A stretch of 64,000 bases of DNA from Isurus oxyrinchus (lineage: Eukaryota): positions 44,702,001 through 44,766,000 of the forward strand of contig JANJGN010000004.1 in the NCBI GenBank assembly GCA_026770705.1, given 5' to 3'. Below the pieces are notes generated by a model. It made no database searches. It saw only the letters and a list, made by a program, of their open reading frames with translations, and was not told the origin of the DNA. The stretch's first letter is position 1. Each line of letters opens with the position of its first letter. The position numbers and the translations under genes are program-made. Below are positions 1 through 64,000 of this stretch, piece after piece.

Positions 1-9
1 CTACATTAC

Positions 10-1529
10 CCAGAATCATAGAATGATTACAGTACAGAAAGAGGCCATTTGGCTTATTGTGTCCGTACTGGCTCTCCTCAGGAGCAATTTACCTAGTGCC
101 ACTCCCTGGCCTTCTCCCCATAGCCCTGCACATTCTTTCCTTTCAAATAATGATCCAATTCCTTCTTAAATGCCTGGATTGAACATGCCTCCACCATGTT
201 CTCCAGGCGTGTATTCCAAGTCCAATCACTCACTGCATGAAAATGTTTCTTTTACATGTCTCCATTGCTTCTGTCAATTACCTCAAATCTGTGCCCCCTT
301 GTTCTCGAATATTCCACCAATGGGAACAGTTTTTCCCTATCAACTCTGTCCAGACCCCTCATGATTTTATATACCTCAATCAAATCTCCTCTCAACCTTT
401 CTTCTCTAAGGAAAACAGACCCAAGTTCTAACTGAATTTCCCCATCCATGGAACGATTTTCATGAATCTTTTCTGCTTTTCCCAAAGTGTGGTGCCCAGA
501 ACTGAACACAATGCTCCAGTTGAGGCCAAACCAGTGTTCTATACAATGTTAACATAACCTCCTTGCTTTTGTACACTATGCCCCTATTAATAAGCCTAGG
601 ATGCTGTATGCTTTATTAACCACACACTCAAACTGTCCTGCCACATTCTTTTACATATGCGCAAACACACCGAAGTCCCTCTGCTCCTGTACCCCCTTTA
701 AGATTGTATCCCTTATTTTATATTGTCTCTCTGCATTCTTTGTACCAAAATGAATCACTTCACACTCTTTGCATTAAATTTCAACTGCTACTTGCCCGCC
801 CATTCCACCAACCTGTCTATGCCCCTTTGAAGTTCTATGCTATCATTCTCACTGTTTGCAGTGCTTCTGGGTGTTGTATCATCTCCAAAACTTGAAATTG
901 TGACCTGCGTACCAAGGTTGTTAATATATATCAGAAAGAGCAAGGGTCCTAACACCGACTCCTGGGGAACTCAACTACAATCCATCCTCCAGTCCAAAAA
1001 ACATCCTTTAACCATTACTCTGTTTACTGTCACTCAGACAATTTTGTAACCATATTACTACTGCCCCTTGAGTTATAACTTTGATCACAAGTCTATTGTG
1101 TGGCACTTTATCAAATGCCTTCTGGAACACTATGTACATCACATCGACAACATTACCCTTCACGGTCTTTTCTTTTGCCCCATCAAAAGACTCCAGCAAG
1201 TTAGCTAAGCACAATTTGCACTTAAATCCATTCTGACTTTCTTAATTAACTTGTATTCACCCAAGTGACTACTGATTTTCCTGGGAATTCTTGTTTCTAT
1301 AAGCTTCCCATCATTGAACTTAAACTGATTGGCCTGAAATTGTTGGGCTTATATTGACGGCCATTTTTGAACAAGGGTGTAACATTTGCAAACCTCCAGT
1401 CCTCTGGCACCACTCCTGAATCTAAGGAAGACTGGAAAATTATGGCCAGTGCCTCCCCAATTTCCTTTCTCACTTCCCTCAGTACCCTTGGATACATCTC
1501 ATCCAGTTCTGCTGCCTTATCAACATTAA
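10..1529 (-). mobile_element. CR1 LINE, degenerate 3' part (RT plus 3' tail)
   Basis: Minus-strand fragments IIFQSSLDSGVVPEDWRFANVTPLFK, FQKAFDKVPH and RLRGDLIEVYKIMRGLDRV; frameshifted. Confidence 0.9.
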
Positions 1530-3006
1530 GGCCTGAATTTTTCATGGAGACAGAAGGGTTCCACACCAGCCAAAATGGCACCAGAGCCTGAATTACATAA
1601 GTCCCACCACTGAACCTGTCAGCCATCATTTTTGCCAGGGGTTGGGGGAATGGGGCAGGTTGTACTTTGCATATCCATCGTTCACAGAGGCAGCTGCATA
1701 TGTAAAAGTGTAGTTGCCTTCAAACACCTTCTCAGAGGCAATTAAGGATGGGCAATAAAAATTCTGGCCTAGCCAGCAACTGCCACACCCTGTTAAAGAA
1801 TTTTTTAAAAATCCAATTTTCATTGCTGGGATTTCCAAAACATGATTTGTGGGCTTTAGTTGTTTGAGGCAATGTTCTAAAGCTGTCAGAATTATTTGAA
1901 GAGGTAAGGCACCACTTTGGAGAGGTAATGTACCCCTTTGGGAGGGGTCAGGTACCCTTTGCAAGAGGTCAGATACCCCTTCTTGGATTGTTAAGGGTAG
2001 CTATGAATGTATGTAAATATGGATAAGCTCTGTGGAACTGTCAATCTGGCAAGTCATTTAAACTCCCAGTTGAAAAAAAAATGGGAGCTTGCTATTTTAC
2101 TGTTTGTTAATGTAAGGATTAGTGCTACTTGACTGCTTCCTCAACATTTCAGTTTGATTAACAGCTCCAAGTGGTTATAAAGAGATTAGTTGTCTTTGAT
2201 GTGGGGCTTTGAATACAAATGTATGTTTTCATACGGCATTAAGTATTTGAAAGAAATGTTTGTTTTTTTAAGGGATTAAGCACTTGAATGGATTTAATTG
2301 TTTCAATGAGAGTCTTTTTTAAATATAGCGAAGTCTGCAACAGAGATTTAGATCTTTATTCTTATCATCTTACTATGGCTCCTGAGGTCTGGTCATAGTA
2401 GATACTGGGTAAGTTGATATCGAGAATGTAAGGGCAAAGGATGGTGGATAGGGGCATGGGAAGGCATGAGTTGGCATTAAATGGGCATAGGGGCAATAAA
2501 GAGTTATGGGATGAGTGGGGTGGCATAGGTTGAAATGAGTTAGCACCAAGTTGGCATAAGGACCTTAAAGGGCCATAGGGATGCAGTGGGGTCATGAGTT
2601 GGTATGAGTTGGCACAATGTTGATATAGGGGCTATAAAGGGCCACGGGGGTGAGTAGAGGTCATGGGTTTGCATGGAGAATATGACAGGCCATGGGGATG
2701 GGTGAGGGCATGTTGGCATGGATGGGACATGGGGGATGTATAGGGTGAGGGAGCTAGGAGGCTGCCTTTTCTTTGTTTATTTTTATTGTAACTGAAACTA
2801 AGTCCCTAGCACAATGGTGGGCCTTTTAAACAGCCAACCACACCCTCTGTGGCTGCCTCTGAACTCTTTCCAGGGCCAAAACACCTGATTCCTGTTAGCA
2901 TCCAAACTCTGGGGACGAAAATCTGAAGATTCAGGGCACCTTCCCCTGAGCTAGGTTTGCGGAGTCATGAACTTCCCTGACTCTGTCGGGAGTGAAATTT
3001 TGACCC
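1530..3006. mobile_element. Harbinger-type non-autonomous TIR element
   Basis: Ends GGCCTGAATTTTT and GAAATTTTGACCC, flanked by TAA/TAA; interrupts CR1 sequence; internal degenerate G-rich repeats at ~2430-2760. Confidence 0.65.
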
Positions 3007-3014
3007 TAAGTGAA

Positions 3015-3190
3015 GACACCCTTGTCTACTCTCCCTCTAACATCTTTAAAAAATTCAACAAGGTTGGTCCAGCAAGATTTTCCCTTTTGAAATCCATGCT
3101 GACCCTTATTTATTATATTTTTGGTTTCTAGGTGTTCTTCTATTTTCTTTGTTAGTAGGAATTCCATGAATTTTCCGATCACTGATGTTG
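3015..3190 (-). mobile_element. CR1 RT fragment
   Basis: QHGFQKGKSCWTNLVEFF in ORF 3006..3206. Confidence 0.85.
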
Positions 3191-3560
3191 CCTTTACATA
3201 GCACATTTAATGTAATGAAATGCTGTGAGGTACTTCACAGAAGCATCATCAAACAAACTTTGACACCAAGCCACAGAAAGAGAAATTAGATCTGGTGACC
3301 AGAAGCTTGGTCAATGAAATAGTTGTAAAGGAAGGGAAAGAGGTAGAGGAAGAGAGGTTTAAGAAGGGACTCCCAGAGTCCCTTAAAAGCTAGACAGCTG
3401 AAGGCACACCTGTCAATGGTGAAGTTATGTAAATCAGAGATGTGCAGGAGGCAAGAAATGGAGAAGCACAGAGATTTCAGAGGGGCATAGAGCTTGAAGA
3501 GGTTCAAGAGGTGGGTAAATACAACAGCGTAGAGGGATTTTAACAGAAGGGTGGGAAAAT
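3190..3560 (-). mobile_element. Probable L2-like LINE 3' fragment
   Basis: Resembles an L2 3' end (IDRCAFSCLA..LWESLLKPL); similar pieces at ~50075-50280 and ~51570-52010. Confidence 0.45.
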
Positions 3561-3697
3561 GCCTGGGAAAAGGTTTCATTCAAGGCACCTATTCAAATTA
3601 AGGGAAAAGGACTCCGACTGAAAATTTGATACAGTACCTTGCTTCCTGCCCTAAGCTCCCAGAAAAGTGATGTCACAGCAGGAACCAGCTCAACCAT

Positions 3698-4389
3698 GGC
3701 CAGGACTTTACGTTGCACGTGCGGGTTCGAGTGCGCGCCAAATCCAGAATCGCGTGAAATTGCATGAGAAAACGTCAGCACCCATCTCAACATCATTGCG
3801 CTCGTACACAACATTATGGTTGGTGGACATGCGCGGGAGTCGGAAGTTCTCCCGCCGACAATTAAGCAGACTATTAAGCCCATTATGGAGCCAATGGTCA
3901 TCGATTTTAAGTGGCTGCCCGCTTTTATGGTTGGCGGATGGGCCAATTGGCAGGTGGCCTTCACGTTTTTGCTACAAACTCCATCTGAGGGGGGGATAAA
4001 ATGTCCAGGGTTAAATAAAATGAAAGAAGATGTTTGAGGGATGAGGTGTGACATGGTCTGCTGTCAGGTTGTTGAATTTGCAGTATTGACACAATTTGCA
4101 GCAGCTTATTGAACCTCATTTCATTTTAGCAGTACTGCAACTCCCTGAGGCAGCTCCACAGCAGCTGTCAGCCTTCGGGGAGCACCTGTGTGCACTCTCA
4201 CTTCTCTCGGAGCACACCCTCTTCCTGCGCCCCCAACCCCATTCTCAGCATGCTTTTCACACTGGCTGCCAGTTAATTGGCCAGCCAGCATGAAATTGCG
4301 GTTGGGGGCCGATCGTGGCCAGAAACGCATATCGCGTCCACTTCCGGGCCCACCGATTGCACGCACCTGATGAGCACAAGATTCAGGCC
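3698..4389. mobile_element. Harbinger-type MITE
   Basis: TIRs GGCCAGGACTTT and AAGATTCAGGCC, TSD CAT/CAT; inverted relative of 45412-46087. Confidence 0.85.
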
Positions 4390-4759
4390 CATATCTTTTC
4401 CAGGCCATGCAATATGAATTCAAAACTGATGAGTTTTATTTGTTAAAGTACAAAAATAATGAGCGGAATTTTCCCAGAATTGCACTAAGTGTGCCAGCTG
4501 CAATGGAGGATTTTTGTGCTGTATCGTACTCTTCCTACCTCATAAATTATACACAAATGGGAAATACGCCATCTCGCTGGCGGACAGCTTCTGATTTGCC
4601 TGCTACACCATTACCTCGCTGCTTCCTCACTCCAGGAGCCATATCTAAACTGCAGCCGCGCACACAATCTCAACGCTTGCAGCCCAGGACTGCTCCAGTG
4701 AAGACATAACCCTAAAAGCCAAGAAGAGTGCCACCCTTCGATTCAGTGATGCATCCCTG

Positions 4760-5220
4760 GAATGCCTTTTGGACACTGTGATGTCCTCTTGCCTACTCTA
4801 TCCACAGGAGGCCCATCAGTCTCACCACTCTGGCTTGGGACGTGGTAGAAGCGGTGGTCACTGCACATGAGAGGTTGGCCACCCAATGTAGAAAATGGAT
4901 GAATGATCTCATACATACCGCCAGGGTAAGTCAACCATCTCATCATACTCAACTCACCCACTCACAAGCCTATCGCACATTTGCTGGCATCTCAGGCACT
5001 GCCAGCTCAAGAGAGCTCACCCCTCTCTCACACACACCATCACATCTCCATCTGGCTTCATCTCTTTTGAAGATCACCTCCTCATCTTGTCCATGGCTCC
5101 ACTCAGCAGACAGGCATGCCTGGCATCCTTCTCATTTGGCCTGGCATGCGCCTTGCTCACACTTTCTCCAACTTCTTTATGCAGGACAAAATTGTGCACA
5201 ATCAATGGGAGTGGCCATTT
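4760..5220 (+). pseudogene. Harbinger Myb/SANT DNA-binding gene remnant (exon 1, intron, start of exon 2)
   Basis: WDVVEAVV..QCRKWMNDLIHTAR, then GTAAGT at 4926; acceptor TTTATGCAG then DKIVHN at 5185. Confidence 0.75.
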
Positions 5221-6224
5221 GTGCTGACATTGAACTTCATGCACCAGAAAAGACCCTCCTTCCACTTTGAGGGATCTCTCCGACTGTTTGGTCAAGGTCA
5301 GATTTGAAAATTGGTGCATGTTACCTTCCAGACTCTGTCCACTACCTTCTTTCTACCTTCCCCCTGTCACTCACCCATCATCACCCTTGACCCACTCAAT
5401 ATTACCATTCCTCTCCCCTCTGTAAACCTTGAACCTCATCCTGTTACCCTGGACCCTATTATGATCCACCTCCACATGCTTCCCTCCCCTCAGAGCTGAC
5501 ACCCATTACCGTCCCAATGGCCCCTCCCATTATCTCAGCCTCCTGTATTGTCCCACTCCATGCCCCTCATACCATGAGACCTTCAGCTACCAACTCTCAC
5601 CCTGGCAATGCCACCCTACTGCATCCCACCCGCCTCCTAACTGTAATAGTGAGGAAGAAGGATTCTAGGAAGGAGATAAACCAACCACGGTTAATCAAGG
5701 AAGTTAAGGATAGTTTAAAATTGAAAGAAAAAAAAACATACAATGTGGCAAAGATTAGTAGTAAGCCAGGGGACTGAGAAAGTTTTAAAAATCAACAAAA
5801 GATGACCAAAAAAATAAAGAGGCGGAAAAAGAACTTTGAGGATAAACTAGCAAGTAATATAAAAACATGTAGTAAGAGCCTCTTTAAATATATAAAAATG
5901 AAGAGAGAGGCCAAAGTGAACATAGGCCCCTTAGAGAATGAGGCTGGGGAAATAATAATGGGGAACCAGAAAATGGCAGAGGAGTTGATAAATACTTTGC
6001 ATCAGTCTTCACAGTAGAAGACACTAATAGCATTTCAAAAATACTGAATAATCAAGGGACAAAAGGTGAGAGGGAAAATAAATACAATAACTATCACTAA
6101 AGAAAAAGTGCTAGGGAAACAAATGGGGCTAAAGGCTGATAAGTCCCCTGGGCCTGATGGGTTGCATTCTAGGATATTAAAGGAGATAGTGGCTGCACTG
6201 GTAGTAGTCTTCCAAGAATCCTTA

Positions 6225-6913
6225 GGGCAGGATTTTCCCATCGGCGAGTGGGCCCCGTCCCCTGCTCACTGATGCGTAATAGGACGCGCGATGACATTGG
6301 GCGGAACTCCCGATGTCACCGCACCCCATTTAAATTTTCAGGTAGGTGGGGGCACAGCAAAATTAGCTGTGCGCCTGCTGACCTGTCAATGGCCAATTGA
6401 GGCCATTGGCAGAGTCATTAAACTAATTAATGGACCTGCCCGCCCAACCTTAAGGTTGGTGGGCAGGCCAGGATTCCAGGCGGGAATTAGAAAAAGCATG
6501 AAACCTCATCCAGGGTTTCATGTAGGTTTTAACAAATTTAATTAAAGTTTTAAAAAAATTATGGACATGTCCCAACTCATGTGACAGTGTTACATGAGAG
6601 GACATGGCAGGGAATTTTATTTCTCTATTTTTAATATTTTTGACAGTTGAGGTGATTTCCCTGAGGCAGCACTGAGGGAAATGAATGCACTCTTTCATGC
6701 GCATGTGCGAAAGAGTGCAAACTCGGGTTTAGGGATTCCTCCCTCCCGCACAGGGAGTGCATAGCGCTTCCGTGTGGATGTCATGCTGGGCGGGCCTTAA
6801 TTAGCCCGCCCACGTAAAATGGCAGCGCCCCTCCCAATTCAGGGCGCTGATCGGAGGCGTGCCTCCGAGTGCCCACACTTCAACTTCGCTCCTAACAAGG
6901 GAAAATCCTGCCC
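6225..6913. mobile_element. Harbinger-type MITE inserted in CR1
   Basis: TIR GGGCAGGATTTTCC / GGAAAATCCTGCCC, flanks TTA/TTT; CR1 frame FQESL|DSGQVPEDWK rejoins across it. Confidence 0.9.
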
Positions 6914-7335
6914 TTTGATTCTGGACAAGTCCCAGAGGATTGGAAAACTATCAGTTTAACACCCGTATTCAAAAAGGGAGGAAGACAAAAAAAATCAGTT
7001 AAGTATAGGCCAGTTCGCTCAACATCCGTCATTGGGAAGATGTTAGTGCCTATTGTAAAGGATGTAATAACAGAGCATTGAGAAATGCATAATATAATTA
7101 ACCAGAGTCAGCATGACTTTATGAAGGGGAAATCATGCCTGAAAAGTTTATTTGAATTCTATGAGGAGGTAACAAGCAGGATAGATAAAGGAGAACCAGT
7201 AGATGTAATATATTTGGATTTCCAAAAGGCGTTCGATAAGGTACTGCACATAAGGCTACTTAATAAGAAAAGAGCCCATGGTGTTGGGTAGAATATTAAC
7301 AACGATAGAGGGTTGGCTAACTAATGGAAGGCAGA

Positions 7336-7491
7336 ACGAAAATAAAAAAACTCAGTTATGTTGAAGAGTCATTAGGACTCGAAACGTTAACTGTGTTCCT
7401 CTCCGCAGATGCTACCAGATCTGCTGAGTTTTTCCAGGTATTTTTATTTTTGTTTTGGATTTCCAGCATCCACAGTTTTTTGCTTTTATCT
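7336..7491 (+). mobile_element. Penelope-like 3' terminal unit with hammerhead-like motif
   Basis: 14-bp TSD TAATGGAAGGCAGA (7322-7335, 7492-7505); homologous to the 3' end of 61819-62445. Confidence 0.85.
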
Positions 7492-9424
7492 TAATGGAAG
7501 GCAGAGTTGGGATAAGGGGGCATTTTCAGGATGGCAACCTGTAACTAATGGAGTGCCACAGGAATCAGTGTTGGGGCCACAATTATTTACAATATATATT
7601 AATTACTTAGATGAGGGGAGCGAATGTACTATCGCCAAGTTTATGGATGACGCAAAAATAGTTGGGAAGGCAAGTGGCGAGGATGACACAAAGAATCTAC
7701 AGAGGGATATAGACAGGTTAAGTGAGTGGGCAAAAGCTTGGCAGATGGAATATAATGTGGGAAAATTTGAGGTTATGCACTTTGGCAGGAAGAATAGAGG
7801 AGCTGAATATTATTTAAATGGAGAAAAACTGCAGAAAGCTGCAGCACAGAGGGATTTGGAGAAACTCATTCATGAGTCACAAAAAACTGGCATACAAGTT
7901 CAGCAGGTAATAGGGAAGACAAATGGAAAGTTGGCCTTTATTTCAAAAGGAATGGAGTATAAAAATAGGGAAGTCTTGCTAAAACTATACAAGGTACTAG
8001 TTAGACCACACCTAGAATACTGTGAACAGTTTTGGTCCCCTTATCTAAGGAAAAATATACTGACATTGGAGCAGTCAAGAGAAGATTCATTAGGTTGATT
8101 CCAGATATGGAGGGATTTTCTTATGAGGAGAGGTTCTGTAGGTTGGGCCTGTACTCATTGAAGTTTAGAAGAATGAGAGGCGACCTTATTGAAACATATA
8201 AAATCCTTAGGGGGCTTGACAGGGTAGATGCGGAGAGGTTGTTTCCCCTTGTTGGAAAGTCTAGGACCAGAGGTCATAATCTCAGAGTAAGGGGTCGCCC
8301 ATTTAAAACAGAAATAAGGAGGAATTTCTTCTCTCAGAGGGCAGTTAATCTGTGGAATTCTTTACTGCAGGGGGCTGTAGGGGCTGGGTCATTAAGTATA
8401 TTCAAGGCTGAGGTAGACAGATCTTTAATCAGTAAGGGAATCAAGGGTTATCGGGGAAAGGCAGGAAAATGGAATTGAGGATTGTCAGATCAGCCATGAT
8501 CTCACTGAATGGCAGAACAGACTTGATGGGCCAAATGGCCTACTTCTGCTCCTAGGTCTTATGGACTGTTCCCTCCTATCACCAGTACCCTGAACTCATC
8601 CCCCAGGACCCCTCAGTCGACACCACCCACACAAACTTCTAAGACATTCTCTCTCCTCCCCTTCCTTAGACACTCTCCCCTCACTTTCTCGGACACTCTC
8701 CCCTGTTCTTCTCTGCTTTGCCTGCCTCCTGTATCCAGCTTTTGCTACCAGCAGTCGATATGACTGAAGTTATGCAAGGTTCACAAGAAGGTGAAATCAG
8801 CATCTACTGACCCCAAAGGCGTCAAAGAGGCAACATATGCCACTCATGCACAGAAAGCTGAATGTTTTAAATTCCCACTGAACGGTAACTTAATTTGGAG
8901 GGCAACCTTAATTCTAGTGAGGTGGCCTTTTAATGATGTGCATAAGATGCTAATGCATGCAAATGGGGTTCCCAACACCATTCCTTGGGAAGCTTTACCG
9001 CCTTTAATGCACCTTGAAAGTCAGAAGAACAAAATTCCAACAGTTTATCCTGCCGTTGGAAAGATTTCTTGCATCCCACCAAATTAAGTGTCCCTGCCCA
9101 CGATGATTCCTGCTGCTGGTGGGAGTAGAAGATTCCACCCAATATTGCAGTTCATTTCTTCAATATCTAATAGATTTAAACCCAGGTCATTCAATTTCTA
9201 AAGGCACTATTGTAAGAAAATAGTATTTTTGCTAAAACCTTAACTTTGTGAATAAAAGTATCAATTTTATTTCAACATTTATTTTTAGTTCAGAATTTAT
9301 CACAAGCAGCAGGTATATTTTGTTTCAAGCTAGTTGTGGACTTCATTTTATTGCAGATCATCCCTCTTCTCTCTTGATTCTCTTCTCATGCCTGGACACG
9401 CACGAAGCAGAAAAAACACATGCT

Positions 9425-9704
9425 TACATCTGTTTCCATAGTTAGTTTTTTCCTGGAGTAGGTCACTAGCCTCTCACCAGAGGCTATAACTTGAGGGGTG
9501 CCACTCCACATCGGGCATGGCTGACCAGGAAACTCTCTTACCGCCTGCCCTCAGGCATTTTGGAAGGATTGGCAAGTTGATAATTAATCTTTTTGGTCAA
9601 GTTATAAATGCACCTTCCATGGTCATCAAGTCCTGGAGTGGGACTCGAGCCCGTAGCTTCTGCCTTAGAGGCAGGAACGCTACTCACTGCACCATAAAAC
9701 TTCC
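9425..9704 (-). mobile_element. tRNA-derived SINE
   Basis: Minus-strand head with A-box-like TGGTGCAGTGAG and B-box-like GGCTCGAGTCC, followed by ~200 nt of body. Confidence 0.6.
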
Positions 9705-10149
9705 ATATTTGACATATTAATCTGCTGTAAAACAGTAACAATTTATAAAATTAGAAGTATTACACAGTCAAAATTATTGACTGGCTTTTTTCTTCATAGT
9801 TTAATGTTTTGTTACTTTTTCTGGAGAAAGCTCTGTTTTACGGTCTGATTGTTGGTCACTGTCACCACACATGCAGCAAGTGTGACATACCAAACTACTT
9901 ACTAATAGCACATAGGCTTATTTAACTGTTCATTTTAGCAAGCTGATCTAAAAATACTTCATTAAGTGATGGAGGGAACAAAAAAAGTTTGGCAGGCAAA
10001 GCAAAGTATGATTCAGAAAGGCAAATGTTGACCTCTTGCCAGATGACATTTAACATAATAATGCAGCAAAAGATTTTGGAACATAGCTCCCTCCTCTATC
10101 CAAACACTGGAGAAAAACATTTAGAGAGGAGATTGCAGATAACAGTAAT

Positions 10150-10640
10150 GTCATAAGAATATATAAACATGAGTAGGCCATTTTGACCTTGAGCCAATTC
10201 TGCCATTGACTTAGATCATGGCTGATCAGTTCTCCAACACCATTTACCCGTCTGATCCATAACCCTTGATACTCTTTGTCAACAAACTTCTAACAATCTC
10301 AGTCTTAAAAGCTTCAATTGATCCATAATCTATAGGCTTTCGAGGAGAAAGTTCCAGGTTTTTACTGCCTTCTGTGTGAAGAAGTGCTTCCTGATTTCAG
10401 TTGTGTATTACCTAAATCTAATTTTACGATTAAACACCCTGTCCTGCACTCTTTCACAAGAGAAAATAATTTCTCTTTATCTGTCTTTTGATTAGATCAC
10501 CTTCAATCTTCTATACTCAAAGGAATACATATTAAGTTTGAGGAACCTGTCCTTATATTTTAAACCTCTTTGCCCAGTATCACTTCAGTGAAACTATTGC
10601 ACTGCCTCCAAGGCCAGTATGTTTCTCCTGAGGTGTGTGT
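10150..10640 (-). mobile_element. Old CR1 3' end
   Basis: Reverse complement of the CR1 tail (GATCAGCCATGATC motif) and of the RT C-terminal region. Confidence 0.7.
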
Positions 10641-10739
10641 GTCACCTTCAGGTCAGATGAACTTGAATGTTTTGCCATGTGTAATTCAATGTAAATCAAG
10701 GGAAATGGGGTTAAAAAAAGCTAGCAGGCAAAAGGCCAT

Positions 10740-11225
10740 GAATGGTGACAGAAATGGATATAGGTAGGGAATTAGTTAAGAGGCAGAGAGTGTTGATAAT
10801 GGGTATAAAGTGAAATTGGTGGGATGTGACCAAGGTTTCCCCAGGGATCTGTACTGAGGCCTGAGCTTTTCACTATATTTAGAAATAACTTGGATAAGGA
10901 AACAGAGAGCCAAGTATCTAAGTTTGCCAATATCACTAGGTTAGGTGGCACTGTAAATGGTGCAGATGGGCACAGAAAGCTGCTAGGGACGTTAATATAT
11001 TAAGTGAATGGACCAAACCATGGTAGATGGAGGTCACAGAGGGGAAGTGTGAGGTCATCTACTTCAGACATAAAGTTCGATTGGAGATTTTCTGAATGTT
11101 GAGCAGCCTTGGAACTGTGAGGAGCAGATCAATTTAGGAATTCACAAAAAGCTAGTGGATAGATAAAAACACAATTCAAAAGGATAGCAAAAAGATTGGT
11201 CTTTATCTCAATCTTGTTGGAATTT
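10740..11225 (+). mobile_element. Old CR1 RT fragment
   Basis: Degenerate PQGSVL, SKFA and GKCEVIYF motifs. Confidence 0.7.
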
Positions 11226-11309
11226 TAATTACATTACCTTCATAACAATGATCTTCCCAGAACTAAACAACATGCCTAAAATATTAACATGAATTGTGAA
11301 CTAGATATT

Positions 11310-12096
11310 TGTCACAGTAGACTCTGAGTCTCCAAATGTCCCCAAAAAGTGCTATAGAAACTGGGTTATAAACAGTTGTGCTGTAAACTGACCATTAATG
11401 TCTAAGATGAAAGGGAGTTGTGATCAAGGATAGCCGATTAGCTATTCTACCTGGGTGTAAGGTTAATGTGTTTCAGATGCCATAAAAAAAGGGCAGAGGA
11501 AGCCATTTTTGAGATCAGTTTATAGGCTTTCCTACAAATCAATGAAAATCTAGATGGCAGTGCTATGTGGTCAGAAGGGAGAAGAAGGCTGCTTGCTTTT
11601 GTGAGCTACCACAGCCAGATGCGGAAGGGGGATAGATTCTAGTCAAAGAGATGCATCCTGCAGCCATATAAGGACTTCAGAAGATTTGTCCTGGCGTGAC
11701 CAATGGGTGGAAGAATCATTGTAACAGGCTTTACTGCTGGTGGAGGGTTTAAGCAACTTCAGAAAACTTGGAAATGGCCACTTGAAGTTACTACTCAGTG
11801 AAATGGGGATATGGGAACCTATTGGAGACTGGGAGCAACTGTGGACTGTTTGCTATGCGGACTGTAATTCTGTGGGGAGTGTGATTTGTGATGAGCATAA
11901 AAGATGAACATCACTTTCTGTAGTTTAAAGTTTAAGTGTCTACAAAAAGAAATTAGTGTTTAGGCATAGTGGTCTTTAGTCATTTGTTACAGTAAAAATT
12001 TTAAAACATGAAATATTGGCATGTCATTCTTTCAGCTGTTAACTGGAAGTTTAGATTTCTTTTTACAAGTTATTGGTCTCGACAGAGATCGTAACA
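11310..12096. repeat. Possible solo LTR
   Basis: TGTCAC...GTAACA termini and LTR-like composition; no convincing TSD, left boundary uncertain. Confidence 0.3.
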
Positions 12097-13059
12097 AAAT
12101 CAGGGCTTTTTAACCAACCTCTATTATCAGTACCACAATTTCCCTTTTAATGGCAAGCTGCACACCTTCAAGAGTTATTGTCTTGCCAGATTTTGTAGTC
12201 TATAGTCAAACGAGCTACTGGGCAAGTTTCCAGTTACCTATTCTAATTAGGACAAAGTAATCCTGTTCGAACATTCAGCTAATCTACTGGTGGAATAGAA
12301 CAATTCCGTCCACCCCAAGTTTCCCATTATCAAAAAACTGGGGCTTATATCTCCCATCCCTCCCTTCAGTTATAGAGCTATATCAACTTGTATTGTATCA
12401 AACATCTTAAAAGTTATCACAAAATGTAACAAGAATCATGAAAATCTTTGCCAGTTGTTTCTGCATAAATGAGCATCGGTAAGTTGGATTTCAATTTCCT
12501 TAGCAGGGCAGCAGAAGTGAAAGCATGCAGCTTGCATGTTTCCACCCATCACAGTCTTCCTATTGCGATTAAGCACCGGCTGACTGGTAGGACTCCTGCC
12601 ATTAGTGCCTGGCCAACTGGAATTGTGGCAAATTGGTGGCTTAAGGTGGGACATCCTGGGGTCAGGCCATGAACTGAAAGGCAGATCCTGCACTAAATTT
12701 GAAGTGCTGTTGACAGTGTGGCAAACATCCTTGAGGCAACATCTGACATTTGGCTGCACTTCATCTCTGTGGCAAGGCAGCACTACTTGGAGAGACGTAT
12801 GGAGGAGGGTAAAGCTGTACATCTGAACAGCTGACATCTACGTAACTCCTATGGCAGCTGCAATCCCTGCGACCAATAGATAAGAAAGGAAGAAATAATA
12901 ACTGCTCCCCCAGGACACTCCCCAACCCCTCCCTCCACTACTGCATCACAGTGACCCAGTCCCTTAGCAGCTGCCTGGAACAATGGGAGATGTGAGAAGA
13001 TGGATGACCCCACAGTTTGTTGATGACTCCTTGCATGCCCTCCTCCAAGCTACGGCTAA

Positions 13060-14790
13060 ACAGTGTGATATTATAATCTTGCAGGATGGGAAGAGGAGGT
13101 CTCCACGTCAGACAGAGTAGACATGGATGGAGGTGGCAGAGGAGGTCAGAAGCTGTGGGGTCATCAAAGGATCTGGCTGCAATGCTGCAAGAAGCTGGAC
13201 AGCCTTTTCTGTTCTGCAAGGGTGAGTGATAAACCTAGTTCCCGATCTGGGTTCACACCAATTGGAGGGAATGCTGGTGATGTGTGTGGGAAATTGGTCA
13301 ATAAATGTCCATCAGGCAGACTGCATATTTGAGGACCTCTGCACCCTGCAGGGCTTCAGGAAACTGTGGGGATGGGGGGTGGGGGTGTAAGTGGATGATA
13401 AGGAAGCATTGAAAGCAAGGAGCACTGCCAAGCGGTGGAGTGAAGCAGGTTGTGATCTCAACCATGAGGCCATGATCTCTGCAGAGAGAAGACTCATTGT
13501 AATTTTATTGTCTTCACAGGAGAAGAGGGTCCATAATGCCTGGGAGAGGTCGAGGACTGGTGGCAATGGCTCCAGCTTGGTGCTTATGATGCCAATGGAG
13601 CAACACATCCACCTGGACAGACACCAGATGTGCAGAAACGTTGGTTGTGGAGAGGATAGAATTTGGGCTGGGATAGGCGAGAAAACCAAAGATCCTCGCA
13701 CAGAATAGGAGAGGAAGGATGTGGGAGTTTTGACATGCGATAGGTGGAATAAGTTTGACAAACTGTGCCATGGGATGAAAGGTGAAGGTGCATTTCTGAA
13801 ATACAGCAACTTCTGTTGGAGCTTTATCTGAAGAAAGGATCGTTGCTAATGTTTCTGTTTTCTCTAATAGGTCAGCCTTTGGCACCAGTGTTGATGCCTG
13901 AGGAAGAGGAGGGAACCTCAGAGGCTGCGCCATTACATCCATGCTCTGTGCCATCCACCAGATCAGATATTCACACCTTGGTGGATTTGCGTGTGTCAGA
14001 CAATTGTGAATCGCAAACTGATATGAGCACTGTACAAGCAGCAGATCAGATTCCAGAGTCTGTGACAATTCAAGCCTCTGACATGCAGAGGAGTGTGGAG
14101 TCCAAGTTGATGCTGAGTGTCAGGCTGATGATGAGCCTCTGGAGTCGTCCATAAGGCAGCAGATGTTGGATGTACAGCGGGAGGTGCGTGAAGATCTGGC
14201 AGAGCTTCCAGAAGGAATGTGCACCCTGAGGCCATGAGTGCTGCGATCTCCCTCTCATGTGCATGTGTGGCCTCCTCCACTGAGAGACTGGTGCTAAGAG
14301 CCAGATCCAACAGACCAATCAGTGACTGCTAGAAACATGTGCTGACCTGCATAGCATCGCCTTGTCACTGATATCAAGTGGCCTGTGCCAAGGTGAGAGG
14401 GGGGTCAGGTGTCTGGATTCTTCGCCAGGTCCTTGTTCCTCTCAGGTAAGCAGGGAGGGCCAATCGGGCCTCAAGTTGGTGTATGAGCAGCAGCTTTCTG
14501 CATCAGAGGGCACCTCTTAAGGCACTCTTTACGGTGACAGTGGCTCCTCCGCCTCTCTGCCAATGACACCAGCACCTCAGAGTGTCATGGCAGCAAAGGT
14601 GGCTCCCATATAGGGGGCCCCCACAACATCAGGTTTCTTCTCACAACAGGTGACTAGAGGACCTCCCCTCGCCCCCCCAAGGTCATCACAGGCAAAGGGA
14701 CATGTATGTCAGAAGCCTGCCTCCAATGCAGTTGACAGTGTAGGGGGAGCACCATGGCACAGCAGCCATAAAAGAATTAAGAAATCATAA
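13060..14790 (+). pseudogene. Harbinger Myb/SANT gene remnant, three exons
   Basis: WMEVAEEV..WLQCCKKLDSLFCSAR then GTGAGT at 13222; acceptor then EKRVHNAWERSRTGG at 13520; exon 3 from 13871; disrupted by stops and frameshifts. Confidence 0.75.
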
Positions 14791-15189
14791 TAGACACACA
14801 TCACAGGTGTTCCATAAATTTATATTGCTGCATAAGAGATTGTGTTGAGATACTTTATTAAATGCTTTTGATCAAGAATGGACATGTCATTATTGTAAGG
14901 GATCTCATGGTTGGATGATGGTATGAATGGCATCTAGACCATAGCTTTCTGGTGATGTTTGCATTAGCCATCTTCTGCACAGATTTCCTCAGTGATGAGT
15001 GATGTTGCAGTAGTCTTCAATCTCCTTTGCCGAAAGCATGACAGGAAGAATGAGCAGAGATGACACAGAACAGAACAATACGTTGGAAGATGGGAGAGCA
15101 GGAGAGGAGGAAGTGTCTCAACAGGAGAGCAAATCTGTCCAAGGTGTTCAGGGAACAATTTTCCTACCAGAATTTCAGCCAGGAACAAT

Positions 15190-16070
15190 GTGTCAGCTAT
15201 CTCCATGGACATGATCACTGAAAACTGCCACAGCCTTAGGTACAGACGCAGACTCACAGCAGGATGAGTATGGCATTGGCAGTAGCTGTGAAGGTGACTG
15301 TGGCCATGAACTTTAATGCATTTGGCTTCTTCCGGAATAGAGCAGGCAATGTTCACAACCGTTCTCTGCCCACTATTGCATAAGGGAAGTCACTGAAGTT
15401 CTGTATTCCAAGAGAGCTGAGTCCATTTTATTTTCTGTTCCCTAAAGAAGCAGGTGGAGTGACCTCACAGCTTCCGAGATTGCATGCTTCCCCATTGTGC
15501 AGAGTGTCACTGACTGGTCTGCAAGTTACTCCGTGTCAATTCTATGATGTAATGCAACTGAAATGATTCCACGCCCTCAATGACCAGAGGGTGTGCAACC
15601 ATAATCAGAGCATGATGCAGGTCAAAGCCCATTATCCTGGCAGCGTTCATGATACCTTCATTCTGTGGCAGTGTGCTCTGCCAGCTGTAGTTGAGCCACT
15701 GTGACAAACCCCAGAATGGCTATGGGGTGACAAGAGCTATCTTTTGATGACATTGCTCATGACTCTGCTGTGGAACCCACACACATGATATCACATGAAA
15801 TGAGATGGAGCAGGCCATTGGTGTGCTTAAACAAAGCTTCTGCTGCCTGGGCCACTCTAGGGAAGGTTTATTGTAATCAGCAGAATGTGTATTAAGGTTT
15901 GTGGTAGTCTGTTGCACAATCTCGCTATCATGAGGGCACTGCCTTTGTCACCAACAATACACTGACCAGCTGAGAAGCAGATAGGGGAGGAGAAAGGGAG
16001 GAGAAAGGGAGGAGGCAACCAATACAACCTCCTGTGATCAATTTATCCAACTGTGATGCTGGTAAACACT
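15190..16070 (+). pseudogene. Harbinger (HARBI1-type) transposase remnant
   Basis: LAVAVKVTVAMN, FPIVQSVTD, YPGSVHDTFIL, WLWGDKSY, EQAIGVLKQSFCCL and an acidic tail. Confidence 0.8.
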
Positions 16071-18049
16071 ACTGCAGTTCTCCATTCACCAACAAGTCCC
16101 ATACTTTCCCTGTCATTGACCTTCACAGTGTCTACTTGGTCACAACGCTGAAATAAAAGCCACTATAAAATAAACATTCCCAAACAAATTTATAAATCAA
16201 GACATACAATGTTGTATATAATCATTAACAAATCACCCTTGTGCATTTCCTTAGTGCCTGTCCTAGTGCGCCTACACAGTGCTATCCCAGTACCTGCAGC
16301 ATGGCTGGTGCAAGGCTGCTGATTTTCAGTGGGGGAACCTGTAGATAGCCTCACAGTTGGATGGCTTCTTCTTGTGCTGCAATGGCAGTTGAGACATCAT
16401 CCAACAGTTGCTGCATCATGGCTGGGTCCAAAAGCACGCTGATCAAGTTGGCCACCACTTTCACGCTGGAAATAATGTGTACCAAGCTCTATGCCAAATG
16501 GTTCCATGCTTCCGGACTGACTGCAGTTTTCTGACAGTCTTGCCAATGCACCAAACATTTCCCATTAGCCTCCTATTGTAGGCTATCCCATTGAGCTCCT
16601 CATCTGTGTCCTCTGCAGTAGAGTATATAAATGGTGCCTGCTCTCTCCTTAACCCCTGCCCTGGCTGCAGGCCAGTTGGGCCTGTGTTTCACCACACCTG
16701 GATGCCACCTCCAAGCTACCCTCTAAAGTACGCGCAATGTCGGTAGCTGCGAGTGTGAGAGCAAGAGACAATGGACGGGATTTTCTGCGCCTGAATCGTG
16801 ATGGGTGTGTTCAGTGGCAAGATCAGAGGATCTTGCAAGAAGGCTCTAGGTGCGCTTTCCAGCGACATGAATCCAGAAAGCGGTTGTCCCCACCTCCCAT
16901 CAATGGTGCGTTGCCCGTCATCGAACTTCAGCAATTTAATTTGAATGTATTTTCATCTCATTAATGTGACCACACGCCAGAATCATCCCCTGACATCAAA
17001 TTTAAAGCCCACATTGACATGATTTACAATTGCCTTTAAAAGACGCACACCTGCCGACCTGAATTTCGAGGGGAGCTTGGAGGTGAGTGCACACAATTTT
17101 GAGTGGTCATGGTGATCCCAATGCAAGGAAATGACTCCATGGATTCAGGGAGGGGGTCACAGTCATGTCACCACAATGGCTTCTTCGTAACTGGTTTGTG
17201 ATGCTGGGGCAAGGGTGATGGTGCTAGGGGAAAAGGGGAAAAGGGAACCTTAGGGCAAGGGTGACAGTGCAAGAGGACAATGGAGAGAAGAGTACTTCAG
17301 GATAAAGGCCAAAAGCACAAGGGTGGGGGAGTGTGCTGTTCATGCCAGCACAGACTGAAGTTTGAACACAAACATATGCCAGTTGGGGGGGAGTGGGGAG
17401 AAGGGAAGAAAACCATCGGGCAAATTCCAAAACATGTCAAAGATGAGCACTCTTCTGCAGCTGCAAATATTTAGTTTGAGCTCATTTGACATGCTTGGAG
17501 TCAGAGTAGTCAAGCAATTGTGCCCACTCAAGCAGCACTAATTCCTGACAGTGCCAATGATTGTTCCTGCACTGTTAACCCCTAGTGCACATACTTCAAA
17601 CTCGAATGAGTGCTATGGTGCTACAGAACCTTTAAGCGACTAGGCAAGCCTGAGGATCCTATTGGATAAGGTGGCCATCGAACACTGATGGAGGGGCATA
17701 CTCCTAGTCCCTTGCATTATGTTTAGGTTGATGTTGAAAAGTCATTCTCATGATGCAAGCAAACCGCAAAGCCTTGCAGTGCAAGTTAGGAAAATGCCTG
17801 CGCCTGAGATGCGAGTTCAGGATGCAGTCGAGTGGCCAAAGCTGCCGTCATTCGGTCATGTGGTGTGGGGCGGTGTTGGGTGGGGACATGGTGAACCATC
17901 ATGTGCACTAAACACTGGGCATCCATGTGATGGCCTGGACTCTCCAGCATGTGTTAAGGGGCTTTGAGAAGCAGCCGCAGGCGATGACTTAAGCAAGAGT
18001 GGTCCTTAGGAGACAATTGCTGATCCTTGCGTCTCTCTCTTTGATACTG

Positions 18050-19235
18050 CAGTGAGGAGACAATCAGAGGTATGGTGGCTGGTAATCCCACTGTCTGCCT
18101 CATTGCTTATAGGCAGGAGAGAAGAATGCAATGGAAGCGCCTGGCCTACCAAAGAGAGGAGCAGAACCCTGAAGACCAAGGGACAGCACAGCCTCCTCTG
18201 CAGAGGATGTACCCCACAGAGCCATCGTTTGTAGGCACATCGCTACACCCAGTGACTACAGTCGGCACATAAGCTACCTGCAGGTGAGTGAGAACCAGTA
18301 TCACTGATGCCTGCGCAAGTCAAGGGAACTGGCCAAATATGTATGCCACCTTCTGCAGGATTTGACACCATGGGGACTCAGAGGGCATCCACTGCCAGTG
18401 GCAGTGAAAGTTACCGCCGTGCTCAATTTCTACGGCAGTGCTCCTTCCAGGGCTCCACTGGGGACCTTTGCGGGATCTCGAAACCTCGATCCATAAATGT
18501 ATCCAGGAGGTCTCAGGTGCCTTTTTGCCAAGGCACACAACTTTGTCAACTTCGACAGGGATCAGGCAAGCCAGGAAGCAAGAGTGCTGGGATTTTCTGA
18601 GATTTCTGGATTCCCACAGGTGCAGGGTGCCATCGACTGCACTCATGTGGCTCTTAAATCTCCCTGGCAACAAGCAGTCCAGCATGTGAACATCAGGGCT
18701 TCCATCCTTTCAATGCTCAGCTGCCCTGCGATCATAACAAACAGAACTTGCAGGTGTGTGCAAGATACCCATGAATCGTACATCCTCAGCAGGTCTCAGG
18801 TTCCTGATATCTTCCAGGGAGCACACAGGATGCAGCATTGGCTCCTCAGAGGCAAGGGCTACCTACAAAGGACTTGTTTGATGGTGTCCAAGTGACAGAA
18901 GGTACAATGCCGCAACCCAGAGTTTGGTTGAACACACCATTGGCATCTTGAAAATGAGGTTCCAGTGCCTGGGCAGGTCTAGTGGAGCACACCAGAGGGT
19001 GTCATGCATCATCATGGCTTGCTGCATGCTACAGTACCTGGTGATGCAGAGGGGAGAGGCGCTGGATGATGAGGAAATGCAAGAGCTGCACATCTCTTCG
19101 GATGTGGAGGAAGTTGAAGGGGATGAGTGTGATGAGGTCCTGAAAGGCAAGGGTGCAGTGATGAGGCCGTTGCACTGGCCAGACAAAGCAGGCAAATTTG
19201 TGAGGCCCTCATTGCCACAAGTTCCAGGAGGATGA
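18050..19235 (+). pseudogene. Harbinger DDE transposase (HARBI1 family), frameshifted
   Basis: LPVAVKVTAVLNFY, GFPQVQGAIDCTHVAL, HESYIL, VEHTIGILKMRFQCL, IIMACCML, split across frames. Confidence 0.92.
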
Positions 19236-19833
19236 TGACGAGATGCAATGAGGTCCCTCTTGAGATCTTCACATCGCATCTGGGAACATCTGACACCTGT
19301 CTGGCTGAGGGTGGCGCATATACACTCTGTGAAGAGGCTCATATCATCGAGATGCTGCTGAGATACAACTTTAGGACAACTTGATCCTTAGGCAGGCTTC
19401 ATCACCTGTTCCCTTCAGCACCACACTTTCACCTGTCAGGAATGGTGTCGAGATGGGGAGGCAGCCCTGCCTCTAAGGTGCTGAGAGTACACAGAAAACA
19501 TCATGGAACCCAGTTACACTTAGGTACGAGATTCTTGCAGCAAACAGAAGCCACGTGGAGATGCACACATCACTAATCTGGAGAGTGACTTTGAAGCTGG
19601 ACAATTACTGTACTCAATGTGTTACACACTGCACAGGGGAGAGGCCCTGGATTGCAACACTAGCTTTCATTTTGTTCAGGAAGCAAGGTTTCACATCTGA
19701 TTGACACAAACACTGCTGATCATAACAAGGAGCCATAGACAAGGAAACATACTTGGGAGAGCATTTAAATGGTCAACATTAAGTACAAATGATTAACACC
19801 CTTGCCCACTTTATGCAACTACATCTTCTTGAC

Positions 19834-20077
19834 ACGCGGCCGGGTATCCTTGGAGAGGGAGCACGCGGTGTCTGCCGGCACACTCGAGCCCTTCCGTGCT
19901 CGGTGGGCACCGCGGGGACTGGGGTGCTTTATTGACCCCTTTTATCACATTTTGGTTTAAAGTTGTAAGTTTCCTTTAAACTTTGTTCTTGGTTTTACAG
20001 CTGACCTAAATTAGGGGCTGTGCCTGATTTATCCTAATTTTGTTAATTTGGCTTAATTGGTTTTAATTCGAAAGAGT
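19834..20077 (+). mobile_element. Tx1/L1-clade LINE 3' end
   Basis: RGRVSLEREHAVSAGTLEPFRARWAPRGLGCFIDPFYHILV* plus T-rich UTR; 14-bp TSD TACATCTTCTTGAC. Confidence 0.8.
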
Positions 20078-20178
20078 TACATCTTCTTGACGTTTCTAAC
20101 CCTGGTGCTCCCTCAACATCCACAGCAGAGGTGGAGGTGGCCTGCTAACTGCTACGCCCTGTTGTTTATGATGACCTT

Positions 20179-21202
20179 TGTTATGACTGGACCCCAGGCG
20201 AGGTCCCCCAATTTGTTAACTTCCCGAATGGGACTCCAATTTTGTGATGCTCCTGGGTGAGGAGGAATGAGCTGGCTCCCCTTTTGTATTCAACCCCCTC
20301 AGTTGGTTGCAACCAGGTTAATTTAAAAAGGATCCTTTCCCCCCCTGAATACTTTCTCCCAGTCCAAATGTATTTATTTTTTAGAAGGAGATAATTTAAC
20401 TAGTCTTTCTTGAGCCAAAGAAAGAGTATGTTTAAACTCCGAGGAAAAATAATCAGAACACAATACACATACACACAGATCAGGAATGAGAAGTTAAGAG
20501 TCCAAATAATGGTTCAAAAATATACAAATCAGTCTGAGTTGTCTGAGAGGCGGAAATGACAATGCATTGCAGCCGTTAAATTGGGTGATTCCTTGGTTCT
20601 GCAGGGAAGCTGAAGAGGCTGTCCTATTTCCTTTTTGATTGTGGCTTCTGCTGACCCTAGCACCAGCAACAGAGAGAGAGAGAGAGAGAGATCGCTCCTG
20701 CAACTGCAGAAGTGACTAGTTGGCCTTCTTGTGCTGTCACTCTCACTGCTCTGCAGCTAGCTTTTTAACCCATTTTTTCCTGTATATTCCAGGAGGGGAA
20801 AATAGCCAACTTGCATTCATCTCAGAACTATTTACACATTCTGAGATATAAATCAATAGGAAGTGGAAGTTTTGGGTGGCTGATGAGATGTGCAAATCCG
20901 CCTTTTGTCTCCGCAATCACTGGAGATTAAAGTTAAGCCTTTTGCATCTTTCCTATCTCCCTTTCAGGTGTCTCTGCTTGAAGAGGCCTTGACACCTTTT
21001 CAGGTACAACATCCTGTGTTCTCTCAGGACAGATCTGTCAGTATAATCTACATAGGAGTTTTCCAGAAAATGGTCACTTTACATTATCAGCCATCTTTTG
21101 CTCGGTGTCCTTGCTTGTATTTCTTTAAAAACACACAATTCTTCCTTAAAAAGTTCAATATGCCTGTAAGTAGTTCATGGTGGCAAACAGCTTTTCATGG
21201 CA
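20179..21202. repeat. Solo LTR
   Basis: TGTTATGA...TCATGGCA termini, flanks CCTT/TCTT, interrupts Myb sequence; internal (AG)n; similar to 52899-53781. Confidence 0.7.
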
Positions 21203-24200
21203 TCTTGGTTGGCGTCCTCTGAAGGCCCAAGACCTGGAGGGCTCAGGCCTACTTTCAAGGTCCGGCTGTGTGCCAGTGGCACCCTCCTCGGCCTATTGAG
21301 CTGGAGCTGCTGAGGTCACAGGAGGAGGGGATTTGGATGGGTTGGACATTCCCGGGGTCACCTGGTTGGATGGCCCCAGGGTATGCACCTACTGATCCTC
21401 CTCCCTATGGGTGCTCAAGGGTCCCTAGCTGACTGTTTGAGAGGAAGGGGCAACTTGAGTGAGCTCAAGATGCCCCACCCTCCCGCCTCACGTCGACACT
21501 GATAGTTGCCTGTAAGTGCCTCAATGATGGAGTGCAGCTCCTGGAGCAGTGCAGGACCGATGCCCTAGACCAATGTCTCCATGGTGGCTATTATTCTATC
21601 AGTGTTGACCTCGGTGCAATAGCATGCCAGTGCTATCACCTCAGACTGAAGGCAGCTGGACTCCTCCATCGTGCTTTCCAATCTGAGGAGTACAGTGGAC
21701 ATCCCTTCCTGATGTTCCTGAACTTGCCTTTGCAGCTCCAGCAACTAAGGTATGACCAGAAGCTCCTCATCTGACTCGGACTCAGCAGATTTCTGGCTTC
21801 CAGTAGTCCGCCGAATGCCGGAAACCTGAGAAGTCCCTACCTCCGCTTGATGTTGGTTCAGATACTGCAATGTGCTCACCAGATTGTGACCCCGAGGCTA
21901 TTCTAGAACTAGGTCCCACCAACTTGTGTGTCTCTGCACTGGTGGAGGGTGTGGGTGAGCACTGTGAGGGTCTTCAATGTCAGCATCTGCAGATTCCTCT
22001 TCCATGGTGTCCTTGGGCTGCAGTCGAGGGCCTGGCTCATGGACCCCCTCATCTGGCTGCCAGATGTGCTGGCAAATGCAAGGAGAGATAATTAGTGCAT
22101 GGCAGGGGCTGTGGAACAGGGGACCTCACTCACAGCATGGTTGTCCGATGGATGTTGACCTGCTGGATCCTCACTTGGTTGAGCACCGCTGACCTCACTG
22201 TCAGTGCAGGAACAGTTGAAGTCATTGTTGGCCAGCTGGATGGCTCTGTTTTCAACGTCTGATGTCGAGCATTCCTCCACCAGTCTGCGACCTCTCCCTT
22301 TTGTTTTGTACCAGCTTATCCTGCACGAATACAGTTGTAGAGAGTGCAAGCAGAACACCTGCCAGGCAAAATGAAAAGGATGCTTGGCATGTGTGGGTGC
22401 TGAATGGGGCTATGGATGGGATGTGGACATGATTCACAGGGCAGATGAATGTATGTATGAGGGAGTGAATGGTGATGTCCCTTGAACTGGCAGTGAGTGA
22501 GATTCTTGTCGATGTGTGATGGGTTTGTGAGTGTGTGAGTTGAATAATGAGAAGTGTGACTTACCCATGTGGAATGGAGGAGATCATTCATCCTCTTTCG
22601 GCACTGGGTGGCTGTCCCCTTTTGGAGAGCGTTCGCACTGACCACCACTGCCACTGCCTCCCATGCTGTGTTTGTCACATTGGATGAGGTTCTTTGCCCA
22701 GGCCAGGGGTAAAGGATGTCGCAGCAGGCCTCCATTGCATCTAGTAGGTACCTAAAGGAGGTGTCACTAAATTTGGAGCAGTATGTTTCCTCCCTTTTGT
22801 TTCCAGCAGCTTCATATCTTTGAAGAATGCTAGCTCCGCGCAGGGGCGGCCTTTAAATATAGCGCTTGGTTTATTGAAGGCCTGAGGTGATGTTGGAGCA
22901 GGGGAATCAGAGTCTGTCCCACCAGCGATCCAGCGTAAAACCCATGCATCTCAATTCTTTAAACAAAGTGGCGCACAAAACAATGGAAAAAGTCGCCATT
23001 GCCGTCACCAGGTCACAGGCTGATTTCCCCGGCCGATATCGGGACTTTGACGATTTCTGGGGCAATTCCACCCAATGTTTCCTCTTCATCATTGTCTTCC
23101 TGCTTTTCCATCTCTTGGTTTTGCACCACTGCCAGGCCAGGTTGCAGCTCCAGGATATTTGAAAGGAAAAACAAACAGAGGAGGATTTAGGTGACAGGTG
23201 TGAGGGAAAGCAAGAGGTGTAGGCTTCTACAACCCTGTAGCTTGTAAATCAGAAGAAATTGTGGGATGAGGAGGAGGTGGGATGTAAGAAGGTGAACGAG
23301 GTATTAACACACCATCATCTTCGATGGTCTCAACCCATTCGCTATCCATGGCTTCAGTGATGGCAACTCCAAAGCACTGTCTGCACCATGGGGTAAAGAT
23401 ATGCAGCCATGTCTGTACCTACTGGTTTTGTGCTGCTGCCTCTAGTTGTCCTGCAAGAGGGAGGGAAGTGCATCGGTAAGTGTGGTGCAATGTATTTGGG
23501 TGATGTGACTTTTAATGCTGAATAGCTAGTGGTGTGTACAAGCTATGAAATGTGAGTGTGAGGCTTGCAGCAGTGCTGAATGTGTGAGAGTGAGGTGAAG
23601 CTTTGAATGTTATTTCAAAATCGTGATTGTTAGAGATTGTTGGTAGCAAAGTGATGGGGTCCATTGAGCATTCTGTGACACTAGTGGTGTAGTTAGTGAA
23701 ATATGGCACTGAAGATACATTCACTGACCTTTACAACTCATGTGAGGTAATTGAACATCTTGTGGCACTGCATCCAGATCTTTGGGGCTAGGCTCCTGGC
23801 ATTGACTGCTATGGCTATCTGGTCCCACTGCTTTCACAAAGTTTGCCTACTGGCTGCAAGCTTGAGCAGAGTGTGCAAAATATGATAGGCTAACATGAGT
23901 TCAAGCTAGCCAAAATGACTTAAAGCTAACCTGTTCCTCTTAGAGGAGAGGTGCATTTTGGCTGGAGTGGATGCAGAAAGTTTGCCAACTGGGCCTCTTT
24001 GTTCCCTGTGGATAGAGCACATCTCTCCTCCTCACCAATTCCTGCAGCAAGGCCTCTGGTGTATTGTCAGAGAATCTTGGAGCTCCCTCTCTAGCATGTT
24101 GTGTCACTCCTATATCTTCCCCGTATCAAAATCACTTATAGAATGAGTCACTCACCGACATGCTTTGCACTTAATACGCCCTACAATCACTTAAATTAAC

Positions 24201-24504
24201 AGGCAGCACAAAGTTTGCAGCTCTCTGCATTGGAAGCCATGGGTGTGGGTTAATCTCTAATCATGATCTCTGTGCCCATTTTCTGAGGTAATTGATTTTC
24301 TCAGGGAGATCTAGCTTTGGATGCCCTTATTCCCCCTATTCAGAATGTGAGTCTTTGGGGGAGGGTGATGCACACAAGAAAGTGGAGTTGAGACCGCAAT
24401 CAGATTAACTATGATTTTATTGAATGGTAGAGCAGGGTCAAAGGGCCAAATAGCCTACTCTTGCCCCTAAATCATATATTCCTATTTTCCTATGTTCCAA
24501 TCTA

Positions 24505-25080
24505 TCCCATCTTTGCAGGACTCCAATGCATATTTACCGTTTTAATTGCCAAAATTTGATTCCAATCCATCTGGACAAGATCTCTTTTCACTGACATTAG
24601 GTCTCTTCCAGTTGAATATTTTCAGCTTATATTTTTCTTGTCCTTTTCCATAACCACTCTAAATATTGTGATCACGATTACCCCAATGCTCTCTCACTGA
24701 AGCAGTCTCCCCTTGTCTGCCTCATTCTCCAGAATTAGATCCTTCCTCATTGGGCCAGAAATATACTGATTAAGGAAGTTTTCTTGTACACATTTCAGGA
24801 ATTCCTTCCCCTCTTTGCCATTTACACTTACTATCCCAGGTCATGTTAACACAATTGAAGTTCCTCATTATCACTACTCTATTCTTGCACATTTCTGCAC
24901 TTTGCCTGCAAATTTGCTCCTCTATCTCCTTTCCTCTGTTTGATGACCGAAAGCCTACACCCAACATGATATTACTTCCTCTGTTGTTCATTAATTCTAA
25001 CCCAATAGATTCTGTCTTGGAATCCTGAAGTACAACATCTATTTATAGAGTTGTTCAAGCACTTTTGATCAATACAGCTG
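24505..25080 (-). mobile_element. CR1 endonuclease-domain fragment
   Basis: LGVGFRSSNRGKEIEEQICRQ..RVVIMRNFN; a separate plus-strand CR1 tail lies at ~24340-24500. Confidence 0.8.
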
Positions 25081-25902
25081 CCACCATCATGTTTTTCCCC
25101 ACGCACCCCACCCCACCCCCGACCCCACCCCACCCCACCCCACCCCATCTTTTTTGTCCTTCCCTATCTTTCCTAATGTGAGTTTAAAGAAACTGAAAGG
25201 TCTATTTTGCAGAGTTGAGCACCCACAAAACATCTGAGAAATGTGTTCAGCTCTAATTGTCTAGGCCTGAATTGTACTGCTTCTGAAGTTTCTCTGTAAC
25301 TTCTCTGATGAATTTACCTGCTTGTGCCTGAAGAGGGCGCAGCAATGTAAATTATATGTAAATGAATATCAGATGCTGTGCGCACAGATATCCTGTCGTG
25401 GTACTTGGTGAAAATCAAGGCAGACTGCTCCATAAAAACCTGGTGCTATTGATCCCAAAACTACTGTATGGCTGCTGTCTGTCTTAAGGGACAGGCAAGT
25501 ATTGTCAAGAAAGGGCTTCTCAAAACTTCAAGCTGATGACAGAGGATTCTGAAAACTGCAACCATGGCTGCACTATCTTCCTTTCTTCCAGAATGCAACT
25601 TAACCTTGATTTCAGCAGTAACTTCTTTCCTGGGGCTTCTCCTGTGTCTGTCACTTTGGTGTTCCTACTGCGCATGATATTTTATCACTACAGCTGAGAG
25701 CTAGTGACAACGTACTCAACACAACTATAAATACAAGTTGTTAGACATATAGGTTTTGCCTTGGATATTCTATTGGATACAGCAGTGTTGGTCACTCTTC
25801 TAAGTGATCTATGTTTCTTATATTTACGGGTGTGTCCTTACTCCTCAATGTACAATCATATAATCACAGATATCAGGGGTACAACAATAGGAACATTTGT
25901 GA

Positions 25903-26138
25903 CAAAGCAAAAACAGAATTACCTGGAAAAACTCAGCAGGTCTGGCAGCATCGGCGGAGAAGAAAAGAATTGACGTTTCGAGTCCTCATGACCCTTCAAC
26001 AGAACTGAAGGGTCATGAGGACTTGAAACGTCAACTCTTTTCTTCTCCGCCGATGCTGCCAGACCTGCTGAGTTTTTCCAGGTAATTCTGTTTTTGTTTT
26101 GGATTTCCAGCATCCGCAGTTTTTTATTTTTATCTCTA
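25903..26138. mobile_element. Fold-back Penelope-like unit (two inverted 3' ends)
   Basis: Inverted arms 25908-25998 / 26006-26096; 14-bp TSD AGGAACATTTGTGA. Confidence 0.9.
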
Positions 26139-26341
26139 AGGAACATTTGTGATCTCAAATGGATATTGTGCCCTAGCACATCGCTCACATGGACTAATCC
26201 AATCTTTTTGAGGATAGATGAATAAACACTTGGTGAGACGTAGCCAGCGCTGAATCGTTATATCTTCCTTATTTGGCACAAGACAAATTAATGTAAAGAA
26301 TAATGGACGAAGCAATTTCCACTTCCCTCCTCAAAAATATG

Positions 26342-27090
26342 AGACAGGATTTTACATGCTGGGCGTGGTTTTGGTAGGGTTTGGGGTGCACGTAAAATAG
26401 GATGGGTACTGCACCACATTGCCACCCATCCCCGAACTTACCCCCATAATATGGGAGTGTGCCCAAAAAGGCAGCCTGCCCACCATAGTTAAATAGCTAA
26501 TCAAGGGTCATTTAGGCTTGTTACCAAGCCAATTGGCTGTGATAATATGCTGTCCTCACCATGAAACGTTTGGGGAGGGCTGTCGGGTGGGAGTGGGCAG
26601 TCTGGTTTTTTAAATAATCTTTTCAAAGGACAGAAAGAAAGGGGGCTAGTTCTATCTTTGGGGGCTGTCCTTTGCTGACTGGGGGGAAACCCCCCTCATA
26701 TAGGACCCACTCTTTCTTCCTACCCACCCGCAGCCTTAAACCCACCCTCCCTACCCCTCTGCCTCTTCCATGACCCACCCAAACCCTCCCTACCAAAGAC
26801 TCTGAATTACCTGTCTCTGGGAATCCATGGGCCTTCTTCCTCCTTCTCTTGCAGTCCCAGCAGTGCCCACTTGGTGCTGCCTGGACTGATGGAGCTGCCA
26901 GCCAATCCGGCAGCTCCTGAGGATGGGACTTCCTCCACAGTGAAGGGTGGAAGACTCACTTGGCCCTTGTTTACCCTGCCCGCAGCACATTATGGGTGCG
27001 GGACAGGTTGGAGTTGAGCCGGTTGACTCCACTCCGACCTTTCTTCCTCGGGTGGGGATGAGCCGTTTGCCCCTCCGTAATATTCAGACC
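26342..27090. mobile_element. Harbinger-type MITE, degenerate
   Basis: Ends AGACAGGATTTTAC and GTAATATTCAGACC, flanks ATG/ATG. Confidence 0.55.
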
Positions 27091-28074
27091 ATGGGAAAAA
27101 TAACAGACCCTATTTCTTCTGGGCTAATGCATTTATTGTCGGAAATCCCTTTCTTTAAGTTTACTTTGGTCTTCAAAAACTGACCTGCTGCACTTTTAGT
27201 TTCCGCCTCTTGGCTGTGCTCAAAAGCCTGCTCAACCCTGTGTCTTTTTGCCCATTTGTGTTGTCCGCCAGGGAAAGGGCTGAGTTACTTAGTACCTCCC
27301 CACACTGATTCACCAGTGGGTCTCTCAGGAAAAGCAGCTACCATTGCTGGCCCAATAACATACAAATAGGACATCTCCTATTACTCTCAAAGTGATTCCA
27401 GTTAATGCCAAGCATGAAAGAATTAGCGTTCATTGCATCAGTTATGAATCCAATAAATCAGCTGATTCAGCTTCAATACACTCCTTCAATGCCTGCAGCC
27501 TATGATCTTTCTTTCTCCCCTGGGGGGCTGCCCTCAGCTGCCTCTGCCTCTCTCACCTCCTCCTGCCCACTCATGACATATTCATCATCGAGTGCAACTC
27601 CAATTACATCTGCACGAGGACCCACTGAGGTGATTGCATCTGAACTGATGGAGGGTGTGTTTGTAAGGTGTGATGGTGCTTGCTCTGATGTCTCTGCTGG
27701 AAGTCCTTGCCCTGGTGCAATACAGGAATCTGTCCTTCCCCCTCGATACCTTAACTTGTGAGATCATGGAACAAGCCTTGGAGAGTAGAATTTCCAATGC
27801 AGCCGAGTCTTTGGCATGCTGCTGGAAGGGGTGAAGTGCACTGCATCCACTTCATCTACGCATTATAGTTTCTATTCACTGTCTCCATCAGGGATGCCCA
27901 TATCACCTTCCCTTCCCTGACTTGCTCATGATCGGCCACCCTGGCAATCTCCATTGCTGCTTCCTCCATGGCAGTGACCATGTGTAGGCTAGGCACTCCT
28001 CCTCTGCTCTGCCCTTCTGTGGATATTATGCGACCTTTTCTCCCAAAAGGATAAAAGAGAGATTAGAAAGGATG

Positions 28075-28565
28075 GAGCTCAATATAATCTCAAGGAACAG
28101 CACCTCACCTTTTGATTAGGCACTTTACAGCCTTCCAGACTGAGCATTGGTTCAACAATTTCAGACCATAATCTCTGCCACCATTTTGTTCCCTTTCTTT
28201 CCATGTTTTGATCTTACTCTTGTTTTTCTCTTGGTTTTGCTTTTGGATGGCAGTTGTCCATTTTTCTGCTATTCGCACCTCCTCTGGACCCACTTTTTGT
28301 TTCTTTACTTGTCTCATTACCACTCCTTGTGGCTCTGCCCCACCAATTCATTTGCTATTTAATGTCTCCTGTCTTCTGTCCTATCACAGTCCTTCCCTTT
28401 TGTTCTTTTCCACCATCCCCCACTTCATCTTCTTGAAACCTATTACGTTTCTAACTTCTCCCCATTCTGATGCAAAGTTAGTGGCCTGAAATCCTAACTC
28501 AGTTTCTGTCTCGACAGATGATACCTGACCTGTTGAGTATTTCCAGCATTTTCTGTGGTTATTTT
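28075..28565 (+). mobile_element. Older Penelope-like 3' fragment
   Basis: Degenerate KEQHLTF*LGTLQPSRLSI endonuclease end, pyrimidine-rich UTR, CTGATG...GAAA motif at ~28467-28498. Confidence 0.75.
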
Positions 28566-28844
28566 AGGTAAGGCTTTATGGCCTCCATTGCAATTACCAC
28601 TGACCCTTTGGCATAGAAAGATGCATGTTTTACTGCTGACAGGTTCTCAACAGCGCCATGTCTCTGAGCCATTCTGAGCAGTCAGAAAGTATCCTTGGCA
28701 CATATTCCTCCCATGTTCAGGAGCAGCATGCAGCCTCAGGCTCCTCAGCTGGAATGTCTGCTGGAGGTTGAATACCAAGAGGCCTGTCCTATGATTTGGT
28801 GTTGCAATCACCTTGCCAGAGCGAGTAAGGCCATTGAAACTTTT

Positions 28845-31800
28845 CTTTTTTTTAATTTATTCACGAGATGTGGGCCTTGCTGGCTGGGCCAGCATTTATT
28901 GCCGATCCCTAGTTGCCCTTGAGAAGTTGGTGGTGAGCTGCCTTCTCGAACTGCTGCAGTCCACATGGTGTAGGTACACCAACACTGCTGTTAGGAAGAG
29001 AATTCCAGGATTTTGACCAGCGACAGTGAATGATTGGTGACATATTTCCAAGTCAGGATAGTGAGTGACTTGAAGGGAAACTTCCAGGAGGGGTGTTCCC
29101 ATCTGCTGTCCTTGTCCTTCTAGGTGGTAGTGGTTGTGGGTTTGGAAGGTGCTGTCAAAGGAAGCTTGGTGAATTCCTGCAGTGCATCTTGTAGATGGTA
29201 CACACATTGCTGCTACTGTGCGTCTGTGGTGGAGGGAGTAAATGTTTGTGGATGTGGTGCCAGTCAAGCGGACTGTTCTGACCTGGATGGTATCAAGCTT
29301 CTTGAGTGTTGTGGGAGCTGCACTCATCCAGGCAAGTGGGGAGTATTCCATTACAGTCCTGAATTGTGCCTTGTAGATGATGGACAGGCTTTGGGAAGTC
29401 AGGAGATGGGTTACTTGTTGCGCAATTCCTAGCTTCTGACCTGCTCTTGTAGGCACAGTATTTACATGGCTAGTCCAGTTCAATTTCTGGTCAATGATAA
29501 CCCCCAGGATATTGATAGTGGGGGATTCAGTGATGATAATGCCATTGAACATCAAGGGGCGATGGTTAGATTTTCGTTTGTTGGAGATGGTCATTGCCTG
29601 ATACTTGTGTGGCACGAATGTTACTTGCCACTTGTCAGCCCAAGCCTGGATATTGTCCAGGTCTTGCTGCATTTGGACATGGGCTGCTTCAGTATCTGAG
29701 GAGTCACAAATGGTGCTGAACATCATGTTAACATCAGCGAACATCCCTGCTTCTGATCTTATGATGGAAGGAAGGTCATCGATGAAGCAGCTGAGGATCG
29801 TTGGGCTGCGACACTACCCTAAGGAATTCCTGCGGTGCTGGAGCTGAGGTGCCTGACCTCCAACAACCACAACTATCCTTCTTTGTACTAGGTATGACTC
29901 CAACCAGTGGAGAGTTTTCCCCCTGATTCCCATTGAGCCCAGTTTTTCTAGGGCTCCTTGATGTCACACTTGGCCAAATGCTGCCTTGGTGTCAAGGGCA
30001 GTCACTTTCACCTCACTTCGGAAGTTCAGCTCTTTTGTCCATGTTTGAACCAAGGCTGTAATGAGGTCAGGAGCTGAGTGGCCCTGGCGGAACCCAAACT
30101 GAGCATCAGTGAGCAGGCTAGTGCCAAGAAAGTGCTGCTTGATAGCACTGTTGATGACCCCTTCAATTACTTTGCTGATGATGGAAAGTAGTCTGATGGG
30201 GTTGTAATTGGCCGGGTTGGATTTGTCCTGCTTTTTGTGTACAGCAATTTTCCGCATGTCTAGGTAGATGCTAGTGTTGTAGCTGTATTAGAACAGCTTG
30301 GCTAGGGGTGCAGCAAGTTCTGGAGCACAAGTCTTTAGTACTATTGCCAGAATATTGTCAGGGTCCATAGCCTTTGCAGTATCCAGTGCCTTCAGCCATT
30401 TCTTGATATCACGTGGAGTGAATCAAATTGGCTGAAGACTGGCATCTGTGATGCTGGAGACCACGGAGGAGGCCGAGATGGATCATCCACTCGGCACTTC
30501 TGGCTGCAGATTGTAGCAAATGATTCAGCCTTATCTTTTGCACTGATGTGCTTCTCTTGCTGGGCTCCTCCATCATTGAGGATGGGGATATTTGTGGAGC
30601 CTCCCCCTCCAGTGAGTTGTTTAATTATCCAACACTATTCACGACTGGATGTGGCAGGACTGCAGATCCGTTGGTTGTGGGATCGCTTAGTCCTGTCTAT
30701 CACTTGCTGCTTATGCTATTTGGCACACAAGTAGCCCTGTGTTATAGCTTCACCAGGTTGACACCTCATGTTTAGGTATGCCTGGTGCATCCTCTTGCAC
30801 ACTTCATTGAACCAGGGTTGATCCCCTCACTTGATGGTAATGGTAGAGTGGGGGATCTGCTGCTGCTGATGGATGCCCAGTCTTGAGTTGCTAGATCTGT
30901 TTGAAATCTATCCCATTTAACACAGTGGTAGTGCCACACAATACAGTGGAGGGTATCCTCAACGCGAAGATGGGACTTTGTCACTCCTACTGATACTGTC
31001 ACGTACAGATGCATCTGCAGCAGGCAGGTTGGTGAGGATGAGGTCAAGTATGTTTTTCCCTCTTGTTGGTTCCCTCACAGACTCAGTCTGGCAGCTATGT
31101 CATTTGGGACTTGGCCAGTTCAATCAGTAGTGCTGCTATGGAGTTGTTCTTGGTGATGGACAGTGAAAACCCCACCCAGAGTACATTCTGCACCCTTGCA
31201 ACCCTCAGTGCTTCTCAACATGGAGGAGTACTGATTCAATAGCTGAGGGAGGGCAGTACATGGTAATCAGCAGGTGCTTTCCTTGCCCATGTTTGACCTG
31301 ATGTCATGAGACTTCATAGGGTCCAGAGTCAATGACCAGGCCAGCTCCCTCCCAACTGTGCGACCACCTCTGCTGGGTCTGTCCTGCTAGTAGGACAGAA
31401 CATACACAGCGATGGTGGTGCCTGGGACATTATCTGTAAGCTATGATTCCATGAGGATGATTATGTATGGCTATTGCCTGACTAGTCTGAGACAGCTCTG
31501 CCAATTTTGGCACAAGTCCCAAGGTGTTAGTAAGGAAGACTTTGCAGGGTCGACAGGGCTGAGATTGCTGTTGTCGTTTCTGGTGCCTAGGTCAATGCCG
31601 ACTGGTCCGCCTGATTTTGTTCCTTTTTTGTGACTTTGTAGCTGGCTATGCCAATTAAGAGCCAATTACATTGCTGTGGTCTGGAGTCATGTGTAGGACA
31701 TTAGTGAACCAGGTGGGTTTTTACAACAATCGACAATGGTTTCATGGTCATCGTCAGACTTTTATTTACAGATTTTTATTGAATTCAAATTCTACCATCT

Positions 31801-31889
31801 GCCATGGTGGGATTCAAACCCAGGTCCCCAGAGGATCACCCTGGGTCTCTGGAATACTAGTCCAGTGACAATACCACTACGCCATCGCC
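28845..31889 (-). mobile_element. Near full-length CR1/L2-clade LINE with tRNA-like 5' head
   Basis: APE-like start at ~31530, NPANYNPIRLLSIISK, QFGFRQGHSAPDL, ALDTKAAF, FAD, YKAQFRTVMEYSPLAW; A-rich 3' end at ~28845. Confidence 0.85.
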
Positions 31890-32879
31890 GGAGGGCTGAT
31901 GGTTTGCTAATGGTGACTTTAATCCAGGACTGCTTGATTTAGGAGGGTGGTCTTCTCCTACCACCGTCTGGAAAGTGGACCACCTTGCTCTTCCTCACTG
32001 CCTCAAGCAGCACCTCTAGTTTACTGTCTGTGAAGAAATGGGCAGCCTTGCCCCTGCCAGCCCTGTGCTTCTCTTCTGAGGACCCTGGTGCTTACAGCCT
32101 TGAAGTTAAATGGCAACCACAATAATGGCTGCAGTGGTCTGTTGAAATCAGGTCTGCACTTGTTCAGTCCCGCCTCCATTCCTGCCCTGTGGCTGCTAAT
32201 TGGCCATCCAACCCATCCTCCAGCCAACTAACAAGCTGCCTCTGTCAAAATTGGGCTGGTGACAGTTTCCCCCATGGGGCAGGGTTGGGACCCAGAAACA
32301 GTCCCGAGGTCTGTTTCCTGACCCTGGAAGGAAAATCAGTCTCCTCCATTCAGTACTTACTGAGATTTGTGTGAGCATCCAGAATGTTTCCTCTCTTTTG
32401 CCCTGCACTTAATATCCCGCTCCCATATGAATGTTGACAGTCTATATATTCTATCCAATGGACACTGAGCTCTTGGTTCTGGCTGTGTGCACTTCCAGTA
32501 TGTTCCCCCTAAATTACCTTGGACAGGAAAATTCACCCTTGGAGCTCATCCAATTAGAAGACAAAAGGTTAATAGGAGATCTGATAAAATGTTCAAAATT
32601 CTAAAAGTTTTTACCAAGGTTAGCAGTGAAGAACTATTTAGTGATCGGCGAGTTGACAATTAGTGTGCATGGGGGCAAAATAGTGCCATGTAGCACCTCT
32701 TTTTAGGTGCCATAGAGACCCAAAAGACTCAAAATTGGTGTCCAATATGCACATGCTAATAGGAAGCAGGGTGCTATCTTGGTAAAGTGTCTGCATGTGG
32801 CGTCTAATGACCACTGGCAGAATACAGAACAGTGAGATGATAATATGAATGAGTGTGCAATGCTGATTTGAAGCCATCA

Positions 32880-33937
32880 CTGCCAGAAAGTAGGAATAAA
32901 TTGGTCTTTTACTGAACAGCAGGCAGTGACTAGTGGGATACTGCAGAGATCAGTGCTTGGGCCCAGCTATTCACAATATATATCAATGATTTGGATGAGG
33001 GGATCAGATGTAACATTTCTAAGTTTGCTGACAAAACAAAACTAGGTGAGAATATGAGTGGTGAGGAGGATGTTAAGAGGCTTCAAAGCGATTTAGACAA
33101 GTTGAGTGAGTGGGCAAATACATGGTAGCTGCAGTAAAACATGGATAAGCGTGAAGTTATCTACTTTGGTAGGAAAACATAATGGCAGAGTTTTATTTAA
33201 ATGGTGCTAGACTGAGAACTATTGATATACAAAGGGACCTGGGTGTCCTTGTACACCAATCACTGAAAGCAAGCAGGCAGGTGCAGCAAGCAGTTAAGAA
33301 GGCAAATGGTATGTTGGCCTTCATTGCAAGAGGACTTGAATACAGGAGCAAGAATGTCTTACTGCAGCTGCACAGGGCCTTGATGAGACCACACCTGGAG
33401 TATTGTGTGCAGTTTTGGTCTACTTACCTAAGAAAGGATATATTTGGCATAGAGGGAGTGTAGCGAATGTTCACCAGACTGATTCCTGGGATGGGCAGGA
33501 TTGTCGTATGAGGAGAGATTGGGCCAACTGGGCCTGTATTCACTGGAGTTTAGAAGAATGAGAGGGGATCTCATTGAAGCATATAAAATTCTGACAGAGT
33601 TGAACAGACTGAATGCAAGGATGATGCTTCCTCTGGTTGGCAGGTCTAGAACAAGGGGTCAGAATCTCAGATACGGGGCAAGCCATTTAAGGCTGAGATG
33701 AAGAGAAACTTCTTCAATCAGAGGGTGGTGAACCTGTGGGATTCTCTACCACAGAAGGCTGTGGTGGCTAAGTCACTGAATATATTTAAGAAGGAAATAG
33801 ATAGAGTTCTAGATTCTAAGGGCATCAGGGGTATGGGGAGAGAGTGGGAGTATGATGTTGAGATATAGGATCAGCCATGATCAAGTTGAATGGTAGAATG
33901 ACCTACTCCTACTTCTATTTTTATATGTTTCTATGTT
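32880..33937 (+). mobile_element. CR1 LINE 3' fragment
   Basis: SVLGP, KFAD, RPHLEYCVQFW, RRMRGDLIE and CR1 tail. Confidence 0.92.
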
Positions 33938-34840
33938 TAAAAACGTACATTCCAACCAACTCCTCGTTGTAACCTTGCACTGCCGAACACAAAGATAAAC
34001 ATAATGAAGAAGCCCCACCAGTGCTGTTTAAAGGGATCATGAAGCACTGAGGGGTGATTTCTGGATTATTTCTTCTGGCTTTGGAGCTTTTCAATATTTG
34101 ACTGAAGTTTGAAAACTCTACAGGGAGTGGTGTGGCTGGTCTTGAAGTGCTTGGCATATAAATCATTGCGCTGAAAGAACTTAATTGCACACGTGGACGG
34201 CCAGGTAAGGCTTCCTCCAAGAATTGAACATGATCAGGAGAATGAAAAGAGGCCTCACAGAACAGATCAAGCTGCTAAAAGAGGGAGTGCATGGGGAAGG
34301 ATTAGAGGAGGAAGTGGAAGAAAGAAAGAGGATGAGGAACAGAGTTTACAATGAAGACAGCCCATTTCTGCCCAGGCTCCCGATGATCAGATTATTCATA
34401 AGCAGTGACAATAACCATACCTACACCTCCCCATTCAACAAGAATTCCATACAACTACCCTCTCCTCTATAACTGACCATCCTATCATCCTTCTTCTGAT
34501 AACATAAAAATAAAAACCATCAGGAAATGCAAATTCAAACCCCATTTGACTTGTTCAGCAATTCATTCAAAAAGAAATCAAGCATCCTTTAGTGCTTGCC
34601 TTCCTTATGTCTTTAGTTTTCATTGGGCTCCTATGAAGTGCTTTCCCAGTGTCTGCAGCATTGATGGTGGAAGGCTGCTGACTTTCAGTTGAGGGGACTG
34701 CAGATGATCTTGAGCAGCCCTGGGCATTTTTATTTTTCCACCTATTTCCATTATTTTTAATGTATTCCACCGATCATTTATCTATACCTTTTACGCCCTT
34801 TTAGTCTTATTTCACCCCACTCCCACTAGAGCTATCTGTA

Positions 34841-34975
34841 ACTCTTTCAAGTACAAACCTGTTTCCATCTGTTTCAGATGAAGTTACATTGTTTCATAGT
34901 TTGCCATTGAGATTTGAACTCCTGATCTTGGGGTTACAAACCCAGTACCATAACCACTTGGCTATTTAGGCCAAG
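34841..34975 (-). mobile_element. Short tRNA-derived SINE (135 bp)
   Basis: A box TAGCCAAGTGG, anticodon-like loop TTTGTAA, B box GAGTTCAAATC; 15-bp TSD CTAGAGCTATCTGTA. Confidence 0.85.
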
Positions 34976-35211
34976 CTAGAGCTATCTGTACCTTGCTTGT
35001 CCTGCTATCCATTCTTAATTAGCACATTCTTTTAGATAATATCACCACCTTCAACACCTCTTTGTTCTTTTGTCTGCGACATCTTTTGGTTATCTCCTCC
35101 TATCACTGCTTGTTTGTCCCAACAACCACCTCCCCCTTCTCTCTCCCCCCACCCCCCTGCTCCCCCCCCCCCCAAACCAGCTTATATTTCACCCCTCTCC
35201 TATTTTTACTT

Positions 35212-35250
35212 AGTTCTGTTGAAGGGTCATGAGGACTCGAAACATCAACT
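35212..35250 (+). ncRNA. Minimal type I hammerhead ribozyme-like motif (variant core)
   Basis: AGTT-CTGTTGA-A-GGGTC-ATGAG-GACTC-GAAA-CATC-AACT; homologues at 7353-7393, 25967-26007(-), 41270-41304 and 62309-62347. Confidence 0.6.
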
Positions 35251-37624
35251 GTACTCTTCTCCACCGATGCTGCCAGACCTGCTGAGTTTTTCCAGGTATT
35301 TTTCATTTTTTGTTTTGGATTTCCAGCATCCGCAGTTTTTTGTTTTTATATCTGGGCATAGAGGGCCTGGTTTCAGACAGCACCACCTTGGCCTGGACTG
35401 CAGCAGTTTTGTCTGGACTGTATGACAGGCAACAGCAAAGGAACAGACAGAATGACAGAGTTAGGAACAGAAATGCTGTCACCCTGAGTTCCTTTTTCAT
35501 GGAGCCACTGCCACTCTCCTGGAGCTGAGCCTCAGCAATCCTGAAGGGCTGTTGGAGAACAAATTCCTGGACTGCTGTTCTGTCCTGGAAGCCCTTTTGA
35601 ACAAGGGAAACCAAAGCCATGATGGCAGACATCTGAGTTTGCAACACAGAAGTCTAAGATTCCAATGCAGCCTTCACACCTCTGATGGAAGATGTTAGTT
35701 CTGCAATGGAAGCGATGACATTGGCATCATATGTTGCATCATGGTTGGCTGAACAGATGTGCAGATGGAGCTGAGAATCTATTCCAAATTAGAAAGGATG
35801 GGCCCCAAGCTTTATGCAAAGCCCTGTGCCAAGCTTGTGCTGGAATTCTTTATGCTCCTTGACATTGAGCACAGATTTTCGAGTTTGCCAAGCATTTGGT
35901 TTTGTATGCTCATCAGCTTTCTTCTGTAGCCTGGCCCATCAAAGTCCTCATCTGAGCGGAGCATATATGCAGCCTCTCCCACTGATGAGCTGGCACTTCC
36001 GACAGCCTTTCCCCCCAATCCTGCCTCCTACGCACTTGCACCAAGTGTCTCACGTGATGCAGACTCCTCCTGTTTTCTAGCCCCTAAAACATATGCAGTG
36101 TTAGTATCTGAGCTGGTTGCTGCAAGTGTAAGATTTAATGATGGTAAATCTTCATCTTCACTATCTTTTTCCTCATACATAAGAACATAAGAACACAAGA
36201 TATAGGAACAGGAGTGGTTCCCTTGAGCCTGCTCCTTCATTCGATATGATCATGGCTGATCCTATTGTGGCTTTAATTCCACTTTCCTGCCTGCCCCCCA
36301 AAACATCTGACTCCCTCACAGATCAAAAGCCATAAATCTTCCTCAGATGCCTGAGAAGATTCCAGTTCTTGAGTTTCTGAAATGGAGACAAGGGTTGAGC
36401 TGTGGTCACTGGGCAGGCGAAAGTAAGAAGGACATGTTTACACCATGTCCAGCTGTGACTCAAAGGGATGAGGAAGAAATAGGAAGAGAAGGGTGATTAG
36501 ATATGTGGACACCCTCATCATCAATTAATTCAGTGCTGCCAATAGACAATGTCTCAGTGATGCCCCTTCCCATGATGGCCAGCATTGTCTCCTCAATGGG
36601 AATTTAAAGGTGCAGGCACATCTGTTCTCCTTCAGTTATTTCATGCTGCCATCTGTGATGCCCCAACCTCTCCTGCAAGAAAGAAGGAAGTGTGCTAGTG
36701 AGTGGTTGGTTGATGTGGCTGTCATGGTTACATAGTTGACAGTGTGTTTGAACTCTGAGTTATGGGGGCAAGGCTTGAAAGTGTGTGAGGGTGAGGTAAA
36801 GCATATAAACTGAAGGCTTGAGTACTGATTGCTAGAGGTTGTTGGTTAGTGAGTGATGGTATTGTAATGAATTGAGTAGTGGCTGGGGCTTGTGGTGTAG
36901 TGGCCAAATACGCCATTTGAAGATTGAACTCATTCACTTCAGTGGCATGTATTAAATCATTAAACTTTTTCCTGAACTGCATCCATGTTCTTGGAGCCAA
37001 ACTCCTGAAATTGACCTCCACCAATGCTCCTTCCCACTGCCTCCTGAGCATATGACTGGACAGCCACCTGACCCCTTATGTTCATAGGATGGCTTGCCTC
37101 GAGTGCATTGCCAGAAAAGCTTGGTGCACACTTGTTTGCCGGTTCAACCATCTTAACAAAAACCCTTCAACTCAATTAACTTCCTGACACCTCCTCCAGC
37201 AACCTCCTGTTTAAGAAGTGTAGGCTACCTTTTATTAGTGCTAGATATTTGTAATATTGGGCCAATGAATGACTTGGGATGTATTAGCAGCATGCAGCAA
37301 TCATTTAAAAACCAGTTGGCAGTACAAGTTTAACACACAGCCTGCAACGCAACAAGCAGACACAGGTTAATTGTAAACTGTGACATGCATGCTTGTTCTC
37401 GGCTCTTACCCAATTTAACCCCCAAAGATTTAAGATCATCACTGAAAGGATGAAGAGCATATTATGGCACATTTTTTACATAGATGGTTGTTAGGATATG
37501 GAATACCCTATCAGGAACAGTGGCAGAAGCAGAGGCGCATTGGGCCGCATAGCTAGTGAGATGCCCAACATTCTAAGTGTGACTTAACTAATGAGTTGTA
37601 CAGGCTTAGCATTGCTTCTTGCTT

Positions 37625-37745
37625 TCTGTATATAGATATACACATAGATGTATATGTGATCTGTATATATTTATGGATATACGCACAAATATATATATTT
37701 TAAAAACTGTATATTATACATACATACTTATATATATATATAAAC
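37625..37745. repeat. Degenerate (TA)n microsatellite
   Basis: Interrupted TA/CA dinucleotide tracts seen directly. Confidence 0.8.
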
Positions 37746-38559
37746 AATAGTGTAGTAATTATAGTTTTGATAAATATAGGACTGTAGTTTTAAGAATAAT
37801 TGTTTTGTAAGATCACATGATCTGTGTAAACCAATCCGTTTGTAGTGTGGGGAACCTTTAGGAGGAAGTTCTCCTTTAGTTATAAAGCTTGATGTACACA
37901 TGTGACCATTGACGTTGCTGCCTTGTAAATAAAGTTCAATGTTTCCATCAAGAAAAGTTTCCTGGAAAATCAACTCTATAACAAATAGAAAATTATTACA
38001 GTGTTCAGAAGGCTGGTGAGAAAATCTTATCTTATGCCATGGCCATTGTACATTCCAAAGCCATGCACACCGGAGAACCTGGCCACACATTTCGGTTGAT
38101 TAGTGCCACATTTTCGGTGCTATGGCTGTACTTTCAGATCCAAAATGATGTCTGCACCACAAATGCACACCTTTGGTGCTGGTCATCTAGATGCCATTTT
38201 GGGCAGGTACTTAGCGTGGCCACAGGGATCATACACCAGAAGTATGCTGAGTAGATAGATCATGACATCAGTTAGTGGTGTAATGCTGATTTGACTCTCA
38301 TGGTGCCTTTTTCACCCTCAATGTTCCAGCTAATGTCCTCTCTTCATCTTGCAACAGATTGCATTCAGTGCAATTTAAAAGGACTATCAACTACTTTCAG
38401 GTTATTTGCTGATTGATTTCTACTGGCGATTGTTGAGTTAGTAGAAGCACTTGGTAGTTTGTATTGCTACTTAAAGTTGATGAAGTCTACAGGGAATGGT
38501 GTACTGGTGAAGCCCTTGATTCAACTTTAAGGGTCTGATCAGACTATTTGTTCCCTCTC

Positions 38560-39400
38560 ATGGCTGCCCCATGATTTGCAGCATGAGAGTGAGAATAAGC
38601 AGAGGTGATAAAGAGAAGAAACTGCTTGAAGATAGAAGAGAAGGAGGGGGAGAAGGGCTCTCAGCAGGAGGACATATTCTCCTACCTCAGCTTCATTAAA
38701 GAACTGTGTGTATGCGTCATTAAAAAGGTACTCACAGAATCCTGTCAGCTCAGCTTAAGACCTACAGGTTCAGAGCAGGGGAAGAATGGCATTCCCAGTG
38801 GCTGTGAAGGTGACCATGGCCTTGAACTTCTTTGTGTCGAGATTATTCCAGGTTAGAGCAAGAGACATTTCCAACATCTTGCAGTTTGCCATCCACTGCT
38901 GTATAAGGAAGGTCATGGAGAGAAGCAGGTAGAGTGTGCACGCACTTCATTAGGATAGCTGCTTCCCCACAGTGCAGGGTGCCATTGATTGCACACATAT
39001 TTCTCTGCCGACACCACATGTAAGTTTAGAAATATAACGTAACTGCAAAACATTCTGTTTCCTTAATGTCCAGCTGGCGTGCAATGATACTCAGCACATC
39101 ATGGAAGTCAATGCCCTGTACCCTAACAGCAGTCATGATACTTTTATTCTGCACCAGTCTACTATATCTTAAACATTGCACCAGTCCACTGTATCTTAAG
39201 CATGTTGAGCCACCATGACAAGCCAAAGGATGGCTGCTAGGTGCAAAAGATTAGCTGCTGACTACCTGGTTCATAACTCCCAGTGTGCAAACCAGGCATA
39301 CATGGGCAGCATGCGTATAAATGAACCTTGCTACCATATGAATTGCCAGTGAGAAGACTATTGGAGTACTTGAGAAACACTTACAATACCTTCAGCCTTT
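38560..39400 (+). pseudogene. Harbinger transposase remnant
   Basis: PVAVKVTMALNFF, FPTVQGAIDCTHISL, LNVQLACND, YPNSSHDTFIL, EKTIGVL. Confidence 0.85.
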
Positions 39401-39819
39401 CTCTGTAGGCTGCACATTGAAATCCTTATCTGAACACTCTGCATCAGAACTCGTGTGCAACTTGTCCCCTGGCGAGCTGGCACTTGCACTACCATTTCCC
39501 CCTGTCATGGCTGCAGCACACTCATGTCTTGTGTTTCACCACTTGCAAATCATGCCCGATGTCTTAGCACTTGCAAATTCTCCCTCTAAACTAATCCCTA
39601 AAGCATGTGTAGTGTTAATTTCTGAGCTGGTGACTGCAAGTGTGAGAATGCATGGCAGTGTTTCTTCATCATCAGTTTCTTTTTCCTTTTCCACTTCTTG
39701 CTCCTGCACTGCTGCCTGACCAGTTGTCATTTCTTAGGTATCTGAAAGGTAAAAGGTACAAGGGTAGAGTTGTGGAGAGGGGATGGGTGGTATCCAGGGG
39801 GGAAACTGTGCTTACACCA

Positions 39820-40727
39820 TTTGCAGACGAGACTAAGGTTGGAGGAGTTGCAGATAGTGAAGAGGATTGTCAAAGGATACAACGGGATATAGATCAGTTG
39901 GAGACTTGGGCGGAGAAATGGCAGAGGGAGGTTAATCTGGACAAATGCGAGGTAATGCATTTTGGAAGGTCTAATACAGGCAGGAATTACACAGTAAATG
40001 GCAGAACTCTTAAGTGCACTGATGGGCAAAGGGGTCTGGGTGTACAGGTCCACAGGTCACTGAAAGTGGCAACGCAGGTGGATAAGGTAATCAGGAAGGC
40101 ACATGGCATGCTTGCCTTCATTGGCAGGGGTATTGAGTATAAAAGCTGGGAAGTCATGCTGCAGCTGTATAGAACTTTGGTTAGGCCACACTTGGAATAT
40201 TGCATGCAATTCTGGTTGCCACATTACCAGAAGGATATGGAGGTGTTGGAAAGGGTGCAGAGGAGGTTTACTAGGATGCTGCCTGGTCTGGAGGTTATTA
40301 GCTATGAGGAGAGGTTGGAGAAATTCGGATTGTTCTCACTGGAGCGACGGAGATTGAGGAGCGGCTTGATAGAAGTTTACAAAATTATGAGTGGCATGGA
40401 CAGCTTTTTCCCAGGGTGGAAGAGTCAATTACTAGGGGACATAGATTTAAAGTGAGAGGAGAAAACTATAGAGGAGATGTGAGGGGCAAGTTTTTTACGC
40501 AGAGGGTAATGAGTGTCTGGAATTCGCTGCCAAAGGAGGTGGTGGAATCAGTTATGATAGTGGTGTTTAAGAGACAGCTTGACAAATACATGAATAGGAT
40601 GGGAATAGAGGGATTTGGAACCCGGAAGTTCAAAATGTTTTAGTTGACGGGCAATATGATCGGCACAGGCTTGGAGGGCCGAAGGGCCTGTTCCTGTGCT
40701 GTACTTTTCTTTGTTCTTTGTTCTTTA
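39820..40727 (+). mobile_element. CR1 LINE 3' fragment, well preserved
   Basis: FADETKVGG, KCEVMHFG, VRPHLEYC; tail GGGCCGAAGGGCCTGTTCCTGTGCTGTA plus (TTTGTTC)n. Confidence 0.95.
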
Positions 40728-41136
40728 TCAGAAGAGATTTGAGGTTGGCGAGGAATGGAATGTGCGAAGGATGATTAGGTATGAGCATAGCACCTTTTGC
40801 AATGGTTTCAGCATTACTGCTGGCCACAACCTTAACAATGCCACTCTATTGATGACCAGCATCATCTCCTCTATTGGAATCAGGACATACAGTCATGCCT
40901 GTCTCCTGTTGATTAGGTATTGTTGTCAGTGGTTATGCACCTCCTTATCTTGAAAGACAGAGAAATATGTCAGTGAGGGTGATGCAATCTGTTTGGGCAT
41001 ATGGTTGTCATGGTTGAATAGTTGGCAGTATGTGTAAGCTGTGAGATATGGGTATGAGTCTTGCAGCATTGCTAAGTGAGTGAGGATGAGGTGAAGCTAT
41101 GAATGTTAGGTATGAGTCATGTTGCTAGAAATTGTT

Positions 41137-41361
41137 AAAAACAAGAAAACTGCGGATGCTGGATATCCAAAACAAAAACAGAATTACCTGGAAAAACTCA
41201 GCAGGTCTGGCAGCATCGGCGGAGAAGAAAAGAGTTGACATTTCGAGTCCTCATAACCCTTCGACAGAACTGTCGAAGGGTCATGAGGACTCGAAACGTC
41301 AACTCTTTTCTTCTCCGCCGATGCTGCCAGACCTGCTGAGTTTTTCCAGGTAATTCTGTTT
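41137..41361. mobile_element. Fold-back Penelope-like unit
   Basis: Inverted arms ~41173-41267 / 41270-41364 with a 2-nt spacer; 15-bp TSD TTGCTAGAAATTGTT. Confidence 0.9.
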
Positions 41362-42122
41362 TTGCTAGAAATTGTTGGCAGGTGAGTTGGTACAGATTGT
41401 GATGATTTGAGCAATGTGTGTTGCTAGTGTTGTAGTTGGTTGGATATACCACTTGAAGATGCATTCACTGACGTAGACTACTTGTGTGATATCATTGAAT
41501 TTCTTGTGGCACTGCATTCTAAACCATGTGACTAGGCTGCTGATATAGATCACCATAGCCATCTGGTCCATTGCCTTTGCAGTGTCTGTCTGCAGGGCCT
41601 CCTGGTCCCCATTGGACATAGGAACTCTCTTCTGCTGTCCACCTTCTGTATCAAAGCATCCAGTTCTGTGCTGAAGATACTCGGAGCCTGTTCTCTGCCA
41701 TGTTGTGGCATTCTTATTTATTTCCCAGGCCAACCATGTTCGAGAGTTATGTGCTCTAGTCAAAATGTATCTTCTCTTTGTGAGTAGCAGGCTGACTTTA
41801 GGTAATGCAGGCTAGCTTGAAGTCATACCAGCCTCTCATGATTTTTAGTTCTGCTCATGTAAGTTTCTGCCTGCATTGGAGAAGTGGGCATGGATTAAGA
41901 GAGTATCTCAATCCTGGAACTCGTTTTTGGGTTTTATTGGATTTCACTGCTTTTGCCTCCACCACAGTTCAATGGTTAGGGCAGCAATAGGATATGACTA
42001 GGTTCTTAATTTCTACCATGTAAGGGTTGCTAACACTTAAGTCTAATGCATAAGGAATGCTGAGATCTATTTTAGTATTCAGTATCAAATTCAAAATGTT
42101 TGTACAGAATACCAGAGATAAA

Positions 42123-43274
42123 GGGTGGAATTGTCGCAGAGTTGCACTAAGTGTGGTAGCAGGCATGAAAAACAACGTTTTACTCGCTGGCTGCAATGGC
42201 GGGTTTTTTGTGGCATATCATCTGCTTCCCACTTCATTAATTATGCAGCCACAGGAAACATGCCGTCTCGCTGGCAGGCAGCCTCTGAATCACCTGCCAC
42301 ACCGTTACCTCATCGTTTCCTCACTCTGGGTGCCATATCTAAACTGTAGCTGCACACATAGTTTTCAATGCTTGCAGCCCAGGGCTGCTCTAGTGAAGAC
42401 ATGGCCCTGAAAGTTAACAAGAGTTCAGTGACCCGTCACTGGAATGCCTTTTGGAGGCCCACTGTGATGTCCTCCACCTCCACCCTGACCGCAATAGGTC
42501 CAGCACTCCGTCTTGGGAGGTGGTAGCAACGGTGGTTAGTGCCAACGCTTCACAGAAGAGGTTGGCCATCCAGTGCAGAAAAAGGATGAATGATCTCATC
42601 TGTGCCACCAAGGTAAGTCAACCATCTCATCACTCTAAACTCATCTATCGCACAGTCGCTGGCATCTCACTGCCAGCTCAAGGGCCATCACCACTCACTC
42701 TCCCACACACACCCTCACATCTCCACCTGGCCCCATTTCCTCCAGAGACTGCCTCCTCAGCCCTCATCATCTTGAGGTTACTTGCACAGATCAACATGTG
42801 CTGCCACACACACACTGGTATACCCCCTTCCCTAGTACAGCCCTCACCCTGCAGTCTCTTCCCTTGCCTGAGGCCACTTCATCCCCTACCCTCTTTCCCC
42901 AAGCAAGCCCTAGCCCTGCAGTCATTGAAAAGCCTCCCCTTGCCTTATGGCTTGGCTGGCAGTCAGAGACCTGCCCCTGAGCCCCCTTAAAGCTGAAGTG
43001 GTGCTGCCTGCAAAGCCTGGCGCTGATGTCCGCAAGGGCTGCCCAAAGCAAGGTGGGCAAACAAACCTTGAAGTCCCTTATAATGAGATTCTAAAGTATT
43101 AAAATTAAGTTCCTGAGGTGTGGTGGTGGGAAATGCAGCTCGCCGATGACGGGTGGAGCGGACGATCGCAAACTGGTTTCACAACACTGTTAAACTGATT
43201 TTTGCAATCTCCCGATATTTCCTTCTCCTGTCCTCTATGATGCCCGCTGCAAACGAGAGCGGACAATTCCGCCC
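42123..43274 (+). mobile_element. Non-autonomous Harbinger retaining Myb exon 1
   Basis: TIR GGGTGGAATTGTC / GACAATTCCGCCC, TSD AAA; WEVVATVVSANASQKRLAIQCRKRMNDL then GTAAGT at 42613. Confidence 0.85.
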
Positions 43275-44764
43275 AAAGGTTTGCACATCACATCTTATTG
43301 TAGAATTGTCTCTCAGATAGTATCATTGTCCAAAACATTGTTTCCAGATGTTAAATAGGAGAGTTAACCATTGAGCGCTGAACCGGGATTGCTGGGTTAT
43401 GCGCTATGCTATGGAAATTCTGTGACTTGCCAATTGGAATCACACTACTGTTGCTTCAATTCATTCTGGGCTCCAATTTTGGGAATCACCTCTTTTGTTA
43501 CAACTGCCTGAAACTGCTGTTATGATACCACATGTACTAAATGTGATTTCCTGTTTTGATTGAATCCTTTATTAAAATGTGACTTTGAGGTAAACTTTTC
43601 AGATGTTCTTCGCTACATTTGCACAAGTCTATTCTGTAATAAACTTGTTATAGGCTCAACTTAAAGGTAAAACATAGCTTGAGCCCTGCCAGAGTATGCA
43701 CAGCTGGAGAGGTGAGTTTATTTGCTGGTATAATTCAGGACAGTATAAACAGCTGCCCAAAATCCCTCTGGTGCCAGGCTTTAAGAGTGTCTGGCAAAAC
43801 AAACTTTAAAGGGGAGACATCACATCACCTCTTAAGTATCTGTCACATCTTAAGGAGGTACAGTATGAGTATAGATGGCAACTTACCAGTAGCTTAGAGA
43901 GCTGTCTTGATGTAGAGAAAACTTTTTTTTCAAAATTTACAATTGCCAGCATTGGGAGTAATCTTCTGAGTTCTAATGCAAAAGGGATTATCTATTAATG
44001 TACAATGGATTACACCTCTTACAGAATTTTGACAATTTTTATGTTTGAAAAATCAATTATTTTCTTATTTATAATTGATACCATTATTAAGGTTTAATCT
44101 GTAATAATTACTCAGAACTTCTACTCTAGCAATTGTATCCTCCCAGTTCCATCCAATAAAATGTTATTTTCAATTGAACTAGAAGTGCTACAATTGACCT
44201 CAGCATCCTATACCAAAGAGAAAATCCCCCTGGATTCTGCTCCTGATCCATTGATCCTTGCTGGAAAAGGGACGCGTAGATAAATCTGAAGTGATATTTC
44301 CCATGTCAAATAGCCTACTAACAACCAATCTCTAGAATGACACATGAAGAATAGTCACTTGGGTAAAATAACTTTGGTACAAATAAATGATCAAATTATT
44401 TGAATGCTGATTCAGCTGTACAGAATCTACATTCGGATATTCAGGCATGAATCCATTTTATGACAGTAACTGGACTTCACTGTGTATATTCAGATTTACA
44501 TTTCAAGCGATCTTATGGGATAAAGCTGCCATTGTTCAAATTTACTGCTCTATCAACCAGGAATGAGAAATATGGGAGTAAATTTTTGTTTTCTACAGCT
44601 CGACATTAAGCATTGCCTGGGCAGAGTAAAGAGAGGAAATTGAGGCAAAGAGGATCATAGACTCACACGGAGCCTGGTCGATTATTCTTCCATTTCAATG
44701 GTGGAAATGTTTTCCTTTCTTTCCTCTGCCCAGAAGATGCTTAATGGCCAACAGTAAAGACAAT

Positions 44765-45155
44765 TCAGGGGTTATCTGATCGAGGTGTTTAAAACGATAA
44801 ATTGAAACAATAAAGTAGATACAGAGAAGGTATCTCCTCTAATGGGAACAAGAGGATGTCATCTTAAATTAGAGCTAAGCCACAAGCCATTGAAATCTCT
44901 GTTCACATTGGCGGGACTGGTCGATCCTCCCTAGTGAGGGGCAGGAAAATTCTGGCTTAAGTGTGGAAATCTGGAATTCTTTTCTCAAAAATGCTGCCAT
45001 TTCTAAGACAATTGGAGCTTTCAAGGCTGAGATAGATAGATTTCAGTTAGGTGCGGCTATTAAAAGATGTGAAGCTAAGACAGTTAATTGGGATGAGTGA
45101 CAGATCAGCCATGATCTCATTGAATGGCTGAGGGGTTGAATGACCTACTCCTGAT
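44765..45155 (+). mobile_element. CR1 3' fragment
   Basis: RGYLIEVFK, WNS, FKAEIDRF and the GATCAGCCATGATC tail. Confidence 0.75.
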
Positions 45156-45411
45156 CACAGGCAGAGTGACACAGCAGCTATAACAGGAATTCCTGAACAC
45201 TCCTACCACTCGTCTAGCACATGTAGAAGGAAGGCATTGGGTTGATCACACAGGCCACTTGAATTGTCTGTTCCACCAGACAACCAAAAATCATTCATGC
45301 TACATTCATAGTGCAGTTTCCAATCTCAGATGAATAGCTGTAGTATGCTCTAGGTCAAACTACAGCTCGTTTACAGCGCTCAAAAGAAGACTTTGCTGCA
45401 CATGCACCCAT

Positions 45412-46087
45412 GGCCTGAATTTTTCGTCCGTCGGCTGTGCACGATCTGTAGGCCTGGAAGCAGACGGGAAGTGGGCATCTGGCCCCGACTGGCCCCCAAC
45501 CGTGATTTCACGCTGGCTAGCCAATTATTGGCCAACCAGTGTGAAGCATGCGCTGAGAAATGCTCAGCGCTGCCAGAGTGGGGTCGGGTAGAAGGCGGGT
45601 GCCAACCTAAGTGAGGTTGCAGGTGAAATCTTCTAGTGAGCTCCCTGAAGGCAGGGAGCTGCAGACCTACACAGAATAAAGGAAACAACAACATTGCTGC
45701 AAAATATGTCCATGCAGCACAATCAAGCACCTGAATGTGTATCTCATTAAAAAAAGTCCCCAAATATCTCTTCTTATTTTATTTACCCATGGAGATTTCA
45801 TCCAGCCCTGGATCGAAGTTTGAGTAAAAATGTGAATGCTGCCTGGGGGAATGGCCCATCTGCCAACTGAAAATGTGGACGGGCCACGTGAAATTGCTGT
45901 TAATTCCATCATTAATGGGCTTAATTGTCTGCTTAATCGTCGGCAGACGTGCTTCCAACTGCTGCGTGTGCCCACCAAGTGAAATATCGCACAATGACGT
46001 CGGGACACTTGACCGACATCATCTTGCGCTATTTCACATCCGTTTGGATTGGGCACGTGCCTGCCCGCGGGGCATAAAACTCTGGCC
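45412..46087. mobile_element. Harbinger-type MITE
   Basis: TIR GGCCTGAATTTT / AAAACTCTGGCC, TSD CAT/CAT; same family as 3698-4389. Confidence 0.88.
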
Positions 46088-46149
46088 CATGTATGTGCAG
46101 AACTTATCTCCAACCAGTTAAAACTTTAATTTAACATTTGGAGAACATA

Positions 46150-46770
46150 GGTGGCAGCAGTTATGTTTGAACTTATAAATTAATTATATGCAGGTTTTAT
46201 AACTGGGTGTACAGAATAAATTAATTCCATTAAAAGGGAAGGAAACTATTAGCAATTAAGGATGCCACGGACAAAATAAAGAAGTTAGTATCCTGCTAAA
46301 ATTTAAGGAAAGAGTCTACATAAGGACAATTATAATGAAAGAAAGGAGGAGAAAATTAGAGGAAAACATATGATGAAGATAACTGAAAGGGTCCATAAAG
46401 TAAAGGACATCAAAAAAGATAGTAAAATGGTAAAGTATTTTGCAAGTGTATCCATAACATCAGAATTATTAAAAGTGAGGTAAACTACTTCAAGGAGAGG
46501 ATTACCAATTTGTAGATGATCCCAAAAAATGGCCAAGATGCTTAAAAAAATCTTCTCATCAGTTTTTAACCAAAGGAAAGGACATCCAAGGGGAAGTGAA
46601 ATCTGACATGGTTGAGAGTGAGATAGGTGATATTCCAATGAAGAAAAGGAATATATTAGATAAGATAGGTAAGATAAAGGAAGACAGAAAACCAAGACCT
46701 GATGGGATGCCTCCTAATATCCTGAGAGAGAAAATTGGCAAAATCCATAGGCTCAGGAAATTCTGAAAAA
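46150..46770 (+). mobile_element. Old CR1 ORF2 fragment
   Basis: FSSVF and KPRPDGMPPNILRE motifs; A-rich sense strand. Confidence 0.65.
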
Positions 46771-46929
46771 ATAATGTCAAATTAATGGCTTCTGCCATTA
46801 CCATTTCACAATGCATCCAGCAATTTGTGGTGAAGAAAGGATATTCCATTAATTCCAATTCTGTGCAAATTGCTGTGCTATTTGCATCACTGAGCCATTT
46901 AGGCCAGGTAACTCATGGCATAAAGACCC

Positions 46930-47470
46930 TTTTTAAATTCATTTCTGCCATTTGAGCATCAATGGCAAGGCATGCATTTATTACCCATCCCTAATTGCCT
47001 TTGACTAGGTGGTGGTGAGCTGCCTTCTTGAATTGCTGCAGTCCATGTGCTGTCAGTACACCCACAGTGCTGCCGAGAAGACCCAGAAACAGTGAAGGAA
47101 CGGTGATATAGTTCCAGGTCAGGACGGTGTGTGGCTTGGAGGGGAACTTGCAGATGGTGGTGTCCCACGAGTCTGCTGCCCTTGTCCTTCTAGGTGGTAG
47201 AGGTCATGAGTTAGGGAGGTGCTGTCAAAGGAGCCTTAATGAATTTCTGCCGGGCATCTTATGGATGGTACACACTGCTTCTACTGTGTATTGGTGGTAG
47301 AGGGAGCCAATGTTTAAGGTGGTGGATGGAGTGCCAATCAAGAAGGCTGCTTTGTCCTGGATGGTGCCAAGTTTCTTGTGTGTTGTTGTAGCTTCATTCA
47401 TCCAGGCAAGTAGAGAGTTTTCTGTCTCACTTCCTGACTTGTGCTTTGTAGATGGTGGACAGGCTTTGCA
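46930..47470 (-). mobile_element. 3' fragment of the LINE family at 28845-31889
   Basis: Colinear with ~28850-29390 (GGTGAGCTGCCTTCT, GTCCTTCTAGGTGGTAG). Confidence 0.85.
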
Positions 47471-48179
47471 TTGTTATAGGCCTAATTTGTGTCCTGAGAA
47501 GAAAGTCAACATTAGACACTCAGTGAGGGACCAACGAAGCTGTAGAGTTTCACTCCAGCATGTGAGGAATTACTCTGTGAGGCATTTAAAACTCTTTTTT
47601 TCTGTCTTGGCAGTACTTTTGTGCCAATCTTGGAATCCACAATTCTGTTCATGTTGAATGCAATCATTTTCAGAGTGAAAAGCTGTTGCTACATAAACAA
47701 ATTTGAGAATTATTTCAGAAAATAATTTTAAGTAGTTTTTTAGTACGAATGTTTGTACATTTCAAACCTACTCTCCCTTTCATTATGAACTTCTCAACAA
47801 CCAATACAATAATTGACAAATGCAACTGAGCTACGAGATTTTCTTCTTCTATTTGGTCTTTTTACTTTTTTCTTACTTTTCTATCTTTTCTTGTGTTCTC
47901 ACATACTTATCTTAATTTGACTCAATTCACCCTATTTCCTTGTTAGTCAATCACTTGACTTTTGGGCTTGGCATTTATAAAGTCCCAGTTGCAATGCTGA
48001 CATCACTTTATTGTTATCCATTCACATTTGCAGCAATTTGTGGCACAAATGTAGTGCAGGCTTGGTGAGGAAAATGTCCAGTTCATGTTGCTTGCTGTAA
48101 GATGCACCATTCCAGCAGTTTCCGGGAAATTATTTCAGGGATCCATGTTGAGCGATTGGTGCAGCGGCCAATGTTGCAC

Positions 48180-48930
48180 CAAATTATAAAAAAAGACTAA
48201 TCTGGATAGTTACAGATCAGTTAGCTTAACATCTATGGTAGGCAATATGTTGGCATTTAAGCTTAGTATGAAATTATCAAGGTAAAGAGAAAGCAGTTAG
48301 AAGTGGCCAGCATAGATTTTGGCATAGATGAACACATATGGCAAACATCACAAAATACTCTGAAAGGTAACAGACATTGTGGGATGGAGGAATTGCGGTG
48401 GGTTTAATGCACCTGAACTTTACTGGAAATTATTTAAAAGGATTAAGGGAGCAGATAGAAAACTGGATTAAGAATGAGTTAGAAGGGAGAAAACAGAGAA
48501 TAGGAATTAAGAGCAGTTTTCAGTGTGATTGGAAGTGGGAAATGGTGTCCCACAAGGTTCTGTTCTGTGCTCACTTCTATCCATTGCATATGTCGATGAT
48601 GTAGAAAATGGCCCTAGGTAGAACGGTTTCAAAGTTTGCAGATTATAACAAATTAAGAGATATATTTTTTAAAAGATCAGTTGAAGCTGCAAAGGGATGT
48701 TGACAACATAGGGAAAAGGGTGAATAGGGATGGATGGAATTCATTGCCAGTAACTGTGAAACATTTTTGTTAAAAAAAGCAGATGCTGAATGAAAGTGGA
48801 CATGTGGCTGTGGAAGAGCAGAAGGATTTGAGAATAAATGCTCACAGGATATTAAACCCGGTTCCTCAGGTTAATAAGGTTTTAGATGAAAAAGTTAATG
48901 GAATTGTAGGTTTTATCATGCAATACAGGG
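48180..48930 (+). mobile_element. Old CR1 RT fragment
   Basis: IENWIKNELEGRKQRIGI, GVPQGSVL, SKFAD. Confidence 0.7.
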
Positions 48931-49778
48931 ATATAAACTCATAAGTGTCAGATTTTGTGTGAGAGAGTGGTGATGTAAACTAAAAGCTCACCCAAATCAT
49001 AAGGTCTAAAGCCAGCCAGATATTGGGCTTTGAGGCTCTTTGCTATTCATAGGGTGAGTTGCAGGCACCTTTTGTGTCTCTATGCAGCTCACCCTTTTGA
49101 AGGAATGAACATTGGGTCACACTAGCAGCAGCCTGAAGACAAATCCTAGGAGATGGCGAGGGAAGATGCAAGTATCACCTATAGAAAGGAGATGGGGGGA
49201 GGTGGATGTTTATGATCGGGATACTGTGGAGACAGGGGAGTACTCTTGCTCCTCCTGTTTCACGAGAATTATTTTCCTAATTAAAAAGACATTTATCTAC
49301 CTCCTGCTTTGGTCTCTGATATTGAATTTAGTAGAGGGAGGCTAAAATAGGCATTTGGTTCCTCATTTACATATTAAAAAAGGGCACAATGCCTGTTTTA
49401 ATCCATCAGTCAACATGGACTTCCAGTATTAGTGGTTGAGGAAGAAACTGTGTCGACATTCCAGTTAGGATTGAACAGATGAATGAAGATAAAGCGGATA
49501 TGCTCTTATCTGCTCTGGGATGTGTATTGACAGATGGCTATCTCTGTATTTTAAACCTATCAGCTTCAATTCTTCCCTTTGTCTACTCTGTAAGAAAAGG
49601 TGGTGCATAGAGAGAGGGAAAGAGAGAGAGAGAGAGCCTATAGGGGTGGGGACACCCCACCTCCCCCACTTTCCTCCTTCTGCCCTGCTACACACTGTGA
49701 AGAAATGGTCTAGAGATATCCTGGCAGAAAGACCATTAGTTGACCATGAAACAATGCAGCGGACAAGCTTCAACTCAG

Positions 49779-49951
49779 ATAAAAGCAAAAAACTGCGGAT
49801 GCTGGAAATCCAAAACAAAAACAAAAGTACCTGGAAAAACTCAGCAGGTCTGGCAGCATCTGCGGAGAGGAAGGTTATCTTTTCGAGTCCGTATGGCTCT
49901 TCTACAACTGTGCTCCTCTCCACAGGTGCTGCCAGACCTGCTGAGTTTTTG
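49779..49951. mobile_element. Fold-back Penelope-like unit, diverged subfamily
   Basis: Minus copy joined at AACTG (49906-49910) to a short plus copy; 15-bp TSD CAAGCTTCAACTCAG. Confidence 0.85.
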
Positions 49952-50297
49952 CAAGCTTCAACTCAGGTTTTGTACTAAATTTCTCATTCACTTATTCACT
50001 AATTCACTGCTGCAAAAATAGCATTAATTATATCCCACTTGTTCTGGTGAAAACAAAATCTGAAGAATTACATTAACTTGTATGTATATAGCCCCTTTTT
50101 ATGTCGCAAAATGTCCTGAAGTTATTCACAAAGTCATAGCCATATAAAATAGATATTGAGACAAAAATGAGGTATTAAGCAGGGTGAACAAAATCTCAAT
50201 CAGACAGCCAAGTTTTAAGAAGAGCCTCAAGGGAGGTCAGGTAAGTGGAGAGGCAGAGAAGATCTAGATAGGCAATTCTGCAGAAGAGGTAGATGAT

Positions 50298-50426
50298 GGC
50301 TGGGATTTTCCGGCTCCGTCAATGGAGAGACCCGCTGCGGGCGAGGCAGCGCCCCAACCAGAAGCCCATTGACTTGTGGTGGGACTGGACAATCCCGGCG
50401 GCAGGTGGGTGTGGAAAATCCAGCCC
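50298..50426. mobile_element. Short Harbinger-type MITE (~130 bp)
   Basis: GGCTGGGATTTTCC / GGAAAATCCAGCCC, flanks GAT/CAT. Confidence 0.7.
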
Positions 50427-50430
50427 CATG

Positions 50431-51568
50431 TGTTATAATCCCAGACCAGACCCCAATTTTGTTGTGATCTGGATAGGGACCAGTAACTTTTTTTTTAAAG
50501 TAAACAAAATTTGAAATCTCAATACTGACTAAGAGAATAAAGCCACAAGGTTCCATGGTTCTAAACAAACAGAAGAATTTTCACTTTACAAGATTCAACA
50601 AAACTAACAATCAATACTACCTACCTTATACTCCAGCATACAGAATTAATATGAGGCAAACTGTGGTCAAACACACCACAAACTGCAGCTTAAATGGCAG
50701 ACATAGCTAAGAGAGGTCCTACAAATTTCTTCGCAATCCAACTAGATGTTAGTAATCACTGTGAGTCACAAAACTCCTTTAATCCCTATTTTCCTCATAG
50801 GGAATTTCATCTCCTCTCTTTTGAGGATAGCTTCTGATTTCCCTTAATAGCTGCTTCAACTCAGACTGCCCCAATGACTGCTCATCTCCCAGTTGCTCAG
50901 CCTCTTCTCCGGAGACTGCTTCCCACTGGATTCACAAAGCTGCATCTCAGCATCTAATCACTAGCATGATCCCAGCTTTCTAGCTGCTTTGAGTAGAACA
51001 CCACTGCTTCTAGGCTTCTCTAAGCCCCAACTCTTAACTGCACCAAGCAAATACTGCTGTTGTGCTTCCGAGTCCCAACCCTTATCAGCACGGAGCTACC
51101 AAGTGCTTCCGAGGCTTCTGAGTCCAAGCCCCCTCAGTAGTATGGAGCTAGTAGCAGCACTTCAGCTGCATGGAGCCAACTCTCCTCCAGGGCTGCTCCC
51201 CACTCCCTGTCACATGGGCTCATTTTTGCACCATACCCTGGTCCATTGATTGTTATTTTGCGCCACACTACCACACCAGTGCACTACTGGCTGAGTCCTT
51301 CAGGTTCCATTCTGAGGCAGGGCCTGGAGACTGATACTCTCTGACCACCACTAGAGGCTCTCAGCTTGAAGTCTCCAGCAAAACAATAAATGTTTCAAGC
51401 CATTCCCAAGCAGCTGTGAAAGAGAAACTGAAATTGAACCTGTGTGGCCTGTCCCCCTGCAGCTGCCTATTCTTGTGCCAGTACTCCCATGTATGCCAGC
51501 AATTGTAGTCCTTCGCCTCTGCTCAAAAAAACCCCACTGAAACAACCCAGAATACAAATTTCCTCACA
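50431..51568. repeat. Possible solo LTR
   Basis: TGTTAT...TCACA termini; start resembles the 20179 LTR; sits between L2-like pieces; no clean TSD. Confidence 0.4.
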
Positions 51569-52898
51569 AAAGGGAGAGAGGAATGCTCAACATGCTAGTC
51601 TGGAATTGGGAGTTTTAGGGAATGGGTGTCTGGATGGAGAATGTTTTAGAGATGGGGAAGGGTAAGATCATGAGGTGATTTACACGCAATGATAATTTAA
51701 AGTTGAGATATAGGGTGACTGAGAACTGAATGTACATCAACAAGGAGGGTGAGTGGGATTTATTGCAATGTAGGATGTGGGTATCAGGTTTGGATCAGAT
51801 AAGGTTTATAGGTGGAGGGTGCAAGGCTGCCAGGAGAGAACTGGATATCAGTCTGGAAATGTTTGTGATGGTTTCTAAAGTTGATGGTTTCAATTATCCC
51901 AATGTTTACTTGAAGGAAATTGTAGCTCATTCAAGATTGCTGTTAGGCTGTTTGTCTGATATCCAGACAGTGGAATGGTTGAGAGAGGTGGTGAGAAAGG
52001 TGTCATTGGCATAGGTGTGGAAATCAATATTACTTCAGAGCGGGTCTCTCATGAGAACACGTTTCACTGAGTTAGTTTCCCACGGGTGAGAGGAAGTGAG
52101 AAGCCATGGCAATTTTAACCACTGTGCTTCATTTAAATGCTCTTGGTCCACTTCTCTAGTCAGGTACCCTACTGGGCACTTAAAATGAGTAAGCCTGCTC
52201 TTGGTTTTACATATATTGTACCTCCTACTTAATTCCATGTTTAATTGTGTAAGATTCTAACATGCTGAATTTTATATCTTAACCTGCATAATTGAATCCT
52301 GATTTGTTACAGAACCTGCATCCTGCTTTTTCTCAGAAGTTGACCCCTGTCTGTTTATTTGTTCAATGCGCAGTTGTGCATTAAGCCAATAGATCTGGCT
52401 TGTCCCAACAAAATTATAGGCCACTATATACACTGCACTCTACTGTGTAGCACAAGTAACCAGCATAGGCTTTTTTTGAGAAGACTTCAAATAATGTGAT
52501 GACATACTTCTAACTTTAAAATAAAGCCCTTCCTTTATTGATCAGCATCATTATTGTTGTTTTCAGTTCAGACTGACAGTTCAAATACTCCAACTGAAAC
52601 AAGTATAGAGATGTTAGAGAAAGAGCTCATTCATTTTAGTTTAGGTCATTTAGTTACATAACTACTTATATGTAATTAAATAATAATCGTCAGTTCCAGC
52701 ATTGCAGATTAAAGAGGAATTGTGTCTTTTGAGGAGTTTCCAAGTACTCTAATTTCCCTGGGACAACCAATTCCAGGAATTCAATTTCAAAGACTTTATC
52801 TGTAGTGTGAACTATACAATGCATCTTTTGTGAACAACACTTTAAAAAATGTTAAATTAAAATATAATTTTTAGTGGTAAACATGCTTTGTAGCACAG

Positions 52899-53781
52899 TG
52901 TTATGACCAGGTGAGAAGGGGTGAACTGGGTCCCCTCTATTCAACCTCCTCAGTTGGCCACAACAAAGGTTTAAGTTTCTTCTCATGAGGATATGCCTTT
53001 TCTGAATCCAAATGTTTTTAACTATTTAAGCTGTGAACAATAAGGAGCCAAGCAAACAAGGTTTTCTTGAGATAAAGAAAGAGCAAATTTATTAAACACT
53101 AAACTGGAGAAAAAAATCAAAAATTACACATCGTGCCCACTGGTATCAGAAAAAAGGACGCTTAGTGTTCAATAAAAAAAGTTAACAGAATATACAATTA
53201 AGTTTCCCTGGCTTCCCCTTGACGTGTAGATTGTTAAACATTGTAGCCGAATTGGATGAGCTGCTTTCATGGATGTGACCAGATGTAGAAGATGTTGCAA
53301 TTATTATGAGATCTTAGTTGCTGACAGATTTCTTGTAAAGTTGGCTTCTGAACCGGGTAATACTTGTTCTAAAAGAGAGAGAGAGAGAGAGAGAGCTTTC
53401 AGCCTGTCTCATCTGCTGAGGTCTTTCTTGCAACCTTTTGCAGTTACTGCAGCCTAGCCTGAAATACTTCACCCATTGTGTATTTCCAAGAAGGTTTAAG
53501 TGTGTTTATCTGCGGCAGCCATTGTTTCACTGACCAGAACTTTGCATTTTAATTTCTCTCCCTTAGACTATGATGAGCTTTGATGGGTCTCTGAAATACA
53601 GGAAATGTCTCTCTCTTTGTGCTCCCCTGAGGGTGATTTGTTTGTTTTTCACCTTCACCTTGGAAGATGGCCAACCATTATTAAGTAATTTGTTCCATCT
53701 CGTTTCAAATTGCAAAATTTCCAGTCAATTGAAAGTTGAAAAATTATATTTTCAAAAATAAAGAGGCATAGCCTTGTGACA
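52899..53781. repeat. LTR-like repeat related to 20179-21202
   Basis: TGTTATGAC...GTGACA; shares a TATTCAACC-CCTCAGTTGG block and (AG)n with the 20 kb LTR. Confidence 0.6.
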
Positions 53782-54267
53782 AAGCTTGGATTTGAAATCA
53801 TCCAGACTGCTACATTGTCAGCCTCTACAGCTACATGTAACGATGCTTTTAGTCATCAAAAACCACAGTGTGATCCATATAATGCTTGAGTGGTCACCTT
53901 ATAATCCCAGACATTAGATGACTTGTGGTGGCCCTCTTTTGGTTCAGCAACATTCATTTTTAAATAAGCAAAAAGAATAAAGTTTGATTTATATAGTTTA
54001 TGATTTCTTTCATGTCTTACTGACATGTTAGTTGTGGTCAGTATAGACTGTGGTCTCTCTGTATCCATTGCAAACATATATCTCAAAGTGTTTGAGAGCC
54101 TGTATTAAACATAGGGTTTCTTTTTCTACTGTGGAATATTGTTTTTGATGTTTGTTCAGTTTTTTGGAGAAGTGCTCAACTGGTCTCTGTATTCCTGATT
54201 TGCCCACCTGGAGGACGACAGCCCTAACCCTGATGTCACTAGCATTGATGGCTAATTTAAATACTTG

Positions 54268-55005
54268 GGGCAGAATTTTCACCTTGGCAGGCAGGCGCAC
54301 GCCCGACCTGCTCGAGCGTCAAATGACGGTGATGATGTCGGGCAAGCGTCCGAACGTCAACACACAGTCGCGCGATAAGTCGGTTGGTGGGTGTGCATGG
54401 GAATCAGCAGTGCGCCCGCCGATAATTAGAAGGCCTATTAAGTCCATTAAAGTACTAATTAACTTCAATTTTTCGCTGCCAATCTTACAGTTGGTCGGAA
54501 GGCGAAAAGGCCAAGCAGCCTTTGCACTTTTTAGGAGACCTCATCCACAGCAGAATGAGGTTTTCAACAACAAACCAAAAAAAAATTTTATATCTCATTC
54601 ATAACATGTCCCTACTCATGTGACAGAATCAGTTTTTAACCTTTAAAAATTATTTTTTTGTTTTTCAGAACTCCTTATCTCCAGCTGCCTCAGGGAGATT
54701 TTCCAGCATGCACAAATGCGCATGCAGAAGTTCCCCGCTCGCTCTGCTCACCCTCCTCCCCACCACCACCACCCCACACCCCCACCCCCACCTCCCCCCC
54801 CCCCCCCCCCCCCCCCCCCACTCGCCCCCCACCCCCCACACACAGGTGGCATTGAGCGCTGCAGCATGCATTTCACATTGGGCGGGTCTTAATTGGCCTG
54901 CTAGTGTGAAATTGTGGTCCGGCCCCAATCGCGGGCGGTGGTCGGTTTCCCGTCCACTCCTGCCCACCCCCACTGAGCCCACCTTGCAAGGGCAAAATTC
55001 TGCCC
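54268..55005. mobile_element. Harbinger-type MITE at the RT/RNase H junction
   Basis: Perfect 12-bp TIR GGGCAGAATTTT, TSD TTG; host frame ALDFNQ|VFKLAI rejoins; poly-C tract at ~54790-54820. Confidence 0.92.
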
Positions 55006-56731
55006 TTGGTTAAAGTCTAGAGCTGCTTGCACTGGTTCCTTTTTAAAAATGGCTTTCAGCTTTTCAAAAGCTGTCCAGCATCTCTTGGTCCATGCTACCT
55101 TTGCTTTATTCTGTAATAGGTCTGTCAGCAGTGCAGCTATAGCGCTGAAGTATGGGACGAACCTGCGGTAGAACCCACACATACCTAAAAATCACATGAT
55201 ATCTCATTTTGTTGTGGGAATGGGCAACTGAACTGCTTTTTGTACTGTTGCAGCTCTGGCAGTACTTGTCCTTGATCACCCATGTACCCTAGGTAGGTCA
55301 CCTGAGCCTTAGTGAACTCACTCTTTGTGAGACTGACCACAAGGTTAGCTGACTTTAATTTCTGGAAGAGGGTTTCCAGTTGCTCTCAGCGAATTTCTCA
55401 GGTGTCACTGTACCCAAGGAGGTCATCGAGGTACACTACTCAATTGGATAAGCCTCCCACTACAGGTTTCATCAGCCTTTGAAAGGTGGCTGGGGCATTT
55501 CTGTGTCCAGATGGCATGACTCAACACTGGTAAAACCCATCTGGAGTCACAAAGGTGGAGATTTCCTTTACATGGGCAGCCAAGGGAACCTGCCAGTACC
55601 CTTTGAGTAAATCTTTCTTTGTCATGTGGGCTGTGTTACCTATCCTATCTATGCAGTCTTCCAGGTGGGGTATCAGGTAGGAGCTAGCTTTAGTCACTGC
55701 ATTAACTTTTCGGTCATCAATGCAGAGCCTTGTGGAGCCATCCAGCTTGAGCATGAGCACAACTGGGAAGCTCTAGCTAATGTTGCGAGGCTGTCTTAGT
55801 TGGTGCTCCAGCATGTAGTTAATCTCCTCCTGAACTTGGGCCAGCTTTTCTGGTCTGGATGGTAGAGATGTTGCCTTATGGGAGCAGCCTCTCCCACATC
55901 CACATCATGTAGAGCTAAAGTGGTGATGCTTGGCTTGTCTCTACAGATGTTTTTAAATGCAGTGAGCAGCCATATCAGGTGTCCTTGCTGTTCTGCATTT
56001 AGGTGGGTGAATATGGAGCCCAATTTCACTAAAATTTCTTGGCTTGCTAATCAGACAGCAGGGGGTTCAATGTGGGCCTCACCCACGTCTCCCTCCAATT
56101 CATCCTCACTGTTCTTCTTGTCCTCTAGGTCTGTTGTCATTAGACAGACCATTACCTGCTTGTCCCCTTCTTGGCTGTGATGTTATTATTTTCATGTTAA
56201 CATGACACAGCCTTTGCTTCTGCTGCAGTCTGGGATGTCAATTAGATAGTTTACCTCCAAGCTTTTTTGCCACTCTGTGAGGGTTACTGATTTTCAGCCT
56301 ATATTGATAGGACCCCTAACGTGGTCCCCGGCTGAAAGCTCCAGGAGCTGGCTTGTTTGTCTGCCTGTTTTTTCATAGTTGTTGTGAGATTTTTAAGTGT
56401 TCTTGACCCACATCAGAACCTCTTGTGAATCGCTCATGGAGCATGGTTACATAGTCTAACATGGAGACTTCCTCCTTCTGTTCCAAATACCTCTCCTTGT
56501 TTAGTTTCAGAGGCCATCTCACTTGGCATCTGGAGTAAAACCAGTGGACTCATTGGCTAAGTCTCTGGTAGTGAACAGCAGAAAACCTGGTCCTTTATCC
56601 CAGTCATGGGGTTATTTGTGGAAGTATGCCCTGATCATTGTTTTTAGGGTCTGATGTTACTGTTCGAGTGTCTCCTGCCACTGCGGGTGACACACTGAAG
56701 ACTTCAATTGGGTCACGCCCAAGTTACCCAT

Positions 56732-57178
56732 TGGCTGAATTTTCCCTCTGTCGGGGGGGTTGTGCGGGGGCGGGTGGGGGCGGTCGTGAACCTGATTGTC
56801 ACATGAGCTGGGACATGTGAAGGAATTATTTTTAAAAATTTTTATTGAATTTTTAAACACTTCATGAAACCTCATCCCACCTGTGGATGAGGTTTCATGA
56901 AAAATGAGAAGGCCGCCTGGGCTCTTTGCCTGCCCACCAACCTTAAGGTTGGATGGGTAGCTCAGCTAAATTGAATTAATTACTATTTAAATGGCCTTAA
57001 TAGGCCTTTGACAGTTCGGCGGGCGCACAGCTGGCTTGGCTGTGCACCCGCTGAATTGAACATCTAAATGAACCACGGTGATGGTGGGCCACCCGCCCAT
57101 CACTGCGTGTCATTTTATGTGTGGGTAAGTGGGCCCCACCGGGCCCCACCCCCACTCGCTGACCAGAGAATTCTGCCC
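56732..57178. mobile_element. Harbinger-type MITE in the integrase core
   Basis: TGGCTGAATTTTC / GAGAATTCTGCCC, TSD CAT; host frame FQEVM|GNLGVTQ rejoins. Confidence 0.88.
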
Positions 57179-57199
57179 CATGACTTCTTGGAATACTTG

Positions 57200-57495
57200 T
57201 GTGGTAATCTGAGGTGCAATACACCTTTACAAGAATGTGAGCAGATTGACTACATGATTGTATTAGCCGATTGCTGTGTAGCACAGACTACATTTTTAAT
57301 CACTGGTTTGGAATGGGTTCTGGTTCAAGAAGCACGAATGTGTTCATGCTCTGTTGTTTATATGAATAAAAAGCATGTGTTTCACCTAACAATGGTCTCT
57401 TCATCCACATCGTTTAGTTTACTGGCCAACACCTCAGTAGATAGGTGTGCAACCATTTTCACAGAGCAGGGCAAACTCTTAATAACAACACAACA
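57200..57495 (+). repeat. 5' LTR
   Basis: TGTGGTAATC...CAACA; AATAAA at ~57365; direct repeat of the 3' LTR. Confidence 0.88.
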
Positions 57496-57613
57496 ACTGG
57501 CGATGAGGCAAACCGCAACCAGTCAACGATGCCACGGCAAGCTGCTGAAAGTAAACTGAAGCAAATCAGCCATACTTTCCAGGTGCTGGTAAGTGCTGCC
57601 TTCATTGTAGCCA

Positions 57614-58410
57614 TTGGAGTTATCTTCCTACAGTGTGCCACAGTTTGGCCATGTTGAACCTTTTGATCAGACTATCGATGACTGGTCACATTACAGTGAA
57701 TGCTTTGCATTCCTCTTTATGGCATGCGACATATCGGGGGAGGAGAAGAGGCCGGTGATCCTCTTATTGACATGGGGCAGTAAAACTTGCGGTCTAATTC
57801 GTAGTCTAATGAGACCCAACACCCCAGATTCCAAGAGCTTTGATGAGTTGGTAAACCTAGTGAATAGCTGCTTTCAGCCGAAATCCTTGGTAACGATGCA
57901 GCGTTTTAAATTTAATTTGAGGTGTAGCGCCCCTGGAGAGACTGAAGCTTGCTATGTAGCAGACTTAAAACAATTAACAGAACATTGTGAATTTGGGATG
58001 TTGATTAATGACATGTTAAGAGGCCGGTTAGTATGTGGGATTAAAGAAGAAGCCAATCAAAAAAGGCTGTCGTCAGAAACTAATTTGGATTCCAGCAATG
58101 TGCTGGAGTTGGCTCTCGCAATGGAGATTGCAGTCAGGGATTCAGCAGCAGTTAAGGGAGCAGAAAATGGTTCCATCTTTCAGGTCAGGAGGGAAGCCTT
58201 GGTTAGAAATGGCGTGGAAGTGCACAGCTCCGTGGAAAGGCGGGAAACAGCCATCACCAACAGACCAGTGAAAAGCAATGGCTCAACAGACAAAACCTAT
58301 AACAGTAAGAGCAGAAATGGAACCAGATAGCCTACAAACTAATAACAATTTAAAACAATTGAATGTTTCATCTGCCATCATAAAGGACACATTATGAGAC
58401 ATTGCAAATT
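57614..58410 (+). pseudogene. Gypsy gag
   Basis: Open 238-codon stretch (QRFKFNLR..LKQLTEHCEFG..LRGRLVCGI) followed by CFICHHKGHIMRHC zinc knuckle. Confidence 0.85.
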
Positions 58411-58499
58411 GAGACAAACCTTCGGACAAAAAAGTAGAAATCATGACATTCACATAATTGAGGAACCAGAAGAAACAGAGCCAGATATTTACTCACTAT

Positions 58500-61400
58500 A
58501 CAATTTAAAAATGGACAAAACAGAGCCAATCCATGTGGTACCCATGACAGTCAAAGGAGAACATAGGTTCAAATATCTAAATGGAGAAGACCACCCATTA
58601 AATCTGGAAAATTCAGAAACTAAATTAAAGATGTATACTGGAGAAGACACATGAGTAAGTGGTATTTGCAAGGTTCTGGTACAGTATGGAAATCAGTCCA
58701 TTAATCTACCACTAATAGTGGTAGCAGGAGAGGGTCCAAGTCTATTTGGTCGGAACTGGCTTACGGAAAGTTGGAATGGACCGAGATTTTTCAACTCAGA
58801 ATGAAAGGTCTGTAAGAATTACTACAGGAATATGCCTCTGTTTTTAAGGAGGAGCTTGGAAAGATGCAGGGGCTACAAACTAAAAACTACGTGGATCCTG
58901 AGGCAATTCCCAAATTCATGAAGGTGAGGCCTGTACCCTTTGCATTGCGAGAAAAAGTTGATATTGAATTGGACAGGCTGGAAAGGTTGGGAGTCATACA
59001 ATCTGTACAATTTTCTGAATGAGCAGCACCCATTGTTCTAGTACTAAAGTCTGGCCAGAGTGTGCGAATATACATGGATTACAAGTTGACAGTTAACAAG
59101 GTGGCCAGACTAGACAGACATCCTATACCGAACATTGATGAATTATATTCCAAGTTGGCATGTGGAACTGCATATATGAGCTCAACATGAGCCATGCTTA
59201 CCAATAAGTTGAACTGGAAGAGACCTCTTGGGACTTGTTGACTATCATCACGCATAGGGGTTTATGCCAATATACCCGGTTACCCTTCAGAGTCTCATCA
59301 GCATATGCCATTTTCCAACAGACCATGGAAAGTTTAATCCAAGGGTTGCACCATGTTGTGGTTTATCTCGATGATGTCCTAGCACTAACAGATGAAGGAC
59401 ACCTGGCTATCCTGGAAGAGATGTTGAAGCATTTCTCACAAGCCCGAGAAAAATTTACCTTCCAAGCAAAAGAAGTGGTGTACTGGGGCCATTATGTCTA
59501 CTCGCTGGGCCTTCACTCATTAGAAAAGAAGATCAGAGCTATCCGTGAGGCGCCAGCACTGAAAAACGTCAGAGTTCAAGTCCTTCTGGGGAATGGTTAA
59601 CTATTATGGCCGTTTTCTCCAAATTTGTCAACAGTACTGGCTCCATTATATTGGCTCATAGAATCACAGAATCACAGAATCACACAGTGCAGAAGAGGCC
59701 CTTCAGCCCATCGAGTCTGCACCGACACATGAGAAACACCTGACCTACCTACCGAATCCCTCAAGAAAATCCACAGGTGGGTTTGGCAAGCTCCACAACA
59801 AGAGGCTTTTACAATAGTAAAGCAGTTACTCCACTCTTCTGCTCTGTTGGTACATTTCGACCCCAAGAAAGAATTAATTTTGACCTGTGATGCGTCACCT
59901 TACGAAGTAGGGGGGGGGGCAGCACTCTCCCACCGGATGGCAGATGGCTCTGAACCGCCCATCGGCTATGTCTCATGAACACTCACCGTGGCTGAGCAAA
60001 GATACTTGCAAATCAAAAAAGAAAGATTCTCCATCATATTTGGTGATAAGAGGTTCCACCAATACATCCATGATTGCCACTTTACCATTGTATCTGACCA
60101 CAAGCCCCTACTAGGCTTGTTTGGCAAAGACAAGGCAGTGCCCCCAATTGCCTCTGCACTCATCCAAAGGTAGGCACTAATTCTAGCTGCTTATGAATAT
60201 ACTTATGTCCTCCGGCCGGGCAGCCAGATTGCAAATGCCGATGCACTGAGTTGATTACCGCTAAAAAACAGCAGCGTGAATGTCCCAATTCCCCAAGGAC
60301 TTGTCTTGCTATTGAATTTTCTGGATTCGTCACCTGTACATGCCAATCAAATAAGACAGTGGCCAGACTGCAATCCAGTTTTGTCTCACATAAGGGAACA
60401 AGTCTTACAGGGATGGTCTAACGAGCCAAAGTCTGACGAAATGAAGCCCTATTTCAATAGGCGATATGAGCTCACCTGCCAGGATGGCATCTTGCCGTGC
60501 GGAGCGAGAGTCATTGTGCCTTTGAGAAGAAGAAAGCCATTATTGACCGAATTGCATAGTGTTCACACCGGCATCTCTAGAATGAAAATGTTGGTGTGCA
60601 GCTACTTATGGTGACCCGGGATGGATACAGAAATCAAGAACTTAGTCAAAAGCTGCATACAGTGCCAACAGGTACAGAAATTGCCCCCTTCAGCTCCATT
60701 ACATCACTAGGAAGACATGGGTCCGTCTATATATTGACTACTTTGAGCCTTTTTTGGGCACAATGTCCCTCCTGATCATAGACACTTACTCAAAGTGGAT
60801 GGATGTATACAAAATAAAATCACCCACATCTGCTGCCACCATAGATAGATTACGCCAGAGTTTTGAGGTACATGGGTTACCGGAAATGATAGTGTCTGAC
60901 AATGGAATAGCATTCACCAGCGAGGAATTACAAAGATTTGCAAGTCTCAATGGCATAACACATGTTCAGACCTCGCCTTACCACATCCAATGGGTTGGCC
61001 AAGAGGCTAGTCCAAACTTTCAAGTCCTGAATGGAAAAACTTGATGGTGACACTATTACATCTAGATTTTCATGCTTCCTATTGAACTATAGGACTGTGC
61101 CACACACGACTGCCGGTATTGCCCCCGCAGAGTTACTTCTGGAGAGATGTCTCCGGACATGTTTGAGTCTCATAAGGCCGAATTTAGGGGAGAGGGTAGA
61201 GAGAAGTCAGGAGGCCCAGAAAAACAAGCACGATTATCACAGTTGTGAAAGAAACTTAACTATTAGAGACTGTTTTTGCCAAGAACTTCGGAGATGGGCC
61301 CAAAAGGCTATTAGATGAAGTTAGAGCAGTGACAAGACCTCTTTCCTATCACATATTGGTTGAAGGTCAGATAATTAGGGGACATGTGGATCACCTTAGA
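58500..61400 (+). pseudogene. Gypsy pol (protease active site missing; RT, RNase H, integrase), disrupted
   Basis: GLCQYTRLPF, VVYLDDVL, LTCDASPY, SDHKPLLGLF, LHSVHTG, IDTYSKW, IVSDNGIAF, TSPYH. Confidence 0.9.
59657..59760 (-). mobile_element. CR1-type (LINE or SINE) 3' tail inserted in Gypsy pol
   Basis: Minus strand GATGGGCTGAAGGGCCTCTTCTGCACTG plus (TGATTCTG)n repeats. Confidence 0.8.
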
Positions 61401-61738
61401 TAAAGGGAAACAGATCTACAAGAGAGGATGCACCAAACATTCCTGTTGGAGTCTACACTACGTGTGGAAGGAACTCCTTTCAGTTTGAGAGTACCTATAG
61501 GATCTGTTGTGCCTGAGATGGTCGGAAAAACAAACTTACAGATTCCTATGGGAGAGCCTAATGGAAAGATGACTCCTGAGAGGGAGGCCACGGACAAACC
61601 ATCAGAAGGCGTAGAACTACAACATTCGACACTTGTGAAGAAGCCTCCAGAGAGACTGAATTTGTAAATAGTCTATTTATGTAAATAGTTAATATTTCTA
61701 AAGATTGTAATTTGTACCTTCGAGTAAAGGGGGAGGGA

Positions 61739-62648
61739 TGTGGTAATCTGCATACCTTTAAGAGGATGTGAGCAGATCGACCACATGACTGTATTACCCA
61801 ATTGCTGTATAGTACGAGCTACATTGTTCCAGTGAAGCTCAACACAAACTGGAGGAACAGCACCTCATCTTCCGACTAGGTACTTTACAGCCTTCCGGAC
61901 TGAATATTGAGTTCAACAACTTTAAATCATGAACTCTCTCCTCCGTACCAACCCACTTTCCGATCCCCCTTTTTCCAATCATTTATGTATATATTTTTTT
62001 CCCACCTATTTCCATTATTTTTAAATGTATTTCCAGCCATAGTTTTTTCTCTACCTTTTAGCCTATGTCGATCCCTTCCCCCCACCTCACCCCCACTAGG
62101 GCTGTCTGTCCCTTGCTCATCCTGCTTTCTACCCTTATGTCCCCATTAGCACATTTCTTAGCTAATATCACCACCGTCAACACCTCTTTGTCCTTTTGTC
62201 TATGACATCTTTTGGCAATCTCCACCTATCACTGGCCCTCTATCCAGCTCTACATGTCCCACCCTCCCTTAAACCAGCTTATATTTCACCTCTTTTCTAT
62301 TTTTCTTTAGTTCTGCTGAAGAGTCACATGGACTCAAAACGTTAACTGTATTCCTCTCTGCAGATGCTGTCAGACCTGCTGAATTTTTCCAGGTATTTTT
62401 GTTTTTGTTCCAGATTTCCAGCATCCGCAGTATTTTGCTTTTATTTTGTTAATCAGTAGTTTAGAATGGGTTCTGGTTCAAGAAGCATGCATGTGTTTGT
62501 GCCCTGTTGTTTATATGAAGAAACAGCATGTGTTTCACCTCACAAAAGTTTTTTCGTCCACATTGTTTAGTTTACCAAACAACACCTCAGTAGATAGGCG
62601 TGCAGCCATGTTTGCCAAGCAGAGTGAATTCTTCGTAACAACATAACA
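61739..62648 (+). repeat. 3' LTR, split by a Penelope insertion
   Basis: 61739-61828 and 62451-62648 together match 57200-57495 with many substitutions. Confidence 0.88.
61819..62445 (+). mobile_element. Penelope-like element 3' fragment (GIY-YIG endonuclease C-terminus, UTR, hammerhead-like motif)
   Basis: LHCSSEAQHKLEEQHLIFRLGTLQPSGLNIEFNNFKS* at 61819-61932; same 3' terminus as the short units. Confidence 0.9.
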
Positions 62649-64000
62649 ATTCAGGACATGAAATTTGAACTCTGATCTGACTGGAACTCAGTGGGCAGTC
62701 CATACCGGGTAAAGAATTGTTTTAATTCCCCTCCCAATATTTTGGTAGATATGGTTCTCAGGGGAACTGCCTCTGGGAAATGTGTAGCTACACCCAGGAT
62801 GGTAAGGATGTACTGGTAGTCCCCTTTTATTTTGGACAGGGGCCTCACACAGTCCACTAGCACCTTGCTGAATCGTTCCCCAAAAACTGACATGGGAATC
62901 ACAGGTGCAGATTTTATTGCAAGTTGGGGTTTTCCCACAACCTGGCAGATGTGGCAGGTTCTGTAAAACCTTATTAGATCCTTCTGGAGGTCTGCTGAGT
63001 GAAAACTCTTTGATGGGAGCTTGGGTTTTTCATATACCAACATGCCCAGCTATTGGAATTTTGTGTGCTAGCTGTAATCATTTCCCACAGTATCTTGGCA
63101 GTACCACTACTTGTTGGATCACTGTCCACTCTTCATTTGCAGGTCTGTGAGGGGGTCTCCACTTCCTCATCAGTACCTCAGATTTAAGGCAGCAGCATTT
63201 AGGGACTGTCTGCCTCAGCTTCAGTGTGTGCAATCTGAGCTAACTTTTTTAACAACGGGCTAGCTTGCTGAGCTGCAACAAAGGAAAGCCTACTTATTAC
63301 CTCCTTAGGGTCCTTTACACTCCTGAAAAATGTCTCAGATGACCTGTCAGTAGGGTCATCTGTCTGCAGTGCCACTTCAACCTCCTATGACTATGGACCA
63401 GGTTACTACACAGTTAGGGAAAATGTCAGACACTTTCTGCTCAATTGATTTGGCTCCCTGACCGCAGTCATCTTCTCTGAGACTACTGTGGATGATATCA
63501 CTTTTGATCCTGCCAGGTCTGGCTGAGGGGTGGCCCTGTCCACAGGCAAACTGGGGCGACTCCGATGGTCACCGGTCCTGACACAAGGTTGCACTCCAGG
63601 TACACCCAGCATAAGGGCTGGGCATGTACCCTCCTTCAATACTCATTACCAATGCCTTGGCCCTTACTGCACTCTCTGGTTGAAAGGCCATGCCTTTAGT
63701 TTGGCTGGCCCCTGTATCCCTCAGTATCACTATAGGCACACCTGCCTCATTCTGGGGAAATGTGGCCACCCTTCCTTTTGATACAAAATCCTTGTAACTC
63801 TCAGGGGTTTTTTTTAAGCTCACCCACACTCACAGTAGTGCGTCTACAGGGGTTTGCTGCCAGTCAGCCATAGTCTGGTCTGCTGTGCTCTCTGCCTCCA
63901 GTTTCTGCGCCAGGTTCATATGCCCCAACAAATCCTATGGGTTTTTCCTGTAACCTTCAACAATCAGCACGGAGGTGTCTCACCTTGCGGCAGTTAAAAC

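Follow-up and report, generated by a model that had tools for sequence, protein, structure and literature searches.

Fold-back mini-units of a Penelope-like element in Isurus oxyrinchus share a 5' limit beside a hammerhead-like motif

Inverted 5'-truncated copies and a tail of 30-40 nt are standard features of Penelope-like elements (PLEs) in the accessible portions of the literature (PMC8557442, PMC8969392), and palindromic head-to-head seams have been described as well and ascribed to self-priming in the part of that study consulted here (PMC3846280). A minimal hammerhead has furthermore been described for metazoan PLEs (available text of PMC4209133), and the first-pass annotation of the DNA analysed below, which took inverted 5'-truncated segments and minimal type I hammerheads to be established PLE properties, is on this point in agreement with the cited sections (PMC8557442, PMC4209133). 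[quoted passage not shown] Non-LTR retrozymes, as presented in the available parts of the sources, consist of repeats arranged head to tail, carry two or more hammerheads and give a circular RNA (PMC7229834; bioRxiv 10.64898/2026.07.22.740005). The way in which the inverted ends of PLEs arise and the role of the hammerhead are, in the same portions of the literature, open questions in the field (PMC8557442, PMC11167929). The layout with an inverted arm, a 30-40 nt tail and a palindromic seam is already known for PLEs, to which the present analysis makes a modest, testable addition in the form of a common 5' limit and a rule for the seams.

The window, a stretch of 64,000 nt from Isurus oxyrinchus (assembly GCA_026770705.1, contig JANJGN010000004.1, positions 44,702,001 to 44,766,000), holds six copies of one PLE family, among them four short insertions of 156 bp (7336-7491), 236 bp (25903-26138, the focal unit), 225 bp (41137-41361) and 173 bp (49779-49951), which are named below by their first positions. 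The annotation had described four short insertions, each with its own TSD of 14-15 bp, and the positions it gave are correct; the TSDs are exact over 14 bp in the 7336 unit (7322-7335/7492-7505) and the focal unit (Table 1) and over 15 bp in the 41137 (41122-41136/41362-41376) and 49779 (49764-49778/49952-49966) units, the chance of a single such match being roughly 1e-5. The 7336 unit sits in a LINE RT fragment and interrupts the LINE reading frame, with the same four TSD codons flanking it on both sides, and the host repeat of the 41137 unit has a paralogue that is without the unit and carries a single diverged copy of the TSD. Searches for paralogous flanks of the 25903 and 49779 sites found none, and the second LINE copy to which the 7336 site was aligned is without the left flank. 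We can conclude that the four insertions are confirmed as real.

Table 1. Coordinates of the family copies, unit parts and motifs, numbered along the whole window; signed positions refer to the element scheme given in the text.
Feature	Position	Strand	Basis
7336 unit, inverted copy (17 nt) of the outermost 3' end; 7350-7352 common with the long arm	7336..7352	-	
7336 unit, long arm reaching from -4 up to the 3' end; hammerhead-like motif complete, two core letters changed	7350..7491	+	
Focal unit, left TSD, 14 bp	25889..25902	+	TSD comparison
Focal unit, short inverted arm, element -2 to ~+104; helix I 5' strand and core kept; without tail	25903..26008	-	
Focal unit, seam: 7-nt unpaired centre (of the short arm), then three letters common to both arms (26006-26008)	25999..26008		
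Focal unit, long arm from +9, within the hammerhead core, to the common 3' end	26006..26138	+	
Focal unit, one-sided tail, 37 nt, PLE tail signature	26102..26138	+	Arm end 26101; definition in the available text of PMC8557442, PMC11167929
Focal unit, right TSD, 14 bp	26139..26152	+	
Longer direct copy of the same family, reference; TSD 8 bp (34720-34727/35352-35359)	34728..35351	+	
TATA-like sequence at -29, pyrimidine tract, initiator-like/3' splice-site-like AG at the helix I 5' strand	35183..35218	+	
Hammerhead-like motif of minimal type I, with 5 bp each in helices I and II, a palindromic helix III and the core CUGUUGA	35211..35251	+	Available text of PMC4209133
41137 unit, long arm from -1 to the 3' end; tail 36-39 nt	41137..41272	-	
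41137 unit, short arm from +5; three letters shared (41270-41272); 2-nt centre	41270..41361	+	
49779 unit, long arm, beginning at +6/+7 and running up to the 3' end; sequence near helix III and the helix I 3' strand degenerate	49779..49906	-	
49779 unit, short arm, +36 to ~+80	49906..49951	+	
Last 39 codons (C-terminus) of an ORF of GIY-YIG endonuclease type; 3' UTR/pLTR next	61813..61929	+	
Longest of the six copies, comprising ORF end, UTR, hammerhead-like motif (62308-62348) and common 3' end	~61818..62446	+	

The units derive from a Penelope-like element, as had been proposed from the letters alone, and from an endonuclease-bearing (EN+) one: the units are inverted and truncated, tails are present, and a GIY-YIG C-terminus lies upstream of the end repeat in the longest copy. 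This copy (61818-62446) and the reference copy (34728-35351) reach about 490 and 330 nt further upstream than the short units and are not folded back; no TSD was found for the former, the start of which is approximate. Its peptide resembles the C-terminal ends of proteins from eukaryotes, with 9 matches among 15 candidates at a best E of 1.3e-8 and 42 hits in a further search, and Pfam reports GIY-YIG in three of the nine matching proteins, one of them above cut-off; the 39-residue peptide itself has no Pfam hit, and its longest protein relatives are chimeric gene models. Indeed the public models P0014, P0017, P0018 and P0021 show the PLE C-terminal peptide fused to a 7TM receptor, ATP synthase c or a LINE RT, and these are likely mis-predicted exons. 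Within the window there is no RT-bearing copy of the family, and none of the six copies has a direct pLTR formed by partial tandem. An older relative at 28430-28566, about 73-80% like the main family, has a different tail and no detectable TSD. The family is abundant, with 56,939 public contigs in run X1 (about 65% of the run covered) and 62,927 in run X6, a second species (about 48% covered), and since loose ends pile up behind 35349 (518 contigs in X1 and 323 in X6) the 3' end of the element is fixed. Family contigs also occur in runs X18 and X20, which are guessed to be RNA and whose contigs come without strand, start or level. A pattern scan for further copies gave no metagenome contigs, no viral contigs and one unrelated bacterial match, and Rfam run over the units returned only hairpin-type matches below gathering score besides one tRNA hit.

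Other repeats adjoin or interrupt these copies. The reference copy contains a nested insertion of 135 bp (34841-34975) with a 15-bp TSD of its own (34826-34840/34976-34990), and the tRNA hit (minus strand, 34902-34971) falls inside it, so that it is likely a tRNA-derived SINE piece; a single tRNA-Thr-like sequence was furthermore reported by ARAGORN at 31800-31888 on the minus strand. The 61818 copy lies among decayed LTR-retrotransposon-like coding pieces at 57611-63049, which are gag-, RT- and integrase-like by eye, and the sequence 57293-57496 is repeated at 62446-62649.

Element positions are counted from the A of AGTT in the reference copy (+1 = 35212), in which the 5' strand of helix I occupies -1 to +4, the core +5 to +11 and the 3' strand of helix I +36 to +40, with the predicted cut between +35 and +36, that is between 35246 and 35247. 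Alignment of the arms bears out the description of each unit as the last ~140 nt of a PLE joined to an inverted copy of part of that end. The opposed arms are 97% complementary in the focal unit (25903-25998/26006-26101, with 3 mismatches in 96) and 98% in the 41137 unit (41173-41267/41270-41364, 2 in 92), and they differ by 4 of 43 letters plus gaps in the 49779 unit; arm identity does not, however, separate one template from two. A transcript of the 236-nt focal unit is predicted to form a single long hairpin (z = -29). All long arms end at +136 to +142, and the short arms end 37 nt earlier in the focal unit, 36-39 nt earlier in the 41137 unit, about 56 nt earlier in the 49779 unit and at the very end in the 7336 unit; two units accordingly have tails of 37 and 36-39 nt, one a tail of 56 nt and one no tail.

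The seams follow a rule in three of the four units, where one arm keeps the outermost letters of the limit and its final three letters recur at the start of the partner arm. Position -4 is kept by the long arm of the 7336 unit (17-nt partner from +121), -2 by the short arm of the focal unit (long arm from +9) and -1 by the long arm of the 41137 unit (short arm from +5). The seam of the 49779 unit shares just 1-2 letters or, alternatively, uses helix I pairing with a loss of 2 nt, and its short arm begins with the helix I 3' strand at the first base past the predicted cleavage site. The motifs singled out by the annotation, CAGTT at 7353 and AACTG at 49906, are found there, the second arm of the latter unit starting at +36 directly 3' of the predicted cleavage triplet as claimed. 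CAGAACTG is likewise present at both ~26000 and ~41265, but it belongs to the short arm at the former and to the long arm at the latter, and the two seams are not the same. The idea that all four junctions lie at helix I can be kept in a looser form only, as the 3' strand is involved in the 49779 unit and the 5' strand or the start of the core in the others. The four seams are all different, and the diagnostic columns +14 and +35 define two subfamilies, in each of which a long copy is accompanied by a pair of short units: one consists of 34728 with 25903 and 41137, the other of 61818 with 7336 and 49779. Because the seams differ and two subfamilies are represented, the four units do not stem from one fold-back master; identical junctions from a single such master, the alternative that had been put forward, are thereby rejected for these four units, and repeated formation is what the seams bear out.

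The motif beside the seams has the layout of a minimal type I hammerhead with helices I and II and a minimal palindromic helix III, and in five copies 53 of 54 cells of helices I and II pair (98%) as opposed to 20-44% when the strands are slid against each other. Four helix pairs vary on one side and none of the five copies has a two-sided compensatory change, the shuffle control being uninformative at n=5. The core reads CUGUYGA or CUGCUGA and not CUGANGA, position 6 being U or C in all six copies or arms listed, and at the corresponding position 35219 no other letter reaches 15% in public contigs of the same species (run X3) or of a relative (run X14); the older relative (at 28463) keeps A6. 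A natural A6C variant was cleaved at less than 0.1 per min according to the available text of PMC3088659. Rfam has no hammerhead hit at E up to 1, and compared to shuffles the motif folds with z of -0.28 and -0.45 in the two long copies and reaches -3.75 only in the 7336 copy.

The main finding concerns where the copies begin. Four of the six start at -4 to +9 with respect to the helix I 5' strand, i.e. within 14 nt, a cluster width picked after inspection of the data, for which simulation gives P = 0.005, 6e-4, 1e-4 and 0/400,000 if starts are uniform over 300, 600, 1000 and 3000 nt, and P = 0.021, 0.003 and 4e-4 if they are exponential with means of 100, 200 and 400. This limit lies about 35 nt upstream of the cleavage site and recurs in both subfamilies. 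When public contigs were aligned to 35174-35293, the summed depth in X3 climbed from 2.79M (35206-35209) over 5.93M, 11.26M and 13.58M to 16.31M (35222-35225), a 5.8x rise, and that in X14 from 4.28M to 8.65M over the same interval (2.0x), the steepest steps falling at 35210-35217 in both; in coarser bins the rise is 3.9x in X1 and 5.8x in X6, contig depth being distinct from copy number. Among the 12 of 272 loose-end rows listed, those before 35212 comprise 83 (X3) and 79 (X14) contigs with a consensus that differs from the upstream element sequence; reference mismatches at 35208 and 35211 bias the clipping towards 35212. In the other listed rows with loose ends before a position (35255, 35257 and 35258) the letters resemble the element, and these rows are due to the divergence of subfamilies. 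Part of the depth step could come from the reference mismatches and from related families that differ in their upstream sequence. Nonetheless the earlier suggestion that 5' truncation clusters at the hammerhead region gains support from the window copies and from the contigs of two species, and the cluster probably extends over the whole genome, resolved to about -4 to +1. In the openly accessible literature consulted, we saw nothing that describes a clustering of 5' ends at helix I.

The clipped letters before 35212 contain, in both X3 and X14, a direct-orientation copy of the nine letters 35233-35241 (the helix II 3' strand plus GAA), which lies 5-13 nt upstream of the limit with an agreement of only 0.42-0.45. 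It could represent a head-to-tail join to the 5' cleavage piece or a shared master junction, and its spacing fits neither exactly.

The sequence leading up to the limit was read against the TATA and initiator consensus. A TATA-like 4-mer at -29, noticed post hoc and matching the TATA box in 6 of 8 positions, precedes a pyrimidine tract, an AG and an initiator-like sequence at +1 in the reference copy, and the same spacing is found at 62280-62315 in the other long copy. A scan for sigma-70 promoters found nothing, that consensus being irrelevant to the host. A splice-donor-like site about 84 nt past +1 (35290-35300) and an acceptor-like site at +2 (35195-35213) flank the hammerhead; close to them lie the joints of some contigs, which contain additional letters and of which none is exact. 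A TATA-Inr pair has been proposed for rotifer pLTRs in the portion of PMC3846280 at hand, and in Drosophila virilis transcription is described to start 46 nt before a 75-nt intron (PMC2377424, in part), the end of which maps to the 5' end of helix I (PMC4209133, likewise in part).

Our preferred reading, which we hold tentatively and give slightly less than an even chance, is that reverse transcription starts internally and runs off at a fixed RNA 5' end, and that two cDNAs from the cut target ends are joined via about three bases. We infer that the limit is the 5' end of an RNA and the start point of a promoter, and that the arms come from two cDNAs. The transcript would thus begin just before helix I, its fixed 5' end being a likely transcription start, and the RT would start inside this RNA at two sites bounding the tail, about 100 and 140 nt downstream, to give run-off cDNAs of the observed size. 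These would likely be primed from both cut target ends, one each, and would anneal at their 3' ends, where a 3-nt microhomology likely joins them. The ribozyme would in this scheme mark the place, helix I serving as one of several joining patches, and would neither cut nor stall. The clustered starts, the depth step and loose ends at the limit, its presence in both subfamilies and the TATA-like sequence in both long copies count in favour of the scheme. In addition, -4, -2 or -1 is kept by one arm in three units, the partner setting in at a recurrence of that arm's final trinucleotide (+121, +9, +5), and the outer ends, with two short arms ending 36-39 nt before the long ones, fit the two RT start sites in the available PAc text (PMC11167929). 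Snap-back of a tail-primed first cDNA is excluded for the focal unit because the unpaired centre belongs to the tail-less arm, and such a centre may be obtained either from two cDNAs annealing at their 3' ends or from a hairpin trimmed at both outer ends. Against the scheme it should be mentioned that the kept ends at -1 to -4 lie slightly upstream of the initiator A, that the homologous feature may be a splice acceptor, which the sequence fits equally well, that the 49779 seam needs a 2-nt loss or shares only 1-2 letters, that its short arm ends at ~+80 and so at neither tail boundary, and that the ends are U-rich here whereas PAc starts reverse transcription in AC-rich sequence. A wider claim, namely that internal initiation inevitably yields short PLE stubs as a by-product, the RT starting about 140 nt from each transcript's 5' end and a dimeric enzyme priming at both target ends and producing two run-offs, is in our view possible but less likely than not.

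The motif could be given a more active part. If the RT copies through the hammerhead and the cDNA end then folds back on its helix I partner or a mini-palindrome, the fold of a longer RNA would set the breakpoint; in agreement with this the 49779 seam joins both strands of helix I, an opposite-strand joint 35213/35249 occurs in one contig each of X3 and X14 (one of the eight joints listed), 35249-35250 is linked to 35212-35216 in 4 of the 12 rows listed of 27 (the kind of link is not given), and helices I and II are kept. However, an RT moves 3' to 5' on its template and meets helix I at about +40 first, and if it stalled it should do so on reaching the helix from the 3' side (~+41), not past its 5' edge. 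At the 5' side of the motif the RT has passed all of it, and a stall would not be expected to give this limit. As the fold is furthermore weak in both long copies, three of the four seams are without helix I pairing and two-sided compensation is absent from the five copies, we consider this reading unlikely: helix I complementarity shapes one seam class and does not explain the limit. The proposal that the ribozyme fold sets the breakpoint through RT stalling or template switching is not supported, the limit being on the far 5' side and a single seam using helix I pairing. Rather improbable, too, is a single hairpin formed beforehand by self-priming of antisense RNA or free cDNA, the outer ends of which the endonuclease trims at the tail boundary before integration. 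The notion stems from the self-priming proposed for palindromic head-to-head PLE junctions (PMC3846280, in part) and from the ascription of the tail to endonuclease resolution (PMC8557442, in part), and such an intermediate explains a loop on either arm as well as the C at +9 that both arms of the 41137 unit share. It still requires a fixed end at -4 to +1, the arms of the 49779 unit disagree, and in the available text on PAc nicked target DNA serves the PLE protein as primer in vitro and the RT start sites coincide with the tail (PMC11167929).

Inheritance of the limit from a non-autonomous master of ~140 nt (SINE/MITE-like or retrozyme-like), or from a ready-made fold-back unit that spreads, has in its favour the abundance of the family, in which short forms may outnumber long ones. 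The seams and the short-arm ends nevertheless differ in all four units, short units occur in two subfamilies that each have a long member in the window, the motif as well as the region where the RT starts would be concealed in a perfect hairpin, and head-to-tail arrays are absent from the window; we regard this as quite improbable, and a SINE/MITE-like single-master family was rejected on the four different seams and two subfamilies, with n = 4 only. The retrozyme- or SINE-like unit of the first-pass annotation fares no better, since the units are inverted and single and show no hammerhead-bounded head-to-tail repeats. Self-cleavage, which would supply a short template with 5' ends marking the cut, seems very unlikely. 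The 49779 short arm does start exactly at +36, and the helix II copy in the loose ends of X3 and X14 might be a join to the 5' cleavage piece with inexact spacing. Yet the starting point is a different one in seven of the eight arms, six arms retain letters lying 5' of the cut, no loose-end row falls at 35247 among the matches listed (12 of 272), the X3 depth past the variable stretch is 13.1M and not above the 16.3M of the core, and A6 is U or C in the copies or arms listed. Furthermore, insertion by cleavage-dead PAc mutants was normal and the cleavage site coincided with no read end, as far as the available text goes (PMC11167929). A self-cleaved short RNA as the source of the breakpoint, also suggested before, is not supported, given the single arm at the cleavage site and the changed A6. 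Least to be expected is that the limit reflects splicing at a 3' site, in which case the core would be preceded by the acceptor of a conserved PLE intron, made up of the pyrimidine tract and the AG, and processing would free a short RNA. Both long copies have the tract and the AG, and the D. virilis intron ends at the helix I 5' end (PMC4209133, in part), but cleavage past the AG would start the RNA at +3 while three units keep -1 to -4, the upstream exon is seen at no seam, and an exact donor-to-acceptor joint is absent among the eight joints listed.

With a very abundant family in which the 5' limit is common and numerous seams arose independently, the questions about inverted ends and the hammerhead become testable by genome counting and by the in vitro assay already established. 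The preferred run-off reading would explain short hammerhead-headed repeats without a new class of parasite, and its value is mechanistic and for the specialist. If the by-product claim were true as well, the seams would record how Penelope inverted repeats are made, the genome would amount to a very large natural map of transcription start and two-ended priming, and the helix of a catalytically decayed hammerhead would be a joining patch only.

Compared to the insertion units of EN+ PLEs, as far as described in the accessible text (PMC8557442, PMC3846280, PMC2377424), the units have in common the 5' truncation, the head-to-head arm, the one-sided tail of 30-40 nt and the TSD, to which the hammerhead motif in the end repeat and the GIY-YIG ORF end upstream in the longer copy may be added. 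They differ in consisting of the last ~140 nt only, with a common 5' limit at helix I, and their TSDs of 14-15 bp exceed the 8-10 bp seen in the rotifer PLEs of the same portions of text. With PAc they share two classes of 3' end downstream of the hammerhead, and in that system both target strands were extended in vitro and cleavage was dispensable; the U-rich ends and the A6-changed core set the present family apart, and the available PAc text is without a fixed 5' limit (PMC11167929). The metazoan PLE hammerheads, in the part of the description consulted, likewise have a helix I of 4-5 bp, an extra base before helix II, a G10.1-C11.1 pair and a palindromic minimal helix III (PMC4209133), whereas the motif predicted here has the core CUGUYGA/CUGCUGA in place of CUGANGA and a helix II of 5 bp. 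Non-LTR retrozymes, in the accessible accounts, are also non-coding, related to PLE ends, equipped with a type I hammerhead motif and flanked by TSDs of more than 4 bp. The units differ from them in being inverted, in having ends that are not at cleavage sites and in carrying no two consecutive intact hammerheads, and retrozyme identity was rejected as all four are inverted and single, with neither head-to-tail repeats nor consecutive hammerheads. LINE-1 twin priming, finally, places an inverted segment inside one TSD with a microhomology seam, and its two segments do not overlap. The inverted segment within one TSD and the microhomology seam are common to both cases, but the arms described here overlap and repeat the same sequence, which rules out twin priming of the L1 type.
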